Origin: Candidatus Tayloriibacteriota bacterium
GTDB taxonomy: Bacteria > Patescibacteriota > Minisyncoccia > Phycocordibacterales > PALSA-1337
Direction: 5' to 3'
Assembly (NCBI GenBank): GCA_016215455.1
Contig: JACRJP010000002.1
Coordinates: 2,809-66,808 of the forward strand
DNA: 64,000 bases
Of the stretch, positions 1 to 64,000 are shown piece by piece (the first letter of the stretch is position 1; each line of letters begins with the position of its first letter). The notes below the pieces were generated by a model, which ran no database searches, had not been told where the DNA came from, and saw only the letters and a list, made by a program, of their open reading frames with translations. The translations under genes were made by a program, and so were the position numbers.

Positions 1-516
1 TTTTGCATTAGGATCTCGTGGAGCTGAGTATAAAGCAAGAGACAAACTTGATTTTGATGTTGTGATTTCAGCAGACTTTGCTAGTAATCCCGACATGAGA
101 TTATCTTCTCCATACGGAGCGTGTGCAAACGGTCCTATCTTTTTAACATATGCGTACGCTGTACCACCAAGAATTCCTAGAATGACGATAATAAGTACGA
201 GCGTTGCTACCTTTCTCGTACCATGACCTTGTGGTGTTACAGAGGGAGCTATAGGTGCAGTCCCCCCAGTATTTCCCGCAAAAGAAGTGATCGGAAAACC
301 CCTAGGAGATACTGGATTGGCCACCGGATCAGTCATTGGTTGTGGTGAAGGAATCATGCCTGGAGTTGATGGGTTTGCTGCAAATGAAGCAAAGGCTGCG
401 TTAATGTCTGCAGTAGTCCATCCAGCAGCTACAGCATCTTGTCGAATCTTTTCATCGGGAATTCCTGCCTTACGCGCTTGCGCAAATGCATTATCGAGAT
501 CAGGATGAATAGACAT
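1..516 (-). CDS. hypothetical membrane-anchored protein; 5' partial at the window edge (start ATG at 516, ORF runs off the window start)
   Basis: Open minus-strand frame from the ATG at 514-516 to position 1. My translation begins MSIHPDLDNAFAQARKAGIPDEKIRQ... and includes a hydrophobic helix (VATLVLIIVILGILGG). The ORF track omits it because it is truncated by the window edge. Confidence 0.4.
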   Translation of the reverse strand, partial: MSIHPDLDNAFAQARKAGIPDEKIRQDAVAAGWTTADINAAFASFAANPSTPGMIPSPQPMTDPVANPVSPRGFPITSFAGNTGGTAPIAPSVTPQGHGTRKVATLVLIIVILGILGGTAYAYVKKIGPFAHAPYGEDNLMSGLLAKSAEITTSKSSLSLALYSAPRDPNAK

Positions 517-618
517 AATATAAAGTACGTAAAATAATAATTAAACAAATTATATCTTGCGTCTATACATACCACAATGAACATTGTCCCCACCGACACA
601 ATAATAAACCTCCTAATG

Positions 619-692
619 CGCAGCTGACGGGGCTCGAACCCGCAACCTCTCCCGTGACAGGGGAGTGCTCTAACCAATTGAGCTACAGCTGC
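619..692 (-). tRNA. tRNA-Asp (anticodon GTC)
   Basis: 74-nt cloverleaf on the minus strand. Acceptor GCAGCTG/CAGCTGC, D-arm GCTC..GAGC, anticodon stem CTCCC/GGGAG with loop CTGTCAC, T-arm GCGGG TTCGAGC CCCGT, discriminator G. CCA is not encoded. Confidence 0.85.
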
Positions 693-783
693 ATGTGGCA
701 AAAATATAGCAAATTTGGCTAGTATAAGCAAACAAGATAACACTCTTCCCTTTCTAATAAAAATTAGTGAACTCCGCCTGAGG

Positions 784-1293
784 TCACCATTTCCAGGGAA
801 AAAATCGTGCAGAAAGCCCGACCGTAAATCCCTTTTCTTCAAACGAGGTGTGAAATCCACCTGGATACCGCGACTGAACGGAGAAAGAAATCTCAAGCCT
901 TTCCAATCGTTCAACCGGAATCTCCCCGACAAGCTCGTAAGTGTCGAGGCCATATCCACCGGACGCACTGCTCATGAAATACCGTTCGGTATTGAAGAGT
1001 GGTCCTTTGTAGCGCCACAGATCTCCCTCACGGAAACGAGGAGATTGCGAAGAAGAAAATTCTCCTCCTGAAGGCATGAATCGATCAACCCAAAAATCTT
1101 CGGTCGCCGGACACGACTTCGGGCACACAATGTGGCAACAAACTTGTTCGGAAATCCGATTCAAGGGAGTTGCTGGTAGGGTCGGTAACCCAAGAGCAGG
1201 ATCGTCCACATCGTGGTCATCTGCAGCTGCAGGAACACACGAAAGCGGAATGGCAGTAATGGCGAGGAGCAGGAGAGATCGGATGTAACACAT
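784..1293 (-). CDS. hypothetical secreted protein with N-terminal signal peptide; GC-rich islet
   Basis: 169-aa ORF with a hydrophobic N-terminus (MCYIRSLLLLAITAIPLSCVPAAA) and a Cys cluster (CCHIVCPKSCP). Local GC is visibly higher than the flanks. It abuts tRNA-Asp. Confidence 0.45.
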   Translation of the reverse strand: MCYIRSLLLLAITAIPLSCVPAAADDHDVDDPALGLPTLPATPLNRISEQVCCHIVCPKSCPATEDFWVDRFMPSGGEFSSSQSPRFREGDLWRYKGPLFNTERYFMSSASGGYGLDTYELVGEIPVERLERLEISFSVQSRYPGGFHTSFEEKGFTVGLSARFFPWKW

Positions 1294-1375
1294 AACAGAG
1301 TGAGTGGAGAGTGCTGCCGACAGAAAACTTCTGGCACAATTATACCCTTGCCATTTTTCTCACGCCACAGTCATG

Positions 1376-2668
1376 TTATGGATTCAAACGCTTTACATCT
1401 CGAGGTAAGTATGTTGCTTCGCGAACATTCGGAAGGTCAAGAATCTTCATAATAAGGCGTCCTGGCCCCATTCCAGCGCCACCGTGCGGAGGACAACCAA
1501 ATCTAAAGAAATTCAAATAATCTTTGAGAGCCTCGAGGTCCATACCTTTATCCACAGCCTGCTTTTCAAGAATTTCGATACGATGCTCACGCTGAGCGAG
1601 TGTAGTAACCTCAATTCCTCGGTACAAAAGATCGGCTCGGCGTGATCGATCTGAACCTTCAGTCAATCGCATATGATAGAACGCGCTCTTTGATTTATGG
1701 TATTCAGTGATGAATACAAAATCGTGATTCTTTGTCTTCTTTACATAGTCACATATCGCTCGTTCTTCTTCTGGAGAAAGATCATGTTCCTCACCAGAAG
1801 CTACACCCTCTTTAGCAAGAATTTCTTTTGCTTCAAGCATAGTGATACGAGGAAATGGTCGTGATGGTACTTCAATATTAAGTTCTGGAAAATCATTTTT
1901 AAGTTGCTCAAAAGCACTCACCAAAGCACCCTCCTCAGAATCCATGACATCCGCATGACTTTCGATATTTGAAATTTCAAAGTCAAAACCAGTAAATTCA
2001 GTAAGGTGTCGTGTTGTGAAAGAAAGTTCGGCACGAAATACAGGTCCAACCATAAACACCTTATCGAAACCTGACGCCATCGCCATTTGTTTATAAAACT
2101 GAGGTGACTGAGCAAGATATGCCTTACGATCAAAGTAATTAACCTCGAAAACCTCAGCCCCCGTTTCACTCGGTGTACTCATGAAAGACGGTGTATAGAT
2201 CTGAATATAGTCATTCTTGGCCCAATAAGCACGAAGACCTCTTTCGAATGATGTCCAGACCTTAAATATCTTTGTCTTTTCTGGCTTACGGAGATCAATC
2301 CAACGATAGTCAAAACGAGTTGTTGCTTCAGTCTCCTCCCCACCCTTAATCGTCACAACAGGAATTGGAAGTTCGGGAGCGGCGGCACCAAGTACTTCAA
2401 ATCCCGACACTTGAATTTCAACACCATTTGGAGCCTGTTTTGCAGTGACAAGTTTACCTCGCACAGAAATATATGACTCAAGAGTTAATTTTTTGAGTTC
2501 AGTAATAAGGGCTTCACCGAGAAACACACACTGTAAAATCCCTGAAACATTTCGAAGTGTAACAAATCCAATCTTTCCCTGATTACGGAGAAGATGAATA
2601 AAGCCGGCAACCTCTACTTCTTGATCAAGATGAGCTGGAAGTTCACTAATTTTTAATTGATGTTTCAT
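1376..2668 (-). CDS. aspS: aspartyl-tRNA synthetase, class II, archaeal/eukaryotic-type (short, no GAD insertion); likely non-discriminating
   Basis: 430 aa. Has the flipping-loop motif LAQSPQFYKQ, motif 2 (FRAE) and motif 3 (GGAGMGPGRL). The short length fits type-2 AspRS. gatC and gatA lie just upstream on the same strand. Confidence 0.85.
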   Translation of the reverse strand: MKHQLKISELPAHLDQEVEVAGFIHLLRNQGKIGFVTLRNVSGILQCVFLGEALITELKKLTLESYISVRGKLVTAKQAPNGVEIQVSGFEVLGAAAPELPIPVVTIKGGEETEATTRFDYRWIDLRKPEKTKIFKVWTSFERGLRAYWAKNDYIQIYTPSFMSTPSETGAEVFEVNYFDRKAYLAQSPQFYKQMAMASGFDKVFMVGPVFRAELSFTTRHLTEFTGFDFEISNIESHADVMDSEEGALVSAFEQLKNDFPELNIEVPSRPFPRITMLEAKEILAKEGVASGEEHDLSPEEERAICDYVKKTKNHDFVFITEYHKSKSAFYHMRLTEGSDRSRRADLLYRGIEVTTLAQREHRIEILEKQAVDKGMDLEALKDYLNFFRFGCPPHGGAGMGPGRLIMKILDLPNVREATYLPRDVKRLNP

Positions 2669-2691
2669 GGGATTGTTTATAATAAGTTTCT

Positions 2692-2749
2692 AATAAAAAC
2701 ACTCGTCCGTACAAAGTCGCTCAGAGAGTAACTTTGTACGGACGAGTGT
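2692..2749 (-). terminator. rho-independent terminator (19-bp perfect stem, 13-nt loop, T-run on the minus strand) between the CAT tRNAs and aspS
   Basis: ACACTCGTCCGTACAAAGT (2699-2717) pairs exactly with ACTTTGTACGGACGAGTGT (2731-2749). On the minus strand the hairpin is followed by TTTTTATTAG. Confidence 0.55.
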
Positions 2750-2893
2750 CATCGTGGTGCCACCGTACTTTATCGGCTCAACAGAATGTTGCCCGACCTC
2801 ATTCTACAAATTGTAAGCTCATCTGCTGTCACGGCAGGATCATTGCTTGTGTAGTAAGCGTAACATACCTCTATCGAAGTTTCAAACAATTTG

Positions 2894-2966
2894 TGTCGGG
2901 GGCGAGGATCGAACTCGCGACCCCAGGCTTATGAGTCCTGTGCTCTACCAACTGAGCTACCCCGAC
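2894..2966 (-). tRNA. tRNA with anticodon CAT (elongator Met or lysidine-type Ile2; cannot distinguish)
   Basis: 73-nt cloverleaf GTCGGGG..CCCCGAC+A. Anticodon loop CTCATAA, T-loop TTCGATC. G1-C72 argues against a bacterial initiator. Confidence 0.8.
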
Positions 2967-3105
2967 ATACCTTCCACCATTTACTGCGTCAGTCTAGCAA
3001 ATTTGTCAAAAATATCAAAATATCATCTCTGGACCAAAGACCAAAACAAAACGGCATTAAGCCGTTTTGTTTATAACTCCTCTATGGTAATCACACAATA
3101 CTTGT

Positions 3106-3175
3106 TGCGGAGGCCGGAGTTGAACCGGCAGTTTTCAGGTTATGAGCCTGACGGGTTACCGTTACCCTACCCCGC
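3106..3175 (-). tRNA. tRNA with anticodon CAT (Met/Ile2 type), short D-loop
   Basis: 70-nt cloverleaf GCGGGG..CCTCCGC+A. Anticodon stem TCAGG/CCTGA with loop CTCATAA. T-arm CCGG TTCAACT CCGG. Confidence 0.75.
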
Positions 3176-3244
3176 TGTGTAACAATAATATTACCACTAT
3201 TTTAAACTTTTGCAAGGCCACCTTTCCCCATACCCACTTTCTTG

Positions 3245-3832
3245 CTAAATATAATAAAACTCAGAAAATACCTGTTTGTAGAGGTTAATAATTCGTCGGG
3301 CTTCGTATTTATTAAGTTCGTAACTAGCACCATCGTGAGCAATGCGATTACGAACGAGGTGTGCTTCCCATGCAGAATCAAGAGTTGCAAAATCAGCCTT
3401 CTCAACACGTTTTAATTTTTCACCAATAGATTCTCCTTTATATCCTTGTTTTGTAAGAATTTCATCGAGAATAATATCAGCTTCGATAACAGCCTGACGC
3501 CAATCATTTTGATTTTCAGTTTCAAGGTGTTCAAGAATTTTTCTCCAACGATCTCCGAGTGCTGGATCAGCTTGTGTCACTACATCATGAGCAACAACTT
3601 CTTTAGGTGTGTCATATATCAATTCCTCTCTCTTTCGAATGCGCTTTAGACGTTCTACTGAGAGTACGATACCGATAATGAGAAGCAGTGAGACAGGTAT
3701 AGCAATGATCGTCAAATACGACATCGATACAATAAATCCATGTGCAACATCATCACGGTGTGCAAAGATAAACTTTACTACACGCTCTATGTAAGGAAGT
3801 ATGTCGAGTGATGGGGGTGATACGACGTCCAT
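3245..3832 (-). CDS. hypothetical membrane-anchored protein
   Basis: 195-aa ORF with one TM helix (YLTIIAIPVSLLLIIGIVL) followed by a charged soluble domain. No motif recognised. Confidence 0.5.
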   Translation of the reverse strand: MDVVSPPSLDILPYIERVVKFIFAHRDDVAHGFIVSMSYLTIIAIPVSLLLIIGIVLSVERLKRIRKREELIYDTPKEVVAHDVVTQADPALGDRWRKILEHLETENQNDWRQAVIEADIILDEILTKQGYKGESIGEKLKRVEKADFATLDSAWEAHLVRNRIAHDGASYELNKYEARRIINLYKQVFSEFYYI

Positions 3833-3850
3833 ATTGTAACTAAAGTAAAC

Positions 3851-5305
3851 TTACTTCTCTCCAAGGAATATCTTACCTGCTTCAAAAAGAGTCTTTTCGT
3901 CACCGTGACGAGCAACCATCTGAATACCAAGTGGTAACTTCTTTCCTTCTATCTCAGAAAAGCCTGAAGGAATCGACATTGCTGGCATACCTATCAAGTT
4001 TGGTGTCACAGTGAAAATATCCTCAAGGTACATGGCTAACGGATTTGATACTTTCTCACCAATCTTAAAGGCTGGGGCCGGAGTCGTCGGTGTGATAATT
4101 ATATCAACTTTCTCAAACGCTGTGTGAAAGTCATTGGTGATAAGTGTACGTGCAGCATTTGCTTTGTTGTAATACGCATCATAATAGCCTGACGATAATA
4201 CATATGTTCCAAGAAGAATTCGACGCCGAGCTTCTGTACCAAAACCAGCAGCGCGAGTTTTGAAATATTCATCTTTGAAATCTTTTCCTTCCTTATTAAA
4301 ACCGTATTTCACCCCATCATATCGAGCAAGATTTGAAGAAACCTCAGCAAAGTTCAAAATATAGTATACCGGCAGACAATTTGAAATATTCGGTAAGGAA
4401 ATATCTTTGACTTCAAATCCAAGCTTCTTAAAATGTTCGATACTCTGATTGAAATTCTCGAGAACATCTCGATCAATACCACTTTCCCCTTCACTACCAG
4501 AATTTGCTTTCAAGAATTCATACGGTACACCAATCACTGGCTTCGTTTTCCCCACTCGTTGCGGAGTATATGTTGTCTCAGAAATAGAAGTACCATCATG
4601 CTCATCTTTACCATGAATAGCTGTGAAGATAATCTCAGCATCAGTCACTGTCTTTGTAATTGGTCCAATTTGATCAAAAGAAGAAACCGCTGCCATGAGA
4701 CCATACCGAGAAACTCCACCATACGTAGGTTTTAATCCTACCAACCCACAGAATGATGCTGGCTGACGAATAGAGCCTCCTGTGTCTGATCCAAGAGCTA
4801 CCAAGGCCATGTCTGCGGCAACAGCAGCAGCTGAACCTCCTGATGTACCACCAGGAACACGAGTTATATCGTGAGGGTTTTTAGTTGCTCCATACGCTGA
4901 GTTTTCAGTAGAACCCCCCATCGCAAACTCATCCATATTCGTACGACCTATAAAGACAGCACCTTCTTTCTTGAGACGTGCAACTGCAGTGGCGTCATAT
5001 GTCGCATGATAGTTTTCCAACATCTTCGATCCCGAACTTGCAATCTTACCCTTCAATAAAATATTGTCTTTCAATGCAAAAGGTATTCCTGTGAGGAGCG
5101 TACTCTTTCCACTCTTAATTATTTCTTGAGCGAGATCTGCTTGCTGTAGAGCATCGGCATATACCTCAAGGTACGCATGAATGTCACCATCACGAGACTG
5201 TATTACATTAAGATATGCTTCAACAAGTTCTCGTACGGTAAAATCACCACGAACAAGTGCTTCGTGAGTATTTTGTATTGTGAGATTTTTAAGATCAATA
5301 GTCAT
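3851..5305 (-). CDS. gatA: Asp/Glu-tRNA amidotransferase subunit A (amidase signature family)
   Basis: 484 aa. Amidase signature GGSSGGSAAAVA with the catalytic Ser-cisSer-Lys context. Typical GatA length. gatC is adjacent. Confidence 0.9.
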   Translation of the reverse strand: MTIDLKNLTIQNTHEALVRGDFTVRELVEAYLNVIQSRDGDIHAYLEVYADALQQADLAQEIIKSGKSTLLTGIPFALKDNILLKGKIASSGSKMLENYHATYDATAVARLKKEGAVFIGRTNMDEFAMGGSTENSAYGATKNPHDITRVPGGTSGGSAAAVAADMALVALGSDTGGSIRQPASFCGLVGLKPTYGGVSRYGLMAAVSSFDQIGPITKTVTDAEIIFTAIHGKDEHDGTSISETTYTPQRVGKTKPVIGVPYEFLKANSGSEGESGIDRDVLENFNQSIEHFKKLGFEVKDISLPNISNCLPVYYILNFAEVSSNLARYDGVKYGFNKEGKDFKDEYFKTRAAGFGTEARRRILLGTYVLSSGYYDAYYNKANAARTLITNDFHTAFEKVDIIITPTTPAPAFKIGEKVSNPLAMYLEDIFTVTPNLIGMPAMSIPSGFSEIEGKKLPLGIQMVARHGDEKTLFEAGKIFLGEK

Positions 5306-5317
5306 ATCAAAGAATAA

Positions 5318-5608
5318 TTATTGAGCAATAATCTTCTGAACCGTAACATAGTCTCCTTCTCGATGTGGTGCCTCTGCCAAAATATCTTGAGTATGGCTAC
5401 TTGGCTCATTAAGAGCAATATCGGTACGAATGATATTTTTGACTGCTCCAAGTACTGGTTGAGTTTCGGTGTTTGATGAGATTTTTTGAATCTGAGCAAC
5501 ATACCCAAGAATTGCATCAATTTCTGGTGCAAGCTTCTGTTTCTCCTCTTCAGTAAGCTCAATACGAGCAAGTTGAGCGAGTTTTTCGATGTCAGATTGA
5601 CTAATCAT
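5318..5608 (-). CDS. gatC: Asp/Glu-tRNA amidotransferase subunit C
   Basis: 96-aa protein beginning MISQSDIEKLAQLARIELTEEEK, the canonical GatC N-terminus. It sits immediately upstream of gatA. Confidence 0.85.
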   Translation of the reverse strand: MISQSDIEKLAQLARIELTEEEKQKLAPEIDAILGYVAQIQKISSNTETQPVLGAVKNIIRTDIALNEPSSHTQDILAEAPHREGDYVTVQKIIAQ

Positions 5609-5629
5609 ATATGGGACGATTGTAGCATA

Positions 5630-7684
<2,055 letters not shown>

Positions 7685-7689
7685 CTAAA

Positions 7690-8304
7690 TTAGAGTTTGA
7701 GACGAATTGCGCGTTCCACCTTCTTTGGACTTGAACCTGTACAACTACCACTACCGGTTGTCACCCAACCCGCACTATATCCTCGCGATTCAACTACTAT
7801 ATTTTCGTAATTAGTATTACTTGTTCCATCCCATGCGTATCCTCGAGTGATAGAAACCTTTGCACATGTTGTTTCAGCTTTTCCTGTGTTTGTAGAAGAA
7901 AGATTTATATCAAAATCATATTTATATGCGGGAGTCACACTAAAAGTACCGTTCGAACTTGTTTGTACATTTCGAGTAAATCCTTTCCCTGTCACGGTAT
8001 ACCCTAAACCTCCGCAAAAGAAATTAGAAGTTTGAACATCAGCTGGTTGTGATGGTGATGGGAGTGTTGGTAGTGCTTGAGATGCTGTAGAGAACGCTCC
8101 AGCTTGATATTGATACACGACACATTCAATTCCTGTATCAGCTGCATAGATTGCAGATTGCGACTCTCGAGCAGCGCTCGCAAGAATACTTTCTTTACGT
8201 GTGATGTTGAGAATAGAGACGGCTACAGAAAGAACGAGAGAAGTCACCAACACCGCAAAAAGAAGTGTATAGCCATTTTTTTGTTGAGGGAAAATATTTT
8301 TCAT
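7690..8304 (-). CDS. type IV pilus minor pilin/pseudopilin (PilX-like), prepilin-type N-terminus
   Basis: N-terminus ...KNGYTLLFAVLVTSLVLSVAV resembles a class III signal with a hydrophobic helix. It is the first gene of the pilus cluster. Confidence 0.6.
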   Translation of the reverse strand: MKNIFPQQKNGYTLLFAVLVTSLVLSVAVSILNITRKESILASAARESQSAIYAADTGIECVVYQYQAGAFSTASQALPTLPSPSQPADVQTSNFFCGGLGYTVTGKGFTRNVQTSSNGTFSVTPAYKYDFDINLSSTNTGKAETTCAKVSITRGYAWDGTSNTNYENIVVESRGYSAGWVTTGSGSCTGSSPKKVERAIRLKL

Positions 8305-8307
8305 ATA

Positions 8308-8838
8308 TTATCGTATGGCATTATATATAGAACCATATAACACTTCTTCTGAAACAACTCCTCCAGGTCCATCCCAATACACTCGTATTTTTACAGAATA
8401 TTCATTGTCGTTAGTCGAAGCTTTTGTAAACTCCATAGTTCGACTAAACATTGTTCGAGTATTTGCTGCCGCACCGTTATGTGTAAACTTCCCTTCAGGA
8501 GTAAGATATAGTCGTGCTGGATCAGAGCTTTCTGCTCCGTTAGCACTCGAAATGCTTGGAGAATCACTTGCTGTATCTATTTTACAAACTGAATTCTTAC
8601 AACCATTTAGTGAAAGAGGAAGCCATACCGCACTGTCCTCTAAATATCCGTTATCTCGAATATTCTTAACCACTTCCAGAGCATCTTGTGCGAGATAGTT
8701 AGCAACAATCTGATCGCGTGCATACAAAGCAGACTTAAGAGATTTACTTGCAATTGTAAGTGGTCCTGCAATAGCGATCATAAGGACGGTGATCGCGACA
8801 AGAGTTTCTACAAGTGTAAATGCTCGTTGGGTATTCAT
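8308..8838 (-). CDS. prepilin-type pseudopilin (GspH/PilV-like)
   Basis: N-terminus RAFTLVETLVAITVLMIAIAGPL carries the prepilin cleavage/methylation motif. Its stop overlaps the start of the upstream gene. Confidence 0.65.
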   Translation of the reverse strand: MNTQRAFTLVETLVAITVLMIAIAGPLTIASKSLKSALYARDQIVANYLAQDALEVVKNIRDNGYLEDSAVWLPLSLNGCKNSVCKIDTASDSPSISSANGAESSDPARLYLTPEGKFTHNGAAANTRTMFSRTMEFTKASTNDNEYSVKIRVYWDGPGGVVSEEVLYGSIYNAIR

Positions 8839-8839
8839 A

Positions 8840-9463
8840 TTAGTTATTCATAAGACGAGGAGATACCGACGTCTGAAGTGAAAATGTTGTCTTTATTTTT
8901 TCTTTCGACCCTGAATATCCTTGAAGATTTATCTTGGCATATGGCTGACCTGGCATTCCCTTCACCGTAGGTATTATTACCGAAAAAGGATTGGTAGTTG
9001 TAATAACAATATCTTTTGCTGTGACATCGTCATATGTAGGAGTACTACCGCAACTAGTCTGTTCAGCTTTTTGAATCTTTCCTACCAAAGGATTTGCGCT
9101 CGTAACAAGCTTGTATACGTAAATCAAATTACATGTACCACCTGATCCATCAGGTGCTGCTACCGATGAACGAAAAGCCATGACACTACCTCCAGAACAA
9201 GCAGTCTTTGTGAAGGCTGTCCAACTTGGATCACTATTTCCACAGTAATAATCAGTTCCTACTCGCATTTCACGAGACATTGATTCAAGAGTGAAATTGA
9301 GATTATTAATAGCAGTTTTAAGAGCTTGGGCTTTTTTATTAGCATCAATGATTTTAATAAAAGCACCGAGCGCAACAACTGATACGAGTGCAAAAATACC
9401 CAATGAAACAATCATCTCAACGAGAGAGAAACCTTTTTTGTAATGATGTATAGAAAGTTTCAT
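8840..9463 (-). CDS. prepilin-type pseudopilin (PilW/GspJ-like)
   Basis: N-terminus KKGFSLVEMIVSLGIFALVSVVALG (G-F-x-x-x-E prepilin motif). Confidence 0.6.
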   Translation of the reverse strand: MKLSIHHYKKGFSLVEMIVSLGIFALVSVVALGAFIKIIDANKKAQALKTAINNLNFTLESMSREMRVGTDYYCGNSDPSWTAFTKTACSGGSVMAFRSSVAAPDGSGGTCNLIYVYKLVTSANPLVGKIQKAEQTSCGSTPTYDDVTAKDIVITTTNPFSVIIPTVKGMPGQPYAKINLQGYSGSKEKIKTTFSLQTSVSPRLMNN

Positions 9464-9466
9464 ATA

Positions 9467-10075
9467 TTAATCTTCAATAGAGATTTGTCCTGTTTTACGA
9501 ACTACAATATTTTTAAGATTACCTTGAGGAGACACCAATACTATTTTAACATACGACAACACCCCACTATTACCTGTGATAATAGCATCGGGATCAGGAC
9601 GTCGAAACGCAATACTCACATTTGGTGTGGTACTTGTACATCCTGAATTGGTACATATTTTCTGAACCACAATTCCTCTCTTGAGAACATACTTTGAAAT
9701 TGCTTCATCTACTGGAGTAGATGTATATATAGAGTTATTTTCAGTTGAATCAACAAAGAAGATAAACTGAGAGTTAGAACCACCTGTTGAACTTAGATAC
9801 ACACCGTATGCACACTGAAAGGTATCCGTACTGTTCACAGAGGAACAACTCGAAGGTGCTTCCTTTACGTTTAATCCGTACGTCTGTGCCTGACGAATTG
9901 TGAGAGCTACATCATATGCAAGATTTGTCACAATAATCCCCTGAGTCGCGTTTCCGTATTTAACAGCAAGAAATGCGGTCACAAAAGCAAAAATAGCAAC
10001 TGTGACCATGAGTTCAATCAAAGTGAACCCTCGAGATACCACAGACTGTGTTTTTTTATTGGAAAAAAAGCGCAT
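9467..10075 (-). CDS. prepilin-type pseudopilin (FimT/GspH-like)
   Basis: Motif SRGFTLIELMVTVAIFAF. I trimmed the start to the internal ATG at 10075 so that the overlap with pilD is only about 19 nt. Confidence 0.6.
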   Translation of the reverse strand: MRFFSNKKTQSVVSRGFTLIELMVTVAIFAFVTAFLAVKYGNATQGIIVTNLAYDVALTIRQAQTYGLNVKEAPSSCSSVNSTDTFQCAYGVYLSSTGGSNSQFIFFVDSTENNSIYTSTPVDEAISKYVLKRGIVVQKICTNSGCTSTTPNVSIAFRRPDPDAIITGNSGVLSYVKIVLVSPQGNLKNIVVRKTGQISIED

Positions 10076-10847
10076 TGAGGAACAAGAAATCAAGATGTCC
10101 AAACCATGCAATATACATGCCGAGAATGAGGTATGGAGCAAACGGAACCTCGACATTCCTAATTGTACGCTTTTTCTTGAGTATCACCAAGTAGATAACA
10201 CTGAAGACTGCCCCGAGCCAGAACGCCATAAAAATCCCTGATACACCGAAGACAAGTCCGGCAAGCCACCCAAGACTTACCACAAGTTTTGCATCACCAA
10301 ATCCAATCCATCGGCCTTTTGAAACAAACCAAAGTCCACCAAATACAGCAAAGAAGATAATACCCGACAAGAAATCAATGAGTTGAGGGAGATGGAGAAG
10401 TGACTCCCCTCCAACGAATAAACCTATGAATGAAACTGCCATGAGAGTAAATGAGAGGCTATCGGGAATAATCTTATGTCGTAGATCGTACACAAAAATA
10501 ACAATAAGAATAGCAGCAGCTATGGCATGAATAACAAAATACAGCATTGCGGGAAGTGTAAAAGGTTCGATACTGTAATACAGCAGTACAAAGAGAACTG
10601 CAGTAGCAGTTTCTACCATTGGATATTGATACGAGATATCACTTCGACAACTCCTACAACGTCCTCGGAGAAAAACAAAACTTACTAACGGTAGTAGTTC
10701 ATACCACTCGAGTTTTTTTGCACAAGAAAAGCATTGTGATCGTCCTCCTATCCCCTTACTACTGTTGTATCTTAAAATAACAACATTCAAAAAACTTCCG
10801 ATGATCAGACCAAATATTGCTACAAATACTCCGATAATGACCAGCAT
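10056..10847 (-). CDS. pilD: prepilin peptidase / N-methyltransferase (A24 family)
   Basis: 263-aa polytopic membrane protein. Has the N-terminal Zn tetracysteine (QCFSCAKK...RGRCRSCRSD) and the conserved catalytic aspartates of peptidase A24. Confidence 0.85.
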   Translation of the reverse strand: MLVIIGVFVAIFGLIIGSFLNVVILRYNSSKGIGGRSQCFSCAKKLEWYELLPLVSFVFLRGRCRSCRSDISYQYPMVETATAVLFVLLYYSIEPFTLPAMLYFVIHAIAAAILIVIFVYDLRHKIIPDSLSFTLMAVSFIGLFVGGESLLHLPQLIDFLSGIIFFAVFGGLWFVSKGRWIGFGDAKLVVSLGWLAGLVFGVSGIFMAFWLGAVFSVIYLVILKKKRTIRNVEVPFAPYLILGMYIAWFGHLDFLFLNALFFQ

Positions 10848-11369
10848 TTATTTTGAGGTAACTGCGTACGTGTTTGCACCAATAGTAATAGTAGTTCCAC
10901 TTATCAAGCCGCCTGTACCATTGGTACCGAACCAACCACTACCTCCAGCTACTCCACCTACGCCCTTATAACTATCAGCCAGAACACCATTTGTATTCTC
11001 AAGTGTTGTAGCGAGAACAAAGTCAGAACCCGCAGCATTTACAATATAGATATATTTTGTCTCAGATGTTCCACTAGGCGGATTTGGAATTTGTGAAATA
11101 AATGTCCCTCGATTTATCCCTGTAGGACACCCTGTGTTTACAAGAACATCAGACCCTACGATAAATAGACTTGTCGGGTACTGTCCACACTTATCAAAAT
11201 AAAGCTGTGCAACAAGCTGAAGCTGGTTGAGATCAGAAATACGTTTTGCATCACGAGACTTTGATTTTGCGGTATTAAGATTAGCAAGAACAACCGCAGA
11301 AATAATGGCAATAATAGCAATGACTACAAGAAGCTCGATAAGTGTGAATGCTTTTTTAGACTGTATCAT
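10848..11369 (-). CDS. type IV pilin (major-pilin-like)
   Basis: Motif KKAFTLIELLVVIAIIAIISAVVLANL, then a variable Gly/Thr-rich C-terminal domain containing a Cys pair. Confidence 0.75.
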   Translation of the reverse strand: MIQSKKAFTLIELLVVIAIIAIISAVVLANLNTAKSKSRDAKRISDLNQLQLVAQLYFDKCGQYPTSLFIVGSDVLVNTGCPTGINRGTFISQIPNPPSGTSETKYIYIVNAAGSDFVLATTLENTNGVLADSYKGVGGVAGGSGWFGTNGTGGLISGTTITIGANTYAVTSK

Positions 11370-11407
11370 AATGATGGGTAATATTATACCTATAGTATAT
11401 CATAGCC

Positions 11408-12496
11408 ATGTGCTACGATAATGATACCTACAATCTCATGAAAAAGATTCCCCTAGAAATTCTAATCGTATTCCTCCCTTGTGTCATTTTTCTCATACTC
11501 TCTCTGCTCTTTTTCCCAAAATTTCTGATCCTTATAACCCTCAACATACTTGATTTGAGTGGTTTCCAACTCATTATCGAAGGAGGAATACTCAAGGTAC
11601 TTGGAATAAGCTTCCTTATACTATCTATAAGCAGTATCCTATCTTTAATTTTTCTAAAAAAACAGTACTCTCTCAAAGACCTTACAAAAAGTTTCTGTTA
11701 CTTTTTACTTCTTGTTGGTGTGCCCGGATTCTTTTATTCATCATTAGCGTTTTACTTATTTACACATGCTGATATTCCTAAAGTAATAGAATACAGCAAA
11801 CTTTTTTCTCATTATGACAAAGTCATGTTCGGTACTGATATTTTCTTTACAATGCGACCTCTAGAAAAAATTCCTTTATTTGAATTTTTTGTTCTCCATA
11901 GCTATAGCTTATTAGTTCCTATATGTTCAGTATGTGCTCTTGGTATGTATATCTTCAAACCTCTTATATTTAGAAGATTCATTGCAAGCTTCTTTCTTGC
12001 TATGGCACTCGGCATCCCTATGTGGCATTACTTTCCAGCGGTAGCGCCAGCATCATTGTATCTCACTAATATTTTTAGACTCCACCTTGAACCAGAAGAT
12101 CAACAAGCTATCAACAATGACCGTATATCACCTCTTTTGCGAGAAAAACTAACCGAACAAAATAATCTGTATTTTGATCCTACCCTACGAAATATTAATA
12201 CGAGTAGTAATCCATCCATGCACGCAGCGTGGGGATTTATCATATTCTTCTATCTCTATATGTACTCAAAAAGATTGGTATACATCGCTGGAATCTATAG
12301 TATCCTCAATGTACTCGGGGCTCTCTATGTCGGACAACACTTTGGAATCGATATACTCACAGGTATATGTATTGCTATATTGAGTATATATACAGTCGAA
12401 AAAATCTTTACCCGATATGGTAAAGATTTTTTGGAAACACCGTATTATACAGTTAGCTACGCGATCAGAGGGATTATATACAAACTCCGTTATTGA
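11408..12496 (+). CDS. PAP2 (phosphatidic acid phosphatase type 2)-like polytopic membrane protein
   Basis: 362 aa with about 9 TM helices. Contains PSMHAAWG (like PSGH) and YVGQHFGIDILTG (like SRxxxxxHxxxD). It is the only plus-strand gene inside the pilus cluster. Confidence 0.45.
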   Translation: MCYDNDTYNLMKKIPLEILIVFLPCVIFLILSLLFFPKFLILITLNILDLSGFQLIIEGGILKVLGISFLILSISSILSLIFLKKQYSLKDLTKSFCYFLLLVGVPGFFYSSLAFYLFTHADIPKVIEYSKLFSHYDKVMFGTDIFFTMRPLEKIPLFEFFVLHSYSLLVPICSVCALGMYIFKPLIFRRFIASFFLAMALGIPMWHYFPAVAPASLYLTNIFRLHLEPEDQQAINNDRISPLLREKLTEQNNLYFDPTLRNINTSSNPSMHAAWGFIIFFYLYMYSKRLVYIAGIYSILNVLGALYVGQHFGIDILTGICIAILSIYTVEKIFTRYGKDFLETPYYTVSYAIRGIIYKLRY

Positions 12497-12980
12497 TCTG
12501 TGATGTTGTAATTGACGCTGCTGATGTAATAGATGGCCAAACTTTATTATTCCCTGAACTATCAACACACACAGTTCCAGATCCATCAGGTAAAACAGCT
12601 GCAACTGCCCACTTTGTTGCAGGACTTGTTGCACTCGAAACATCAAATGAACATATATAGTCAGTCGCAGCAGATAAGTTGTTAGTCAAACCAGTTCTGA
12701 TTGGTGTAACTGAAGTTGCAGCAAATGCACCGTTTGCACAACCTGTAGTATCACCCTTGCCAATAGCATAGTTTGTTGTTGCACCATATCCAGTTCCATC
12801 TGAATTGATTTCAAGCTGACTTCGAAGACTATTGAGAGTAGCTTTCACTGACGTAGCCTTACTTCTACTTCGAGCTGTACCAAGTGAGGCGAGTACAACT
12901 GAAGACAAAATACCAATAATAGCGATGACCACGAGCAATTCAATCAATGTGAAACCTTTTGAAAAACGATTATATTCCAT
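12474..12980 (-). CDS. type IV pilin (tandem paralog A)
   Basis: Motif SKGFTLIELLVVIAIIGILSSVVLASLGTARS followed by a Gly/Ser/Thr-rich domain with two Cys pairs. Confidence 0.75.
   Translation of the reverse strand: MEYNRFSKGFTLIELLVVIAIIGILSSVVLASLGTARSRSKATSVKATLNSLRSQLEINSDGTGYGATTNYAIGKGDTTGCANGAFAATSVTPIRTGLTNNLSAATDYICSFDVSSATSPATKWAVAAVLPDGSGTVCVDSSGNNKVWPSITSAASITTSQINNGVCI
12869..12957. repeat. 89-bp perfect direct repeat, copy 1 (5' end of pilin paralog A)
   Basis: Identical nucleotide string TTCGAGCTGTACCAAGTGAGGCGAGTACAACTGAAGAC...AATGTGAAACCT occurs again at 13424-13512. Confidence 0.8.
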
Positions 12981-13031
12981 GAGTAAATATTATTTTTTAA
13001 TACACTAAGTATATCATGCTTGAATAAAATC

Positions 13032-13068
13032 AAAAAAAACACCCGCCATACGACGGGTGTTTTTTTTG
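13032..13068. terminator. bidirectional rho-independent terminator
   Basis: A8 run, stem ACACCCG/CGGGTGT with an 8-nt loop, then T8 run. Confidence 0.7.
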
Positions 13069-13088
13069 ACAACAAACTAATTGAAATA

Positions 13089-13529
13089 TTAGTTACAGCC
13101 AGCTGATGCTACAACACCACTGATTGACTTAGCTGCACCTAAACTATCAACACACCAATTATTTCCTCCCTTGAGAGGTACTGACACTGCCCAATATGAA
13201 GCTGATGCTCCACAAGTAGCAGCACCTGCAGCGTTTGATGTTGTTGCTGAATTCAAAATATTCTTAACGGTAGCATCACCAAAGAGACCGAGAGTCTGGC
13301 AGTTCGCAGTTGAAGTTCCAGCTGTTCCAGAAGGCATATATGAATTATTTGAATCATAATAAAGTTCTGCCTGTGAACGAACCTGAGCGAGAGCTCCCTT
13401 AATTGCTGTGTCAGCAGCCTTAGTTCGAGCTGTACCAAGTGAGGCGAGTACAACTGAAGACAAAATACCAATAATAGCGATGACCACGAGCAATTCAATC
13501 AATGTGAAACCTGATGTCTTAATTTTCAT
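13089..13529 (-). CDS. type IV pilin (tandem paralog B)
   Basis: Motif TSGFTLIELLVVIAIIGILSSVVLASLGTART. The C-terminal domain carries Cys pairs. Confidence 0.75.
   Translation of the reverse strand: MKIKTSGFTLIELLVVIAIIGILSSVVLASLGTARTKAADTAIKGALAQVRSQAELYYDSNNSYMPSGTAGTSTANCQTLGLFGDATVKNILNSATTSNAAGAATCGASASYWAVSVPLKGGNNWCVDSLGAAKSISGVVASAGCN
13424..13512. repeat. 89-bp perfect direct repeat, copy 2 (5' end of pilin paralog B)
   Basis: Identical to 12869-12957 by direct comparison of the nucleotide string. Confidence 0.8.
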
Positions 13530-13688
13530 ATGTATTACTAATTTTAATATCTAAAGTGTAAGTCTACCTTACCTTTGTTCATAATTATAGCAAGATTAAC
13601 GGCCATTAATAGTAAAAAAGCTGTATTCTGTGGATAACTAGGGATTTCACCATATTTTATGGTGCATCGTCATCTTTTTTCTAACAAA

Positions 13689-14897
13689 CTACTGAGCAGC
13701 TGAGATGTTATAGATAGGAACAAGCACAGCAGCAAGAAGGAATGCTACACCGAGACCGAGCATAACAATCATAAGTGGCTCAATAAGATCAACAAGTGCA
13801 TCAACAGCCGTCTCTACTTCACGTGCATAGAATTTAGCGAGAGTCTTTAGGATGTTACCGAGTTCTCCTGTTTCTTCACCCACCTTAATCATTTGAATCA
13901 TGATACCTGGGATTTGATCGTTACCTGACAATGCCTCAGAAACAGGTTTACCTCCCTTCACTGCCTCTACGGCGCCTGCAATAATAGAGTTATATATCTT
14001 GTTATCAATCACTGATGAGGTGAGTTCAAGAGCTCGGATCATAGGAATACCCGATACAAGCATAGTATTCATGTTATCTGACAAACGTGAGAGATATAGC
14101 TTCTTATAAAGAGTACTGATATATGGAACAGAAAGCTTAAATCGATCAAACGCAATACTTCCTTCTGGAGTCTTCACAAAACGATAGATAAGGTACCCTA
14201 TAATCGCTGCAATACCAACAATAACGAAACCGTAGTGTACCAAACCGTTACTAATAGCGAGAACGACTTTGGTGTAGATAGGAATCTCCTGACCTGATTC
14301 AACAATAATTGCACTGATCTTTGGAATCACAACAGTAAACATGAGTACCATCACAGTAACGAATGTAAATACCACGAAAGCTGGGTAAATAAGAGCGCTC
14401 TTTGCCTTTGAGGTAAGTTCATATGAACGATCAAGGTAGTCAGCAAGATAATTGAATGTTTCATCAAGACGTCCTGATTCTTCACCTGCCTTTACCATAC
14501 TGATATAAAATTCAGAGAACACTGTTGGATGTTTTCCAAGAGAAGTTGAGATAGAACTACCACCCTGAAGATCATCTGCAATAGTTGCGAGTTTTACTCG
14601 AAGGAGTTTGTTCTCTGTTTCCTCCCCAAGAAGACGGAAGACTCGAAGCGCAGAGACCTGCGCCTGAAAAAGTGTTGAGAGTTGTCGTGACAAGATAACA
14701 ACATCCTTATTTGACACTCGCTCAAACCACGAAATATTTACATCAAAAATAGACTTCTTTCCTCCTGTTTCGTGAATATTTGTGATGACAAAGCCTCGTC
14801 GCTGGAGTGATGCAATAGCAATGTCGACATTAACAGCATCAATTGATCCTGTTTTTTTCTCTCCTTGAGCATCGACAGCTTGGTAAGTAAAAAGCAT
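13689..14897 (-). CDS. pilC: type IV pilus inner-membrane platform protein (GspF/PilC family)
   Basis: 402 aa with two GspF-like repeats and three TM segments. Confidence 0.85.
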   Translation of the reverse strand: MLFTYQAVDAQGEKKTGSIDAVNVDIAIASLQRRGFVITNIHETGGKKSIFDVNISWFERVSNKDVVILSRQLSTLFQAQVSALRVFRLLGEETENKLLRVKLATIADDLQGGSSISTSLGKHPTVFSEFYISMVKAGEESGRLDETFNYLADYLDRSYELTSKAKSALIYPAFVVFTFVTVMVLMFTVVIPKISAIIVESGQEIPIYTKVVLAISNGLVHYGFVIVGIAAIIGYLIYRFVKTPEGSIAFDRFKLSVPYISTLYKKLYLSRLSDNMNTMLVSGIPMIRALELTSSVIDNKIYNSIIAGAVEAVKGGKPVSEALSGNDQIPGIMIQMIKVGEETGELGNILKTLAKFYAREVETAVDALVDLIEPLMIVMLGLGVAFLLAAVLVPIYNISAAQ

Positions 14898-14902
14898 GGT
14901 GT

Positions 14903-15964
14903 TTATAACATTCTATCAAGAGTCTTAGGATTGAGCGAGTGTTGATATGCACTTTCTGCCGTAATTTCCCCTGCTCGAACAAGATCAGCGAGACATCGGT
15001 TCATATCGATCATACCTTCATTCGAACTTGTTTCAACAATAGTATTGATTTCATGAATACGTTTTTCACGAATGAGATTTGAAACAGCATTATTTGCAAT
15101 CAAAAGTTCGTATGCAGGGATAAGACCTCCTGATACTCGTGGAATAAGTCGTTGTGAAAAGATACCCGTAAGACTTCCTGCGAGCTGTACTCGAATCTGA
15201 TCCTGTTGTCCTGGTGGGAATGAGTCAATGATACGGTTAATGGTTTGTGAAGCATTATTCGTATGGAGTGTTGAGAAAATGAGGTGGCCAGTTTCAGCAG
15301 CTGTTACCGCTGTTGCCATAGTTTCGATATCTCGCATTTCACCAATAAGAGCAACGTTCACATCCTGACGAAGCATTCCAACAAGAGCTGTATGAAAATC
15401 CGGTGTATCAAAACGAACTTCTCGTTGATCGATAATCGACTTCTTTGATTCGTACATATACTCAACAGGATCTTCAATAGTAATGATATGCTCAGCTCGT
15501 GTCTGATTAATCATTTCAAGCATAGCTGCCAATGTGGTCGTCTTTCCTTGACCGATAGGTCCTACCACAAGAAAGAATCCCTGCTGTTTACGAGTGAATG
15601 TTTCAAGAATTGGAGGAAGATTAAGATCTTGAAGTGTCTTAATTGTTTTAGGAATCAAACGAAGTGCGACAGAAATAGCACCCTGACGATAAAAAGCATT
15701 TCCTCGAAAACGAGCGACACTCCCTACCGCATATGAGAAGTCCACTTCACGAAGCTCTTCAAATCGAGCTTTATTTTCTTTTGAAAGGAGCACATCGAGA
15801 AATCCATGAATATCCTTTTGAGTTAATTCAGTCTTTTTCACTAATGGCAAAAGTTGACTTGATACTCGAATGACTGGATGACGTCCTTCAGCAATGTGGA
15901 GATCAGAAGCCCCTTCTTTGAGCACCATATCTACCATTTCTTCAAGTTCTCTTTTGTAGTCCAT
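14903..15964 (-). CDS. pilT: type IV pilus retraction ATPase (PilT family)
   Basis: 353 aa. Walker A GPIGQGKTTT, Asp box, Walker B and a His box (TLHTN). Length is typical of PilT. Confidence 0.85.
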   Translation of the reverse strand: MDYKRELEEMVDMVLKEGASDLHIAEGRHPVIRVSSQLLPLVKKTELTQKDIHGFLDVLLSKENKARFEELREVDFSYAVGSVARFRGNAFYRQGAISVALRLIPKTIKTLQDLNLPPILETFTRKQQGFFLVVGPIGQGKTTTLAAMLEMINQTRAEHIITIEDPVEYMYESKKSIIDQREVRFDTPDFHTALVGMLRQDVNVALIGEMRDIETMATAVTAAETGHLIFSTLHTNNASQTINRIIDSFPPGQQDQIRVQLAGSLTGIFSQRLIPRVSGGLIPAYELLIANNAVSNLIREKRIHEINTIVETSSNEGMIDMNRCLADLVRAGEITAESAYQHSLNPKTLDRML

Positions 15965-15968
15965 ATGA

Positions 15969-16364
15969 TTAACCTTTTATTTTCTTATAAATCTTATTCA
16001 CCTCTTCAAGCACCTCCGATGGAATGGTTGAGGCTTTGATGATATATCCATCAACATGTAATTTCTGAGCTCGTTCAACATCAGAAGGAGCACTTTGATT
16101 AGTGAGCATGATCACCACAGCATTCGGAGCAAGTTTCTCTTTTCGAATTACCTCGAGAAGTTCAACCCCGTCCATTCCTGGCATTACCACATCAAGAAGA
16201 ATAATATCGGGTAACAAACCTCCATCTCGAAGTACTTTCAGTGTTTCTTCAGGCCCTGCTGCACAATGTACGTCATACCCATTCTTCGAAAACTTCAATG
16301 AGTACATATCAAGAAGGAATTTATCATCATCAACAAGAAGTAGAGAAATTGGTTTTGTAGACAT
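15969..16364 (-). CDS. single-domain response regulator (CheY-like receiver, PilH/PilG-like)
   Basis: 131 aa. Motifs LLVDDD, ...LLDVVMPGMDG, ...DGYIIK. Confidence 0.75.
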   Translation of the reverse strand: MSTKPISLLLVDDDKFLLDMYSLKFSKNGYDVHCAAGPEETLKVLRDGGLLPDIILLDVVMPGMDGVELLEVIRKEKLAPNAVVIMLTNQSAPSDVERAQKLHVDGYIIKASTIPSEVLEEVNKIYKKIKG

Positions 16365-16415
16365 AAAAGTTCTGAGTAATCTTATTATACTATAACTTCG
16401 ACCAAATTAATGACA

Positions 16416-18146
16416 TTACAGTGTATTAACTTCCTCAAATGGGATAAGTCCTTTAAATGCTTTTAACATAGCATCCTCTTTCATAGTAAGCATTCCCTTT
16501 TGACGAAGAATTTTTGAGATCTCAAGCTCTGTTGGACTTTTCATAAGAACTGATTCAATTTCTTTGTCCATCATAAACACTTCAAACACTGCCTGACGAC
16601 CTCGAGTTCCCTTTGGACATTCAGGAGTTGGTACCGCTTCATATACAGTCTTACCGATTTCAATTTGACTTCGAAATTCTGCAGGAAAATCACCGAATTG
16701 TTTGTCGACAATCGCTTTAATAGCACCTTCAACAGGAATAGGTTTTCCACCACCAGGACAGAGAGTACGAACGAGACGTTGAGCCATGGCACAGATAAGA
16801 GTTGGTGCAATAAGGTACGGATCAACTCCCATATCAATAAGACGAGGAATAACACCTGCAGCGTTATTGGTGTGAAGTGTAGAGAATACCAAGTGACCGG
16901 TAAGAGCAGCCTGTACAGCAAGCTGTGCAGTTTCTTTATCTCGAATTTCTCCCACCATGATCACATCAGGGTCCTGACGAAGTGTTGTACGGAGACCGGA
17001 CGCAAATGTATATCCAATTTCAGGGTGCACTTGTGACTGTGCAATTCCTTCCATGTTGTATTCCACTGGGTCTTCAAGTGAAAGTACGTTCATTGCCTCT
17101 TTATCAACCTCATTGAGCATGGAATATAGAGTTGTTGATTTACCGGAACCTGTTGGACCAGTAATCAAAATGAGACCGTACGGACGATGAATAGCGTCTC
17201 GAACACGAGCAAGATTGGTTGGAGTAAGCCCAACATCATCAAGTTTCTTTACCCCCTTATCAGGGTCAAGAATACGCATCACCACCTTTTCTCCGTAGTA
17301 TGCGGGGAATGTTGAGACTCGGAAGTCGATACGACGTCCTTCAATACGAGCAGAGAAACGTCCGTCTTGTGGCTTTCTCTTTTCATCAAGCTTCATGTTT
17401 GAAAGCACCTTAATACGAGCAACTACAGCGCTATGCACTTTCATTGGAAGAACAAGACTTGTATTAAGCACACCATCAACACGGAAACGAACTCGAAACT
17501 TATCATGCATTGGCTCAATATGCACATCGGATGCATTACCTTCTGTTGCATAACGAACAATCGTTGCCACAATTTTTACCACCGGAGCGTCTTCGATGAT
17601 AAGAGGTTCTGCTCCGCCAGCACTTCCAGGAATTGGCGCACCCTTTGGTGGAGTTACTGTTGAATCACTATCGACAGAGAGAACAGTTTCAAGTTCAGAG
17701 AGAGCTTTTGACACTTCCCCTGTAATACCTTTGTACATTTCAATGACCTTTTCAAAGTCTTGTGTACTGATAATAAAAATTTTATATGGAACATTTTTCT
17801 TTGCTGCAATAAAGTTCAAAGCATCACGTGCCTCAATGTTATCAGGATCAACAATACCAACTTCAAGTGCTCCATCTTTAAGAGCAAGTGGTACAAACTT
17901 ATAATGAATAGCTGATTCTTCAGGAATATACTCGAGAATTTCAAAAGGAATACTGATGTCTTGAAGAGCTCGAATTGGCACATTCATAAACTCCCCTTTT
18001 GCTATAAGAATATCTTCTGGTTTGACCCCACGATCAATCAAAGCTTTTTCAAGGGTAACATCCCCAGAGGCCGTCATCTTGCGGACCTCCTGCACATCTT
18101 CCTTTGTTATGACATTTTTCTTTAGCAGGATATCGACGACACTCAT
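16416..18146 (-). CDS. pilB: type IV pilus assembly ATPase (GspE/PilB family)
   Basis: 576 aa. N-terminal T2SSE_N-like domain, Walker A GPTGSGKSTT, His box TLHTNNA. Confidence 0.9.
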   Translation of the reverse strand: MSVVDILLKKNVITKEDVQEVRKMTASGDVTLEKALIDRGVKPEDILIAKGEFMNVPIRALQDISIPFEILEYIPEESAIHYKFVPLALKDGALEVGIVDPDNIEARDALNFIAAKKNVPYKIFIISTQDFEKVIEMYKGITGEVSKALSELETVLSVDSDSTVTPPKGAPIPGSAGGAEPLIIEDAPVVKIVATIVRYATEGNASDVHIEPMHDKFRVRFRVDGVLNTSLVLPMKVHSAVVARIKVLSNMKLDEKRKPQDGRFSARIEGRRIDFRVSTFPAYYGEKVVMRILDPDKGVKKLDDVGLTPTNLARVRDAIHRPYGLILITGPTGSGKSTTLYSMLNEVDKEAMNVLSLEDPVEYNMEGIAQSQVHPEIGYTFASGLRTTLRQDPDVIMVGEIRDKETAQLAVQAALTGHLVFSTLHTNNAAGVIPRLIDMGVDPYLIAPTLICAMAQRLVRTLCPGGGKPIPVEGAIKAIVDKQFGDFPAEFRSQIEIGKTVYEAVPTPECPKGTRGRQAVFEVFMMDKEIESVLMKSPTELEISKILRQKGMLTMKEDAMLKAFKGLIPFEEVNTL

Positions 18147-18157
18147 ATGTAGTTTAA

Positions 18158-18508
18158 TTATCTACCCGCAGCTGGAACACGTGGAGTTGAAGTAGTAGCA
18201 GAACGAGATGAAGATCCCAGTGGTGCGAATGGATTCACACGACCAATAGGGATTGCTGGAACTTCGATAGTATAGTCAACGAGTACCTTGTATTCGAGAG
18301 ATTCGAACAAAGAATTATCAATTTTAAGATTATTAAGTTGTACAAGAAGAGCTGCAATATCATCTCCTCCTGCAATAGAACCCTGAACCTCACCTGGAAT
18401 CATTGTGAAAGCTGGTTCATTGTTTCCAGAGAAACCAAAATAAGCGGCAACAGCTGCTGCTATCAGAATGACGATGATTATAATTGTTTTTGTATTTGAT
18501 CCGTTCAT
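18158..18508 (-). CDS. small signal-anchored protein in the pilus operon (possible PilP-like)
   Basis: 116 aa with one N-terminal TM helix. Located between the pilB and PilO-like genes. Confidence 0.4.
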   Translation of the reverse strand: MNGSNTKTIIIIVILIAAAVAAYFGFSGNNEPAFTMIPGEVQGSIAGGDDIAALLVQLNNLKIDNSLFESLEYKVLVDYTIEVPAIPIGRVNPFAPLGSSSRSATTSTPRVPAAGR

Positions 18509-18509
18509 G

Positions 18510-19112
18510 TTAGTTTTGGCGAAGCCAATATGTCTTAAGCTCTACAGAAAAGTCATACACATTTGAATCAGTTGGAGCAAATGAAATCTTTGTTATATCA
18601 AGAATACGAAGACTAAGTTCAAGATCGTGGAGAATATTAATAAAATTCTCATATGTCGTAGTGACATTAAAATTCATGGTCAAAGCATCATACTTTGAAA
18701 GAGATGCTGGGGCTTGCTGCTGAATACTTGGTGCTGGAGAACCAGACACACTTGCAGCACCTCCTGTTGCAGGTGCTGTCTTAGTTGAATTTCCTCCTCC
18801 TGTACGAACATTCTTGATCGAAACTCCTCGACGAGAAGTAATACCGTTGATATCGATAATCAAACGTATGTTATCAATATGATCAGGTAGCAATTTCTTG
18901 AGTCGTTCACGGTCCACCTCAGCAATACTGTTGTATGCATTAATAACTTGATCTCGTTTTTTGAGAAGCTCTTTTGAATCTTCAAGTGTCTTGCTGAATT
19001 GAGCATTTTCAGCCATGGCAGCACGCACCTTGTCATACTGACCGACAGTAAAGGTAAAGAAGATACCTATCGCGACTATTATGAGTACTAATGGAAGAAT
19101 GTTTCGGTTCAT
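18510..19112 (-). CDS. PilO-like pilus assembly protein
   Basis: 200-aa bitopic protein with a TM helix, a coiled-coil segment and a C-terminal domain. Its position follows the PilN-like gene. Confidence 0.55.
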   Translation of the reverse strand: MNRNILPLVLIIVAIGIFFTFTVGQYDKVRAAMAENAQFSKTLEDSKELLKKRDQVINAYNSIAEVDRERLKKLLPDHIDNIRLIIDINGITSRRGVSIKNVRTGGGNSTKTAPATGGAASVSGSPAPSIQQQAPASLSKYDALTMNFNVTTTYENFINILHDLELSLRILDITKISFAPTDSNVYDFSVELKTYWLRQN

Positions 19113-19117
19113 AATGG

Positions 19118-19837
19118 TTATTGACGAGTAGATGTTGCAGTTGTTGTTGCAGACGGAGTCGACACATCCGTAGGTGATGTTCCTCCACTCAAAGCACTTT
19201 CGATATATTTCTTAAATGAAATTTCTTGTGGATCAACTCCAGCACTGAAAGAAAATCCTACTGTCCCCTTATCATCGATACCGAAATCAGATACAACAGG
19301 ATCCTTGAGTACCTTACTTCCCCCGAAGACATCAGACTGGAATGCAAGCACAGGAAGAGATGTTCCTTCACCCTTCATACTCATAACAATTCTATCCTTA
19401 ACATTTGTTGGAAAAGTAACATCAAATGACTTAAATCGTACACTTGTTGTTGTTTCTCTCCCTATAACATCAAAGATATTCGCCACAGCGAGGTGGTTGT
19501 TGATTAATTCTCTCGAGAGATTTATTTTTGCATTGAAGCGCTCGAGAAACTTAATGTCTGTACCGAACTGTTCACGATTGTGTGTAATCTGTTTTTTATA
19601 ACTCTCCTGTTGCTTTTGTAATATTTTTGTCCAAGCAAATACTCCACCCGCCATAGCAACTGAGATAATGAAAACAAGAACACCAATGATACTAAAAAGA
19701 CTAACTGATTGGTGGATCTGTTGTCCTGTCTCCGGGACAAGTGGCTTTTTCGGTATGAATGATGTTTGAAATTTGGTTTCCATGGAAAAAAGGAACTGTA
19801 GTGAGTATATTATAGCCCAGAACAAACCTTCCGACAC
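19118..19837 (-). CDS. PilN-like pilus assembly protein (start may be the internal ATG near 19783)
   Basis: Bitopic protein with a Ser/Thr-rich tail. Lies immediately downstream of pilM. Confidence 0.55.
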   Translation of the reverse strand: MSEGLFWAIIYSLQFLFSMETKFQTSFIPKKPLVPETGQQIHQSVSLFSIIGVLVFIISVAMAGGVFAWTKILQKQQESYKKQITHNREQFGTDIKFLERFNAKINLSRELINNHLAVANIFDVIGRETTTSVRFKSFDVTFPTNVKDRIVMSMKGEGTSLPVLAFQSDVFGGSKVLKDPVVSDFGIDDKGTVGFSFSAGVDPQEISFKKYIESALSGGTSPTDVSTPSATTTATSTRQ

Positions 19838-19858
19838 TAGTAAAGTGTGTATATCTCG

Positions 19859-20980
19859 CTACTGAATTTCAGAAAGACGGCGTAGAGCAATACCTATAGC
19901 GACCGCGAATTCAGGACCGGCAGTTTTGAATTGTTCAGCAAGGAATGCAGGTGTTTCGAGCTTACCAAAAGGATCTGCGTATACAACATTGTTCTGGAAA
20001 CTCGTCTTAGCAAGTTCAGTAAAACCCTTAAGAAGTACTCCTCCCCCTGTAAGGATGATTTTACTGATATCTTTATTGTATTTTCTTTGATAGCCGAGCA
20101 TCACACGATTCGCTTCATAAAAAACATAGTCGAGAGTAAGACTAATAACGTCAGTTAATTCCTTATGTTCAGGTCCTCCCGTCAAACCATACACTCGCTT
20201 CATATTTTCTGCTTCAGTAACTGGAATACTCAGAGATTTTGAAATAGCTAATGTAATATCTTGTGATCCTCGATTAATAATATGAGATGTTCGCAAAAGC
20301 CCTCGCTCGATAATGTAGAGTTTTGTGGTACTTGCTCCCATATCTACCACCATATTTGCCTGAATACCTTGATCAAGTACTGCACGGAGTGAACTGAAGA
20401 GCTCTATCTCAAAGAATGATGATTGAAGTCCTGTCTTTGCCATAAGGCCTTGGTAGTTAGCGATAGATTCGTTGTGTATCGCAACAACAAGAACTTCACT
20501 TGTTCCTTTGTTGACTGGTGGTTGTGATCCAGCTGGAAGCGAAGTATCTTCAATTGCATCTTCTTTAGGAATTATTGACCAATCAAGGAGAACTTCAGTA
20601 ATTGGTACAGGAATATACTTTCGAGCTTCGAGAGTAATAATCTCTCCAATCTGTTTACTATCAGTAGCAGGGACATTAATAAAACTAATAAGGCTCGATG
20701 AGAGTGGTAATGCGGTACCACATGTCTTTGTTGTTGTTTTTGCTTCACGCAAAATATCAGTAAGCGCCTGAGCTGTTTTTTCGAGAGTAAGGTTAGTTGC
20801 ACGTCCAATTTCAGTGCCTCCATAAGGACCGAGAGCAAGTTCACCATAGGTTTCAAGAACAGCTCTTCCTTTCTTTTTCTTGATTTGTACAATCTTAATC
20901 GCTGACGAACCGATATCAATACCAAGAACACTTTGTTCCTTTTTGCCGAATATAGAAAAGATGTTCTTTAGAAAATCCAT
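19859..20980 (-). CDS. pilM: type IV pilus assembly protein PilM (actin-like ATPase fold)
   Basis: 373 aa. N-terminus GIDIGSSAIKIVQIKK... with FtsA/actin-like phosphate-binding motifs. Confidence 0.8.
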   Translation of the reverse strand: MDFLKNIFSIFGKKEQSVLGIDIGSSAIKIVQIKKKKGRAVLETYGELALGPYGGTEIGRATNLTLEKTAQALTDILREAKTTTKTCGTALPLSSSLISFINVPATDSKQIGEIITLEARKYIPVPITEVLLDWSIIPKEDAIEDTSLPAGSQPPVNKGTSEVLVVAIHNESIANYQGLMAKTGLQSSFFEIELFSSLRAVLDQGIQANMVVDMGASTTKLYIIERGLLRTSHIINRGSQDITLAISKSLSIPVTEAENMKRVYGLTGGPEHKELTDVISLTLDYVFYEANRVMLGYQRKYNKDISKIILTGGGVLLKGFTELAKTSFQNNVVYADPFGKLETPAFLAEQFKTAGPEFAVAIGIALRRLSEIQ

Positions 20981-21021
20981 ACAGAATATAGTCTAGTATA
21001 TCATAACTATTTGAGACTTTC

Positions 21022-21705
21022 TTGAGTATTCCTTCATGGTCAATATTTTATACTGCTCCCATGAAAAATATAGTGGCACATGTAGTAAACTTCATTTTCC
21101 CTAATAAAATCTCACAATGTGGTCTTACCATCAATACCCTACTTACCCAAGAACGCTATTGTTTTGAAGAACTATATCCCAAGATATACAGCATATGTCG
21201 TTACAAGAACACATTAATCCGCAACTTGATTCACCAAGTAAAGTTTAAGGGCGATGAAACGACAGCAGAAATCATAGCATCGTGCATAGCGCGACACATA
21301 GACACAATACTTGAGTCGCTATTAAGAAATCACCCTCCTGATCACAGATACAAAGTTATACTCATTCCCATACCTTCGAGTCATCGACGAAGAATGTCTC
21401 GTGGATGGAATCAGTGTGAGATAATTGCACGCCATATCCCCTCATGGAGCGTGTACCGCCCTCTCGTCGCTCTTCATATTCTCAAACGTTCTGAGACCAC
21501 CTCGTTTCAGAAAAAATTATCTCGCCACGAACGTCTCCAGGCTCAGAAAAATTCATTTACTGCATTTCCTCACCACTCTACTGATGAGACCATTGTAATT
21601 GTCATTGATGACATCGTCACAACTGGTGCGACACTTAGAGAAGCAATTACAACCTTAGAAAAAGGTGGCTATAGGAATGTATTCGGTATAGCGTTTGCTC
21701 ACTAA
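21022..21705 (+). CDS. comFC: ComF family protein (phosphoribosyltransferase-domain competence protein)
   Basis: C-terminal PRTase motif VIVIDDIVTTGATL. Transcribed divergently from pilM. Confidence 0.7.
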   Translation: MSIPSWSIFYTAPMKNIVAHVVNFIFPNKISQCGLTINTLLTQERYCFEELYPKIYSICRYKNTLIRNLIHQVKFKGDETTAEIIASCIARHIDTILESLLRNHPPDHRYKVILIPIPSSHRRRMSRGWNQCEIIARHIPSWSVYRPLVALHILKRSETTSFQKKLSRHERLQAQKNSFTAFPHHSTDETIVIVIDDIVTTGATLREAITTLEKGGYRNVFGIAFAH

Positions 21706-21709
21706 ACGA

Positions 21710-23122
21710 TTACTGAACACTGTCGACAATCGAAAAATAGTCATCACTTTGATCACACTTTGATGTACCAGCTAAACACACTTCAATCTTATAGTTGCCT
21801 TTAGGGATCGGTTTATTATCAATATCGGTACCGACGATCCAGTTATAGATTGTACTAACGGCTACATTCTTATCGAGAATTGCGGCTCGATACGTACAAT
21901 CGCGTGGTGGAAGTATCGTAAGTGAAGGTGACGTTACATCAGCAGTATCACTTTGCGTTGTAACACAGAGGGATGTGTTTAGGTACAAATCCAGTTTAGT
22001 TGTCGTAGTGGCATTCGTAGGAACCCAACTTATTTGAGGAGTAGACTTGAGAACCCACTGTTCACCACCATTCGGAGACGTAAGGCGTACTGATACAGGT
22101 TTTTCAGAGGTTCGCACATTTACCGTTGTGCTTGTTTGAGTAATAAGCCCTGAAGCATTACGTACTGTAAAAACAATCTTATACACACCCGCCTTTTCAT
22201 AGCTATGTGTAAATGTTGATGTTTGTACAAAAGGTTGAGGAGTTGGATTTGCAGCCGAGGTTCGAAGAAGTGTCGGAAGCGATACTGGTTCATCACCCCA
22301 TGTGACCATATAACTTAAGCTTGTATTTTGAGGATCAGAAGCATGAACAACCCATGTTCCTAATTGATCAACACTAAGCTCTACAGGAGCATCAAGACGA
22401 TCAATTACTGGAGATTTGATTGCGGTATTTGAACTAATAGTAAAAGGTCGACTTGTTGCACATACGGTAGATGTACCATTTTGACATATCTGAATTGTGT
22501 ACACACCATCAGATGGTGGAGTACCACCTAAGTTACTGATAAAGTCACCGACACGCCAATTATACAAATGCTGATCTACACTGATATTCTGAGCAATTAC
22601 GTATGAGACATTTGGCTGACATACATATCCTTGAGGACAAGCAGGAGCAACAGGAGCAAGAATAATATGGCCATAGGTCGCACGAACGAATGCAGGGGCA
22701 TTCCAAAGAATTGTTTCGGTTGAACCTCGTTTCCAATTCTCACCACCTCGAGGAGAAGTGATCTTAAAAGACATCTCCTGAGATTCATTATTTAACTTAG
22801 CTCGAGTAAGAGGACCGACGTATCCTGTACTCGCAACACCAACCGAAGCTTGGAATTTTTCAACTGCACGTTTTGTTTGTTCACCAAAGTACCCCTTTGG
22901 AGTAGCATTTGAACTCACCGAAGGTATATCGAATCCTTGATTAATAAGAAGAGTCTGTAATTCAGCTACATCAACATTTGATGAGCCAATCGACATGTCT
23001 TTTTCAAATACATAATTTCCTGCCGATACACTTGAGGTCAAAGAAAGAATTGCAGCCACCACAAATACCGGTAATAATTTTTTCATAGTCATACAGTAAG
23101 TATACACAAAAACGAACGACAC
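21710..23122 (-). CDS. secreted protein with an N-terminal peptidoglycan-binding-like domain and internal repeats
   Basis: Signal peptide. PG_binding_1-like motif (VDVAELQTLLINQGFDI...GYFGEQTKRAVEKFQ). Contains a repeated ~40-aa module (YNWRVGDF...YTIQICQNGTS and YNWIVGTD...YKIEVCLAGTS). Confidence 0.6.
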   Translation of the reverse strand: MSFVFVYTYCMTMKKLLPVFVVAAILSLTSSVSAGNYVFEKDMSIGSSNVDVAELQTLLINQGFDIPSVSSNATPKGYFGEQTKRAVEKFQASVGVASTGYVGPLTRAKLNNESQEMSFKITSPRGGENWKRGSTETILWNAPAFVRATYGHIILAPVAPACPQGYVCQPNVSYVIAQNISVDQHLYNWRVGDFISNLGGTPPSDGVYTIQICQNGTSTVCATSRPFTISSNTAIKSPVIDRLDAPVELSVDQLGTWVVHASDPQNTSLSYMVTWGDEPVSLPTLLRTSAANPTPQPFVQTSTFTHSYEKAGVYKIVFTVRNASGLITQTSTTVNVRTSEKPVSVRLTSPNGGEQWVLKSTPQISWVPTNATTTTKLDLYLNTSLCVTTQSDTADVTSPSLTILPPRDCTYRAAILDKNVAVSTIYNWIVGTDIDNKPIPKGNYKIEVCLAGTSKCDQSDDYFSIVDSVQ

Positions 23123-23185
23123 ACATATTTTCTACTTCCCCACTTTTTCATACAAAGACCGAACATTCGAGTCTCATTTCTTTAA

Positions 23186-23274
23186 GGCGGAGAGAGCGAG
23201 ATTCGAACTCGCGGTTCCAATTAAGGAACGGCGGTTTAGTAAACCGCTGGTTTAAACCACTCACCCATCTCTCC
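23186..23274 (-). tRNA. class II (long variable arm) Ser-like tRNA; the anticodon reads ACT by my parse
   Basis: Acceptor GGAGAGA/TCTCTCC with discriminator G. Anticodon stem GCGGT/ACCGC with loop TTACTAA. Variable arm GTTCC-TTAATT-GGAAC. T-arm GCGAG TTCGAAT CTCGC. A partial CC 3' end is encoded. Confidence 0.6.
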
Positions 23275-23347
23275 ATGTACGCTATCCTACAACATACTGA
23301 GATTTTTTGCGATAGTACATGAGTACAATCAACCAAAATAAAAACCA

Positions 23348-23384
23348 CCTCATCAATGATGAAGTGGTTTTTATTTGACTTACA
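23348..23384. terminator. rho-independent terminator downstream of the SWIB gene
   Basis: Stem of about 14 bp (AAAACCACCTCATCA / TGATGAAGTGGTTTT, one mismatch) followed by TTTTTATTT. Confidence 0.55.
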
Positions 23385-23390
23385 ACTTAT

Positions 23391-23639
23391 TTATGAAAGG
23401 TGTCCAGAAACAAGCTTTGTCATTTCAAACATGTTTACCATAGACTTTCCTCCAAAAACTTTCTTAAGCTTTTCATCAGCATTGATGTTTCGCTTATTCT
23501 TTTCGTCCTGGAGCTTATTTTCCTTGATGTAAACCCAGATCTGCTTAACTACCTCACCTCGTGACATAGGTCCTGCACCGATAACAGCCGCTAATTCCGG
23601 ACTGATCTTCATTGGCTTCGAAAGTGCTGCATTTGGCAT
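23391..23639 (-). CDS. SWIB/MDM2-domain protein
   Basis: LSPELAAVIG...MSRGEVVKQIWVYIKENKLQDEKNKRNINADEKLKKVFG...MFEMTKLVSGHL tracks the SWIB consensus closely. I trimmed the start to the internal ATG at 23639. Confidence 0.7.
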   Translation of the reverse strand: MPNAALSKPMKISPELAAVIGAGPMSRGEVVKQIWVYIKENKLQDEKNKRNINADEKLKKVFGGKSMVNMFEMTKLVSGHLS

Positions 23640-23761
23640 TGTCTTTATGATATTTACTTGTATGGGGTATAGTATAGCGCTTTTAAGGGATTTTGGAAGG
23701 AGGGCAAATAAACTACTCAATATCCAGACCTGAAGTTAAGATGTACGGACCATAACTCTAC

Positions 23762-24190
23762 CTACGCATCCCAATAATTCTTACCGGTCTTGTATGCTTC
23801 TATATAACTAGGAATTGAACTAAAGAGTGGCTCGGGTAATTCATTGATATCATACCAATTCCATTCTTCAATTTTTTCTGGTTCCATAATCTCCGGTTCA
23901 CCGCTTTTCCAATCTGCAATGAGACCAATATCTACGTAGTGTTTTGGTGCATACGTTTTGAGATTCATGAGTCGTAGAAAACGAACATTGTGAATCTGTA
24001 TTCCAGTCTCTTCTAGAGTCTCTCGCTTAGCACAGTCTTGAAAGGATTCCATATACTCCATATGACCGCCCGGCCAAGCATACTCTCCTTCTCCGTGAGA
24101 ACCCTTACGTTTTCCGAGCAAGACCTTGTTATCTTTAATAATCATTACACCAATACCAACTTTTGGTCTTTCCTCGTGTGACATAGTCAA
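23762..24190 (-). CDS. NUDIX hydrolase
   Basis: Nudix box GGHMEYMESFQDCAKRETLEETGI. Confidence 0.8.
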   Translation of the reverse strand: MTMSHEERPKVGIGVMIIKDNKVLLGKRKGSHGEGEYAWPGGHMEYMESFQDCAKRETLEETGIQIHNVRFLRLMNLKTYAPKHYVDIGLIADWKSGEPEIMEPEKIEEWNWYDINELPEPLFSSIPSYIEAYKTGKNYWDA

Positions 24191-24255
24191 ATTATAACCT
24201 AATCACTATTTCTTAGATACTTGAATCTACCAATAACAACCACCTCATCTTTAAT

Positions 24256-24882
24256 TTAACAAATATACTCACATCTAAGGATTTCCATAGCATCCTGGAC
24301 CTGACCAAACAGTGGAAACAGTCCCTGTCGTTTTGGCTCCTTCTGTTCCAGGTGGAATATCAATATTCGCAGCAGCTGAAGAAACACCGATGCTTGTTCT
24401 GCCACTACTACCAATACAAAAAATCCGTTTTTCCCTGGGAGATAGGCCATAATTGACCAAACTTTTGTGGAGTCCCAGTTTGTTCCATTCACTCCATTAT
24501 ATAAAATATCATTTCGTACTGATCCAACTGTATTTACAATACTCTTACACAAATCTATACCCTGGTTTGCAAAATTTGAAGCTGAAGATACAAATGGAGA
24601 TACTGTCGTATCAACTGATGTCTCTCCAGTACAAAGACGATACCCACTACCAACACCTGTTGTATTCCTCCATGCTCCCCGATTAAAATTTGAGTATGTA
24701 TTTTTTTCTGAAAACTCTAGAGCATGGAGGGTTGCTAATTGTCTCACTTCTTGCATAATTTTTGCATCTTTTGCTTTATCACGAGCCGAGTTCAGACCTG
24801 CAAGGACTATACTACTAAACAGTCCGATGATTGATATAACTACCAATAATTCGATGAGAGTAAAACCTTTGTTTAAATTCAT
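24256..24882 (-). CDS. prepilin-type protein, probably frameshifted near 24418-24432
   Basis: N-terminus KGFTLIELLVVISIIGLFSSIVLAGL. The last ~55 aa of the main frame look non-proteinaceous. An alternative frame (ORF 24275..24460) encodes a pilin-like Gly/Thr-rich tail with a Cys pair. Confidence 0.55.
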   Translation of the reverse strand: MNLNKGFTLIELLVVISIIGLFSSIVLAGLNSARDKAKDAKIMQEVRQLATLHALEFSEKNTYSNFNRGAWRNTTGVGSGYRLCTGETSVDTTVSPFVSSASNFANQGIDLCKSIVNTVGSVRNDILYNGVNGTNWDSTKVWSIMAYLPGKNGFFVLVVVAEQASVFLQLLRILIFHLEQKEPKRQGLFPLFGQVQDAMEILRCEYIC

Positions 24883-24930
24883 TCTAAAATTGTAACATAC
24901 TAAATACTACATCTGTATCATTTTGGATAA

Positions 24931-25545
24931 TTAAAGTGAAGTGTGTAGGTTGGAAGCATAAATATCAAACGTCATAATATTATCGCTATAATTGACATGT
25001 TTACTAATTTTGCTTCCTTCTGTCACAATAACATCTTTAAATATTCCTTTTAGTAATTTCTCTATTTGTTCTATCGGGTATGAGTATCTCGGTACATCAA
25101 TTTCTTTCCTATTGAAAATCCCACCCTTAGTATTGTAGCTAAGCAACAGGAATCCATCTGACCTAAGTCCTTCTTTTATTTTTTGAATAAGGAAAGATAA
25201 TTCCTCTGGATTAAGATACTGGATTACTCTTGAGACAATAATTGCCTGATATTGTGAAGCTTTATAGTGATATTCAAGGATATCTGATTTTTGAAAATAG
25301 ATTTTGTTTTGTAAATGAATTGGTAGTTTTTCTTTCCACTTTAAATCTGTCACATCGAAACATGCTATTTCACATCCTCGCTCAGCAAGAAAAATCGAGT
25401 TTCTTCCACTTCCACAGCCGACGTCAAGTACCCAATCTCCTGGCTGTAGTCTACCTATATATTTTGAAACCAAAATACTTGGAATGAGTGTTTTAATCTC
25501 AAATTTCTTCTCTTTCCACACTTGTTCCCACTTGTGTTTTTTCAT
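24931..25545 (-). CDS. class I SAM-dependent methyltransferase
   Basis: Motif I LDVGCGSGRNSIFLAERG plus an acidic-loop motif. Confidence 0.75.
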   Translation of the reverse strand: MKKHKWEQVWKEKKFEIKTLIPSILVSKYIGRLQPGDWVLDVGCGSGRNSIFLAERGCEIACFDVTDLKWKEKLPIHLQNKIYFQKSDILEYHYKASQYQAIIVSRVIQYLNPEELSFLIQKIKEGLRSDGFLLLSYNTKGGIFNRKEIDVPRYSYPIEQIEKLLKGIFKDVIVTEGSKISKHVNYSDNIMTFDIYASNLHTSL

Positions 25546-25585
25546 ACGAAATTAGGTACCCGGATCATGTCGATACTTTATTTTT

Positions 25586-25675
25586 TGGCGGAATCGGAGG
25601 GATTCGAACCCTCGAGACCTGTTAGGGCCTGCCTCTTTAGCAAAGAGGTATGTTAGACCACTCCACCACGATTCC
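25586..25675 (-). tRNA. tRNA-Ser (anticodon GCT), class II, CCA encoded
   Basis: Acceptor GGAATCG/CGATTCC with discriminator G. Anticodon stem CCTCT/AGAGG with loop TTGCTAA. Long variable arm. T-loop TTCGAAT. 3' CCA present. Confidence 0.85.
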
Positions 25676-26561
25676 AGATGAACGCATTCTTGCATATTTT
25701 GCCCTTTTTATCAAAAATAAGGCTATACTCAATACCGTGAAAAATTCTACCTTTATCAAAAAAATTTGGGATTACTCTGCTCAACATCGTCGTGATATGA
25801 GTTGGAGAAAAAACATTACCCCATATCGTATTGTTGTCTCTGAAATCATGCTGCAACAAACTCAAGCTGATCGAGTTGCTAAAAAGTTTGATGGATTTAT
25901 TCGACGTTTCCCTTCATGGAAAGCTCTTGCACTTGCTCCAACTAAAGATGTTCTCGAGGAATGGCAAGGACTCGGATATAATAGACGTGCACTCAATCTA
26001 CAAAAATGCGCACGTGCTGTTGTAGAGCAACATAAAGGTAAACTTCCCCAAACACCCGAAGAACTCATCGAACTTCCAAGTATCGGACCGAATACTGCTG
26101 GTTCGATCCTAGCCTTTGCATTCAACATTCCCCACCCTTTTATAGAAACAAATATTCGTTCGGTATATATCCATCATTTCTTTAGCAAGAAATCTACAAC
26201 TACAAAAATATCTGACAAAGAAATTCTTCAAAAGGTTACCGAAACACTCGATCAAGAAAACCCTCGAGAATGGTACTACGCTCTCATGGACTATGGTACT
26301 CATCTCAAAAAACTACACATAAATCCAAGTCGTAAGAGTAAGCATCACAAATCCCAATCAAAATTTAAAGGTTCGCATCGAGAATTACGCGCGCACATCC
26401 TTAAATTACTCATTAAAGAACCCTATTCATATACCAATCTCATCACCACCCTTCAGACATGGAGAAAAACTTTATCAATCGATGAATCCGAGCTTGCAAT
26501 TTCAGAACTTGAACAAGAAGGTTTTATTATGTTAAATAAAAATTTATATACTATCGTCTAG
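25650..26561 (+). CDS. HhH-GPD DNA glycosylase (MutY/Nth-like); the C-terminus has no 4Fe-4S cysteine cluster; the start is probably downstream of 25675
   Basis: LQQTQADRV..., the HhH-GPD motif LPSIGPNTAGSILAFAF and a catalytic-Asp context. The first ATG overlaps tRNA-Ser on the opposite strand. Confidence 0.75.
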   Translation: MLDHSTTIPDERILAYFALFIKNKAILNTVKNSTFIKKIWDYSAQHRRDMSWRKNITPYRIVVSEIMLQQTQADRVAKKFDGFIRRFPSWKALALAPTKDVLEEWQGLGYNRRALNLQKCARAVVEQHKGKLPQTPEELIELPSIGPNTAGSILAFAFNIPHPFIETNIRSVYIHHFFSKKSTTTKISDKEILQKVTETLDQENPREWYYALMDYGTHLKKLHINPSRKSKHHKSQSKFKGSHRELRAHILKLLIKEPYSYTNLITTLQTWRKTLSIDESELAISELEQEGFIMLNKNLYTIV

Positions 26562-26583
26562 AGAAATAACGTATAATGGGAAC

Positions 26584-27195
26584 ATGTCACCAACAATCAA
26601 ACAGCACAAGGTAGGTATCGCTGCTTTAGTCTTACTCCTTATTCTCGGATGTATATATGTAAGTCTACGTGATACAGCACAAAACAACGCGGTCTTCTGT
26701 ACTATGGATGCAAAGCAGTGTCCTGATGGTTCATACGTCGGTCGTGTTGGACCTTCGTGTGAATTCTCTCCTTGTCCTACCCCACCTCAAGTAACACAAA
26801 AGAAGATCGAGGCCGTACACCTTTCGGATGTTGTACCTGTCGCGACATCGTCTCTTCAAATATTTACTCCGGTACAACTCCCTAAAGCATCAGCAACAGT
26901 TCGCTATAGTGAGTTGGGTTTTCTTGCAGCTACAACAACTATCAAGCAATATCAAACTGTTGATTTTATTAATACATCAAATCATTCATTCTGGCCCGCT
27001 TCAAATGATCATCCTGGCCACACACTCTATCCAGAATTTGATGCACGTACCCCTATCACCACAGGAAACAAATTCACCTTCACCTTCAATGTTCCAGGTG
27101 TATGGAATTATCACAACCACCTCAAACCATCACAACACGGTGTCATTATTGTCACCCCTGTTCCAACAGCAACAAGTACAGGTGGCACCCTCTAA
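26584..27195 (+). CDS. hypothetical signal-anchored protein (possibly a cupredoxin-like beta domain)
   Basis: N-terminal TM helix followed by a His-rich beta-type C-terminal segment (HPGHTLYPEFD...NYHNHLKPSQHGVIIV). No defining motif. Confidence 0.45.
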   Translation: MSPTIKQHKVGIAALVLLLILGCIYVSLRDTAQNNAVFCTMDAKQCPDGSYVGRVGPSCEFSPCPTPPQVTQKKIEAVHLSDVVPVATSSLQIFTPVQLPKASATVRYSELGFLAATTTIKQYQTVDFINTSNHSFWPASNDHPGHTLYPEFDARTPITTGNKFTFTFNVPGVWNYHNHLKPSQHGVIIVTPVPTATSTGGTL

Positions 27196-27204
27196 CATTA
27201 CCCT

Positions 27205-29445
27205 ATGACATTCGAGACTCCTCTTCAGGACATCGTTCGTACTACGGAAGTCCAGAAGAAGGCTTTGGCTCGACTTGGTATTATCACTATTCGTGATATT
27301 CTCTATCACTTCCCTGTACGCTATGGTAATACATCTGAGACACAAAACATCGCCTCTCTAACAAAAAGCATTCCTGCTGTTATTTTTGGAAAAATATCCT
27401 CACTCAAAACAAGTAAAGGATTTCGATCAAAAATCCCAATGTCGACAGCGACCATTACCGATGATAGCGGGAGTATCAAAGTAGTATGGTTCAACCAACC
27501 CTACATTGCAAAGATGATAGCCGACAACAGTCTAGTACGTATTGAAGGTAAAGTAAGTCAACGACGACCTAAGGCACGTACATCGACTAATGAAACAGAA
27601 GATGTGGTCGAAGCACCTCAAGGTGAACTATATTTTTCAAACCCGAAAATAGAAAAGGTTGATACCGTACCAATTGGAGTTGGAGCATCACTGTTTGGTG
27701 ATCAAAGCATCGAACACACTCTCTATCCTGTATACCCAGAAACAAAAGGTATTACTTCAAATTGGCTCTACCATGCCCTGCAGAGAGTTTTGAAAACGGG
27801 AGTTCTCGAAACACTCACTGACCCTATTCCTGACGATATTCTTAAAAAATATAACCTCCCATCAATTACCACAGCATTCATTTGGATTCACACACCACTC
27901 AAGGAAAGTGATGCACTTGCCGCACGTAAACGTTTTGCATTTGAAGAAGTCTTTTTTATACAACTCGAAAAACAGCGGGCTCGAGCAGAGTATCAACAAA
28001 CAAAAGCATTCATCATTACACCCGATCAAAAACATGTTGATGATTTCATCAAACGGTTTCCCTTTGATGCAACCGATGCACAGAGAAAAGCAATTCACAC
28101 TATTGTTGCTGATTTCAAAAAAGGCTATGCCATGTCACGACTCCTTGAAGGTGATGTAGGATCAGGTAAAACAGCTGTTGCAGCAGCAACCGTTCATAGT
28201 GTTGCAACAACTCGTCCTAAGGGACAAAATTTTGGTAGTCTTCAAACAGCATACATGTGCCCCACTGAAATACTTGCAACTCAACATTTTGAATCATTTA
28301 TTCAATATTTTTCATATCTTGGTATTAATATTGGACTCATGACAGGTTCAGGGTGTCGTAAGTTTCCTTCAAAAATAAATCCAAAGGGTTGGACAAATAT
28401 TTCTCGTGCACAATTACTCAAATGGGTCGCTAATGGCGAGATTCCAATCCTCATTGGAACTCATGCACTCATCCAAAAAACAGTGAAGTTTAAAAACCTT
28501 GCATACGTCATCATTGATGAACAACATCGTTTTGGTACCGCACAACGTGCAAAATTAGTACGCAAAGATACTGATGGTCAGACTCGTGCACCTCACCTTC
28601 TTTCAATGACCGCAACCCCTATTCCTCGTACATTGGCCCTCACTGTATACGGAGACCTCGATCTCACCCTTCTTGATGTCATGCCCCATGGTCGTAAACC
28701 AATTATTACAGAAATCGTCGCCCCAAATACCGATCGAAAAGAAGTGTATGAAAAAGTACGCGCGCAACTCCGCGAAGGTCGACAAGCATATATTATTTGT
28801 CCACGTATCGATGAACCTGATCCTGACAAAGAATTACGAGTTGAAGCTCGATCAGTCACTGAGGAAGCAAAGCGACTCAAAAAAGAAGTCTTCAAGGAAT
28901 ATGAGATTGGAATTCTTCATAGCAAAATGACTCCTGCTGAAAAAGATAAAGCTATGATGGCATTCAAAAATGGTAAGACTCATATTCTCTGTGCAACATC
29001 TGTCGTTGAAGTTGGTGTGAATGTTCCTAATGCCAATACCATCATCATTGAAGGTGGTGAACGATTTGGTCTTGCTCAACTACATCAACTCCGTGGACGT
29101 GTCATTCGAGGAAATCATCAGCCCTACTGTTTTGTGTTTGCAGAAAGTATGAGTGATAAGACTCGTGATCGTCTCACTGCATTGAAGACTGCTAAAAATG
29201 GTTTCGAACTAGCCGAATATGACCTACAGTTCCGTGGTGCTGGAGTTTTGTACAGTGGTAAACAATGGGGTATCTCAGATGTTGCTATGGAAGCCCTCAA
29301 AAATATTAAAATGGTAGAAGCAGCACGATTCGAAGCAACAACCATTATCGAATCAGAAAAAACACCTGATAGTGCACTCGCTCTCTTCCCCTTCATTAAA
29401 GCTGAACTCGCACGTCGTGCCAACGATCAGATTCACTTTGAGTAA
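27205..29445 (+). CDS. recG: ATP-dependent DNA helicase RecG
   Basis: 746 aa. N-terminal wedge/OB domain, helicase motif I DVGSGKTAVAAA, motif II IIDEQHRFG, motif VI QLRGRVIRG. Confidence 0.9.
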   Translation: MTFETPLQDIVRTTEVQKKALARLGIITIRDILYHFPVRYGNTSETQNIASLTKSIPAVIFGKISSLKTSKGFRSKIPMSTATITDDSGSIKVVWFNQPYIAKMIADNSLVRIEGKVSQRRPKARTSTNETEDVVEAPQGELYFSNPKIEKVDTVPIGVGASLFGDQSIEHTLYPVYPETKGITSNWLYHALQRVLKTGVLETLTDPIPDDILKKYNLPSITTAFIWIHTPLKESDALAARKRFAFEEVFFIQLEKQRARAEYQQTKAFIITPDQKHVDDFIKRFPFDATDAQRKAIHTIVADFKKGYAMSRLLEGDVGSGKTAVAAATVHSVATTRPKGQNFGSLQTAYMCPTEILATQHFESFIQYFSYLGINIGLMTGSGCRKFPSKINPKGWTNISRAQLLKWVANGEIPILIGTHALIQKTVKFKNLAYVIIDEQHRFGTAQRAKLVRKDTDGQTRAPHLLSMTATPIPRTLALTVYGDLDLTLLDVMPHGRKPIITEIVAPNTDRKEVYEKVRAQLREGRQAYIICPRIDEPDPDKELRVEARSVTEEAKRLKKEVFKEYEIGILHSKMTPAEKDKAMMAFKNGKTHILCATSVVEVGVNVPNANTIIIEGGERFGLAQLHQLRGRVIRGNHQPYCFVFAESMSDKTRDRLTALKTAKNGFELAEYDLQFRGAGVLYSGKQWGISDVAMEALKNIKMVEAARFEATTIIESEKTPDSALALFPFIKAELARRANDQIHFE

Positions 29446-29449
29446 ATTG

Positions 29450-29523
29450 TGCGCCTGCTTGGATTCGAACCAAGGACCCCAAAGGTATAAGCTTTGTGCT
29501 CTAACCAACTGAGCTACAGGCGC
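29450..29523 (-). tRNA. tRNA-Ile (anticodon TAT, reads AUA)
   Basis: Cloverleaf GCGCCTG..CAGGCGC+A. Anticodon stem CAAAG/CTTTG with loop CTTATAC. T-loop TTCGAAT. Confidence 0.8.
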
Positions 29524-29662
29524 ATATTAAATTTTGCAAACTAACTAATACAACCACAATACTAGTTGAAATTTAACTAAACATCAACTCATTCTACAGT
29601 AGACTTGATTATATTGATAATATGTGGTACGGTATTTTCAGTCCCTCATTTACAGGAAGATT

Positions 29663-30127
29663 ATGGCTACTGTTTGCTTTCTCGCTCCTCGCGACAACCA
29701 CGAATCAACAGCTCAAGCGGTTGGCACATTTGGTCGTGCCTTCATCGACTTCGGACACTTTAGCAATGACGAAGCCGGTTGGCTTGAGTGTGCAAAAAAA
29801 CATGGAGAACACAAGATCGGTGATGTTCTCTTTGTCGATGTTACCGATCACAGCAAAGAGTTGGTGGAAAAACCTCCCATGCTTTCATTCATGGAACAAT
29901 ACCCGTTCGCACCGTGTGCGATCGTCTACGTCATGTTTGAGGCTCCGGACGGAAGCAAGGTTATCTCGTTTTACCACCGTCCACAACGGACTTTCATCAG
30001 ACTTCATAGGTTCACCGATGATCCTGACTGGAAGACTATCTTTGAGAAGTTGATCGACCTCTTCGGAGAAATGGAGCCGGCGTCAACTTTGCGGCAACTG
30101 TTACAAAAAGCCTCTACGGCACGTTAG
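29663..30127 (+). CDS. hypothetical protein in a GC-rich islet next to tRNA-Ile
   Basis: ATG at 29663 is preceded by AGGAAG. 154 aa with no recognised motif. GC rises sharply at about 29650. Confidence 0.45.
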   Translation: MATVCFLAPRDNHESTAQAVGTFGRAFIDFGHFSNDEAGWLECAKKHGEHKIGDVLFVDVTDHSKELVEKPPMLSFMEQYPFAPCAIVYVMFEAPDGSKVISFYHRPQRTFIRLHRFTDDPDWKTIFEKLIDLFGEMEPASTLRQLLQKASTAR

Positions 30128-30191
30128 TCATTCATGCTCAGCAATGTTCCCGGAACATTTGCTCGAGCTTTTTATTTAATCCATCTCTTCT

Positions 30192-32204
30192 CTAGGCTTG
30201 ATGTTCTATATCAAGTTTCTTTTTTGGTTGAATTCCGTGAGCGATGATTATTTTTTCATACTCATCTCGTTCGATTGTTTCAACTTCAATGAGTCGCTTC
30301 GCGATAGCATCAAGGGCAGCTTTGTGTTCAGTAACTACCTTTTCAGCCCGAGCAAATGCTTCTGACATAATTCGAGAGACTTCAGCGTCAATATCAGCGC
30401 TTACTTTCTCAGAATACTCTTTATCCTCAAGTCCTTTACCGAACATTGCACGGCCCCCATTCCCTTCAAACGCAAGAGCCCCCAACTTATCAGACATACC
30501 GTATTTCGTGACCATATCACGTGCGAGTGCAGTTGAAACTTGGAGATCATTTGATGGACCAGTTGTTACATCACCGAATGTTTGCTTTTCGACAACATAT
30601 CCTCCGAGTGACACAGCAATGTCATCAAGAAATTCTTTCTTCGATTGCATTTTTCGATCTTCAAGTGGTAGATGAAGTGTATACCCTGCAGCACGACCTC
30701 GAGAGATAATTGATATCTTATGAACAGGATCAGCATACATGAGGACTGAAGATACTAGAGCATGTCCTGCTTCGTGGTATGCCGTAATTTCTTTTTCTTT
30801 CTTTGAAAGAATGTGACTCTTTCGTTCAGGGCCGAGCATGACTTTTTCAATTGCACGAATGAGATCAAACTGAGCAACTTTCACTCGACTTTCTCGAGCG
30901 GCAAGAATCGCACCCTCGTTCATGAGAGAATACAGATCAGCACCTGAGAAACCTGGAGTTCTCTCAGCTATCACCACAAGATTCACATCCTCAGCAAGAG
31001 GTTTTTTCTGAGAATGAATCTTCAAGATTTCTTCACGATCATGTCGATCAGGAAGATCAATAGTTACCCGTCGATCAAAACGACCTGGACGAAGTAGTGC
31101 TGGATCAAGAACGTCAGGACGATTCGTTGCAGCCATGACAATTACTTTTTCTGTTGGTTCAAAACCATCCATTTCCACAAGAATCTGGTTGAGTGTTTGT
31201 TCGCGTTCATCATTTCCCCCTCCAACGCCTCCCCCTCGTACACGTCCCACCGCATCAATTTCGTCAACGAATATAATGGCAGGAGATGCCTCTTTTGCCA
31301 TCTTGAAAAGATCACGCACTCGAGATGCACCAACACCCACAAACATCTCAACGAATTCAGATCCAGAAATTGAAAAGAAAGCGACACCTGCTTCACCTGC
31401 AACCGCTCGTGCAAGTAGTGTTTTACCTGTTCCTGGAGCACCCATGAGAAGTACACCCTTTGGAATCTGTGCGCCGATTTCAATAAACTTTTTAGGATTA
31501 CGGAGGAAGTCAACAATTTCGAGAAGTTCTTGCTTAGCTTCTTTCGCACCAGCAACATCCTTAAATGTCACTTTTTGTTTTGTATCTTCTGGAAGAATGA
31601 TACGAGCTTTTGACTGACCAAATGATAGAGCTTGCACACCTGCCCCCTTCACCTGACGTGTGAGAAACCAAATGATGAGTCCAATAAAAAGAAGTGGAAC
31701 AAGAAATGGTGTGAGCTGAGCGAGCCAATACACAAATCCACCTGGACCTTGAATATCAATTTGTACAAGTGAAAGTTTTTCAGAAGAAACACCGTATCGC
31801 ACTAGAGTTTCAGTGAGTGAAGAGTCTGATTCTTTTGTTGAATGCTTTGTTAAAAGTTCAAGAGTTGCAGGAGATGTTGAAGAAAGAGTTCCTGTTCCAA
31901 GGCTTGCTGTAATAGGTGTCGTTAATACAGGTGTTGTTGATGCAAGACTTGGTTTGTATGTAATGGTAAGATCATCACCTTGTACAACAATCTTTGCTAC
32001 CTTTGACTGATTTACATCCTGAGCAAGCTGCGACAGACTCACTTCAGGTGTACTACCTGAAATATCTGAAATGAGTGAGTACGTACCTGTCACAAAAATG
32101 AGAGCAAGAATAATACCACTCAATGTATTGAGAATTGCAAAGCGTCCCTTTCGTGGCCCTCCACCATTCTTATTCGATTCTTTAGGATTCTTTTGTTTCT
32201 TCAT
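30192..32204 (-). CDS. ftsH: ATP-dependent zinc metalloprotease FtsH
   Basis: 670 aa. Two N-terminal TM helices, AAA Walker [15 protein letters not shown], and the Zn site HEAGHAL. Confidence 0.9.
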
Positions 32205-32239
32205 ATATTATGTGATGATATAAGGGATTATATAGAATC

Positions 32240-32704
32240 GTGAGAAAAGCGCCAGTCATGAGTACATATATTACGAATAAAAAAATAGGGCTCGACTATG
32301 AAATTCTCGAACGATTCGAGGCTGGTATTAAGCTATCAGGAATTGAGGTAAAGTCAGTCCGTCAGAATCAAGGCAATCTTCTTGGTGCACACATAACAGT
32401 TCGTGGAGGTGAAGCGTATCTCATGAATGCTTTTATCCCTCCCTATCAAGAAAAGAACACTCCTGCATCATATGACCCGTATCGCAAACGTATTCTTCTT
32501 CTCAAAAAATCAGAGCTCAAAAGCCTTGCGACACAGGAGTCCCAGAGAGGTTTGACAGTAGTGCCGATTTCAATGTATAATAAAGGAAGGGTTATCAAAG
32601 TGGATATCGCAATTGTTCGTGGAAAGAAAAAACATGACAAACGCGAAACCCTAAAAAAGCGACAATCAGACCGTGACGTCGCTCGTGAGTTTCGAGATCG
32701 TTAA
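32240..32704 (+). CDS. smpB: SsrA-binding protein
   Basis: 154-aa protein that matches the SmpB consensus throughout. It lies immediately upstream of the tmRNA. Confidence 0.9.
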   Translation: MRKAPVMSTYITNKKIGLDYEILERFEAGIKLSGIEVKSVRQNQGNLLGAHITVRGGEAYLMNAFIPPYQEKNTPASYDPYRKRILLLKKSELKSLATQESQRGLTVVPISMYNKGRVIKVDIAIVRGKKKHDKRETLKKRQSDRDVAREFRDR

Positions 32705-32710
32705 AAATAT

Positions 32711-33123
32711 GGGGATGATTGGCTTCGACGTATGATTCCCTTGTACATATGCACTGGAGAGCTCCATTAACTCTTAAATCTGATGGAAATCGCAACTGCA
32801 AAAAATTCAGTCGCAAAGGCAGTTCGTTCACCGTTTTTCACGGCTAACGATTTTGCTTTCGCTTACGCACGAGCTTAAACACTCTGCCTAATCGACACTT
32901 CTTCCCTATGATCCTGTAGTTGGGCTGAAGTGATATATCCTCAGGATAGGATGTGTACTGTCTCATTACACCTCCGAAACTTAGAGACTCGTATCATGAT
33001 CATTTAGTCCGTTTATAGTTCATGATATTAAAGTGTCACGCAAGTGACACACGAAGCGTACTAACCAGCGTAGAAATATATACAAAGATTATATGCACCC
33101 GGGTTCGATTCCCGGCATCTCCA
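32711..33123 (+). ncRNA. ssrA: transfer-messenger RNA (tmRNA, SsrA)
   Basis: 5' GGGGATGATTGGCTTCGACG... The 3' tRNA-like end is ...GGGTTCGATTCCCGGCATCTCCA. The internal tag ORF ends GCT AAC GAT TTT GCT TTC GCT TAC GCA CGA GCT TAA. The context AAAAAUUCAGUC GCA resembles the E. coli resume-codon context. Confidence 0.8.
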
Positions 33124-33227
33124 CAACTTTATAACAAAAGCACCCATGAGGGTGCTTTTGTGTTTATGGTTGATTTTTTCCACCACCTAATCTAAGCTAG
33201 CCACAGACAACATCGATACTTACTGCT

Positions 33228-33683
33228 ATGTATAGCATCCCTGCAATTAGCCCTGCTGACCTGCTCAGCCGTATTCAACACATTGTCCAGGCGTTGGGTG
33301 GAAAACTGTTCTGGTTCGAAAGTCCTCGAAACTACCACTATCCGTTCAGAGAACCTTCTGGACACATCAGCACTCATCTCGGTGAACGACACGAGAATTA
33401 CAGCTTTTCAAATGGAGAATGTGGGGTCGCAGTTCATGCATCAGATGACAAAGTGGATACGGCACATGGAGTTTTCCTTTTGGTGAATCTCTACCTACTT
33501 CAGCCTGAGAAAGGTAAGATCAAAATCGCTGAAGTTGCGTATTTCACACACCCCACACAAGGAACCTTCAGATCAATTCGCAACAGCGATATCACCAACG
33601 AATTTGAATCTGTTGAAGAACTTCGACGGGTAACCGAAAAGGTTGTCGAGTTTGCAGAAGCTATAACTCGAGCTATTGAATAG
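33228..33683 (+). CDS. hypothetical protein (first gene after the tmRNA)
   Basis: 151-aa ORF with no recognised motif. Lies inside the candidate island at the tmRNA 3' end. Confidence 0.4.
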   Translation: MYSIPAISPADLLSRIQHIVQALGGKLFWFESPRNYHYPFREPSGHISTHLGERHENYSFSNGECGVAVHASDDKVDTAHGVFLLVNLYLLQPEKGKIKIAEVAYFTHPTQGTFRSIRNSDITNEFESVEELRRVTEKVVEFAEAITRAIE

Positions 33684-33698
33684 CGTGTTCTTCAGTTT

Positions 33699-33756
33699 CC
33701 TTTTTATTACCCACCTCTTCTCTACATCTCCCATGAGACTTTTTACAAACTCTTTT
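33699..33756. repeat. imperfect ~58-bp direct repeat, copy 1 (remnant of a gene 3' end)
   Basis: TTTTTATTACCCACCTCTTCTCTACATCTCCCATGAGACTTTTTACAAACTCTTTTA matches 34345-34404 with about 4 differences. Both copies encode ...KEFVKSLMG(D/G)VEK on the minus strand. Confidence 0.6.
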
Positions 33757-33778
33757 AATATGCTAGGGTGTACGATGG

Positions 33779-34330
33779 ATGAACACACTGGCACAATTAA
33801 TTCAAGAATATCTTGAGGCTAAAGACAAAAGTGAGTCCGGTCTAGCAAGAGTAGCTCGGGTCAACGAGCTACTCTTGAGACTCATCACTAACGTCGAAAA
33901 GAAACCGTTCATACATGGTAAGAAACTTATCCATGTCTTAACCAGGAGTATCCGCTACATCGCCTACATCAAGATGCAGGAGGATGTCGCAGAATTACGA
34001 GAATTACTCGCAGACTATGATCGGGTGAGTAACTGGAGTCGAGGACAAGAAAATCTCCAAGTGATCAAAGACCTTCACCAAAAATGGTCTTTGAAAGTAA
34101 AGCTCCCATTACTTTTGTCTCCATTCGCGTACGCAGCTCATTTTGAAGAAGCTACATATGCGAGTATTCCGTCCGCAAGACGCGACGAAGCTACCACCGA
34201 AATCACCATAGAGGTGGCACGTATCATTGCGCTTGAAACCACACATAGTCTCTTAAGTGACGACATGGACAAAAATCTTGAATACGTAGAGACTCTCAAC
34301 GATGTTCTCTTACGAGCGCTCTTAGAATAA
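33779..34330 (+). CDS. hypothetical protein bracketed by the direct repeats
   Basis: 183-aa ORF with no recognised motif. Confidence 0.4.
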   Translation: MNTLAQLIQEYLEAKDKSESGLARVARVNELLLRLITNVEKKPFIHGKKLIHVLTRSIRYIAYIKMQEDVAELRELLADYDRVSNWSRGQENLQVIKDLHQKWSLKVKLPLLLSPFAYAAHFEEATYASIPSARRDEATTEITIEVARIIALETTHSLLSDDMDKNLEYVETLNDVLLRALLE

Positions 34331-34344
34331 CTAAAAGTGAGCAT

Positions 34345-34404
34345 TTTTATTACCTACCCTTTCTTCTCTACACCTCCCATGAGACTTTTTACAAATTCTT
34401 TTAC
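34345..34404. repeat. imperfect ~58-bp direct repeat, copy 2 (true 3' end of gene 34354..35061)
   Basis: See copy 1. Confidence 0.6.
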
Positions 34405-35061
34405 CTTTGAACTATAGTACGTATAATTTCCTTTTTCAGCAGAGAATGTAATCTTAGCTGTCTTACCTGTCCCATCAAGGAAAAATAGTGCGTGTATATC
34501 ATTACCGAGATTCTGCTTTTCAATATGATAGATTCTCATGCCGGTTTCTTCGTTAAGAATCACCTCTGAGTTGAGTATGGTCATCCCCGACTTTAACTCA
34601 CTTTCATAGAGCCACTGTGCATTAAAGTTTTCATCGGTAGCTTGAGTGTATATAACAATATCAGAAAAATCTTTCGTATCACTTGTTGGTGTGCGAGGTG
34701 TAACAACTATAGTGTTTCCATCTTCACTATCAGTCATCATCCAATTTTGAACAATCCATTCTGGAATACTTAGAGTAAAGGCTCCTCCAGCAATATACCC
34801 GACAACATTACTAATATTTGAAGCACGAGGTGTGGAACCAAACACATGAGATGGAGGTAACGATAGTATCGGAGGATTTATTTCAGAGACCTCAAGAATA
34901 GTTACTTCGCCATCAAATTCACTTATACGAGAATTATCTTCAGTCTGCTGTACAGTAGAACCGTGATACTTTTGACTCAATGTATATCCACTCAAAGCAG
35001 CAAGAACAACTACCCCGATAACGAGAACAGGAATCCACGTACGAGAATGGTAAGGATTCAT
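34354..35061 (-). CDS. hypothetical signal-anchored or secreted protein
   Basis: 235 aa with an N-terminal TM/signal sequence (WIPVLVIGVVVLAALSGYTL). Confidence 0.45.
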   Translation of the reverse strand: MNPYHSRTWIPVLVIGVVVLAALSGYTLSQKYHGSTVQQTEDNSRISEFDGEVTILEVSEINPPILSLPPSHVFGSTPRASNISNVVGYIAGGAFTLSIPEWIVQNWMMTDSEDGNTIVVTPRTPTSDTKDFSDIVIYTQATDENFNAQWLYESELKSGMTILNSEVILNEETGMRIYHIEKQNLGNDIHALFFLDGTGKTAKITFSAEKGNYTYYSSKVKEFVKSLMGGVEKKG

Positions 35062-35339
35062 ATATTATTTTGAATCACCACCTCCTTTTTTCTGATCAAA
35101 TTTACCATCACCTTTTGAATCTTTCTTCTTTGATCGAGTATGTGGACCGAGTAATACATAGAGCACCACTATGACACCTGCAGCAATGAGTATATCCATA
35201 AATAATACGTTATGCGTGTAATTATAAACCTAACTTGTATAAAAAGAAACGGATGATCATATATATCTTCCCTACCTTTTCTCATATATAATTATGATAA
35301 AGGTCGCACAACTTTAATAAAAATAATTGTACTACGATT

Positions 35340-35417
35340 ATGGCAATATGCGTTGGATGCGGTCACGAACACACAGGTCCTAATGGGACATGCACATGTG
35401 GATGTGAGACAAAATAA
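35340..35417 (+). CDS. candidate small Cys-rich peptide (25 aa: MAICVGCGHEHTGPNGTCTCGCETK)
   Basis: Short ORF directly followed by a strong terminator at 35427-35456. No clear Shine-Dalgarno sequence. Confidence 0.3.
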   Translation: MAICVGCGHEHTGPNGTCTCGCETK

Positions 35418-35426
35418 ATAACCTAT

Positions 35427-35456
35427 AAAAAATCACTCGTATGAGTGATTTTTTAT
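35427..35456. terminator. bidirectional rho-independent terminator
   Basis: A6 run, stem ATCACTC/GAGTGAT with loop GTAT, then T7 run. Confidence 0.6.
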
Positions 35457-36373
35457 TTCTCTTGCACCACCAACCTCTTAACAACAGGTGCTTCAGCGAG
35501 ATACATTGATCGAATCTGAGAATCAGCTAAAGCATTACTATAGATATGTACTTCATCAATTACCCCAAGAAAATTATTCCAATCAGCAGTCGAGTCCTGT
35601 TGTCCTAATATAATCGTAGCACCCGAAAGATCACCTGCTTCAGTGTACTGTGCCTCAGAAATTTTTGTTCCATTTAAATAACCTTTCATAGTTTGTGTAC
35701 TTCCTGATGCACCACCTGTCCATGAAAGTGCTACGTTAGTCCATTCCCCAACTTTAGCTTCACCTATATTTAGATTAGTCGCACTCGAGCCCCTCACCAC
35801 TGATACTGTACTTCCAAGTATTCGTAAATAAATTCGATTTGATCCAGACCCTACTGCAAAAAAGAGAATTCTCTGTCCCTGACCAGCTGCACTCAAGTCA
35901 CTAGGCTTAAACCACAAAGATACAGTTCCTCCTTTACTGGTAATACCTGAAAGAGCTGAGGTCGCAGGAACTGTTATCGATAATCTATCTGCACTTGATT
36001 GAAAATTGATCGCATTACCTAAAATCCCTGATACAACCTGAGGAGCACCCGCAACACTGAGGTTGAGTAAATTCCCTGAAAGGTCACTCACCCTTGTTGG
36101 ACTCGTATCAATTGCATCCATACTCCAATAGACAGGTGCATCAGCGCCGTACGCATGATACGTACTTGCATCAAATTGTTTACCCGCCGCAAGTTTAGCT
36201 TTCGTTCGAGTTGTAGTAAGACTTGCAAGTACCACCGAAGAAAGTAGTCCAATGATTGATATAACTACAAGTAGCTCAATGAGCGTAAAGGCTTTTGTAG
36301 AAAATACAGAGAATGATTTCATGTACGTAAATAATAACACACTCAATAAAATGATTACCACTTTTTTATCCAT
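35453..36373 (-). CDS. prepilin-type N-terminus fused to a LamG/concanavalin-A-like lectin domain (candidate adhesive tip pilin)
   Basis: Motif KAFTLIELLVVISIIGLLSSVVLASL. The C-terminus shows the LamG_3-type signature ...GEWTNVALSW...LGVIDEVHIYSNALADSQI. An alternative start lies at the internal ATG near 36322. Confidence 0.65.
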   Translation of the reverse strand: MDKKVVIILLSVLLFTYMKSFSVFSTKAFTLIELLVVISIIGLLSSVVLASLTTTRTKAKLAAGKQFDASTYHAYGADAPVYWSMDAIDTSPTRVSDLSGNLLNLSVAGAPQVVSGILGNAINFQSSADRLSITVPATSALSGITSKGGTVSLWFKPSDLSAAGQGQRILFFAVGSGSNRIYLRILGSTVSVVRGSSATNLNIGEAKVGEWTNVALSWTGGASGSTQTMKGYLNGTKISEAQYTEAGDLSGATIILGQQDSTADWNNFLGVIDEVHIYSNALADSQIRSMYLAEAPVVKRLVVQEK

Positions 36374-36379
36374 ACTTTG

Positions 36380-36680
36380 ACAGATTCAAAAATATACGAT
36401 ATCGTATTGTCATGACACATTTGTCAAATATACAGCTTCATACAGTTTGGATGCCGGTGTTTGCCGGGTACCAGAAGACCGACCTTATCTCACGAGGTCT
36501 CTTTATGCTTATGTCTAGCCGAAATATTTGTAGTATGTAATCTTTAATCTCATACAAACATAGAAATATCCCGGCTGAATGTAAGTCGGGATTTTCTTTT
36601 TCTAACATTCAGTAGACGTACTCATTGTGCGCAATTCGGGTATGTACCCGTAAGTTCTTTACAACCAACTCCCTACTACT
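36380..36680 (+). promoter_or_regulatory. 300-nt structured non-coding leader upstream of the MFS transporter, with a terminator-like hairpin (candidate riboswitch or attenuator)
   Basis: Hairpins CCGG-TGTTTG-CCGG and AGACC...GGTCT. Near 36581-36615, ATCCCGGCT..AGTCGGGAT is followed by TTTCTTTTTC. No upstream plus-strand gene is present for that hairpin to terminate. Confidence 0.25.
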
Positions 36681-37874
36681 ATGAATCGACAGTATCGCAA
36701 TGCGGCACTCTACATTCCCTTTGCTATCTTCAGTGAACCTCTATTCTGGGGACCAATCCTCACAAAAACAGTTGTGGAACTCGGCAAACTCAGTCTTTCA
36801 GAAATGTATTTTCAAGAAGCTGTGTGTGTTGTCCTCATGTTTCTCATCGATATTCCCACAGGAGCTATCGCAGATATAATTGGACGAAAACGCACACTGA
36901 TTATTGGTCAATCATTTCTCCTTGTAAGCTACATTCTGTTTGCACTCATGAGCGAACCTCTGCACACATGGCTCGCAAATATCTGTTGGGCTATTGGAGC
37001 AGCATTTCGTTCAGGTGCTGATAGTTCACTTATCTACGAATCACTGCCTCTCGAAAATCGTGATGCGGTCTATCATAAGCTTGAGTCAAAAGTTCAAGGT
37101 TGGAAACTTGCACTTATGGCGATAGGGGCTCTGGCATCAGGCTGGATGGCACATATTGATTTACGCCTCCCTCTCTTGGTATCAGTTCCTTTTGTCGGCA
37201 TCTCATTCATCACGACATTCTTTCTTGTTGAAGAACACTCTCATCACACATTACGAGAAGTGAAATATTCTTTTCGTGAACACCTTCATAAAATGTATGA
37301 GGGATTGATGTATACAGTTCATATCAAAAAGATTTTGTGGCTCATGTGTTTCTCTGCACTTCTCAGTGCGGCAGGTAAATTATGGTTCTTCACCTACAAC
37401 CCCTACTTTGAAAAAGTCGGTCTGGATGTGCAAGAATTTGGGTATATATTTTTCATGCTCAACATTGTTGGATGGGCCGCAAGCCACTTCAATCAAAAGA
37501 TGCTTGAAAAATTAGGAGAACGAACCATGCTCATCACATTACTTCTCTCTACTGCTATTCCCATTATGATCATGGGTATATTCCCTCTCAAGATTATGGC
37601 GCTCGGGGTATTCTTCCAGAATATTACCCGAGGTGGTTTACCACCACTATTTTTGGCAATGTCCCAAAAATACATCACGAATAATGCAATTCGAGCAACG
37701 ACATTGTCGGTAAAGTCATCTATTGGTGCTTTGGCGGGTGCAGGATCACAGATAGTTTTTGGTTATGCACTTACTCAAGCTGGTTTCCTTTCAACACTTA
37801 CCGGACTGGGAGTAGTGACCTTAATTCTTGGACTACTATGCATGACATGGTATGGAAAGTTGTTCAAAAAATAA
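36681..37874 (+). CDS. MFS transporter
   Basis: 397 aa with about 12 TM helices. MFS motif A DIPTGAIADIIGRKRTLIIG. Confidence 0.75.
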   Translation: MNRQYRNAALYIPFAIFSEPLFWGPILTKTVVELGKLSLSEMYFQEAVCVVLMFLIDIPTGAIADIIGRKRTLIIGQSFLLVSYILFALMSEPLHTWLANICWAIGAAFRSGADSSLIYESLPLENRDAVYHKLESKVQGWKLALMAIGALASGWMAHIDLRLPLLVSVPFVGISFITTFFLVEEHSHHTLREVKYSFREHLHKMYEGLMYTVHIKKILWLMCFSALLSAAGKLWFFTYNPYFEKVGLDVQEFGYIFFMLNIVGWAASHFNQKMLEKLGERTMLITLLLSTAIPIMIMGIFPLKIMALGVFFQNITRGGLPPLFLAMSQKYITNNAIRATTLSVKSSIGALAGAGSQIVFGYALTQAGFLSTLTGLGVVTLILGLLCMTWYGKLFKK

Positions 37875-37997
37875 CATCATCGCTCGTCGTATGACGGGTG
37901 ATTTTTTATTGGACTTTTTTGAATAAAACAGTAGTATAGAAATACCACGAAAGACGTGGTTGTCCTTCACATCAATCCTCAATCCCTCGAACAAACC

Positions 37998-38810
37998 ATG
38001 AAACGTTTGCTCCAATGGCTCGCTGCTTTTGCAGTGATCTTGTCCACCAATGCCGCCATCAATATCGAGGTGAGCTACGCGCTCGCTCCGAATGCATTCG
38101 GAAGTCCGAATTACGCTGCGTGGGTTGGTAACACCACCTACGCCGTCGAAAACGGCCTCACCAGCTATGGTGCTCCTGGCCCCGGACAATACAACCGTGT
38201 GGCGGGGAATCTCGACTACAACCAGATCGTCGTCACGGGGTTCCCCTCGTGGCTCGGCAATGCTGACCCGGCAGGGACATTCGGTCCCGCCTACGCAGCT
38301 GAACTCGGCAATCGTCTTCACGCACCCCTGCACATTGTGGGGACAGGTGGAACGACATTCTCGATCGACAAGCTGTCATTCACCATGACATCTTCAGATC
38401 CCGGAAACGGGCTAGGATTTTCCTTCGCCGCTGGAAGTTACACTTACAGCAGTCAGTATTATGGCATTCAATATGGTCTCAATGGAGTCAAAGGCGGAGG
38501 TGACGATGTCATCATCACCTCCGGACCGAGCTCAGTGCTCGTAAACGAGATCATCGGTCGTGGGAGTGGCAATGCTTATGCCGCCTACTCCACTGATCCT
38601 GGTGCCAGCAATCAGGACAAGATTTTCAATCTGATCGCGAACTTCAGCGACGATGGTCCGTTCACCGTGACCGCTACTTACAGCCTTGAAGACTCGAGTG
38701 GCTCCGCGGAAGTCCTCATCGGGACAGAAGTCCCTGAAAATTCGACATGGGCAGCTATTGCGTTTCTCACTCTCCCTGTCGGATGGGTTGTCCTTCGGCG
38801 ACGAAAGTGA
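37998..38810 (+). CDS. secreted protein with a PEP-CTERM-like C-terminal sorting signal; GC-rich islet
   Basis: Signal peptide MKRLLQWLAAFAVILSTNAA. The C-terminus reads ...EVPENSTWAAIAFLTLPVGWVVLRRRK (VPE, then a TM helix, then RRRK). Local GC is much higher than the flanks. Confidence 0.5.
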   Translation: MKRLLQWLAAFAVILSTNAAINIEVSYALAPNAFGSPNYAAWVGNTTYAVENGLTSYGAPGPGQYNRVAGNLDYNQIVVTGFPSWLGNADPAGTFGPAYAAELGNRLHAPLHIVGTGGTTFSIDKLSFTMTSSDPGNGLGFSFAAGSYTYSSQYYGIQYGLNGVKGGGDDVIITSGPSSVLVNEIIGRGSGNAYAAYSTDPGASNQDKIFNLIANFSDDGPFTVTATYSLEDSSGSAEVLIGTEVPENSTWAAIAFLTLPVGWVVLRRRK

Positions 38811-38899
38811 TTGATCACGAACTTTGATACGGCGCACACGTGGCGCTATTTTTATTTCACACAAACACAAAGATACTCCTTTAGGTTCCAAAATATGCT

Positions 38900-40009
38900 A
38901 TGATGATCCATCATATGACAACATCGACTACCGCTCCGAGCGAGACTCGCTGGTCACTCTACACCTCCCCTACAACTACATGGGAAGCAATATTTGCAGC
39001 ATGCGAACAAGCGACACAAAGTATTGATTTAGAACAATTTATTTTCGTCGATGACGAAATCGGAAGAAAACTTCTTGATATTTGTGCAACAAAGGCACAA
39101 CAAGGAGTGCGTGTACGTTTACTATGGGACGGTGCAGGAAGTTTTAATCTTTTTGGAAATTTCTTAATCTCAGAACTAAGTCAGAAACATATTCAAGTTG
39201 CCTTTTTTAACACAATACTTCCTCGAGCATTCCACAATCATCGTTGGTGGTTTTTTAGAAATCATCGACGTTCTATTGTAATCGACAAAACTATTGCTTT
39301 TACTGGTAGTTTCTCAATATGGGAAAAAACAAAAGAATGGCGTGATACAACCGTTAGAATTGAAGGGAGTATTGTTGCAAGTATTGAAGCTTCATTTGAG
39401 GTGATGTGGGCACGTGCGCATAATATAAAAACAGATTGGAGTGCACGTGCAGTCTCATCTGAAGATGGTTTCAGTTATGTTACCAATAGTCCTGTTCCTG
39501 GAAAACAGTTCCTCTACCACCGTATCATCGATGCTATTCGTAATGCACGTTCATATATTTGTATCACTACTCCCTATTTTGTCCCCGATCGACGACTTAT
39601 ACGCGTACTCCGACTTGCAGCACGTCGCAATGTCCTCGTACAAATTATTATTCCAGAATCTTCTGATCATCCCGTTGTCGACCTTGGTGCAGAATCATAT
39701 TTCCATGTCTTATTAACCGCTGGTGTCAAAATATTTAGAATTAAACAACCTCTCATTCACAGTAAATCAATTGTTATCGATGATGACTGGGCAACAATTG
39801 GAACAATGAACCTCGATAGTGTGAGTCTCCACTACAATTTCGAAGCAAATATCGTTAGTAACAAGCGTGAATTTGTAGAAGAAATAAAAACAATATTCTA
39901 TCAAGATCTTGAGATCGCAACTGAGGTACAACCACATATTTGGGAATCACGCCCCTTTACCCAAAAATGGCTCGAATTTCTCGTTAGGTTTGTTCGTACT
40001 TTTCTATAA
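38900..40009 (+). CDS. phospholipase D / cardiolipin synthase family protein (two HKD motifs)
   Basis: HRRSIVIDKTIAFTGSFSI and HSKSIVIDDDWATIGTMNLD. Both fit the HxKxxxxD consensus. Confidence 0.8.
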   Translation: MMIHHMTTSTTAPSETRWSLYTSPTTTWEAIFAACEQATQSIDLEQFIFVDDEIGRKLLDICATKAQQGVRVRLLWDGAGSFNLFGNFLISELSQKHIQVAFFNTILPRAFHNHRWWFFRNHRRSIVIDKTIAFTGSFSIWEKTKEWRDTTVRIEGSIVASIEASFEVMWARAHNIKTDWSARAVSSEDGFSYVTNSPVPGKQFLYHRIIDAIRNARSYICITTPYFVPDRRLIRVLRLAARRNVLVQIIIPESSDHPVVDLGAESYFHVLLTAGVKIFRIKQPLIHSKSIVIDDDWATIGTMNLDSVSLHYNFEANIVSNKREFVEEIKTIFYQDLEIATEVQPHIWESRPFTQKWLEFLVRFVRTFL

Positions 40010-40052
40010 AATATAGACAATTAAACCAAATTATGCTTAAATATAACAACAA

Positions 40053-40565
40053 ATGAGCACCCCTAAGGTTCGTATCAATCATCAGATCAAAGCCCCTGAA
40101 CTCCGTGTTATAGGAAGTGAGGGACAAAACTATGGTGTTATCCCTCTTTCTGAGGCTCTTAAGCATGCAGAAGAGGCTCACCTTGATCTTATTGAAATTT
40201 CCCCTACCGCAGTCCCTCCGGTTGCAAAAATCATGGATTATGGTAAATTTCAGTACGACGAGAAGAAGAAACAAAAGGTGGCAAAAGCTCGTACACAGAC
40301 CACTGAACTCAAGAATATTCAGGTAAAAATCGGCACTGGAGAGCACGATCTCGAGCTCAAAGCCAAAAAAGCCTCAGAATGGCTTGCCGAAGGTCATCGT
40401 GTAAAAATCGACCTGTTCCTCATTGGGCGCTCAAAATATATGGATTTTAAATTCCTTAAGGAACGTATGGATCGTATATTTCGTCTCATAACTACTGAAT
40501 ACAAGGTATCAGAAGAACCAAAGAAAGGTCCCAAAGGTCTCACCGCCGTTATTGAAAAGAAGTAA
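40053..40565 (+). CDS. infC: translation initiation factor IF-3
   Basis: 170 aa that matches the IF-3 N- and C-domain consensus. Followed by rpmI and rplT. Confidence 0.9.
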   Translation: MSTPKVRINHQIKAPELRVIGSEGQNYGVIPLSEALKHAEEAHLDLIEISPTAVPPVAKIMDYGKFQYDEKKKQKVAKARTQTTELKNIQVKIGTGEHDLELKAKKASEWLAEGHRVKIDLFLIGRSKYMDFKFLKERMDRIFRLITTEYKVSEEPKKGPKGLTAVIEKK

Positions 40566-40592
40566 GTTAGAACTAGCTATAGCAAAAATTTT

Positions 40593-40781
40593 ATGATGAA
40601 AACAAACAAATCTTATATGAAGCGGCTTAAGATCACTAAGAACAAGAAGATCTTAGCTCGAGCACCTGGACAGAACCATTTTAATTCAAAAGAAAGTCGC
40701 CGAAGTCAGCTCAATAAGAAGCGAATGGGTAACTTCCCTATCAGTAACAAGGCAAAGACACGACTTTTGGTGAATGCTTAA
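40593..40781 (+). CDS. rpmI: 50S ribosomal protein L35
   Basis: 62-aa basic protein (MKTNKSYMKRLKITKNKKI...). Confidence 0.85.
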   Translation: MMKTNKSYMKRLKITKNKKILARAPGQNHFNSKESRRSQLNKKRMGNFPISNKAKTRLLVNA

Positions 40782-40807
40782 TTAATCAGAACTATTAGAA
40801 AACTAAC

Positions 40808-41152
40808 ATGGTACGAGTAAAGAAAGGTGTTAACGCACTTAAAACACGAAGAAATATATTAAAGCAGGTAAAAGGCTATCGTTTTCGTCGAAGTAAGACT
40901 GAACGAGCTGCATACGAAGCTATCTCACACGCTGGTGCATATGCTTTTGCACACCGACGAGACAAGAAGGGTGACTTCCGCCGAGTATGGAATGTGAAGA
41001 TCAACGCAGCCCTACGACCATTGGGTATGTCATACAGTAAGTTCATGGGAGCAGTAAAGAAGAATAAGATTGAACTCGATCGAAAATCTCTCGCAACTCT
41101 CGCTGAATTCCACCCAAAGACATTCGAAGCAGTAGCAAAGAAGGTTGCGTAA
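40808..41152 (+). CDS. rplT: 50S ribosomal protein L20
   Basis: N-terminus MVRVKKGVNALKTRRNILKQVKGYRFRRSK... Confidence 0.9.
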   Translation: MVRVKKGVNALKTRRNILKQVKGYRFRRSKTERAAYEAISHAGAYAFAHRRDKKGDFRRVWNVKINAALRPLGMSYSKFMGAVKKNKIELDRKSLATLAEFHPKTFEAVAKKVA

Positions 41153-41167
41153 TATCTACAAGACCAA

Positions 41168-41205
41168 ACAAAAAAACTACCGCAAGGTAGTTTTTTTGTT
41201 TGTAA
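41168..41205 (+). terminator. rho-independent terminator after rplT
   Basis: A7 run, stem CTACC/GGTAG with loop GCAA, then T7 run. Confidence 0.7.
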
Positions 41206-41238
41206 TTAAAAAGGGTTAGTCGAATCAAAGGAGGCTGA

Positions 41239-41577
41239 TTACGCCAACTGTTCCTGGAGCACAGCGGCTCGAGAAAGCGCTGCGTAGTCATTCTCCATTG
41301 GTTCTGTTTCGACCGCACCGCCGAACCAAGGCAAACCGAAATGAGCGAAGGCAAGCTTCAATGTCTCGATGGCGTCCTCATAAGCGAGGCGCACAAGATC
41401 ACCGATTTCAGACAATTCCTGACGACAGAACTCAGCAATTTCGCCACCGAACATCTCCGAGACCCGAGAAAGGAAGGTTCCTTTCGCCGGACGGTAGAGA
41501 CGGTGGTCCAATTGATGATGAAGGATCGTCTTCTTGTTGGAATGATGACGTGCTGAGGATTTGCGGTGAGCACTCAT
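41239..41577 (-). CDS. hypothetical protein in a GC-rich islet
   Basis: The open frame has visibly higher GC than its surroundings. I trimmed the start to the ATG at 41577 to avoid overlapping the stop of the upstream gene. No recognised motif. Confidence 0.35.
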   Translation of the reverse strand: MSAHRKSSARHHSNKKTILHHQLDHRLYRPAKGTFLSRVSEMFGGEIAEFCRQELSEIGDLVRLAYEDAIETLKLAFAHFGLPWFGGAVETEPMENDYAALSRAAVLQEQLA

Positions 41578-41660
41578 GACTTCGGGGGGTGTAATATTTG
41601 AGAGAACACCAGTTATGGTAACTGGATAATTCACGAGGACATCTGGATAGGGATTATACA

Positions 41661-43034
41661 CTAAATCAGTTCATATGTCACCCCCTTCTCAGGACACACG
41701 GTGGATATCCCTATCTCATCATGAAGACGCTGGGCAAGGAATAATGCGGACTTTGGCTCCCCCATTGCAATGAATACCTTCTTCAAACTCGAAGCTCCTG
41801 TTGCAACAAACTTCACAAGATTATCAGAATCCTTATGAGCTGAATATCCAAATATTTCTTCGATATGAGCACGCACCGGAACTTTCTCTCCATCAATACT
41901 TACTTTCTTTTCTCCGTTCTGAAGAAGTCTTCCGAGAGTTCCAAGTGGTTGGTATCCAACAAGAAGAATTGTATTTTTTGCTTCAGGAAGATATGCAGAT
42001 TCATGTTGGCGCACACGACCACCGGAAGACATTCCTGAACCAGCGATGATAATCTTCGCATCCATATTTCGATCAATCGACTGAGAATCCTTACTATTCG
42101 CTACAAATTTTAATCGAGGAAAGGCAAACACATCATCCCCTCCCTTAATACGCTTCTGTGTTTCTTCATTAAATACATGAGTATTTGATCGATACACTTC
42201 AGTTACTTTTGTTGCAAGTGGTGAGTCGATATATACAGGTAATTCAGGAACAGCCCCTGATTCAACAACGTCATTAAGCTCATACAACAATACTTGTGTT
42301 CGTTCTACTGAAAAAGCAGGGATCACAAGAGTACCTCCCCGCGAAAATGTATCCTGAATAACCTTAATTAATTTAGCTCGACGCTCATCCTTTGATTCAT
42401 GGTTACGATCACCATAGACACTTTCCATAATAAGATACTCAGCACCTTCGATTGACTCAGTATCACGAAGTAATGGACTTGGAGAATTTCCAAGATCTCC
42501 TGTAAACACAACCTTTGTAATTCCCTTCTCCACTGTAAAAGAACACTCAAACATTGATGAACCGAGAATATGTCCCGCGTCTTTTGCATACAGAGAAAAA
42601 CCTTCGTACAACATAACTGGTGTATGGTATTCAATGGTCTTCCACATAGTTAGAGCCTTAGCCACATCTTCCTTATCATATATAGTAAGTACTCCTTTCT
42701 GACGGGCATCTTTTTCAAGTAATATCACCGCATCTTCCATGATGTATTGAGCAATAGCAAATGTTTGTGAGGTTGAATAAATAACACCCTTAAATCCATC
42801 CTTCACCAATTTTCCAATACGACCAACATGATCGAGATGACCATGAGTAACAAGCAGGATGTCTATCCCTGCAGGATCATACGCAAATGGCTTATGATTT
42901 TCAGCATCAGCTTCCGGACTTCCTTGAGCTAAACCACAATCAACAAGAACTTTTTTACCACCATACTCAATCATGAAGTTTGCTCCAGTAACGCTCCCTA
43001 CCCCTCCGTAGCATGTGAGTTTAGGATTAGACAT
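41661..43034 (-). CDS. MBL-fold beta-CASP family hydrolase (RNase J/CPSF-like RNA-metabolising nuclease)
   Basis: Metallo-beta-lactamase motifs (LVTHGHLDHVG plus downstream His/Asp ligands). The ~450-aa length fits beta-CASP enzymes. Confidence 0.65.
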   Translation of the reverse strand: MSNPKLTCYGGVGSVTGANFMIEYGGKKVLVDCGLAQGSPEADAENHKPFAYDPAGIDILLVTHGHLDHVGRIGKLVKDGFKGVIYSTSQTFAIAQYIMEDAVILLEKDARQKGVLTIYDKEDVAKALTMWKTIEYHTPVMLYEGFSLYAKDAGHILGSSMFECSFTVEKGITKVVFTGDLGNSPSPLLRDTESIEGAEYLIMESVYGDRNHESKDERRAKLIKVIQDTFSRGGTLVIPAFSVERTQVLLYELNDVVESGAVPELPVYIDSPLATKVTEVYRSNTHVFNEETQKRIKGGDDVFAFPRLKFVANSKDSQSIDRNMDAKIIIAGSGMSSGGRVRQHESAYLPEAKNTILLVGYQPLGTLGRLLQNGEKKVSIDGEKVPVRAHIEEIFGYSAHKDSDNLVKFVATGASSLKKVFIAMGEPKSALFLAQRLHDEIGISTVCPEKGVTYELI

Positions 43035-43422
43035 TTTTTCGAGAAATTAACCATGCACCTGCTCCACCAATTATATCGAGAACAATATCAGTCATTGTAT
43101 CTGGCCAATATGATTGACCTGGTAGGACAGCAATATCCGCAATATATTCAAATACCTCCCACACAACACCTATAGCTATAACACCCAAAATGACCACCCA
43201 AAACTTTCGAGTAAATGTAAACCTTGGAAAAATACGTGAGCACAAGACAACACAGAACCCTATAGCAACACCTCCTAAAAAATGGACAAGACTATCGTAT
43301 CCATAAATAGATGCATATGCTCCCTGCATTCCATAAAAATGCGCACCACACACAACTATTGCTCCTAAAAGTGCCACGATATACATTCGCATGTGCTCCA
43401 GTATAGCAGGAAATAGAATCAT
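43027..43422 (-). CDS. small polytopic membrane protein (VanZ-like)
   Basis: 131 aa with 4 TM helices. Conserved E and D residues in WEVFEYI...DIVLDIIGG. Confidence 0.4.
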   Translation of the reverse strand: MILFPAILEHMRMYIVALLGAIVVCGAHFYGMQGAYASIYGYDSLVHFLGGVAIGFCVVLCSRIFPRFTFTRKFWVVILGVIAIGVVWEVFEYIADIAVLPGQSYWPDTMTDIVLDIIGGAGAWLISRKNV

Positions 43423-43660
43423 TCAAAAATATAAAAACACCTCCCTTAGAGGAGGCGTTCTTATGCGGTTACTTGTGTGTTACGACCTAGAGTTGTACTA
43501 GGTGGGTTTCTTCACGGCAAACGCCAAGGCGCGGCCGAATATGAATGCTTCTAGGTTCGTCAGAATCCCGTTAAATTGTTATAGAGGTAACACACGAGCA
43601 ACCTATTTATTATTATATTCTCCCCCGCAAGCAAAACAAGAGTGCATAACTAGTGCGAAA

Positions 43661-44269
43661 CTATTCAAGAATTCCGTCGAGATTGACATCATACAAAATC
43701 TTTTCTTGAACAAGAGTGTAGTTCACAAGCTCTTCAGCCGTGAACCAGTGTTTAATCTCATCTTCTGCTTCTTTTGGAGAGCCTGATGCATGGACGAGAT
43801 TACGTACTGAACGACCATCGGTATCAGTCATCTGGTACGAATCGAGCACAAAGTCACCACGAATTGTCCCGACATCTGATGTGAGAGGTTCAGTACCACC
43901 AGTGATTTTGCGAATGATTTTTACCGCATGCGCACCCTCCCAGACCATAGCAATGACAGGACCAGCGGTGATATATTTTACCAATTTCTTGAGTAGTACT
44001 TCAGTAATCTTAAGAGGATCACTTTCAGGAACAGGAAGACCTTTGTCGATATAACCTTTGATCGTCTTCTCCCCTGTTACACGACGCCACTCTGGATCAA
44101 GAGTATAGTGTTGCTCAACAAGTTCAGCTGTTGGTACCAACATCTTTATTGCCACAAGCTTGAGCCCTACTCTTTCATATCTACCGATAATTTCACCAAT
44201 GAGTGATCGCTGAATTCCATCTGGTTTGATAATGACAAGTGATCGTTCGTATTTGTGGTGTTGTTTCAT
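43661..44269 (-). CDS. ndk: nucleoside diphosphate kinase with a ~50-aa C-terminal extension
   Basis: RSLVIIKPDGIQRSLIGEIIGRYERVGLKLVAIK... and the catalytic-His context NLVHASGSPKEAEDEIKHWF. 202 aa, compared with about 140 typical. Confidence 0.8.
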   Translation of the reverse strand: MKQHHKYERSLVIIKPDGIQRSLIGEIIGRYERVGLKLVAIKMLVPTAELVEQHYTLDPEWRRVTGEKTIKGYIDKGLPVPESDPLKITEVLLKKLVKYITAGPVIAMVWEGAHAVKIIRKITGGTEPLTSDVGTIRGDFVLDSYQMTDTDGRSVRNLVHASGSPKEAEDEIKHWFTAEELVNYTLVQEKILYDVNLDGILE

Positions 44270-44310
44270 AAAGTCATTATACAGAATATGCTTCAGAATT
44301 TACATACCTC

Positions 44311-44991
44311 CTACTTCGGAGGTTCTTTCTCTAAAAGTCCCTGCTTATAAAGTTTTCGTTCTGCATCATTAAACTCTTTTACAGTTTTCTTGATCTGAGG
44401 GTTAATATAGAAATAATGACGTGCTTCAATTTCTGCTGAAGCTGCATCAATAGCTGTGATGTAGAACGATTCACCGTATCGTTCATCTCGCATGACATAT
44501 GATTGAGGTGAATCTTGCATGCTAAATAATTTCATTTCACCGTCTTCAACAATAACTGTCTTACCTGTTGGATTAAATCCTTCTTGTACTTGTCTCTTCA
44601 TCTTTGCTTGGTGATCCTCAAGATTAAGCCATTTAAAAAGCCACCTATGATCCTTCACCTCTTGTGCTGTTGGGTGCATATCATCAAATTCACGACTAAT
44701 ATATCGTGCAATATCCTCATCGGAATATCCGACATCATGAAGATCGGTACTCAATCGAAACAACTTCGCCTCAGAACCCTCATTTGCAAACGTATCAATC
44801 TCCACACGAGCTTTGGTTGGCGAATCAACTCCAGACTGACGATACGTGTCTGATGCTTGTAAAGTATCAGGTGACATATACCCCATTGCAATTGCAGCGG
44901 CTAGACTTACCGTCTTCTTTATTGAATGCATGAATCCTTTTTCAGGTTTTTCCTCTACAGACTCTTCATGAGACTGAATAAATTTTTCCAT
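44311..44991 (-). CDS. hypothetical signal-anchored protein in the ATPase operon
   Basis: 226 aa with an N-terminal TM helix (VSLAAAIAMGYM) and an acidic soluble domain. Confidence 0.45.
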   Translation of the reverse strand: MEKFIQSHEESVEEKPEKGFMHSIKKTVSLAAAIAMGYMSPDTLQASDTYRQSGVDSPTKARVEIDTFANEGSEAKLFRLSTDLHDVGYSDEDIARYISREFDDMHPTAQEVKDHRWLFKWLNLEDHQAKMKRQVQEGFNPTGKTVIVEDGEMKLFSMQDSPQSYVMRDERYGESFYITAIDAASAEIEARHYFYINPQIKKTVKEFNDAERKLYKQGLLEKEPPK

Positions 44992-44995
44992 AGGA

Positions 44996-47902
44996 TTAGA
45001 TTGGGAGATTTACAGGAGGTTGTTGTGTAGGTTTCGATACCGGAACATCAGAGGTTCGTGATACTGGTGGGGTATCCACAACGAAGCGTGGAGTCGTATT
45101 AAGTGGGGTGCGAGGTACTGTCGGAGTCGCAGATGGTAGTTTTGGACGTTCATACTTCTTCATGACCTCACTTTCAACAATACTTCGTTCACGACCATAC
45201 TTCAAATATGAGAGTTCCTTAAGATTTGGAACAATTCCCTTGTCACCCGCTACTGGAGCGATAGTTTCAATATCAAAGGGTTTAATTGGTTGACCATTTG
45301 AGAGGATCTTGAGATACGCATGACGGTTCTCAATATTCATGAGGTCTTTTGCAGTAAAGACTGGTGAGAACTGCTTTTCAAGATATTCAGCATCGTCAGC
45401 ACCTACACGAAATACTGCCATTGAACCGACGTTACCGAACACTGAATCACGAATACCCTCTTCAAGTTGGGCGATAAACTGATGCGCGATATTAAGTGAC
45501 AACTTATACTTTCGAGCTTCAGACAAAATGGTTGAAATAGAATTTGTTGTAACATTCTGGAATTCATCGATATACAAATAGAATGATGGCAAATTCTGAC
45601 CGAGTGAATCAACACGTGAAAGTGCTGCCATAAGAATTTTACCCACAAGAATGAGACCAATGAGATTAGCATTGATATCTCCAAGACGTCCCTTTGAAAG
45701 ATTAACCAAAAGAATCTTCTTTGAGTCCATGATCTCACGGAAATTAAACGTCGATTTCTCTTGAGCAACAATCGGACGCATAATATCATTCGACAAAAAC
45801 ACATCGAATTTACTTGTGATATACGGCACAATATTTGAAAGAGATGCTTCCCCTCCCGCCTTCTCAGCGACATCTCTCCAGAACTGAACAACAATTGGAT
45901 TCTTACATCGTGAAAGTTTAAGTTCACGATATTGTTTCTGAGCAAGAACGCGTGATACATCAAGGAGTGTATTTCCTGATTCAGGATCTTCCATGACAAG
46001 AAGTACTGCGTTACGGAAATACTGCTCAAACATTGGACCTCCTGCCGTCTTCATATCAAACAACTTATTAAATATCGACAACATCTCATTCACCACGAAT
46101 GTTTTTTGTTCAGGATATCGAGCATCAAACTCAAGCATGTTGAGTCCCATCGGGCGATCGGTGTATCCAGGATCAAAATAAATAACGTCTTCATATCGAT
46201 GTCGTGGAATCGCAGCTAGAATATCCTGGATGTCAGAGCCGTGAGGGTCAATCATACACACACCGTCTCCCCTCTCAATATCCTGAATGATCATGTTCTT
46301 GAGAAGTGTTGTCTTACCGGTACCTGTCTGACCAATAGCGTAGAAGTGGCGTAGACGATCTTCATCAGTAAGGAATATTTTTGTTGTGATATTTCGATGG
46401 TGATTAAGACCGAGCACAGTACCTTGCTGTGGCAAATCGATTGGTGCAGGAGCACCACCAGCCTTTGATATTTTGAGTTGAGGAGCTGTTCGTATAACCG
46501 TTGATGGAAAATGGACCATACTTGTAAGTTCTCGGAAACTTAGAGGAATCTTCTGATCCTCATCAAAAAGACGGAAAGTAAAATCATGAATACCGTGTGC
46601 TAGACCATTACCAATCAAACGATTAAATCGAATTCGATTTCCGGTTGGATTATCAAATTGATTAAATGCAGATTCAATCTCCCCCAACACATTACTTGCA
46701 GTCATTTCATCTTTAGCTGATGCGACAATACGAATATTCGCCAAGACAATTGGACTTGAAATTTTATTCTTAATATTCTCAACTGCAATCGCATCAACAG
46801 GAACAGTTTCTTCCTCCTTCTTTTCAGAAAAAGTTTTTACAATATCCTTACCAAATGCCCATATATGTTCAAACTTAGACTCAGGTATATCAATCGCTTC
46901 TTTAACCTTTGTTCCTTTATTAATCTTATCAATTGCCTTCTTGTACGCTCCTGTGTACTTATCACCACAAGGATTAAATATCATCTGAAGAGCTGCCCCC
47001 TGACCATCCTTAGCTATCTTTGAAAATGAATTGAGAATAACATTGAGTGGATCATGATCAAATTGTTCATATGTCTTGAGAGAAAATATCGGCTTACGAC
47101 CTGACATAGCATACGACATTTTGGTAACACCCTTTTCAGAAAAGATATTATAATCATCTTTTTTCTCAACTATCTTTGCATTATGGAAGATAGAGAGAAT
47201 CTGTTTTTCAAGAAGATTCCTTTTTGTATCATGGACAGCGACATAGAAAACAAACTCATCGCTATGATTCGCTACTGCAATTTCAAAAGCAAAAAAATTG
47301 GTACCATCCTGATTATCATCATTAACCGACAACATACCTGCATAGAATTGTTCCATTGATGAGACAAGTTCTTTGAGATTCTTTTGCTCAGCATCCTTGC
47401 CCGCTTCAGGAAGTGTCACTTCATAGAGAGTTACTTTCAATGCACGATACAAAGAGTCGCTTTCTTTAAGACCTGGAATAGGAAAACCTGCCTTAATATA
47501 CTGCACAAGAAAACGTTCGAAGTCATCCTCAATATGTGGATCCTTCAGATTTTTTACAATTGTAAGAGCGTTTTTAAAACCTTTTTCTCGAAAGATTCCA
47601 ACAAGTTCAGCCATCGTATCATCATGCGTCTCGGGAGTAAGTTCAAGAACAATAGCCTCGGTTTCGCGTGCTGAAGCAGCATACTCCGGATGCAACACTT
47701 CCCCTGGATGAACTTGACCGTACTCTTTAATAACCTCACGTGCAATATGAGACTGTTCAGAAGAAGAGATGTTGGCAAGTTTACCTTCAACTTTACGCGA
47801 TGCTAGTTCACGTTCTTTTTCAGCAACTTGAGCACGTAGATATGCAAGCTCCTGTTCAGGATTACGAAGACCCGCTTGAATATCAAGAGAAAACTTTTCC
47901 AT
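44996..47902 (-). CDS. large soluble P-loop ATPase of the FtsK/HerA/T4CP (TraG-VirD4)/VirB4-like class, with a ~480-aa N-terminal domain and a Pro-rich tail
   Basis: 968 aa. Walker A HFYAIGQTGTGKTT. About 260 aa downstream is a Walker B-like motif YLYIDEFQN, followed by AHQ. No TM helix. The C-terminal ~60 aa are Pro/Thr-rich. Confidence 0.6.
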   Translation of the reverse strand: MEKFSLDIQAGLRNPEQELAYLRAQVAEKERELASRKVEGKLANISSSEQSHIAREVIKEYGQVHPGEVLHPEYAASARETEAIVLELTPETHDDTMAELVGIFREKGFKNALTIVKNLKDPHIEDDFERFLVQYIKAGFPIPGLKESDSLYRALKVTLYEVTLPEAGKDAEQKNLKELVSSMEQFYAGMLSVNDDNQDGTNFFAFEIAVANHSDEFVFYVAVHDTKRNLLEKQILSIFHNAKIVEKKDDYNIFSEKGVTKMSYAMSGRKPIFSLKTYEQFDHDPLNVILNSFSKIAKDGQGAALQMIFNPCGDKYTGAYKKAIDKINKGTKVKEAIDIPESKFEHIWAFGKDIVKTFSEKKEEETVPVDAIAVENIKNKISSPIVLANIRIVASAKDEMTASNVLGEIESAFNQFDNPTGNRIRFNRLIGNGLAHGIHDFTFRLFDEDQKIPLSFRELTSMVHFPSTVIRTAPQLKISKAGGAPAPIDLPQQGTVLGLNHHRNITTKIFLTDEDRLRHFYAIGQTGTGKTTLLKNMIIQDIERGDGVCMIDPHGSDIQDILAAIPRHRYEDVIYFDPGYTDRPMGLNMLEFDARYPEQKTFVVNEMLSIFNKLFDMKTAGGPMFEQYFRNAVLLVMEDPESGNTLLDVSRVLAQKQYRELKLSRCKNPIVVQFWRDVAEKAGGEASLSNIVPYITSKFDVFLSNDIMRPIVAQEKSTFNFREIMDSKKILLVNLSKGRLGDINANLIGLILVGKILMAALSRVDSLGQNLPSFYLYIDEFQNVTTNSISTILSEARKYKLSLNIAHQFIAQLEEGIRDSVFGNVGSMAVFRVGADDAEYLEKQFSPVFTAKDLMNIENRHAYLKILSNGQPIKPFDIETIAPVAGDKGIVPNLKELSYLKYGRERSIVESEVMKKYERPKLPSATPTVPRTPLNTTPRFVVDTPPVSRTSDVPVSKPTQQPPVNLPI

Positions 47903-47983
47903 GTCCTCTATTATACCCTACCTATATCAAACAAAAATTGCCCTCAGAGCAATTTTTGTTGATAACAAATATAACTCGAGTGG

Positions 47984-48271
47984 TTATTTTGCAAGCTTCC
48001 CTCGCACACCCATGAGATTGATCTTATCATCAGCTTCGGTACTTGCTTTTTTAAGTTCCCGAAGTCCCTCTACTACATTCTCAAGCACAGCCTTATATCT
48101 TCGGTTAATTGCGTTATCGAGCTTAAGCTTTGCAACAGCAAGTTGTGTATACACTGCCCCTTGTTCTGCTTCAGATAAGTCTGCCGCAAACATTTCAGCA
48201 ATCATTGCTTTTGCTTCATCAATTTTCTTTGCCTCGAGAAGAGCTTCGAATTTTTCAGTATTAAATGTCAT
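47984..48271 (-). CDS. small alpha-helical protein (95 aa) in the ATPase operon
   Basis: Charged, helical and probably coiled-coil. Positioned between the 424-aa and 968-aa genes. Confidence 0.4.
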   Translation of the reverse strand: MTFNTEKFEALLEAKKIDEAKAMIAEMFAADLSEAEQGAVYTQLAVAKLKLDNAINRRYKAVLENVVEGLRELKKASTEADDKINLMGVRGKLAK

Positions 48272-48276
48272 GGTGA

Positions 48277-49551
48277 TTATTTAGTTATTTTAGAAAGCTT
48301 TCGACGAGCAGCGGCGATAAGAATCTTTTTTGTATTCGTCTCTGGAGAGTCAGGCATTGTCGCTTGTATTTCATCAAGAGTTGCCAGAACAAACCACTTC
48401 ACATTCCCTCCCTTAGTTGCACCAAGTTTTTCTCGGTTGATAAGCTCACTAAGACCAGCAACCATTTCATCAAGCGGCTTACTTCCTACGGTTGTAGTAT
48501 CGATCACGGCCTCGAGTTGATTAGTCACCGCAACCTCTACCATAGCACTGATCTTATCGGCAAAAGCCTTTTGATCGGCTCCGATATCTGACTTTGTATC
48601 CTCCTCAAACTGTTCAAGCTTTTCTAAAAAATTACTTGCTTCATCAACTGCAGGAAGATCGTACCCCTTAGCAAGCGCCTCCATCTTTTTTGTAACGGCA
48701 GCAAGAGCAACATTTTTGATCGCCTCCTCTGACATTAATGTACCAAGAAGTTTTTCATTAACTTTTTTCAATGAAGTATCCTTATCAGCTTTTAGAGAGT
48801 TAAGTTCATCAACACTTGCAAGTTTTTCTTGAATTTTTGCAATAGAAGCTTCGATATTTTTAATTTCATCTTTAATACCGAAAGAAGGTACGATCGGAGC
48901 TTTATCAAAAAAACCTACATCATACCCATACTGAGCCTTAAGAGCAGCTCGAGAATCTTTGTATTCTTTAAATGCTTGTTTTCCTGCACGAAAAGCTCCA
49001 ATGATATCACCTCCCCCGATCCAAAATGAAGAAAGCGGAGCTTTGATAATATTCATACTCGAAGCTTTTTCAAAAGTATCTTTTTTCTGCTCGAGTTGAC
49101 CTATAGTTGCCATGTGCTGCTCAATACCACCAAGATCTTTCACTTGTTGTTCTAGTCCAGCAATATCAGCGGATAAAGTTTCCGCTTCTTCAAAAGTTTT
49201 AATGATATCAAAAACATAATCAGGATTTTCTACCAACTGATCAGTTACATGCTCACGAATACCATTTATTGCTTTTTCAGGAATTTTTACACCCAACCGT
49301 TCACTAAACTCAGTGGTAATAAAACCATTCAACTTATCAATTGCTATAGTACCTTTATCAAACAATTCTTTTTTCTCAAGAATTTTCTCTGGATTTTTAT
49401 CAACATCTTTTACAAGATTTGCTTCAGCAGGATACTTACCAAGAAAAGCAACGAACTGAGGATCATTCAGGGCTTCAAATAATTTTTCTTCATTACTTGC
49501 TTTCTCTGCAGCAATAGCCTCTGGATCTCCGGTTGGTACTTTTGGTGTCAT
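48277..49551 (-). CDS. acidic coiled-coil protein (424 aa), first gene of the ATPase operon
   Basis: Long heptad-like stretches (LEQQVKDLGGIEQHMATIGQLEQKKD...). No enzymatic motif. Confidence 0.45.
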   Translation of the reverse strand: MTPKVPTGDPEAIAAEKASNEEKLFEALNDPQFVAFLGKYPAEANLVKDVDKNPEKILEKKELFDKGTIAIDKLNGFITTEFSERLGVKIPEKAINGIREHVTDQLVENPDYVFDIIKTFEEAETLSADIAGLEQQVKDLGGIEQHMATIGQLEQKKDTFEKASSMNIIKAPLSSFWIGGGDIIGAFRAGKQAFKEYKDSRAALKAQYGYDVGFFDKAPIVPSFGIKDEIKNIEASIAKIQEKLASVDELNSLKADKDTSLKKVNEKLLGTLMSEEAIKNVALAAVTKKMEALAKGYDLPAVDEASNFLEKLEQFEEDTKSDIGADQKAFADKISAMVEVAVTNQLEAVIDTTTVGSKPLDEMVAGLSELINREKLGATKGGNVKWFVLATLDEIQATMPDSPETNTKKILIAAARRKLSKITK

Positions 49552-49590
49552 AATTATCTGCTTAAGTATATGCAGAAATTATATCACAAT

Positions 49591-50355
49591 CTATACAGTC
49601 AATATCTCAGCATCACCCTTTGTAATCAGGATAGTATGTTCAAAATGAGCACTTGGCTTACCATCTTTTGTCTTATAGGTATAACCATCCTTATCAAGAA
49701 ATACCTTATGAGTCCCTAAATTGAGCATAGGTTCAATAGCAAGCACCATACCAGGAACAAGCTTAGGACCTGTCTTTGGTTCACCATAGTTAGGTACATA
49801 TGGATCTTCGTGTACTTTATACCCCACACCATGACCCACAAGCTCTTCAATAAGGCCGTAACCATATGGCAATGCTGTTCGTTCAATAGCGGAACCAATA
49901 TCCCCTACAGTCTTTCCTGCTTTTGCTGCTTTGATACCAGCCATGAGTGCTGCTTTAGTAACACTGAGTAATCGTTCAACATCAGTACTAATTTTTCCAA
50001 CGGGAACGGTAACAGCAGCATCTGTAAAAAGACCTCCGTGAATAAGTCCGAGATCAATACTTACAATATCCCCCTCTTTCAAAATATGCTCTGTTCCTGG
50101 AAGACCGTGAACTACTTCGTCATTAATCGAAGTACAGATACTCGCAGGATATGGATAGGCTGCACCCTCTGGTTGATAGCCGAGAAATGATGAGGTATCG
50201 CCTCCTTCTTTGATGAGAGTAAACGCAAGATCATCAAGTTCTTTTGTTGAAACGCCCGGTGCTACTTTTGCAGTAATAGCCTTAAGAATTTCGGCATGAC
50301 GTTTACCACCCTCTCGTAGAATTCGTATATCGTCTTTTGTCTTAATAGTAATCAT
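49591..50355 (-). CDS. map: methionine aminopeptidase, type I
   Basis: 254 aa with the conserved metal-ligand D, D, H, E, E pattern and the MetAP-I consensus. Confidence 0.9.
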   Translation of the reverse strand: MITIKTKDDIRILREGGKRHAEILKAITAKVAPGVSTKELDDLAFTLIKEGGDTSSFLGYQPEGAAYPYPASICTSINDEVVHGLPGTEHILKEGDIVSIDLGLIHGGLFTDAAVTVPVGKISTDVERLLSVTKAALMAGIKAAKAGKTVGDIGSAIERTALPYGYGLIEELVGHGVGYKVHEDPYVPNYGEPKTGPKLVPGMVLAIEPMLNLGTHKVFLDKDGYTYKTKDGKPSAHFEHTILITKGDAEILTV

Positions 50356-50948
50356 GAGAATTTTGCGATATGTTCCACAATATCAGCATGCACTACATCA
50401 ATAGGTCGATCACCATTAATTTCTATAAAATTATAATGTGGATTATTACGATAATACTCAATAGTAGGAATCACATTAGAATCAAACCATGTCAGACGTT
50501 CTTCAATTTCCTCTTTATGATCATCACCACGACCTCGAGCAAGAAGTCGCTCGACTGAAGTGCTTTTTGGTACATTAATATACACAACAAAAGGTTTTGA
50601 AAGATTATAGAAACCAAATAGTGAATGAAGAACACCCGCTTCGTGCACTTTGCGTGGTGTACCATCAATAATGAGATGTTCTCCACCAGTATATGATTGA
50701 ATCATTCGATTTGCCCACATATAGATCATCAAAAATTCTGGTTCGAGATCCCCTCGATCATATATTTCTTTAGCAAAGCGTTGTGTCACACCATCATGGG
50801 CAATAAACTCACGAAGTTCACTTCCACTCTGTAAGTAAAGAACTCTCTTTTCGTTAGAATTTTTCTTGAGATACTCGGAAAGAAGCGTACCCTGCGTACC
50901 CTTCCCACACCCTGAACGACCCATAAGAATAATAGCTGTTTGATGCAT
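50352..50948 (-). CDS. adk: adenylate kinase
   Basis: P-loop GRSGCGKGTQG and LID/NMP-binding motifs. It overlaps the map start by 4 nt. Confidence 0.85.
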   Translation of the reverse strand: MHQTAIILMGRSGCGKGTQGTLLSEYLKKNSNEKRVLYLQSGSELREFIAHDGVTQRFAKEIYDRGDLEPEFLMIYMWANRMIQSYTGGEHLIIDGTPRKVHEAGVLHSLFGFYNLSKPFVVYINVPKSTSVERLLARGRGDDHKEEIEERLTWFDSNVIPTIEYYRNNPHYNFIEINGDRPIDVVHADIVEHIAKFS

Positions 50949-51182
50949 ACACCCTAGTATAGCCTAAATATATCAAAAAAGTAAGAAAATAGGCCTAAAA
51001 ATAGCCTCTTATATGAGTTTTCCACAGTATCCACATTGAGTGGATAAGTCTTTACTTGACGAGGGTAAGTATGGTATAATACGCCTAGACACGCAGAACT
51101 TCGAAAGTTCACCCGATTCGCACCTGTAGTGCGTCTTGACTGTGTCTTGTCTCAACCTCAACATAACGAAAGGACCGAAGCC

Positions 51183-52154
51183 ATGAAACGCTTCCTTCTC
51201 ATCGTGAGCCTCGCGCTCACACTCGGTATCGCTGGGGTTGCACAAACCCCTTCTAGCAACTCGGTCTCTCTCGCAACTCAGCTCCCTCTCGGGACCGCTG
51301 AGCGGCTTGAGGAGAATGCGCGTTCGCGCATTACTTACCTGACCGTATTCCTCTGGTTCACTGACTCGACCAAACTGATCAAGGAGTTCACTCCTGTGAG
51401 GTTTGATTCGACCAGTGAAGACCTCGAGACCTTTGTTCCTCGAGTCCTTGGAGAAAAGCTTGCGCTTCTCAACAGTCTCGCTATCACCAATACGGGGCGG
51501 CCTATACAGCTCGCCTACAAGTTTGTTGATAGTCGACTCATCATGCTGTTTTTTGGCACAGCTGAATTCACGTTGGAAAACCGCAACGGACAGTGCTCTG
51601 CACCGCTCGATGTGGAATACAACTGGCAGCTGCGCCCAGGATACGCTACTGGGTTTGGGATGCATGTCCCTGGGATTGTGAAGGCACATCTTGTTGCCCA
51701 AGACGGGACAAACACACTCTTTGACAAGGAGATCGATCGGAACACCAACGACAATGGGTTCGGAATCATGTCGACCATCGACTATCTCTTTCTCCCTCCT
51801 GAAGCCATCACCAATGGCTACAACGGAGAGTTGACGATATGGGTCAAGGACGGCAGTGACCCAAGTGGTCTCAGAATGGCGACCTACGACCTCCAAACAG
51901 GGGTTCGAACGTCTCCCATTCATCTGACCATGACCGCCTACTATCAAGGGGTCACGATCAAGATCACTGGGTCTCCAGGAAAGTCGGTAGCGCTTTGCCG
52001 CTCTACCACTCTTGGGGAGACACCTACAGTCTTTCAAACATTCATCTTGGACAGTGGTGGTGCCACCACTGTCCACATCAGCACAGAGGACACTGACTCT
52101 GTCACCGGATTCTTCAGCGCAAAGTATGTCGCAAGCGACAGTGCTAAGCGTTGA
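51183..52154 (+). CDS. hypothetical secreted protein in a GC-rich islet between adk and secY
   Basis: AAAGGA Shine-Dalgarno sequence before the ATG. Signal peptide MKRFLLIVSLALTLGIAGVAQ. Followed by a strong terminator. The antisense 355-aa ORF is treated as a shadow. Confidence 0.5.
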   Translation: MKRFLLIVSLALTLGIAGVAQTPSSNSVSLATQLPLGTAERLEENARSRITYLTVFLWFTDSTKLIKEFTPVRFDSTSEDLETFVPRVLGEKLALLNSLAITNTGRPIQLAYKFVDSRLIMLFFGTAEFTLENRNGQCSAPLDVEYNWQLRPGYATGFGMHVPGIVKAHLVAQDGTNTLFDKEIDRNTNDNGFGIMSTIDYLFLPPEAITNGYNGELTIWVKDGSDPSGLRMATYDLQTGVRTSPIHLTMTAYYQGVTIKITGSPGKSVALCRSTTLGETPTVFQTFILDSGGATTVHISTEDTDSVTGFFSAKYVASDSAKR

Positions 52155-52195
52155 ATCAGGGGGAAGCTATCGGAGCTGACCCTTTTTATTTTAAA

Positions 52196-52227
52196 CAAAA
52201 AAACAGACCTCTGGTCTGTTTTTTTAA
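52196..52227. terminator. bidirectional rho-independent terminator
   Basis: A8 run, stem ACAGACC/GGTCTGT with loop TCT, then T8 run. Confidence 0.65.
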
Positions 52228-52244
52228 CTCTATGTATTAATAGA

Positions 52245-54290
52245 TTAGAATTCTTCGATTGCCGGATCAACAGCTGTCACATCAATCGTCCTCCACACGT
52301 TACCACCCGCCCCAGCAGAATACTGGCATCGCATTTCATATCGAACCTGTCGAGCAGATTGTGTAATAGGTGTCTCTGCAGAATATACTGAGAAATCTTT
52401 ACTACTGTTATCCTGCCAAGCTGAATTTGATGTACTATTCCACACATTACATCCAAGGTTAAAACTACCAGACGAAGATGTCATCTCACCGAACAACTTA
52501 AATGGCTTATTCTTCTTCACTCTAAGAGTTCCTGTTGTTCCATTGAGTGAGTATTCAGACTTACCCTTAAGAACAAAGTTTGGAGTTGCAGAAGGACTTG
52601 TAACAGATATCGAACCACAAGCAAGTGATGAAGACTCTCCAGGTGTAGCTGATGTATCTCGTGCTTTAACCTGGAATGAGTGTGTTACTGGAGTCGAGTT
52701 AGTGTAGGTAAATATCTTTGATGGTGAAGACGTGTATGCACTCCATACCCCACTTTCATCTGTCCATGAATATTGATATGTACCATTACCTCCACTTGCT
52801 CCTGAAGCAGTTACCGTAACATCATACGGTGAACTCGATGTTGTACGTGTTGTTGGACTTACTGAACAAGAACCAACTGTTACAGATCTTAATCCTGTAC
52901 ATGGATTTTGCGGACCAGTGACGATAAACTCATTCGAAGAGAAAGAAGGATACTCAACATTTGAAATCACTGGAACAATCTTATATGTATATGGTGTACC
53001 AACAACAAGTGATGATGTATCGGTGTATGTCAGACCAGAAACACTCGCTAATGCTGTTGTTGGATATGTAGCGTCTGTTCCAAGCTTTCTATACACCTTA
53101 TATGTCGCAGTTCCTGAGTATGCATCCGTCCATGTTAATGTCACTGACGGCACAGCAGGACTCACACATTGATTTCCTCCAAGAGTTGAACCATTCAATT
53201 CAGGACCCTTAGATACTGTTACGTTAAATGTTGTTGTTTTAGTAATTGCAGGTGTACCGCCAGAAGTAGACGATGTACTTGAGCATGTAAAGCCTGTACT
53301 TGCATTTATCTCATTTCCCGTCAACGTCCAGTTATTAGTACCACACATAGCATTTGCTCGAGATCGTCGCCATTCTACAACAGTTCGTGATCCTGCGGAT
53401 GGATTGAGGTATGCATTTGAACCAACAACCTTACAATCCCCTTCATCGAAGTTAATACACTTTGTTGATTGAAAACCACCGGCTTCATAATCAGTTTTTG
53501 GATTAAACCCTGATTCGCTACTACAACCAAAGTAGAAACCGTCGTACTGATGATTTCCAGGATTACCATCAGAACCTGTCTGCCACACAATCGAACAAGG
53601 AGTAGTCGCTCCAGCGGTAACTGTAGTACCACTTGTAGCTGGCACAGTACCTGTAACAGTGACAGTGTACGTACCAAGTAGTGTATCTGACGAAGTGAGA
53701 AGCTTAAGATGCGAATTACTTGCTGGATTTGCCGGCAAGACTGGATTCGTACTGAAAGGTGCGACCAGAGGATCGATTTGTAATCCTGTTGTTGTATTCA
53801 AACGATTAGCACCTGATGTATCACCTACGAGCACAGCAGAGGTAACTGCTAGTGTAACGTTTTTTGATAGTGTTGAATCGGCGGATAGTAAGGTATTGAT
53901 CACTTCATCAATAGCATTCCCTGCTGTAACACTCTTATTTCCATCATTAGTTAAAGAGAAATCAAACACCGGTGTGGTAGTAACAACCTCAGACGTTGAA
54001 AAAGTAACAGACTGACAATAGAGACTGCCGACAGTACTGTAACTTCCTCCCATGTTGTATAAAGTAAAACCAACCATGACTGACCCAGAAGGACACGAAG
54101 AGTTTTGCTGGTATGTAGTGTTCGTTGTTCCTCCCCACGCACTTTCAACAACGGGCTTATTTTCATAACTCGTAACAGGACCTAGGATAAATGTCTGGCT
54201 CTGAGCTAAAACATGAGGTATCTGCGAACCACCCAACACACAAAGTGCCAAAGCTATAACAACCGACGAAAATATTTTTTTTAGTTTCAT
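52245..54290 (-). CDS. large secreted Ser/Thr-rich beta protein with an N-terminal ~60-aa Cys-pair domain
   Basis: Signal peptide. Domain ...VVESAWGGTTNTTYQQNSSCPSGSVMVGFTLYNMGGSYSTVGSLYC..., then about 550 aa that are Thr/Ser/Gly-rich. Confidence 0.5.
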   Translation of the reverse strand: MKLKKIFSSVVIALALCVLGGSQIPHVLAQSQTFILGPVTSYENKPVVESAWGGTTNTTYQQNSSCPSGSVMVGFTLYNMGGSYSTVGSLYCQSVTFSTSEVVTTTPVFDFSLTNDGNKSVTAGNAIDEVINTLLSADSTLSKNVTLAVTSAVLVGDTSGANRLNTTTGLQIDPLVAPFSTNPVLPANPASNSHLKLLTSSDTLLGTYTVTVTGTVPATSGTTVTAGATTPCSIVWQTGSDGNPGNHQYDGFYFGCSSESGFNPKTDYEAGGFQSTKCINFDEGDCKVVGSNAYLNPSAGSRTVVEWRRSRANAMCGTNNWTLTGNEINASTGFTCSSTSSTSGGTPAITKTTTFNVTVSKGPELNGSTLGGNQCVSPAVPSVTLTWTDAYSGTATYKVYRKLGTDATYPTTALASVSGLTYTDTSSLVVGTPYTYKIVPVISNVEYPSFSSNEFIVTGPQNPCTGLRSVTVGSCSVSPTTRTTSSSPYDVTVTASGASGGNGTYQYSWTDESGVWSAYTSSPSKIFTYTNSTPVTHSFQVKARDTSATPGESSSLACGSISVTSPSATPNFVLKGKSEYSLNGTTGTLRVKKNKPFKLFGEMTSSSGSFNLGCNVWNSTSNSAWQDNSSKDFSVYSAETPITQSARQVRYEMRCQYSAGAGGNVWRTIDVTAVDPAIEEF

Positions 54291-54313
54291 AATAGTAATA
54301 TGTTATAGACGTA

Positions 54314-54952
54314 TTAAGGCTCTTGTGTATTTCTAAGTCGAGTTCTGTATCCATCGACATATCCAGAATCAGTCGAATTATCAATATAATCACCTGTTGT
54401 AGTTGTCTGGGGACTATCACCAACAGTACCCGTTGTACTACCTGTACCTGTAGCAGGAATTACATCTTTTGCTGACAATACTTCACGACAATACAACATT
54501 CCAGCTGTACTATAGTTGTCACCCATATTGATAAGATTAAAACCAACTAATACTGAACCATCAGAACATCTAGCATTTTGAATCTGCTCATCTGTCGTTG
54601 CAGGGCCACCCCATGGGTTTTCAATAACAAATTTCTGTTGAGCGACAATTGGTCCAAAATTTAATGCAACAGTCTTACAATACAAACTACCAACAACACT
54701 ATAATTTGAACCGACGTTAAGGAGGTTAAAGCCGACCAAGACTGATCCGTCAGGACAAGAAGACGCAGCTATCTGGGTTGTATTACCAGCAGCTCCCCAT
54801 GGACTTTCAATGACATTTTTATCATATCGAACAAGAGGACCAAAGTTCGTAGAACTTGTCTGAGCAATTGCATATGACGCACCAGTATAACTGGCAATAA
54901 AAACCCCTACCAATATCACTGCTTTGAAAATTTTTGTTGTATCGTGGCTCAT
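54314..54952 (-). CDS. secreted protein with two tandem copies of the same Cys-pair domain
   Basis: Signal peptide. ...ESPWGAAGNTTQIAASSCPDGSVLVGFNLLNVGSNYSVVGSLYC... and ...ENPWGGPATTDEQIQNARCSDGSVLVGFNLINMGDNYSTAGMLYC... Confidence 0.5.
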   Translation of the reverse strand: MSHDTTKIFKAVILVGVFIASYTGASYAIAQTSSTNFGPLVRYDKNVIESPWGAAGNTTQIAASSCPDGSVLVGFNLLNVGSNYSVVGSLYCKTVALNFGPIVAQQKFVIENPWGGPATTDEQIQNARCSDGSVLVGFNLINMGDNYSTAGMLYCREVLSAKDVIPATGTGSTTGTVGDSPQTTTTGDYIDNSTDSGYVDGYRTRLRNTQEP

Positions 54953-54971
54953 ATTTTTCTTGAATTAGTGA

Positions 54972-55331
54972 TTAATGTGTATTTAGAGCAGTGATAATCA
55001 AATGCTTCTCTGTATCATTGAGTACCCTAGAGAGGCTTGCATATGCATCCAATATAGCTCGACGTTCACTTGGATAGAGAGGTTGTTGACCAACAGTAGC
55101 TACACGCGCAAGTATAGCCGCCTTTGTATCAGCAGTCTTTTGTTGTGGAGTAATAGTTAACCACTTGAGATCAGGCCGTGGTGTTGCTGGTGGATAACTG
55201 ACTACCGGTCCAGTATCAAAACTATTTTCATCAGTTGAAAAATTCCAATAAGAGTACCCTGCCCCTATCAAACACGCTACGAGTAATATAACGAGTATAA
55301 CCAACCTATGGTGTAGTGAATGATCTTGCAT
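54972..55331 (-). CDS. hypothetical signal-anchored protein
   Basis: 119 aa with an N-terminal TM helix. Confidence 0.4.
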   Translation of the reverse strand: MQDHSLHHRLVILVILLVACLIGAGYSYWNFSTDENSFDTGPVVSYPPATPRPDLKWLTITPQQKTADTKAAILARVATVGQQPLYPSERRAILDAYASLSRVLNDTEKHLIITALNTH

Positions 55332-55403
55332 AAGAACATTGTAACAAAAATCCCCATTGACTGGGGATTTTTGTTTGTGGATAACAAGAGAAACGATGTG
55401 TTT

Positions 55404-56675
55404 CTAATATTCTCGCATTGACGCCTGAGCATCGATTCGCTTGATGAGATCAAGTACTACTGACACCACAATGAGAAGTGCTGTACCGCCAATATTGAGT
55501 GCAGTGTTACCTGTCACTCCCTGCATGATAACAGGAAGAATCGCAATAATACCGAGGAATAATGCACCAACAAGAGTGATTCTTGTTACGATCTTTCCAA
55601 GATATTCTGATGTAGCTTCACCTGGACGTACTCCTGGAATGAATGCACCTCCCTTCTGTAGGTTTGTTGAAATCTGTACTGGATCAAATGTTACTGCAGT
55701 ATAGAAGTAAGTAAACACAAACACAAAGAAGAAGTACACAATTCCATGGAACCACTGATTGTTTAAGAATACCGTTACCTGACTTGCGATATCAGCAATT
55801 TGAGTATTTGATGATTGAGCAAGGAAGTTGGTAATGATCTGTGGCAAAAGGAGGATTGAGAGTGCGAAGATAATCGGAATAACTCCTGATTGATTCAATC
55901 GAAGAGGAATGTATGTTGATACACCTCCGTACACTTTATTTCCTCGAACTTGCTTTGCATACGTAACAGGAATTGGTCGTTCAGCTTCAGTTACAATTAC
56001 CACTGCTGCGATAATCGCAACAGCTGCTACAAGGAAACCGAGGTACAAAGGAATTTGTCCTGGATCAAATGTACTCACGAACTGTGCAATGTGTGTTGGA
56101 AGTACCGCTACGATACCAGCAAAGATGATGAGTGAAACTCCGTTTCCGATGCCGAATTCAGAGATAAGTTCACCGATCCACATAAGGAGCACAGAACCTG
56201 CTGTAACAACGAATACGTTGACAAAGAATTCAAGACCGGTAAATGCTGGAATGATATTCTGATTTTGCAAAAGTGTAAGGAACCCAAATGCCTGAAGAAA
56301 AGCGAGGGGTACACTCAAGTATCGAGAGTATTGAGAGAACTTGAGACGTCCTGCCTCCCCTTCTTCTTGGTACATTGCCTTAAGCTTTGGTGACATCATC
56401 GTAAAGAGCTGCATGATAATCGATGCAGTAATGTACGGACTCACACCGAGCATAACGATTGAAAGTCGTGATATACCTCCTCCTGAGAAGATATCAAGAA
56501 GTCCAAGAAACTGGTTACCATCAAGCAATTGTCCAAGTCGTAATGCATCAATACTTGGAATTGGAATCGCTGACAGAAGTCGGAAACCGATAAGTGCAGC
56601 AACAGTGAAAATGATACGAAGTCGCATTGATCGATCATTGAGCACCACTCCAAGTTTTTGGAAAAAGTTTTTCAT
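55404..56675 (-). CDS. secY: preprotein translocase subunit SecY
   Basis: 423 aa with 10 TM helices. Matches the SecY consensus. Confidence 0.9.
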   Translation of the reverse strand: MKNFFQKLGVVLNDRSMRLRIIFTVAALIGFRLLSAIPIPSIDALRLGQLLDGNQFLGLLDIFSGGGISRLSIVMLGVSPYITASIIMQLFTMMSPKLKAMYQEEGEAGRLKFSQYSRYLSVPLAFLQAFGFLTLLQNQNIIPAFTGLEFFVNVFVVTAGSVLLMWIGELISEFGIGNGVSLIIFAGIVAVLPTHIAQFVSTFDPGQIPLYLGFLVAAVAIIAAVVIVTEAERPIPVTYAKQVRGNKVYGGVSTYIPLRLNQSGVIPIIFALSILLLPQIITNFLAQSSNTQIADIASQVTVFLNNQWFHGIVYFFFVFVFTYFYTAVTFDPVQISTNLQKGGAFIPGVRPGEATSEYLGKIVTRITLVGALFLGIIAILPVIMQGVTGNTALNIGGTALLIVVSVVLDLIKRIDAQASMREY

Positions 56676-57118
56676 TATTTTTTAACTGAACCACCTGCTT
56701 TTTCAATTTTTGCTTGTACTGCCTTTGAAACGAGGCATCCAGTTACAGTTAATTTCTTTGTAAGATCTCCTGTTCCCAAGAGTTTAATCTGTGGAACTTT
56801 ACCTTTGACGGTACTAACAAGTTTCTTTTCGATGAGTGTTGCTGGAGATACAGTATCCCCTGCTGCGAATGTTGCTTCGAGATCACCAATGTTGATAACG
56901 AATGGCTTTATTTCAAAACCTTTCAAACTGTTTACTCCTCGGCCTCGAAGCTTAGGAATTCGTTTGATAAAGTCTCGCATTTCTGGACGCTTCTTGTGTC
57001 CAGCTCGAGCGTTCTGACCTTTTGTTCCTCGGCCAGCTGTCTTTCCTCGACGACCACCACGACCCACAATCATCTTTGGCTTATTTTTTGTAACAGGTTT
57101 AAGAGTATGAAGTTGCAT
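56675..57118 (-). CDS. rplO: 50S ribosomal protein L15
   Basis: MQLHTLKP...GRGGRRGKTAGRGTKGQ..., a Gly/Arg-rich L15 N-terminus. Confidence 0.9.
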   Translation of the reverse strand: MQLHTLKPVTKNKPKMIVGRGGRRGKTAGRGTKGQNARAGHKKRPEMRDFIKRIPKLRGRGVNSLKGFEIKPFVINIGDLEATFAAGDTVSPATLIEKKLVSTVKGKVPQIKLLGTGDLTKKLTVTGCLVSKAVQAKIEKAGGSVKK

Positions 57119-57123
57119 GGTAG

Positions 57124-57783
57124 TTATTTAGTCACTGACTTATCCGTTGCTAATGTAGCGACCTTTGAATGTTTTGTGATTTTGCCGAGAGCAAGAACGG
57201 CTGCTCGAGCATTGTTAACTTTATTTTTACTTCCTGAGAAGAGTTTTGCACATACATCCTTAACTCCTCCGAGTTCAAGAACGTTTCGTACAGAACTTCC
57301 AGCAATGACTCCTCGTCCCTTAGCTGGCATGATCATTACTCGAGCTGAGGTGAATTTTGCTTCAACTGCATGTGCAATTGAACCTGATGGGGTTGTAACA
57401 ACCTTAATCATATTCTTCTTAGCATCTCGAGTTGCCTTATCAATAGCAAGAGATGTATCCCCTGCCTTTCCAAGACCAACACCTACGCGACCCTTTCGAT
57501 CACCAGCAACGACAGCAACACTGAAACTAAATCGTCGTCCTCCTGATGCAACTCGAGTCACTCGGCGAATACTGATAATCTTTGAATCGAACTCTGGCTT
57601 TACTCGTTCTTTATCTCCACGGCCTGTGCCTGGCTTTCGAGGACCTCGGCGAAAACCGCCCTGTCCATCACGAGGTGCACCATATGAACCACGGCCTGCT
57701 GGAGCTGCTGTAGTCGCTACAGGTGCTACTGGAGCCTTTGTTTCTGCACTCTCTACTGTATTTGGTGTAGTATTTGTATCCAT
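57124..57783 (-). CDS. rpsE: 30S ribosomal protein S5 (with an N-terminal low-complexity extension)
   Basis: S5 core ...IISIRRVTRVASGGRRFSFSVAVVAGDRKGRVGVGLGKA... Confidence 0.9.
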   Translation of the reverse strand: MDTNTTPNTVESAETKAPVAPVATTAAPAGRGSYGAPRDGQGGFRRGPRKPGTGRGDKERVKPEFDSKIISIRRVTRVASGGRRFSFSVAVVAGDRKGRVGVGLGKAGDTSLAIDKATRDAKKNMIKVVTTPSGSIAHAVEAKFTSARVMIMPAKGRGVIAGSSVRNVLELGGVKDVCAKLFSGSKNKVNNARAAVLALGKITKHSKVATLATDKSVTK

Positions 57784-57788
57784 AATAG

Positions 57789-58139
57789 TTAGAATTTAAG
57801 GCCGCCCTCACGTGCTCCGTCAGCGACAGCTTTAATTTTACCTGTATAAAGATAGCCTCCTCGATCGAAGACGACCTTCTCGATCTTTGCTGCGAGACCC
57901 TTCTTTGCAATATTCACACCTACTTCTTTTGCTTGTTCTGCTTTACCCTTCAACTTTGAATCGATTGAAGAAGCTGCTGCAAGAGTGTTTCCCTTCTCAT
58001 CGTCGATAAGCTGAGCATACACATATTTGTTTGATTTAAATACTGACAATCGAGGGATTGCTGCAGTACCTGAAATCACTGAACGAATACGTCGGTGACG
58101 TCGCTCAATGTTTGTTAGTTTTTTTATAAGATTACTCAT
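57789..58139 (-). CDS. rplR: 50S ribosomal protein L18
   Basis: Motif ...[22 protein letters not shown]... Confidence 0.9.
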
Positions 58140-58164
58140 GATAGTTAATTAGGTTATATAAGGA

Positions 58165-58698
58165 TTAGACCGATTTCTTACCCTGCTTTCGGCGGATAAC
58201 CTCACCATCATATCGAATACCCTTACCCTTATATGGTTCAGGCTTCTTTTGTGAGCGGACCTTTGCAACAAACTGTCCAACAACTTCGATATCGAGACCT
58301 GATACAGTGATAACGTTCTTATCTGCTGTAACTTTAAGAGTTTCAGGAATTGTGAGTTTTACTGGATGTGAAAAACCAAGTGACATGTGGAGTTCCTTAC
58401 CCTTCACATCTGACTTGTATCCAATACCTTCAACAATCAATTTCTTTTCAAATGGCTTATGTACACCAGCAATCATATTTCGGAGGTGTGCTGCATATGT
58501 ACCCCAGAGAGCAAGTGTCTCAAGAGTCTGGTTATGAGGAGTGAGTACAACACCTTCAGGTGTTACTTCAATTCCGATGACCGGTTTGAAATATCGTGTA
58601 AGAGTTCCAAGAGGACCCTTCACTGTAACAGTACCGTTTGCATTGGTGATCTCTGTCTTTTCTGGAACTACGAGTGGTTTTTTTGCGATTCGTGACAT
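58165..58698 (-). CDS. rplF: 50S ribosomal protein L6
   Basis: N-terminus MSRIAKKPLVVPEKTEITNANGTVTVKGPLGTL... Confidence 0.9.
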   Translation of the reverse strand: MSRIAKKPLVVPEKTEITNANGTVTVKGPLGTLTRYFKPVIGIEVTPEGVVLTPHNQTLETLALWGTYAAHLRNMIAGVHKPFEKKLIVEGIGYKSDVKGKELHMSLGFSHPVKLTIPETLKVTADKNVITVSGLDIEVVGQFVAKVRSQKKPEPYKGKGIRYDGEVIRRKQGKKSV

Positions 58699-58708
58699 AG
58701 TAGTAGAT

Positions 58709-59101
58709 TTACCAAATTTTAAATAGTACTTCTCCTCCGACCTTGAGCTTCTTTGCTTCGACGTCGCTCAATATACCCTTTGGGGTTGAAAAGATGTACG
58801 CACCGAATCCACTCTTGAATGAACGGATATCTCGTGCTCGCTGATAAATACGGCGAGAAGACTTAGAAATTCTTTCTACTCCGTGAACTCGAGGCTCATC
58901 ACCAATGTAGATAAGCTCAATATCAAGAGTCTTAATTAATTTCTTTCCTTTCTTTGCCACTGATTTTACAAATCCACTCTTTTCGAGAGAATGTGCAATT
59001 GATTCCTTAAGTTGTGAATAAGGAATAGATACTGTTGCCTTCCGTGCAGCACTAGCATTAGTGATGCGTGTTATGAAATCTGAAATAGGATCTGTTACCA
59101 T
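58709..59101 (-). CDS. rpsH: 30S ribosomal protein S8
   Basis: N-terminus [27 protein letters not shown]... Confidence 0.9.
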
Positions 59102-59280
59102 GATGATTTTTTAATACCTGGAATATTTCCCTCGTTTGCATGTTCGCGGAAGCAGATTCGACAAAGATCAAAATCTCGCATGTATCCACGCTTTCGACCA
59201 CATCGAAAACATCGTCGAACCACTCGGCTCGCGAATTTCGGCTTTTTCTCTGACCGCACAATAACTGATGTTTTTGCCAT
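59095..59280 (-). CDS. rpsZ: 30S ribosomal protein S14, Zn-binding type Z
   Basis: 61 aa with the motif [23 protein letters not shown]. Confidence 0.9.
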
Positions 59281-59482
59281 AGAATATATTACTAATAATT
59301 AACCTCCCATATAACAAAAAGAGTGTTGGTGAGCTTCCCTGCACCTTTGGGATATATCCCTCGAGTTACGGTATCGCTTCCAACCTGTTTTTGTGTATAT
59401 TTTCAATCAAACACACACCTTTTTCGCACTACTACTCACTCCTGCGAATATCCACAGACTACCAAAATAGACCCTATAAGTC

Positions 59483-59506
59483 AAACAAAAAAGGGCCGCA
59501 GCCCTT
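59483..59506 (-). terminator. terminator-like hairpin immediately after the rplE stop, inside the ribosomal-protein cluster
   Basis: Stem AAGGGC/GCCCTT with loop CGCA, followed by a T6 run on the minus strand. After it comes a ~200-nt untranslated gap before rpsZ, which contains the palindrome GGGATATATCCC. Confidence 0.45.
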
Positions 59507-59511
59507 ATTTG

Positions 59512-60063
59512 TTATTTCTTCCCTTTTTCTTCTTTCTTAAATGGGAAATTGAGAGCTTCGAGGAAAGCGAGCGTATGCTCTGGCTTCTTTGAAGTTGTCA
59601 CGAATGTAATACCAACTCCGAATACATCCTTGAGTTCTTCATCAGTATTTTCTGGGAAAATAGTATTTTCCTTGATACCGAGACTGTAGTTACCCATATT
59701 GTCGATACCGTTTCGAGAAATACCTCGGAAGTCCTTTGTTCGAGGAAGAGCAATGTTCAAGAGTTTATCAATGAAATCATACATTCGCTCACCACGGAGA
59801 GTTACCTGGTATCCTACTGGATCACCCTGGCGAACCTTAAATGAAGCAATAGACTTCTTACTTCCTCGAAGAGCTGCCTTCTGGCCAGTAATACGTGCCA
59901 TACGATCAGCGATGAGTTCAAGCTTTTTCTTATCCTTCACTGAACCTACACCAGTACTCACGACAACCTTAGTGAAGCGAGGAGATTGCATGACACTTGT
60001 AAAGCCGAACTTCTTTTTGAGAACTTCGCCTGCAAGCTTTTGATTTTCTTTAATCGTTTTCAT
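59512..60063 (-). CDS. rplE: 50S ribosomal protein L5
   Basis: 183 aa that matches the L5 consensus. Confidence 0.9.
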   Translation of the reverse strand: MKTIKENQKLAGEVLKKKFGFTSVMQSPRFTKVVVSTGVGSVKDKKKLELIADRMARITGQKAALRGSKKSIASFKVRQGDPVGYQVTLRGERMYDFIDKLLNIALPRTKDFRGISRNGIDNMGNYSLGIKENTIFPENTDEELKDVFGVGITFVTTSKKPEHTLAFLEALNFPFKKEEKGKK

Positions 60064-60082
60064 GGGTTGTTATTAAAAATTA

Positions 60083-60364
60083 CTACTTTGTCTCCTCTTT
60101 CTTCTTAGCTGCTACCTTCTTTGGAGATTTCTTAGCTTCACTCGCAAGTTTAACATTTGAAATATGCATAGGAAGAGAAACCTCTACAACCTGACCCTTC
60201 TGACCACTCTTTCGAGGTCGCTGGTGCTTCTTAACTGTATTCACTCCTTCAACAAGGACTCGAGACTCCTTAGGAAAAACCTTAAGAACCTTTGCTGTCT
60301 TACCCTTATCTCGGCCAGTGAGTACTGTTACACTGTCATTTTTTTTAATAGTCTGTTTTGCCAT
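60083..60364 (-). CDS. rplX: 50S ribosomal protein L24 (Lys-rich C-terminal tail)
   Basis: KOW motif ...DSVTVLTGRDKGKTAKVLKV... Confidence 0.9.
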   Translation of the reverse strand: MAKQTIKKNDSVTVLTGRDKGKTAKVLKVFPKESRVLVEGVNTVKKHQRPRKSGQKGQVVEVSLPMHISNVKLASEAKKSPKKVAAKKKEETK

Positions 60365-60381
60365 GGTGGTGATGTTAGAAG

Positions 60382-60753
60382 TTATACGATTTCAGGAGCT
60401 TTTGACGCAATTGTCTGGAAGCCTTTTTCACCAATTTCTCGTGGGATTGGACCGAAGATACGACCAGCAAGAGGCTCTCCCTTTCCTTTGTCGAGAATAA
60501 CTACTGCGTTCTCATCAAATCGAATATATGAACCATCCTTTCGTCGGAAAGGTTTTACTGTACGTACAACAACTGCCTGAAGAACGTCTTTCTTCTTGAT
60601 AGATTTTCGTGGTTCTGCCTTCTGTACTGAAAGAATAACAAGATCACCAAGCTCTGCATAGCGCTTCTTTGAACTGCCGAGCACCTTGAAAATACGGCCA
60701 ATCTTTGCGCCTGTGTTATCTGTTATTCGTACTATTGAGCGTGGTTGAATCAT
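60382..60753 (-). CDS. rplN: 50S ribosomal protein L14
   Basis: N-terminus MIQPRSIVRITDNTGAK... Confidence 0.9.
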   Translation of the reverse strand: MIQPRSIVRITDNTGAKIGRIFKVLGSSKKRYAELGDLVILSVQKAEPRKSIKKKDVLQAVVVRTVKPFRRKDGSYIRFDENAVVILDKGKGEPLAGRIFGPIPREIGEKGFQTIASKAPEIV

Positions 60754-60759
60754 GGTAGT

Positions 60760-61023
60760 TTATTTTTCGACAATCTGGAAGAACTTATGTCGTGAGATAG
60801 GTCGGCATGACTCAATAGTCACCTTCTCCCCCACTTTCTTAGTATTTCCAGGATTATGCACCTTATAGCGCTTTCGAAGATTCAAGAACTTCTGGTACTT
60901 AGTATCTTTGACGTAACGCTCAACGAGAACAACGACCGTGTCCTTCATTTTATCAGACACAACAACACCCGAAAGAGTCTTTCGTTGTGCGGCTGTATTC
61001 TTTTGTTCGGTCTTTGTTGTCAT
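60760..61023 (-). CDS. rpsQ: 30S ribosomal protein S17
   Basis: Motif ...LSGVVVSDKMKDTVVVLVERYVK... Confidence 0.9.
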   Translation of the reverse strand: MTTKTEQKNTAAQRKTLSGVVVSDKMKDTVVVLVERYVKDTKYQKFLNLRKRYKVHNPGNTKKVGEKVTIESCRPISRHKFFQIVEK

Positions 61024-61031
61024 ATGATTGC

Positions 61032-61223
61032 TTATTTCTTATTCTGCTTGCGAAGTGATACTTCTGTCAAGATCTGTGCTATTTCTTTTCGAGTCTTCTT
61101 TCCTACCTTAACATCTCGAGTCTTACTTCCTGCCATTCCGAATCGAAAGTCTCGGAGGACTGTCTGCTTCTCACTGAGAAGCTTTGCCAATTCTTGTTCT
61201 GATTTATTTTTGAGTTCTTTCAT
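61032..61223 (-). CDS. rpmC: 50S ribosomal protein L29
   Basis: N-terminus MKELKNKSEQELAKLLSEKQTVL... Confidence 0.85.
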   Translation of the reverse strand: MKELKNKSEQELAKLLSEKQTVLRDFRFGMAGSKTRDVKVGKKTRKEIAQILTEVSLRKQNKK

Positions 61224-61233
61224 GGTAATAAAT

Positions 61234-61659
61234 TTAGAACAATTCTCGACTAATAACCTTTGTCTTTACTGGAAGCTTTGCTCCTGCTTTCTTGAGAGCT
61301 TCGATAGCAACAGTCCCTTCAACACCGTCCACTTCAAAGAGAATGCGACCTGGCTTAACAATTGCCACGAATCCTACTGGATCACCCTTTCCCTTTCCCA
61401 TCTTTACTTCTGCAGGTTTCTGAGTGAAAGGTCGATCAGGGAAAATTCGAATCCAAACCTTTCCTGACTTTGATGCGTAGCGAGCTACCACCTTTCGTGC
61501 AGCTTCAATTTGGTTTGAAGTAACTCGATCATGAGTGATTGCCTTGAGTCCATATGAACCGAAAGCAAGTTTTGTACCACGAGTTGCAACACCAACCTTA
61601 TCAGGATGTTCTCGGCCGGTAAACCACTTTCGAAATTTAACTTTTTTAGGGAAAAGCAT
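61234..61659 (-). CDS. rplP: 50S ribosomal protein L16 (start trimmed to the internal ATG)
   Basis: MLFPKKVKFRKWFTGR... is the canonical L16 N-terminus. The longer ORF would overlap rpsC. Confidence 0.9.
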   Translation of the reverse strand: MLFPKKVKFRKWFTGREHPDKVGVATRGTKLAFGSYGLKAITHDRVTSNQIEAARKVVARYASKSGKVWIRIFPDRPFTQKPAEVKMGKGKGDPVGFVAIVKPGRILFEVDGVEGTVAIEALKKAGAKLPVKTKVISRELF

Positions 61660-61669
61660 GATAGTGTAA

Positions 61670-62353
61670 TTATTTCTGCTGAGCAGCTTTAAGATCCTTT
61701 GCAAAGACCTGTCCCTTATAAATCCACACCTTAATACCAATATCACCGTATGTCATGTGAGCCTTCTCACGAGCGAAGTCGATATTTGCACGAAGTGTCT
61801 GAAGAGGAATTTGTCCCTTTTTGAGGTCTTCCTGGCGTGCCATTTCAGCACCTCCAAGTCGTCCTGAAAGCTTAATCTTCACTCCAAGAACATCTCGATT
61901 AGCAACAACTTTTTCAATTGTCTGCTTGAGTACTCGTCGGAATGGAAGACGCTTCTCAAGTGCTTCAGCAACCATCATACCGACAACAGCAGCATCAGTT
62001 TCAGGAGCTTTAATTTCTTCAACATCAATCTTGAGTTCTTGCTTACCAAGAACGAGTTTGTTTCGGGCAATAACCTTAAGGAGTTTTTCACGAAGCTTTA
62101 CTACCCCATCACCTGATCGGCCGATAAGCATACCCGGTCGTGAAGTCTTGATGATGATTCGAAGGAATTTCTGATTTCGTTCGATTTCAATACCACCAAT
62201 AAAAAATGGTCGAAGTTCTTTTGTAAGGAATTCTCGGAGTGTAATGTCTGCCTTAAGAAACTTTCGGTATTCTGAAGGTGCACCAAACCAACGACTCTTC
62301 CAGTCGCGAATGATTCCAAGTCTATGTGAATATGGGTGTACTGAATGTGACAT
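61670..62353 (-). CDS. rpsC: 30S ribosomal protein S3
   Basis: N-terminus MSHSVHPYSHRLGIIRDWKSRWFG..., with KH and S3-C domains. Confidence 0.9.
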   Translation of the reverse strand: MSHSVHPYSHRLGIIRDWKSRWFGAPSEYRKFLKADITLREFLTKELRPFFIGGIEIERNQKFLRIIIKTSRPGMLIGRSGDGVVKLREKLLKVIARNKLVLGKQELKIDVEEIKAPETDAAVVGMMVAEALEKRLPFRRVLKQTIEKVVANRDVLGVKIKLSGRLGGAEMARQEDLKKGQIPLQTLRANIDFAREKAHMTYGDIGIKVWIYKGQVFAKDLKAAQQK

Positions 62354-62354
62354 A

Positions 62355-62705
62355 TTATTTCTTTGGTTCTTTTACTGCTTTTGGAGCAAGTACAAGTGAT
62401 ACATGACTTGTTCGCTTATTGATTGGAAACGCACTTCCCCGAGCTCGAGGCATACGTCGCTTCAAAATCTGACCACCATCAACACGAATCTCTTTTACAA
62501 ACAATGCATCCTTTTCAATATTAAAATTATGCTTTGCATTTGCGACTGCTGATGCAATGAGTGTTTGGAGTGGACTTGTTGCTCGCTTTGTAACGTTCTC
62601 GAGAATAGCGAGAGCTTGAACAACATTCTTACCACGAACAAGAGCTGCTACAAGGCGAACCTTTCGTGGAGACTGTCGATAATTGTTGAGAGTTGCAGTA
62701 ATCAT
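62355..62705 (-). CDS. rplV: 50S ribosomal protein L22
   Basis: 116 aa that matches the L22 consensus. Confidence 0.9.
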   Translation of the reverse strand: MITATLNNYRQSPRKVRLVAALVRGKNVVQALAILENVTKRATSPLQTLIASAVANAKHNFNIEKDALFVKEIRVDGGQILKRRMPRARGSAFPINKRTSHVSLVLAPKAVKEPKK

Positions 62706-62714
62706 GATCGTCTA

Positions 62715-63065
62715 TTATTTCTTTGCTGCTGGAGCGGCAGTATCAGCCTTAGCAGATTTAGCTGCTGAGATTTCTGCTTCCTTCTTCTTAAGTTCAAGCT
62801 CCTTCTGCATCTTACCTCCGTGTCGGATAAACTTACGTGTTGGAGAGAACTCACCAAGACGATGTCCTACCATTTCTTCAGCAACAAGAACTTCTACGTG
62901 TTCACGACCGTTGTATACACCAAACTTAAAACCTACCATTTCTGGAGAGATTTGACTTCGGCGGTACCATGTCTTAATAAGACCTGTTTCTTGAGGCTTC
63001 TTTCCGGCGATCTTTTTGATGAGTCGCTCTTCGACGTATGGTCCTTTTTTAAGTGATCGTGTCAT
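62715..63065 (-). CDS. rpsS: 30S ribosomal protein S19 (with a Lys/Ala-rich C-terminal extension)
   Basis: Motif ...[14 protein letters not shown]...[26 protein letters not shown]... Confidence 0.9.
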
Positions 63066-63146
63066 GTTTCTAAAAAAATAGCTCTTGGTGAGAGCGTGCG
63101 TTCCATACTAACGAAACGCAGCCCTAAAGTCAAGAAATTACTTGGT

Positions 63147-63998
63147 TTACTCGGCCTTTTTCTGCTTACCAACTCGTCGGCGTGAGACGATGAAGACATT
63201 TGAGTACTTCTTTGGAGTACGTGTCTTCTGTCCCTTGCCTGTTGGCTTTCCCCATCGACTCTTCGCACGTCGAAGACCTCGACCTTGTCGACCTTCACCT
63301 CCTCCGTGTGGGTGATCCACTGGGTTCTGTGCAGTACCTCGAACAGTTGGTCGAATACCCAACCATCGACTACGGCCAGCCTTTCCAATGTTTACGAGAC
63401 GAGATTCTTCATTTGAAACAGCACCGACAGATGCCCATGCAGTATCGATGATCTTTCGCACTTCTGTTGAAGGCATCTTTACGTGAGTATATCCAGAATC
63501 ATTTGCAATTACCTGAGCAAAACTACCTGCTGATCGAACGAGTCGAGCACCATTACCTGGTTTAATTTCAACGTTGTACACGAATGTACCTACAGGGATT
63601 TTTCGAAGAGGAAGTCGGTTACCTGGAGTAACTGGGGCTGTTTCAGAAACAATGAATGTATGACCCACCTTCACAGACTGAGGAAGAAGAACGTAACGCT
63701 TCTGTCCATCTAGATATTGAACAAGAGCAATGAAACCAGTTCGGAATGGATCGTATTCAACGGTAAGCACCTTTGCTACCATATCCTTCTTGTCATAGAC
63801 AAAGTCAACAAGTCGGTACAACTTTCGATGTCCACCTCCCTTGTGTCGAACAGTAATGCGACCCTGAGAGTTGCGTCCCATGTCACGCTTGAAGCCAACA
63901 GTGAGAGCCTTGTGTGGTTCAGACACCGTAAGATGATCTCGATACGAGATCGTTGTCATATGGCGTCGTGATTTTGTATGTGGGTGGTATCGTTTCAT
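63147..63998 (-). CDS. rplB: 50S ribosomal protein L2
   Basis: 283 aa. Motif ...GRNSQGRITVRHKGGGHRKLYRLVDF... Confidence 0.9.
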   Translation of the reverse strand: MKRYHPHTKSRRHMTTISYRDHLTVSEPHKALTVGFKRDMGRNSQGRITVRHKGGGHRKLYRLVDFVYDKKDMVAKVLTVEYDPFRTGFIALVQYLDGQKRYVLLPQSVKVGHTFIVSETAPVTPGNRLPLRKIPVGTFVYNVEIKPGNGARLVRSAGSFAQVIANDSGYTHVKMPSTEVRKIIDTAWASVGAVSNEESRLVNIGKAGRSRWLGIRPTVRGTAQNPVDHPHGGGEGRQGRGLRRAKSRWGKPTGKGQKTRTPKKYSNVFIVSRRRVGKQKKAE

Positions 63999-64000
63999 GG

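Follow-up and report, generated by a model that had tools for sequence, protein, structure and literature searches.

Accessory genes entering a cluster of ribosomal operons are an already known evolutionary pattern. In a study covering Gammaproteobacteria and Bacilli, adk, map, and infA were inferred to be ancestral in the spc operon region, and the disconnection of concatenated operons at the junctions between them was described as beginning with the invasion of "a small number of genes" (Brandis 2021, Genome Biol Evol, PMC8046335). The locus considered here, in a 64,000-nucleotide stretch ("the window") of a Candidatus Tayloriibacteriota bacterium contig, resembles that pattern in that the run is broken between secY and adk and that 35% of relatives carry other cargo at the same place. 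It differs in belonging to Patescibacteria, in being broken inside the secY-adk-map run, and in harboring cargo with its own terminators. The operon aspect is the less important one, and the 4.4-kb block itself is probably one self-contained accessory cassette of secreted and membrane proteins that now lies between secY and adk (Table 1). This four-gene cassette, a class defined within our analysis, is rare, uncharacterized, and so far known only from Patescibacteria.

Table 1. Features of the secY-adk interval and its flanks, in window coordinates.
Feature	Position	Strand	Description
secY	55404..56675	-	Pfam SecY E 9.6e-101; 62-75% identity with SecY at 80 Paceibacteria loci
Intrinsic terminator hairpin	55343..55375	-	14-bp perfect stem, 5-nt loop, U-tract
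TGTTACAAT, extended -10-like element	55338..55346	-	By reading sequence; ends 6 nt before p119 ATG
p119	54972..55331	-	N-terminal TM helix and ~80-aa extracytoplasmic domain ending ..ALNT(H/R/Q); first cassette gene
p212	54314..54952	-	Secreted; two Cys-pair modules and low-complexity tail
Cys-pair module 1 of p212 (residues 36-95)	54668..54847	-	jackhmmer domain E 2.8e-31
Cys-pair module 2 of p212 (residues 98-160)	54473..54661	-	jackhmmer domain E 1.5e-33
p681	52245..54290	-	Secreted; one Cys-pair module, then stalk; ends ..AIEEF
Cys-pair module of p681 (residues 36-95)	54006..54185	-	jackhmmer E 2.2e-27
Predicted bidirectional intrinsic terminator	52197..52225	.	13-bp perfect stem, A-run and T-run flanks
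pGC323	51183..52154	+	Secreted ~300-aa protein; ATG start, upstream GTG at 51129 also open
Promoter-like site TTTACT-18-TATAAT with TG extension	51051..51080	+	~100 nt upstream of pGC323
adk	50352-50948	-	Pfam ADK E 3e-21
map	49591-50355	-	Pfam Peptidase_M24 E 5e-45

Among 74 related Paceibacteria having both secY and adk, the gap between the two genes is below 400 bp in 48, including eight of the nine closest relatives, those that retain adk on the contig (23-387 bp; L001-L004 and L006-L009). In the window the gap is 4455 bp, and the direct same-strand secY-adk order is lost. None of the 74 relatives carries the cassette at this junction, and 80 secY loci held no credible-score match to profiles of the module, the small protein, or the convergent family. 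The block is a derived insertion specific to one Taylorbacteria (Patescibacteria) lineage, in agreement with an initial annotation that described a conserved secY-adk-map linkage as broken by insertion; the universal presence of the same intervening genes in relatives, named there as a refutation, was not found. The open reading frames, module repeats, bidirectional terminator, and GC-rich opposite-strand gene were likewise all located where that annotation had placed them, and its description of a hypervariable locus is borne out by the unrelated cargo of 0.55-7.7 kb at the junction in 26 of the 74 relatives. The secY-adk junction is thus a recurrent insertion site. Toxin-antitoxin-like and reverse-transcriptase-like ORFs are among the cargo of the relatives, and in the window the conserved genes of the spc-type operon upstream of the block end with secY. 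The arrival has left no scar in the form of boundary or flanking repeats or an integrase around the block, and no integrase or transposase ORF was found in 50.9-55.4 kb.

The initial annotation proposed that these genes were recruited into the spc operon and that read-through from secY ties surface proteins to growth rate. In favor of this, three cassette genes lie on the secY strand, starting just 72 nt past secY, and a two-hexamer promoter scan found no site between secY and p119. However, the 72-nt spacer, in which none of the 72 bases differs in strain L085 (an independent assembly, Logan run SRR21713533), contains a canonical GC-cored intrinsic terminator 28 nt past the secY stop (-20.3 kcal/mol, z -4.6, with none of 200 shuffles as good). 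A second stem, common to p681 and the convergent pGC323, scored z -4.8 on one strand and -5.1 on the other (again 0 of 200 shuffles), as anticipated for a bidirectional terminator, and together with the convergent gene it separates the cassette from adk. Both predicted hairpins combine a GC-containing stem, a U-run, and greater stability than shuffles, as is characteristic of intrinsic (Rho-independent) terminators, so that the path from secY to the downstream genes is not terminator-free. A simple terminator scanner missed both because their stems are A/T-extended, and the secY hairpin, which would form the left insulator of the cassette, had also been overlooked in the initial annotation. 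By eye, without folding, an equivalent GC-stem hairpin can be seen between the convergent genes of L082, L083, L086, and L087; the stem in L081 is weaker and A/T-rich.

Some read-through might persist, since intrinsic terminators seldom reach 100% efficiency and can leak. Yet in other genomes the cassette stands alone, and where it lies beside nusA it is divergently transcribed and therefore needs its own promoter. Recruitment into the spc operon is consequently unlikely, and both the terminator and the free-standing cassettes speak against the proposed growth-rate coupling. Since the predicted terminators would isolate the cassette from the ribosomal operon, it is probably an accessory-gene insertion that brings no new regulatory coupling.

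Transcription of the cassette would instead start from its own promoters. The p119 start has no Shine-Dalgarno sequence, and the adjacent TGTTACAAT, which the two-hexamer scan did not pick up, is possibly a promoter of p119 combined with a leaderless start. The promoter-like site upstream of pGC323 is the top match (10/12) of an 8-kb scan, and TTGACT...TATAAT or TGnTA elements precede the convergent genes in L081, L083, L086, and L087; such sites are no commoner than in shuffles, and all of these elements are consensus matches only. If the cassette relies on its own promoters rather than on the spc operon, adk and map must now have one of their own as well. It is adk-map (49591..50948, -) that would lose access to the spc operon promoter, a point missed earlier: the pair has been moved 4.4 kb from secY, with two terminators and one convergent gene between. 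Because the insert is probably insulated, it tells more about the promoter source of adk-map than about growth-rate control of surface proteins.

Other genomes carry the same block, conserved as a whole, at unrelated positions. Beside nusA in L082, L083, and L087, it consists of genes for proteins of 112, 220, and ~690 aa followed by a convergent gene of 275-369 aa. In L086 a 120-aa protein is followed by a fusion of 1476 aa and by a convergent gene for 313 aa, and in L088, beside type IV pilus genes, proteins of 124 and 761 aa and a convergent 330-aa gene; L081, L089, L090, and L092 are variants. A small transmembrane protein followed on one strand, after short spacers, by one or more module proteins is seen in the window (19 nt for p119-p212 and 23 nt for p212-p681), L082, L083, and L086-L089. 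A metagenome scan yielded three further loci only.

The three proteins encoded on the secY strand had all been taken for signal-peptide proteins. This label suits p212 (..ASYAIA/QTSS) and p681 (..PHVLA/QSQ), in which an n-region, an h-region, and an AxA site can be read, as they can in the GC-rich protein (..IAGVA/QTPS), but p119 has a single N-terminal hydrophobic helix without an AxA site, so signal-anchor (bitopic membrane) protein is the better label. Homologues of p119 (112-124 aa) lie directly upstream of module proteins in L082, L083, L086, L087, L088, and L089; identity to that of L088 is 31% (E 8e-15; HMM E 1e-16). p212 is 45% identical to P0003/P0004. p681, for which a word-indexed homologue search returned self matches only, is colinear with the 694-aa protein of L082 (30% over 667 columns), and its module is followed by Ig/CARDB-like, Cys-rich, FN3-like, and PKD-like regions. 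Pfam, NCBIfam, PHROG, and PADLOC gave no family match for any of the four cassette proteins; the PADLOC models had no match at E <= 0.1, and an anti-phage defense system was set aside on that ground. Comparison with strain L085 gave synonymous:nonsynonymous counts of 6:1 for p212 and 28:12 for p681, which are both under purifying selection, and p119, p212, and p681 carry the host codon composition (GC3 0.24-0.27, like adk and map).

Iterated HMM searches recovered the repeated Cys-pair module that had been noticed in p212 (two copies) and at the N-terminus of p681 (one copy), with no further copy in the 64-kb window. It is not a described domain: HMM and database searches (Pfam, NCBIfam, PHROGs, PADLOC) found no match, PDB sequence searches gave nothing below E 0.4, and just 25 representatives were present among 1.84 billion proteins at E <= 0.001. 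Some relatives fuse the two proteins. In P0010, residues 1-162 correspond to p212 (55% identity) and residues 168-730 to p681 (28% identity, E 3e-36), in colinear order, and the p681 module aligns to module 3, the third module of single-chain relatives. Wherever both partners are readable, the modules sum to three: 2+1 in the window, L082, L083, L087, and L090, and 3+0 in L081, with three in one chain in P0010-P0014; this count leaves out P0006-P0008, P0015, P0016, P0018, and P0020-P0026, whose one or two modules come without a visible partner. AlphaFold2 predicted the three modules of P0010 as one compact domain (pLDDT 87.2, pTM 0.87) from an input without circularly permuted rows, which avoids a bias to a closed arrangement; two-module p212 alone, with eight sequences, reached pLDDT 39. 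The three-module head model has no close solved structural neighbor. We suggest that p212 and p681 may associate, their 2+1 modules building the compact domain that relatives encode in one chain. The head shows neatly how one domain can be divided between two genes in some genomes and encoded by a single fused gene in others.

The fourth gene, pGC323, is indeed GC-rich and opposite-strand, as initially described (GC 0.53 vs 0.41 for the window, with a step from 0.40 to 0.52 over 51.0-52.2 kb). Its excess sits in third codon positions (GC3 0.60 vs 0.24-0.27 in neighboring genes), and at six of seven loci the fourth gene has GC3 of 0.40-0.60 against 0.19-0.27 in the adjoining small, module, and big genes; L081, where 0.53 compares with 0.34-0.53, shows little contrast. 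This recurrence across loci argues against a recent foreign origin, and the idea of a separate foreign add-on gives way to that of a positionally conserved fourth cassette member: in other loci, too, the big gene is immediately followed by a GC3-rich gene for a secreted protein of ~300 aa, convergent in six and same-strand in L092. The fourth gene also diverges fastest, with 47% amino-acid identity between L083 and L087 vs 80-91% for the other three genes, and a word-indexed search with pGC323 among 5.8 billion proteins found only itself. While pGC323 matches the other fourth genes in position, length, signal peptide, and GC3, its homology to them is weak. It is the best of 346 window ORFs against the convergent-gene HMM (E 1e-3), aligns to that family with hhalign over its C-terminal 70 residues (P 0.0014), and in BLASTP shares 24% identity with the convergent protein of L088 across 147 residues (E 7.5e-4). 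These weak scores, taken with its position, suggest that pGC323 belongs to the convergent-gene family.

Several other accounts of the GC-rich segment were considered and rejected. An antisense 355-aa ORF (51009-52076) has a poorer claim to be the real gene than the + strand, on which a signal peptide, a promoter, a terminator, and similarity to the family are all found; at most other loci the antisense frame is not open, so the ORF is best seen as a by-product of GC3 richness. Rfam in E-value mode returned nothing credible for a structured RNA over 49-57 kb. A diversity-generating retroelement target is equally unsuitable, given that nothing in 51001-52230 is repeated elsewhere in the window, which also has no YxDD ORF (reverse transcriptase) above 250 aa. 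Foreign origin and amino-acid composition do not cover this gene-specific GC3 enrichment.

Judging from architecture alone, the cassette products may form an extracellular binding device with which an episymbiotic cell would attach or recognize its host, with p119 as anchor or assembly factor and pGC323 as variable partner. A surface or adhesion function is consistent with the signal peptides and with the CARDB (E 3.8e-5), fn3 (E 5e-7), and Laminin_G_3 Pfam matches in relatives. A bolder version, which we find rather doubtful, is an undescribed Patescibacteria host-recognition machine whose new three-module, disulfide-stapled head is built from 2+1 polypeptides in some lineages, including this one, and is always accompanied by a secreted partner, hypervariable and GC3-enriched, through which specificity is set or masked. 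Were this so, the GC3 enrichment would reflect frequent allelic exchange (GC-biased gene conversion) and diversifying selection. How Patescibacteria recognize and attach to their hosts is described in the literature as largely unknown, and the cassette is a concrete candidate: it is rare, conserved, and under selection, and it joins a head lacking a close solved neighbor to a hypervariable partner.

Alternatively, the cassette could encode a secreted attack or toxin-type factor directed against the host cell, its head being a membrane- or glycan-binding domain that delivers an effector. The head finds its best structural or sequence neighbors, weak as they are, among binding domains from toxins and related proteins, such as the membrane-binding APCbeta domain, and Patescibacteria are described as mostly host-exploiting episymbionts. 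However, none of these matches reaches accepted significance, the cassette proteins have no detectable pore-forming, enzymatic, or toxin domain, and arrays of Ig/FN3-like domains as long as this one are found more typically in surface fibers, which makes a toxin improbable. A phage or mobile-element remnant, with tail-fiber or receptor-binding genes integrated at the junction, would account for the patchy distribution of the cassette over differing loci and for its place in an insertion hot spot where relatives have toxin-antitoxin-like and reverse-transcriptase-like ORFs; Foldseek against viral models also gave E 7e-5 and 5e-4, to unnamed proteins and at TM-scores of only 0.38-0.42. We nevertheless regard such a remnant as very unlikely, as there was no PHROG match, no relative among 2.9 million viral contigs, and no integrase, transposase, or flanking repeat, and the codon composition of three of the four genes resembles that of the host.

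The L085 assembly matches window positions 52336-56418 at 98.4% identity without gaps and reproduces secY-p119-p212-p681, so this junction is real; the pGC323-adk junction is seen in this contig alone. A mis-join of the GC-rich 1.2-kb segment or of the whole block in the MAG, as the GC jump and the single record of pGC323 might suggest, is extremely improbable given that reproduction, the GC3-rich ~300-aa gene that is the rule downstream of the big gene in assemblies from different projects, and the one terminator stem that serves both convergent genes.

Seen as an accessory cassette of surface proteins, the block can be compared with several known systems. The PCSK9 C-terminal Cys/His-rich domain and the resistin head are counted among the closest to its head, and the APCbeta domain of apicomplexan perforin-like proteins gave matches below significance (E 0.26 with Foldseek and, on the CPxGxVxxG motif, E 0.4 with hmmsearch). 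Vitelline membrane outer layer protein I (VOMI, PF03762) likewise has three tandem units of ~55-60 residues, each with a CPxGxxxxGF...C Cys pair. Sub-threshold matches to VOMI were found for P0030 (E 7e-4) and, colinearly, for residues 63-189 of P0012 (VOMI positions 16-143, E 0.033), with relatives scoring 14.7 and 20.2 bits against a Pfam gathering threshold of 25 bits; p212 and p681 had no VOMI match at E <= 10, and the head did not match a solved VOMI structure. The large Ig/FN3/CARDB-repeat, adhesin-like surface proteins known from Patescibacteria and other bacteria share with the cassette a signal peptide and long beta-sandwich arrays, and one cassette locus adjoins type IV pilus genes. 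Unlike these proteins, the cassette products lack an LPXTG motif, S-layer homology, and any further known signal for anchoring, ending instead in ..IEEF, ..IIEQ, or ..ITEE, and the cassette is set apart from them by its specific tripartite Cys-pair head, which in some cases two genes share, by a dedicated small membrane protein, and by its hypervariable partner gene.

The gene coordinates of the initial annotation for the secY-adk interval were all recovered in our ORF list (table), and its claim that an insertion breaks the secY-adk linkage at a variable junction was supported by synteny. We compared 80 related Paceibacteria loci fetched with SecY (62-75% identity), 74 of which carry adk on the contig. 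The secY-adk gap is below 400 bp in 48 of these 74. Of the nine closest relatives, the eight that keep adk (L001-L004, L006-L009) are all among them, and the contig of L005 stops before adk. In the other 26 the gap spans 0.55-7.7 kb and is filled with unrelated cargo, judged by eye to comprise a second kinase-like gene on the opposite strand, toxin-antitoxin-like pairs, a reverse-transcriptase-like gene, an ABC-transporter-like set and several ORF families rich in GC at third codon positions (GC3). Adjacency is the prevailing and probably the ancestral state among relatives, and insertions have landed in this junction repeatedly. The Cys-pair module described below and the other cassette families are absent from all 80 loci; together with the 48 short gaps, this marks the window block as derived. 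An independent assembly of another sequencing run (L085, a second strain, SRR21713533) aligns gap-free to window 52336-56418 with 98.4% identity, so the left junction of the block is genuine.

The gap of the relatives often holds GC3-rich ORFs on the secY strand, which fall into three families: L014 2519-3514, L015 11616-12611 and L026 2249-3193; L021 11499-12185, L031 11515-12111, L035 11717-12055 and L040 11419-12042; and L027 11565-12011 and L041 10280-10729. They are mutually unrelated, each is kept in several species (23-48% amino-acid identity), and their GC3 is 0.44-0.62 versus a locus GC of 0.36-0.44; accessory genes with such gene-specific GC3 enrichment may be typical of the clade in general. 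Between secY and adk of L036, the N-terminus of one ORF (11282-12331, -) resembles by eye a reverse transcriptase of retron, group II intron or DGR type, beside a four-helix-bundle-like protein, also judged by eye (12330-12683, +). On the far side of map, two hypothetical genes, p95 and p424 (window 47984-49551), separate map from the gene of a 968-aa protein, p968 (44996-47902). A p968 homologue follows map by ~30-480 bp in L002, L024, L028 and L050, and the weak p424 homologue of L028 is found downstream of it rather than in between, which suggests a second local rearrangement, at map-p968, beside the one at secY-adk. Elsewhere in the window, ARAGORN reported tRNA-Ser with anticodon ACT (23186-23274) and tRNA-Ile with anticodon TAT (29449-29523), both unusual for bacteria, as well as tRNA-Ser(GCT) (25586-25675).

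Features of the secY-adk interval in the window, and related cassettes at other loci
Feature	Position or neighbourhood	Strand	Basis or description
secY	55404-56675	-	ORF list; Pfam SecY
Intrinsic hairpin + U-tract	55343-55375		28 nt after secY stop; 14-bp perfect stem; -20.3 kcal/mol, z -4.6
p119	54972-55331	-	ORF list; single N-terminal hydrophobic helix
p212	54314-54952	-	ORF list; signal peptide, AxA-type site
p681	52245-54290	-	ORF list; signal peptide, AxA-type site
Bidirectional terminator	between p681 and pGC323		13-bp stem; z about -5
pGC323	51183-52154	+	ORF list; signal peptide, AxA-type site
adk	50352-50948	-	ORF list; Pfam ADK
map	49591-50355	-	ORF list; Pfam Peptidase_M24
L082, L083, L087	divergent from nusA		112-aa TM, 220-aa two-module, ~690-aa one-module, convergent 275-369-aa gene
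L086	secY and ribosomal-operon genes absent nearby		120-aa, 1476-aa, convergent 313-aa gene
L088	adjoins type IV pilus genes		124-aa, 761-aa, convergent 330-aa gene
L081, L089, L090, L092	various		variants of cassette

The four genes between secY and adk (named by protein length in aa; the window is part of a Candidatus Taylorbacteria metagenome-assembled genome, locus tags HZA80_00360 and HZA80_00365) have no Pfam match even at E 10, and the spacers within p119-p212-p681 are 19 and 23 nt. The signal peptides proposed for p212 and p681 are textbook examples, as is that of pGC323, but the p119 helix lacks a cleavage motif, which fits a membrane anchor better than a cleaved secreted protein. Similar gene sets occur at other chromosomal positions (table): p119 is homologous to their small proteins (31% identity, E 8e-15 to L088) and p681 is colinear with their big proteins. 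The recurring gene order and these homologies indicate that p119-p212-p681-pGC323 is one conserved cassette whose position varies between genomes. No integrase, boundary repeat or PHROG match was found for the cassette in the window, nor any relative among viral contigs. The convergent gene of L082 (10817-11644, -; 275 aa) is shorter than its L083 and L087 counterparts and lacks their signal peptide; it could be a mis-called start, with coding sequence upstream of the ATG, or a pseudogene.

The ~60-residue Cys-pair module occurs, by iterated HMM, twice in p212 (residues 36-95 and 98-160) and once at the N-terminus of p681 (36-95; E 1e-27 to 1e-33), as initially counted, and nowhere else in the 64-kb window. 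It is rare (25 matches at E <= 0.001 when 1.84 billion representative proteins were scanned exhaustively with HMMER), and its proposed novelty held: Pfam, NCBIfam, PHROG and PADLOC models gave no match, and PDB sequence searches reached only E 0.4. Residues 1-162 of p212 are 55% identical, signal peptide included, to residues 1-162 of the single-chain relative P0010, and p681 residues 30-586 are colinear with its residues 168-730, which makes P0010 a Rosetta-stone fusion of the two. Three modules per system were counted in every locus with both partner genes readable, a count that leaves out one- and two-module proteins without a visible partner: 2+1 in the window, L082, L083, L087 and L090, 3+0 in L081, and three per chain in P0010-P0014. 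AlphaFold2 gave p212 alone a pLDDT of 39 and the three-module segment of P0010 a pLDDT of 87.2 and a pTM of 0.87, as would be expected of one compact domain (alignment of 19 rows, one an artificial p212+p681 concatenate, none permuted). In the predicted model, every module consists of a long strand and a short helix, followed by two more strands. We infer that p212 and p681 associate into the same putative three-module head. Foldseek of the head found nothing below E 0.18 in the PDB, and unnamed proteins in a viral model library (E 7e-5 and 5e-4) with TM-scores of only 0.38-0.42. The predicted head has no close neighbour among solved structures; the best description is a beta-rich, disulfide-bearing domain of three modules. 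A beta-prism of vitelline membrane outer layer protein I type (VOMI, PF03762) was not adopted for the module, with only sub-threshold Pfam support in two relatives and no structural support.

Short proteins P0020-P0026 carry a single module, mostly C-terminal, behind an N-terminal 'AWTAP..PP.NN..AP(I/L)N' motif, and a protein with this motif is encoded just downstream of the L089 cassette (3508-3843). Trimers of such proteins, if they form, could bring single modules together into the same head. The big proteins P0010, P0011, P0014, P0017 (p681, window 52245-54290) and P0019 have a short acidic C-terminus after a two-Cys beta domain (..AIEEF, ..TIIEQ, ..FITEE, ..SIEER) and lack a TM segment or LPXTG; this ending may serve in sorting or docking as a signal not yet recognised.

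A word-indexed search of 5.8 billion proteins returned only pGC323 itself for the fourth gene. The place of pGC323, directly downstream of the big gene, is taken by a ~300-aa secreted-protein gene in seven loci besides the window, convergent with a shared terminator hairpin in six and on the same strand in L092. Among 346 window ORFs, pGC323 scores best against the HMM of this convergent-gene family (E 1e-3); it also matches the family's C-terminal 70 residues, ..FF(R/S)xK ending included (hhalign P 0.0014), and its N-terminal half the L088 member (24% over 147 residues, E 7.5e-4). Position and these weak scores together appear to tie pGC323 to the family. In six of the seven loci, fourth-gene GC3 is 0.40-0.60 versus 0.19-0.27 in the adjoining small, module and big genes; in the seventh, L081, the contrast is small. 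Between L083 and L087 the fourth gene is 47% identical and the remaining three 80-91%, so by this comparison it diverges far faster than its neighbours. Since raised GC3 recurs across loci, the GC excess characterises the gene family as such, and recent foreign origin of pGC323 is unlikely; p119, p212 and p681 have host-like GC3 (0.24-0.27). No template repeat or reverse transcriptase was found in the window, nor any credible Rfam match over 49-57 kb. Our best guess for the raised GC3 is frequent recombination with GC-biased conversion. The long antisense ORF of pGC323 was dismissed as a by-product of GC3 richness. Inside pGC323, the 3' part of the coding sequence contains a perfect 13+13-nt palindrome, TGGACAGTGGTGG cc CCACCACTGTCCA (window 52048-52075).

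The initial annotation had proposed that insertion beside secY couples the cassette to growth-rate control. Our data argue against this. A terminator follows secY, and the predicted bidirectional terminator between p681 and the opposite-strand gene was confirmed. No base of the 72-nt secY-p119 spacer differs in L085, where secY and p681 show 1.2-2.3% substitutions. Directly after the hairpin, TGTTACAAT stands six nt ahead of the p119 ATG and a Shine-Dalgarno is lacking; this could be an extended -10 promoter with a leaderless p119 start. The best promoter match of the region lies ~100 nt upstream of pGC323, whose counterparts at other loci have similar elements, and the L082 and L083 cassettes, divergent from nusA, must be self-promoted. 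It is more certain that two terminators and a convergent gene now stand between adk-map and the promoter of the operon.

Synonymous to nonsynonymous changes between the window and L085 number 11:1 in secY, 6:1 in p212 and 28:12 in p681, and the synonymous excess in the latter two indicates purifying selection on cassette genes. Signal peptides, the Ig/CARDB/FN3/PKD-like array of the big protein (underlain by Pfam matches in relatives), a small membrane protein that is always first, pilus neighbours in one genome and the episymbiotic lifestyle described for cultivated Patescibacteria make an extracellular binding or attachment device the most economical reading, albeit a tentative one. Alternatively, the cassette may be a host-directed attack factor, the main functional rival. 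The operon break is in itself ordinary: invasion of junctions in ribosomal operon clusters by a few genes has been described (PMC8046335), a pattern that the secY-adk insertion fits. The cassette itself, with its split or fused three-module head and GC3-rich hypervariable partner, deserves modest follow-up as a variant, not described before, among the surface-protein systems of bacteria.
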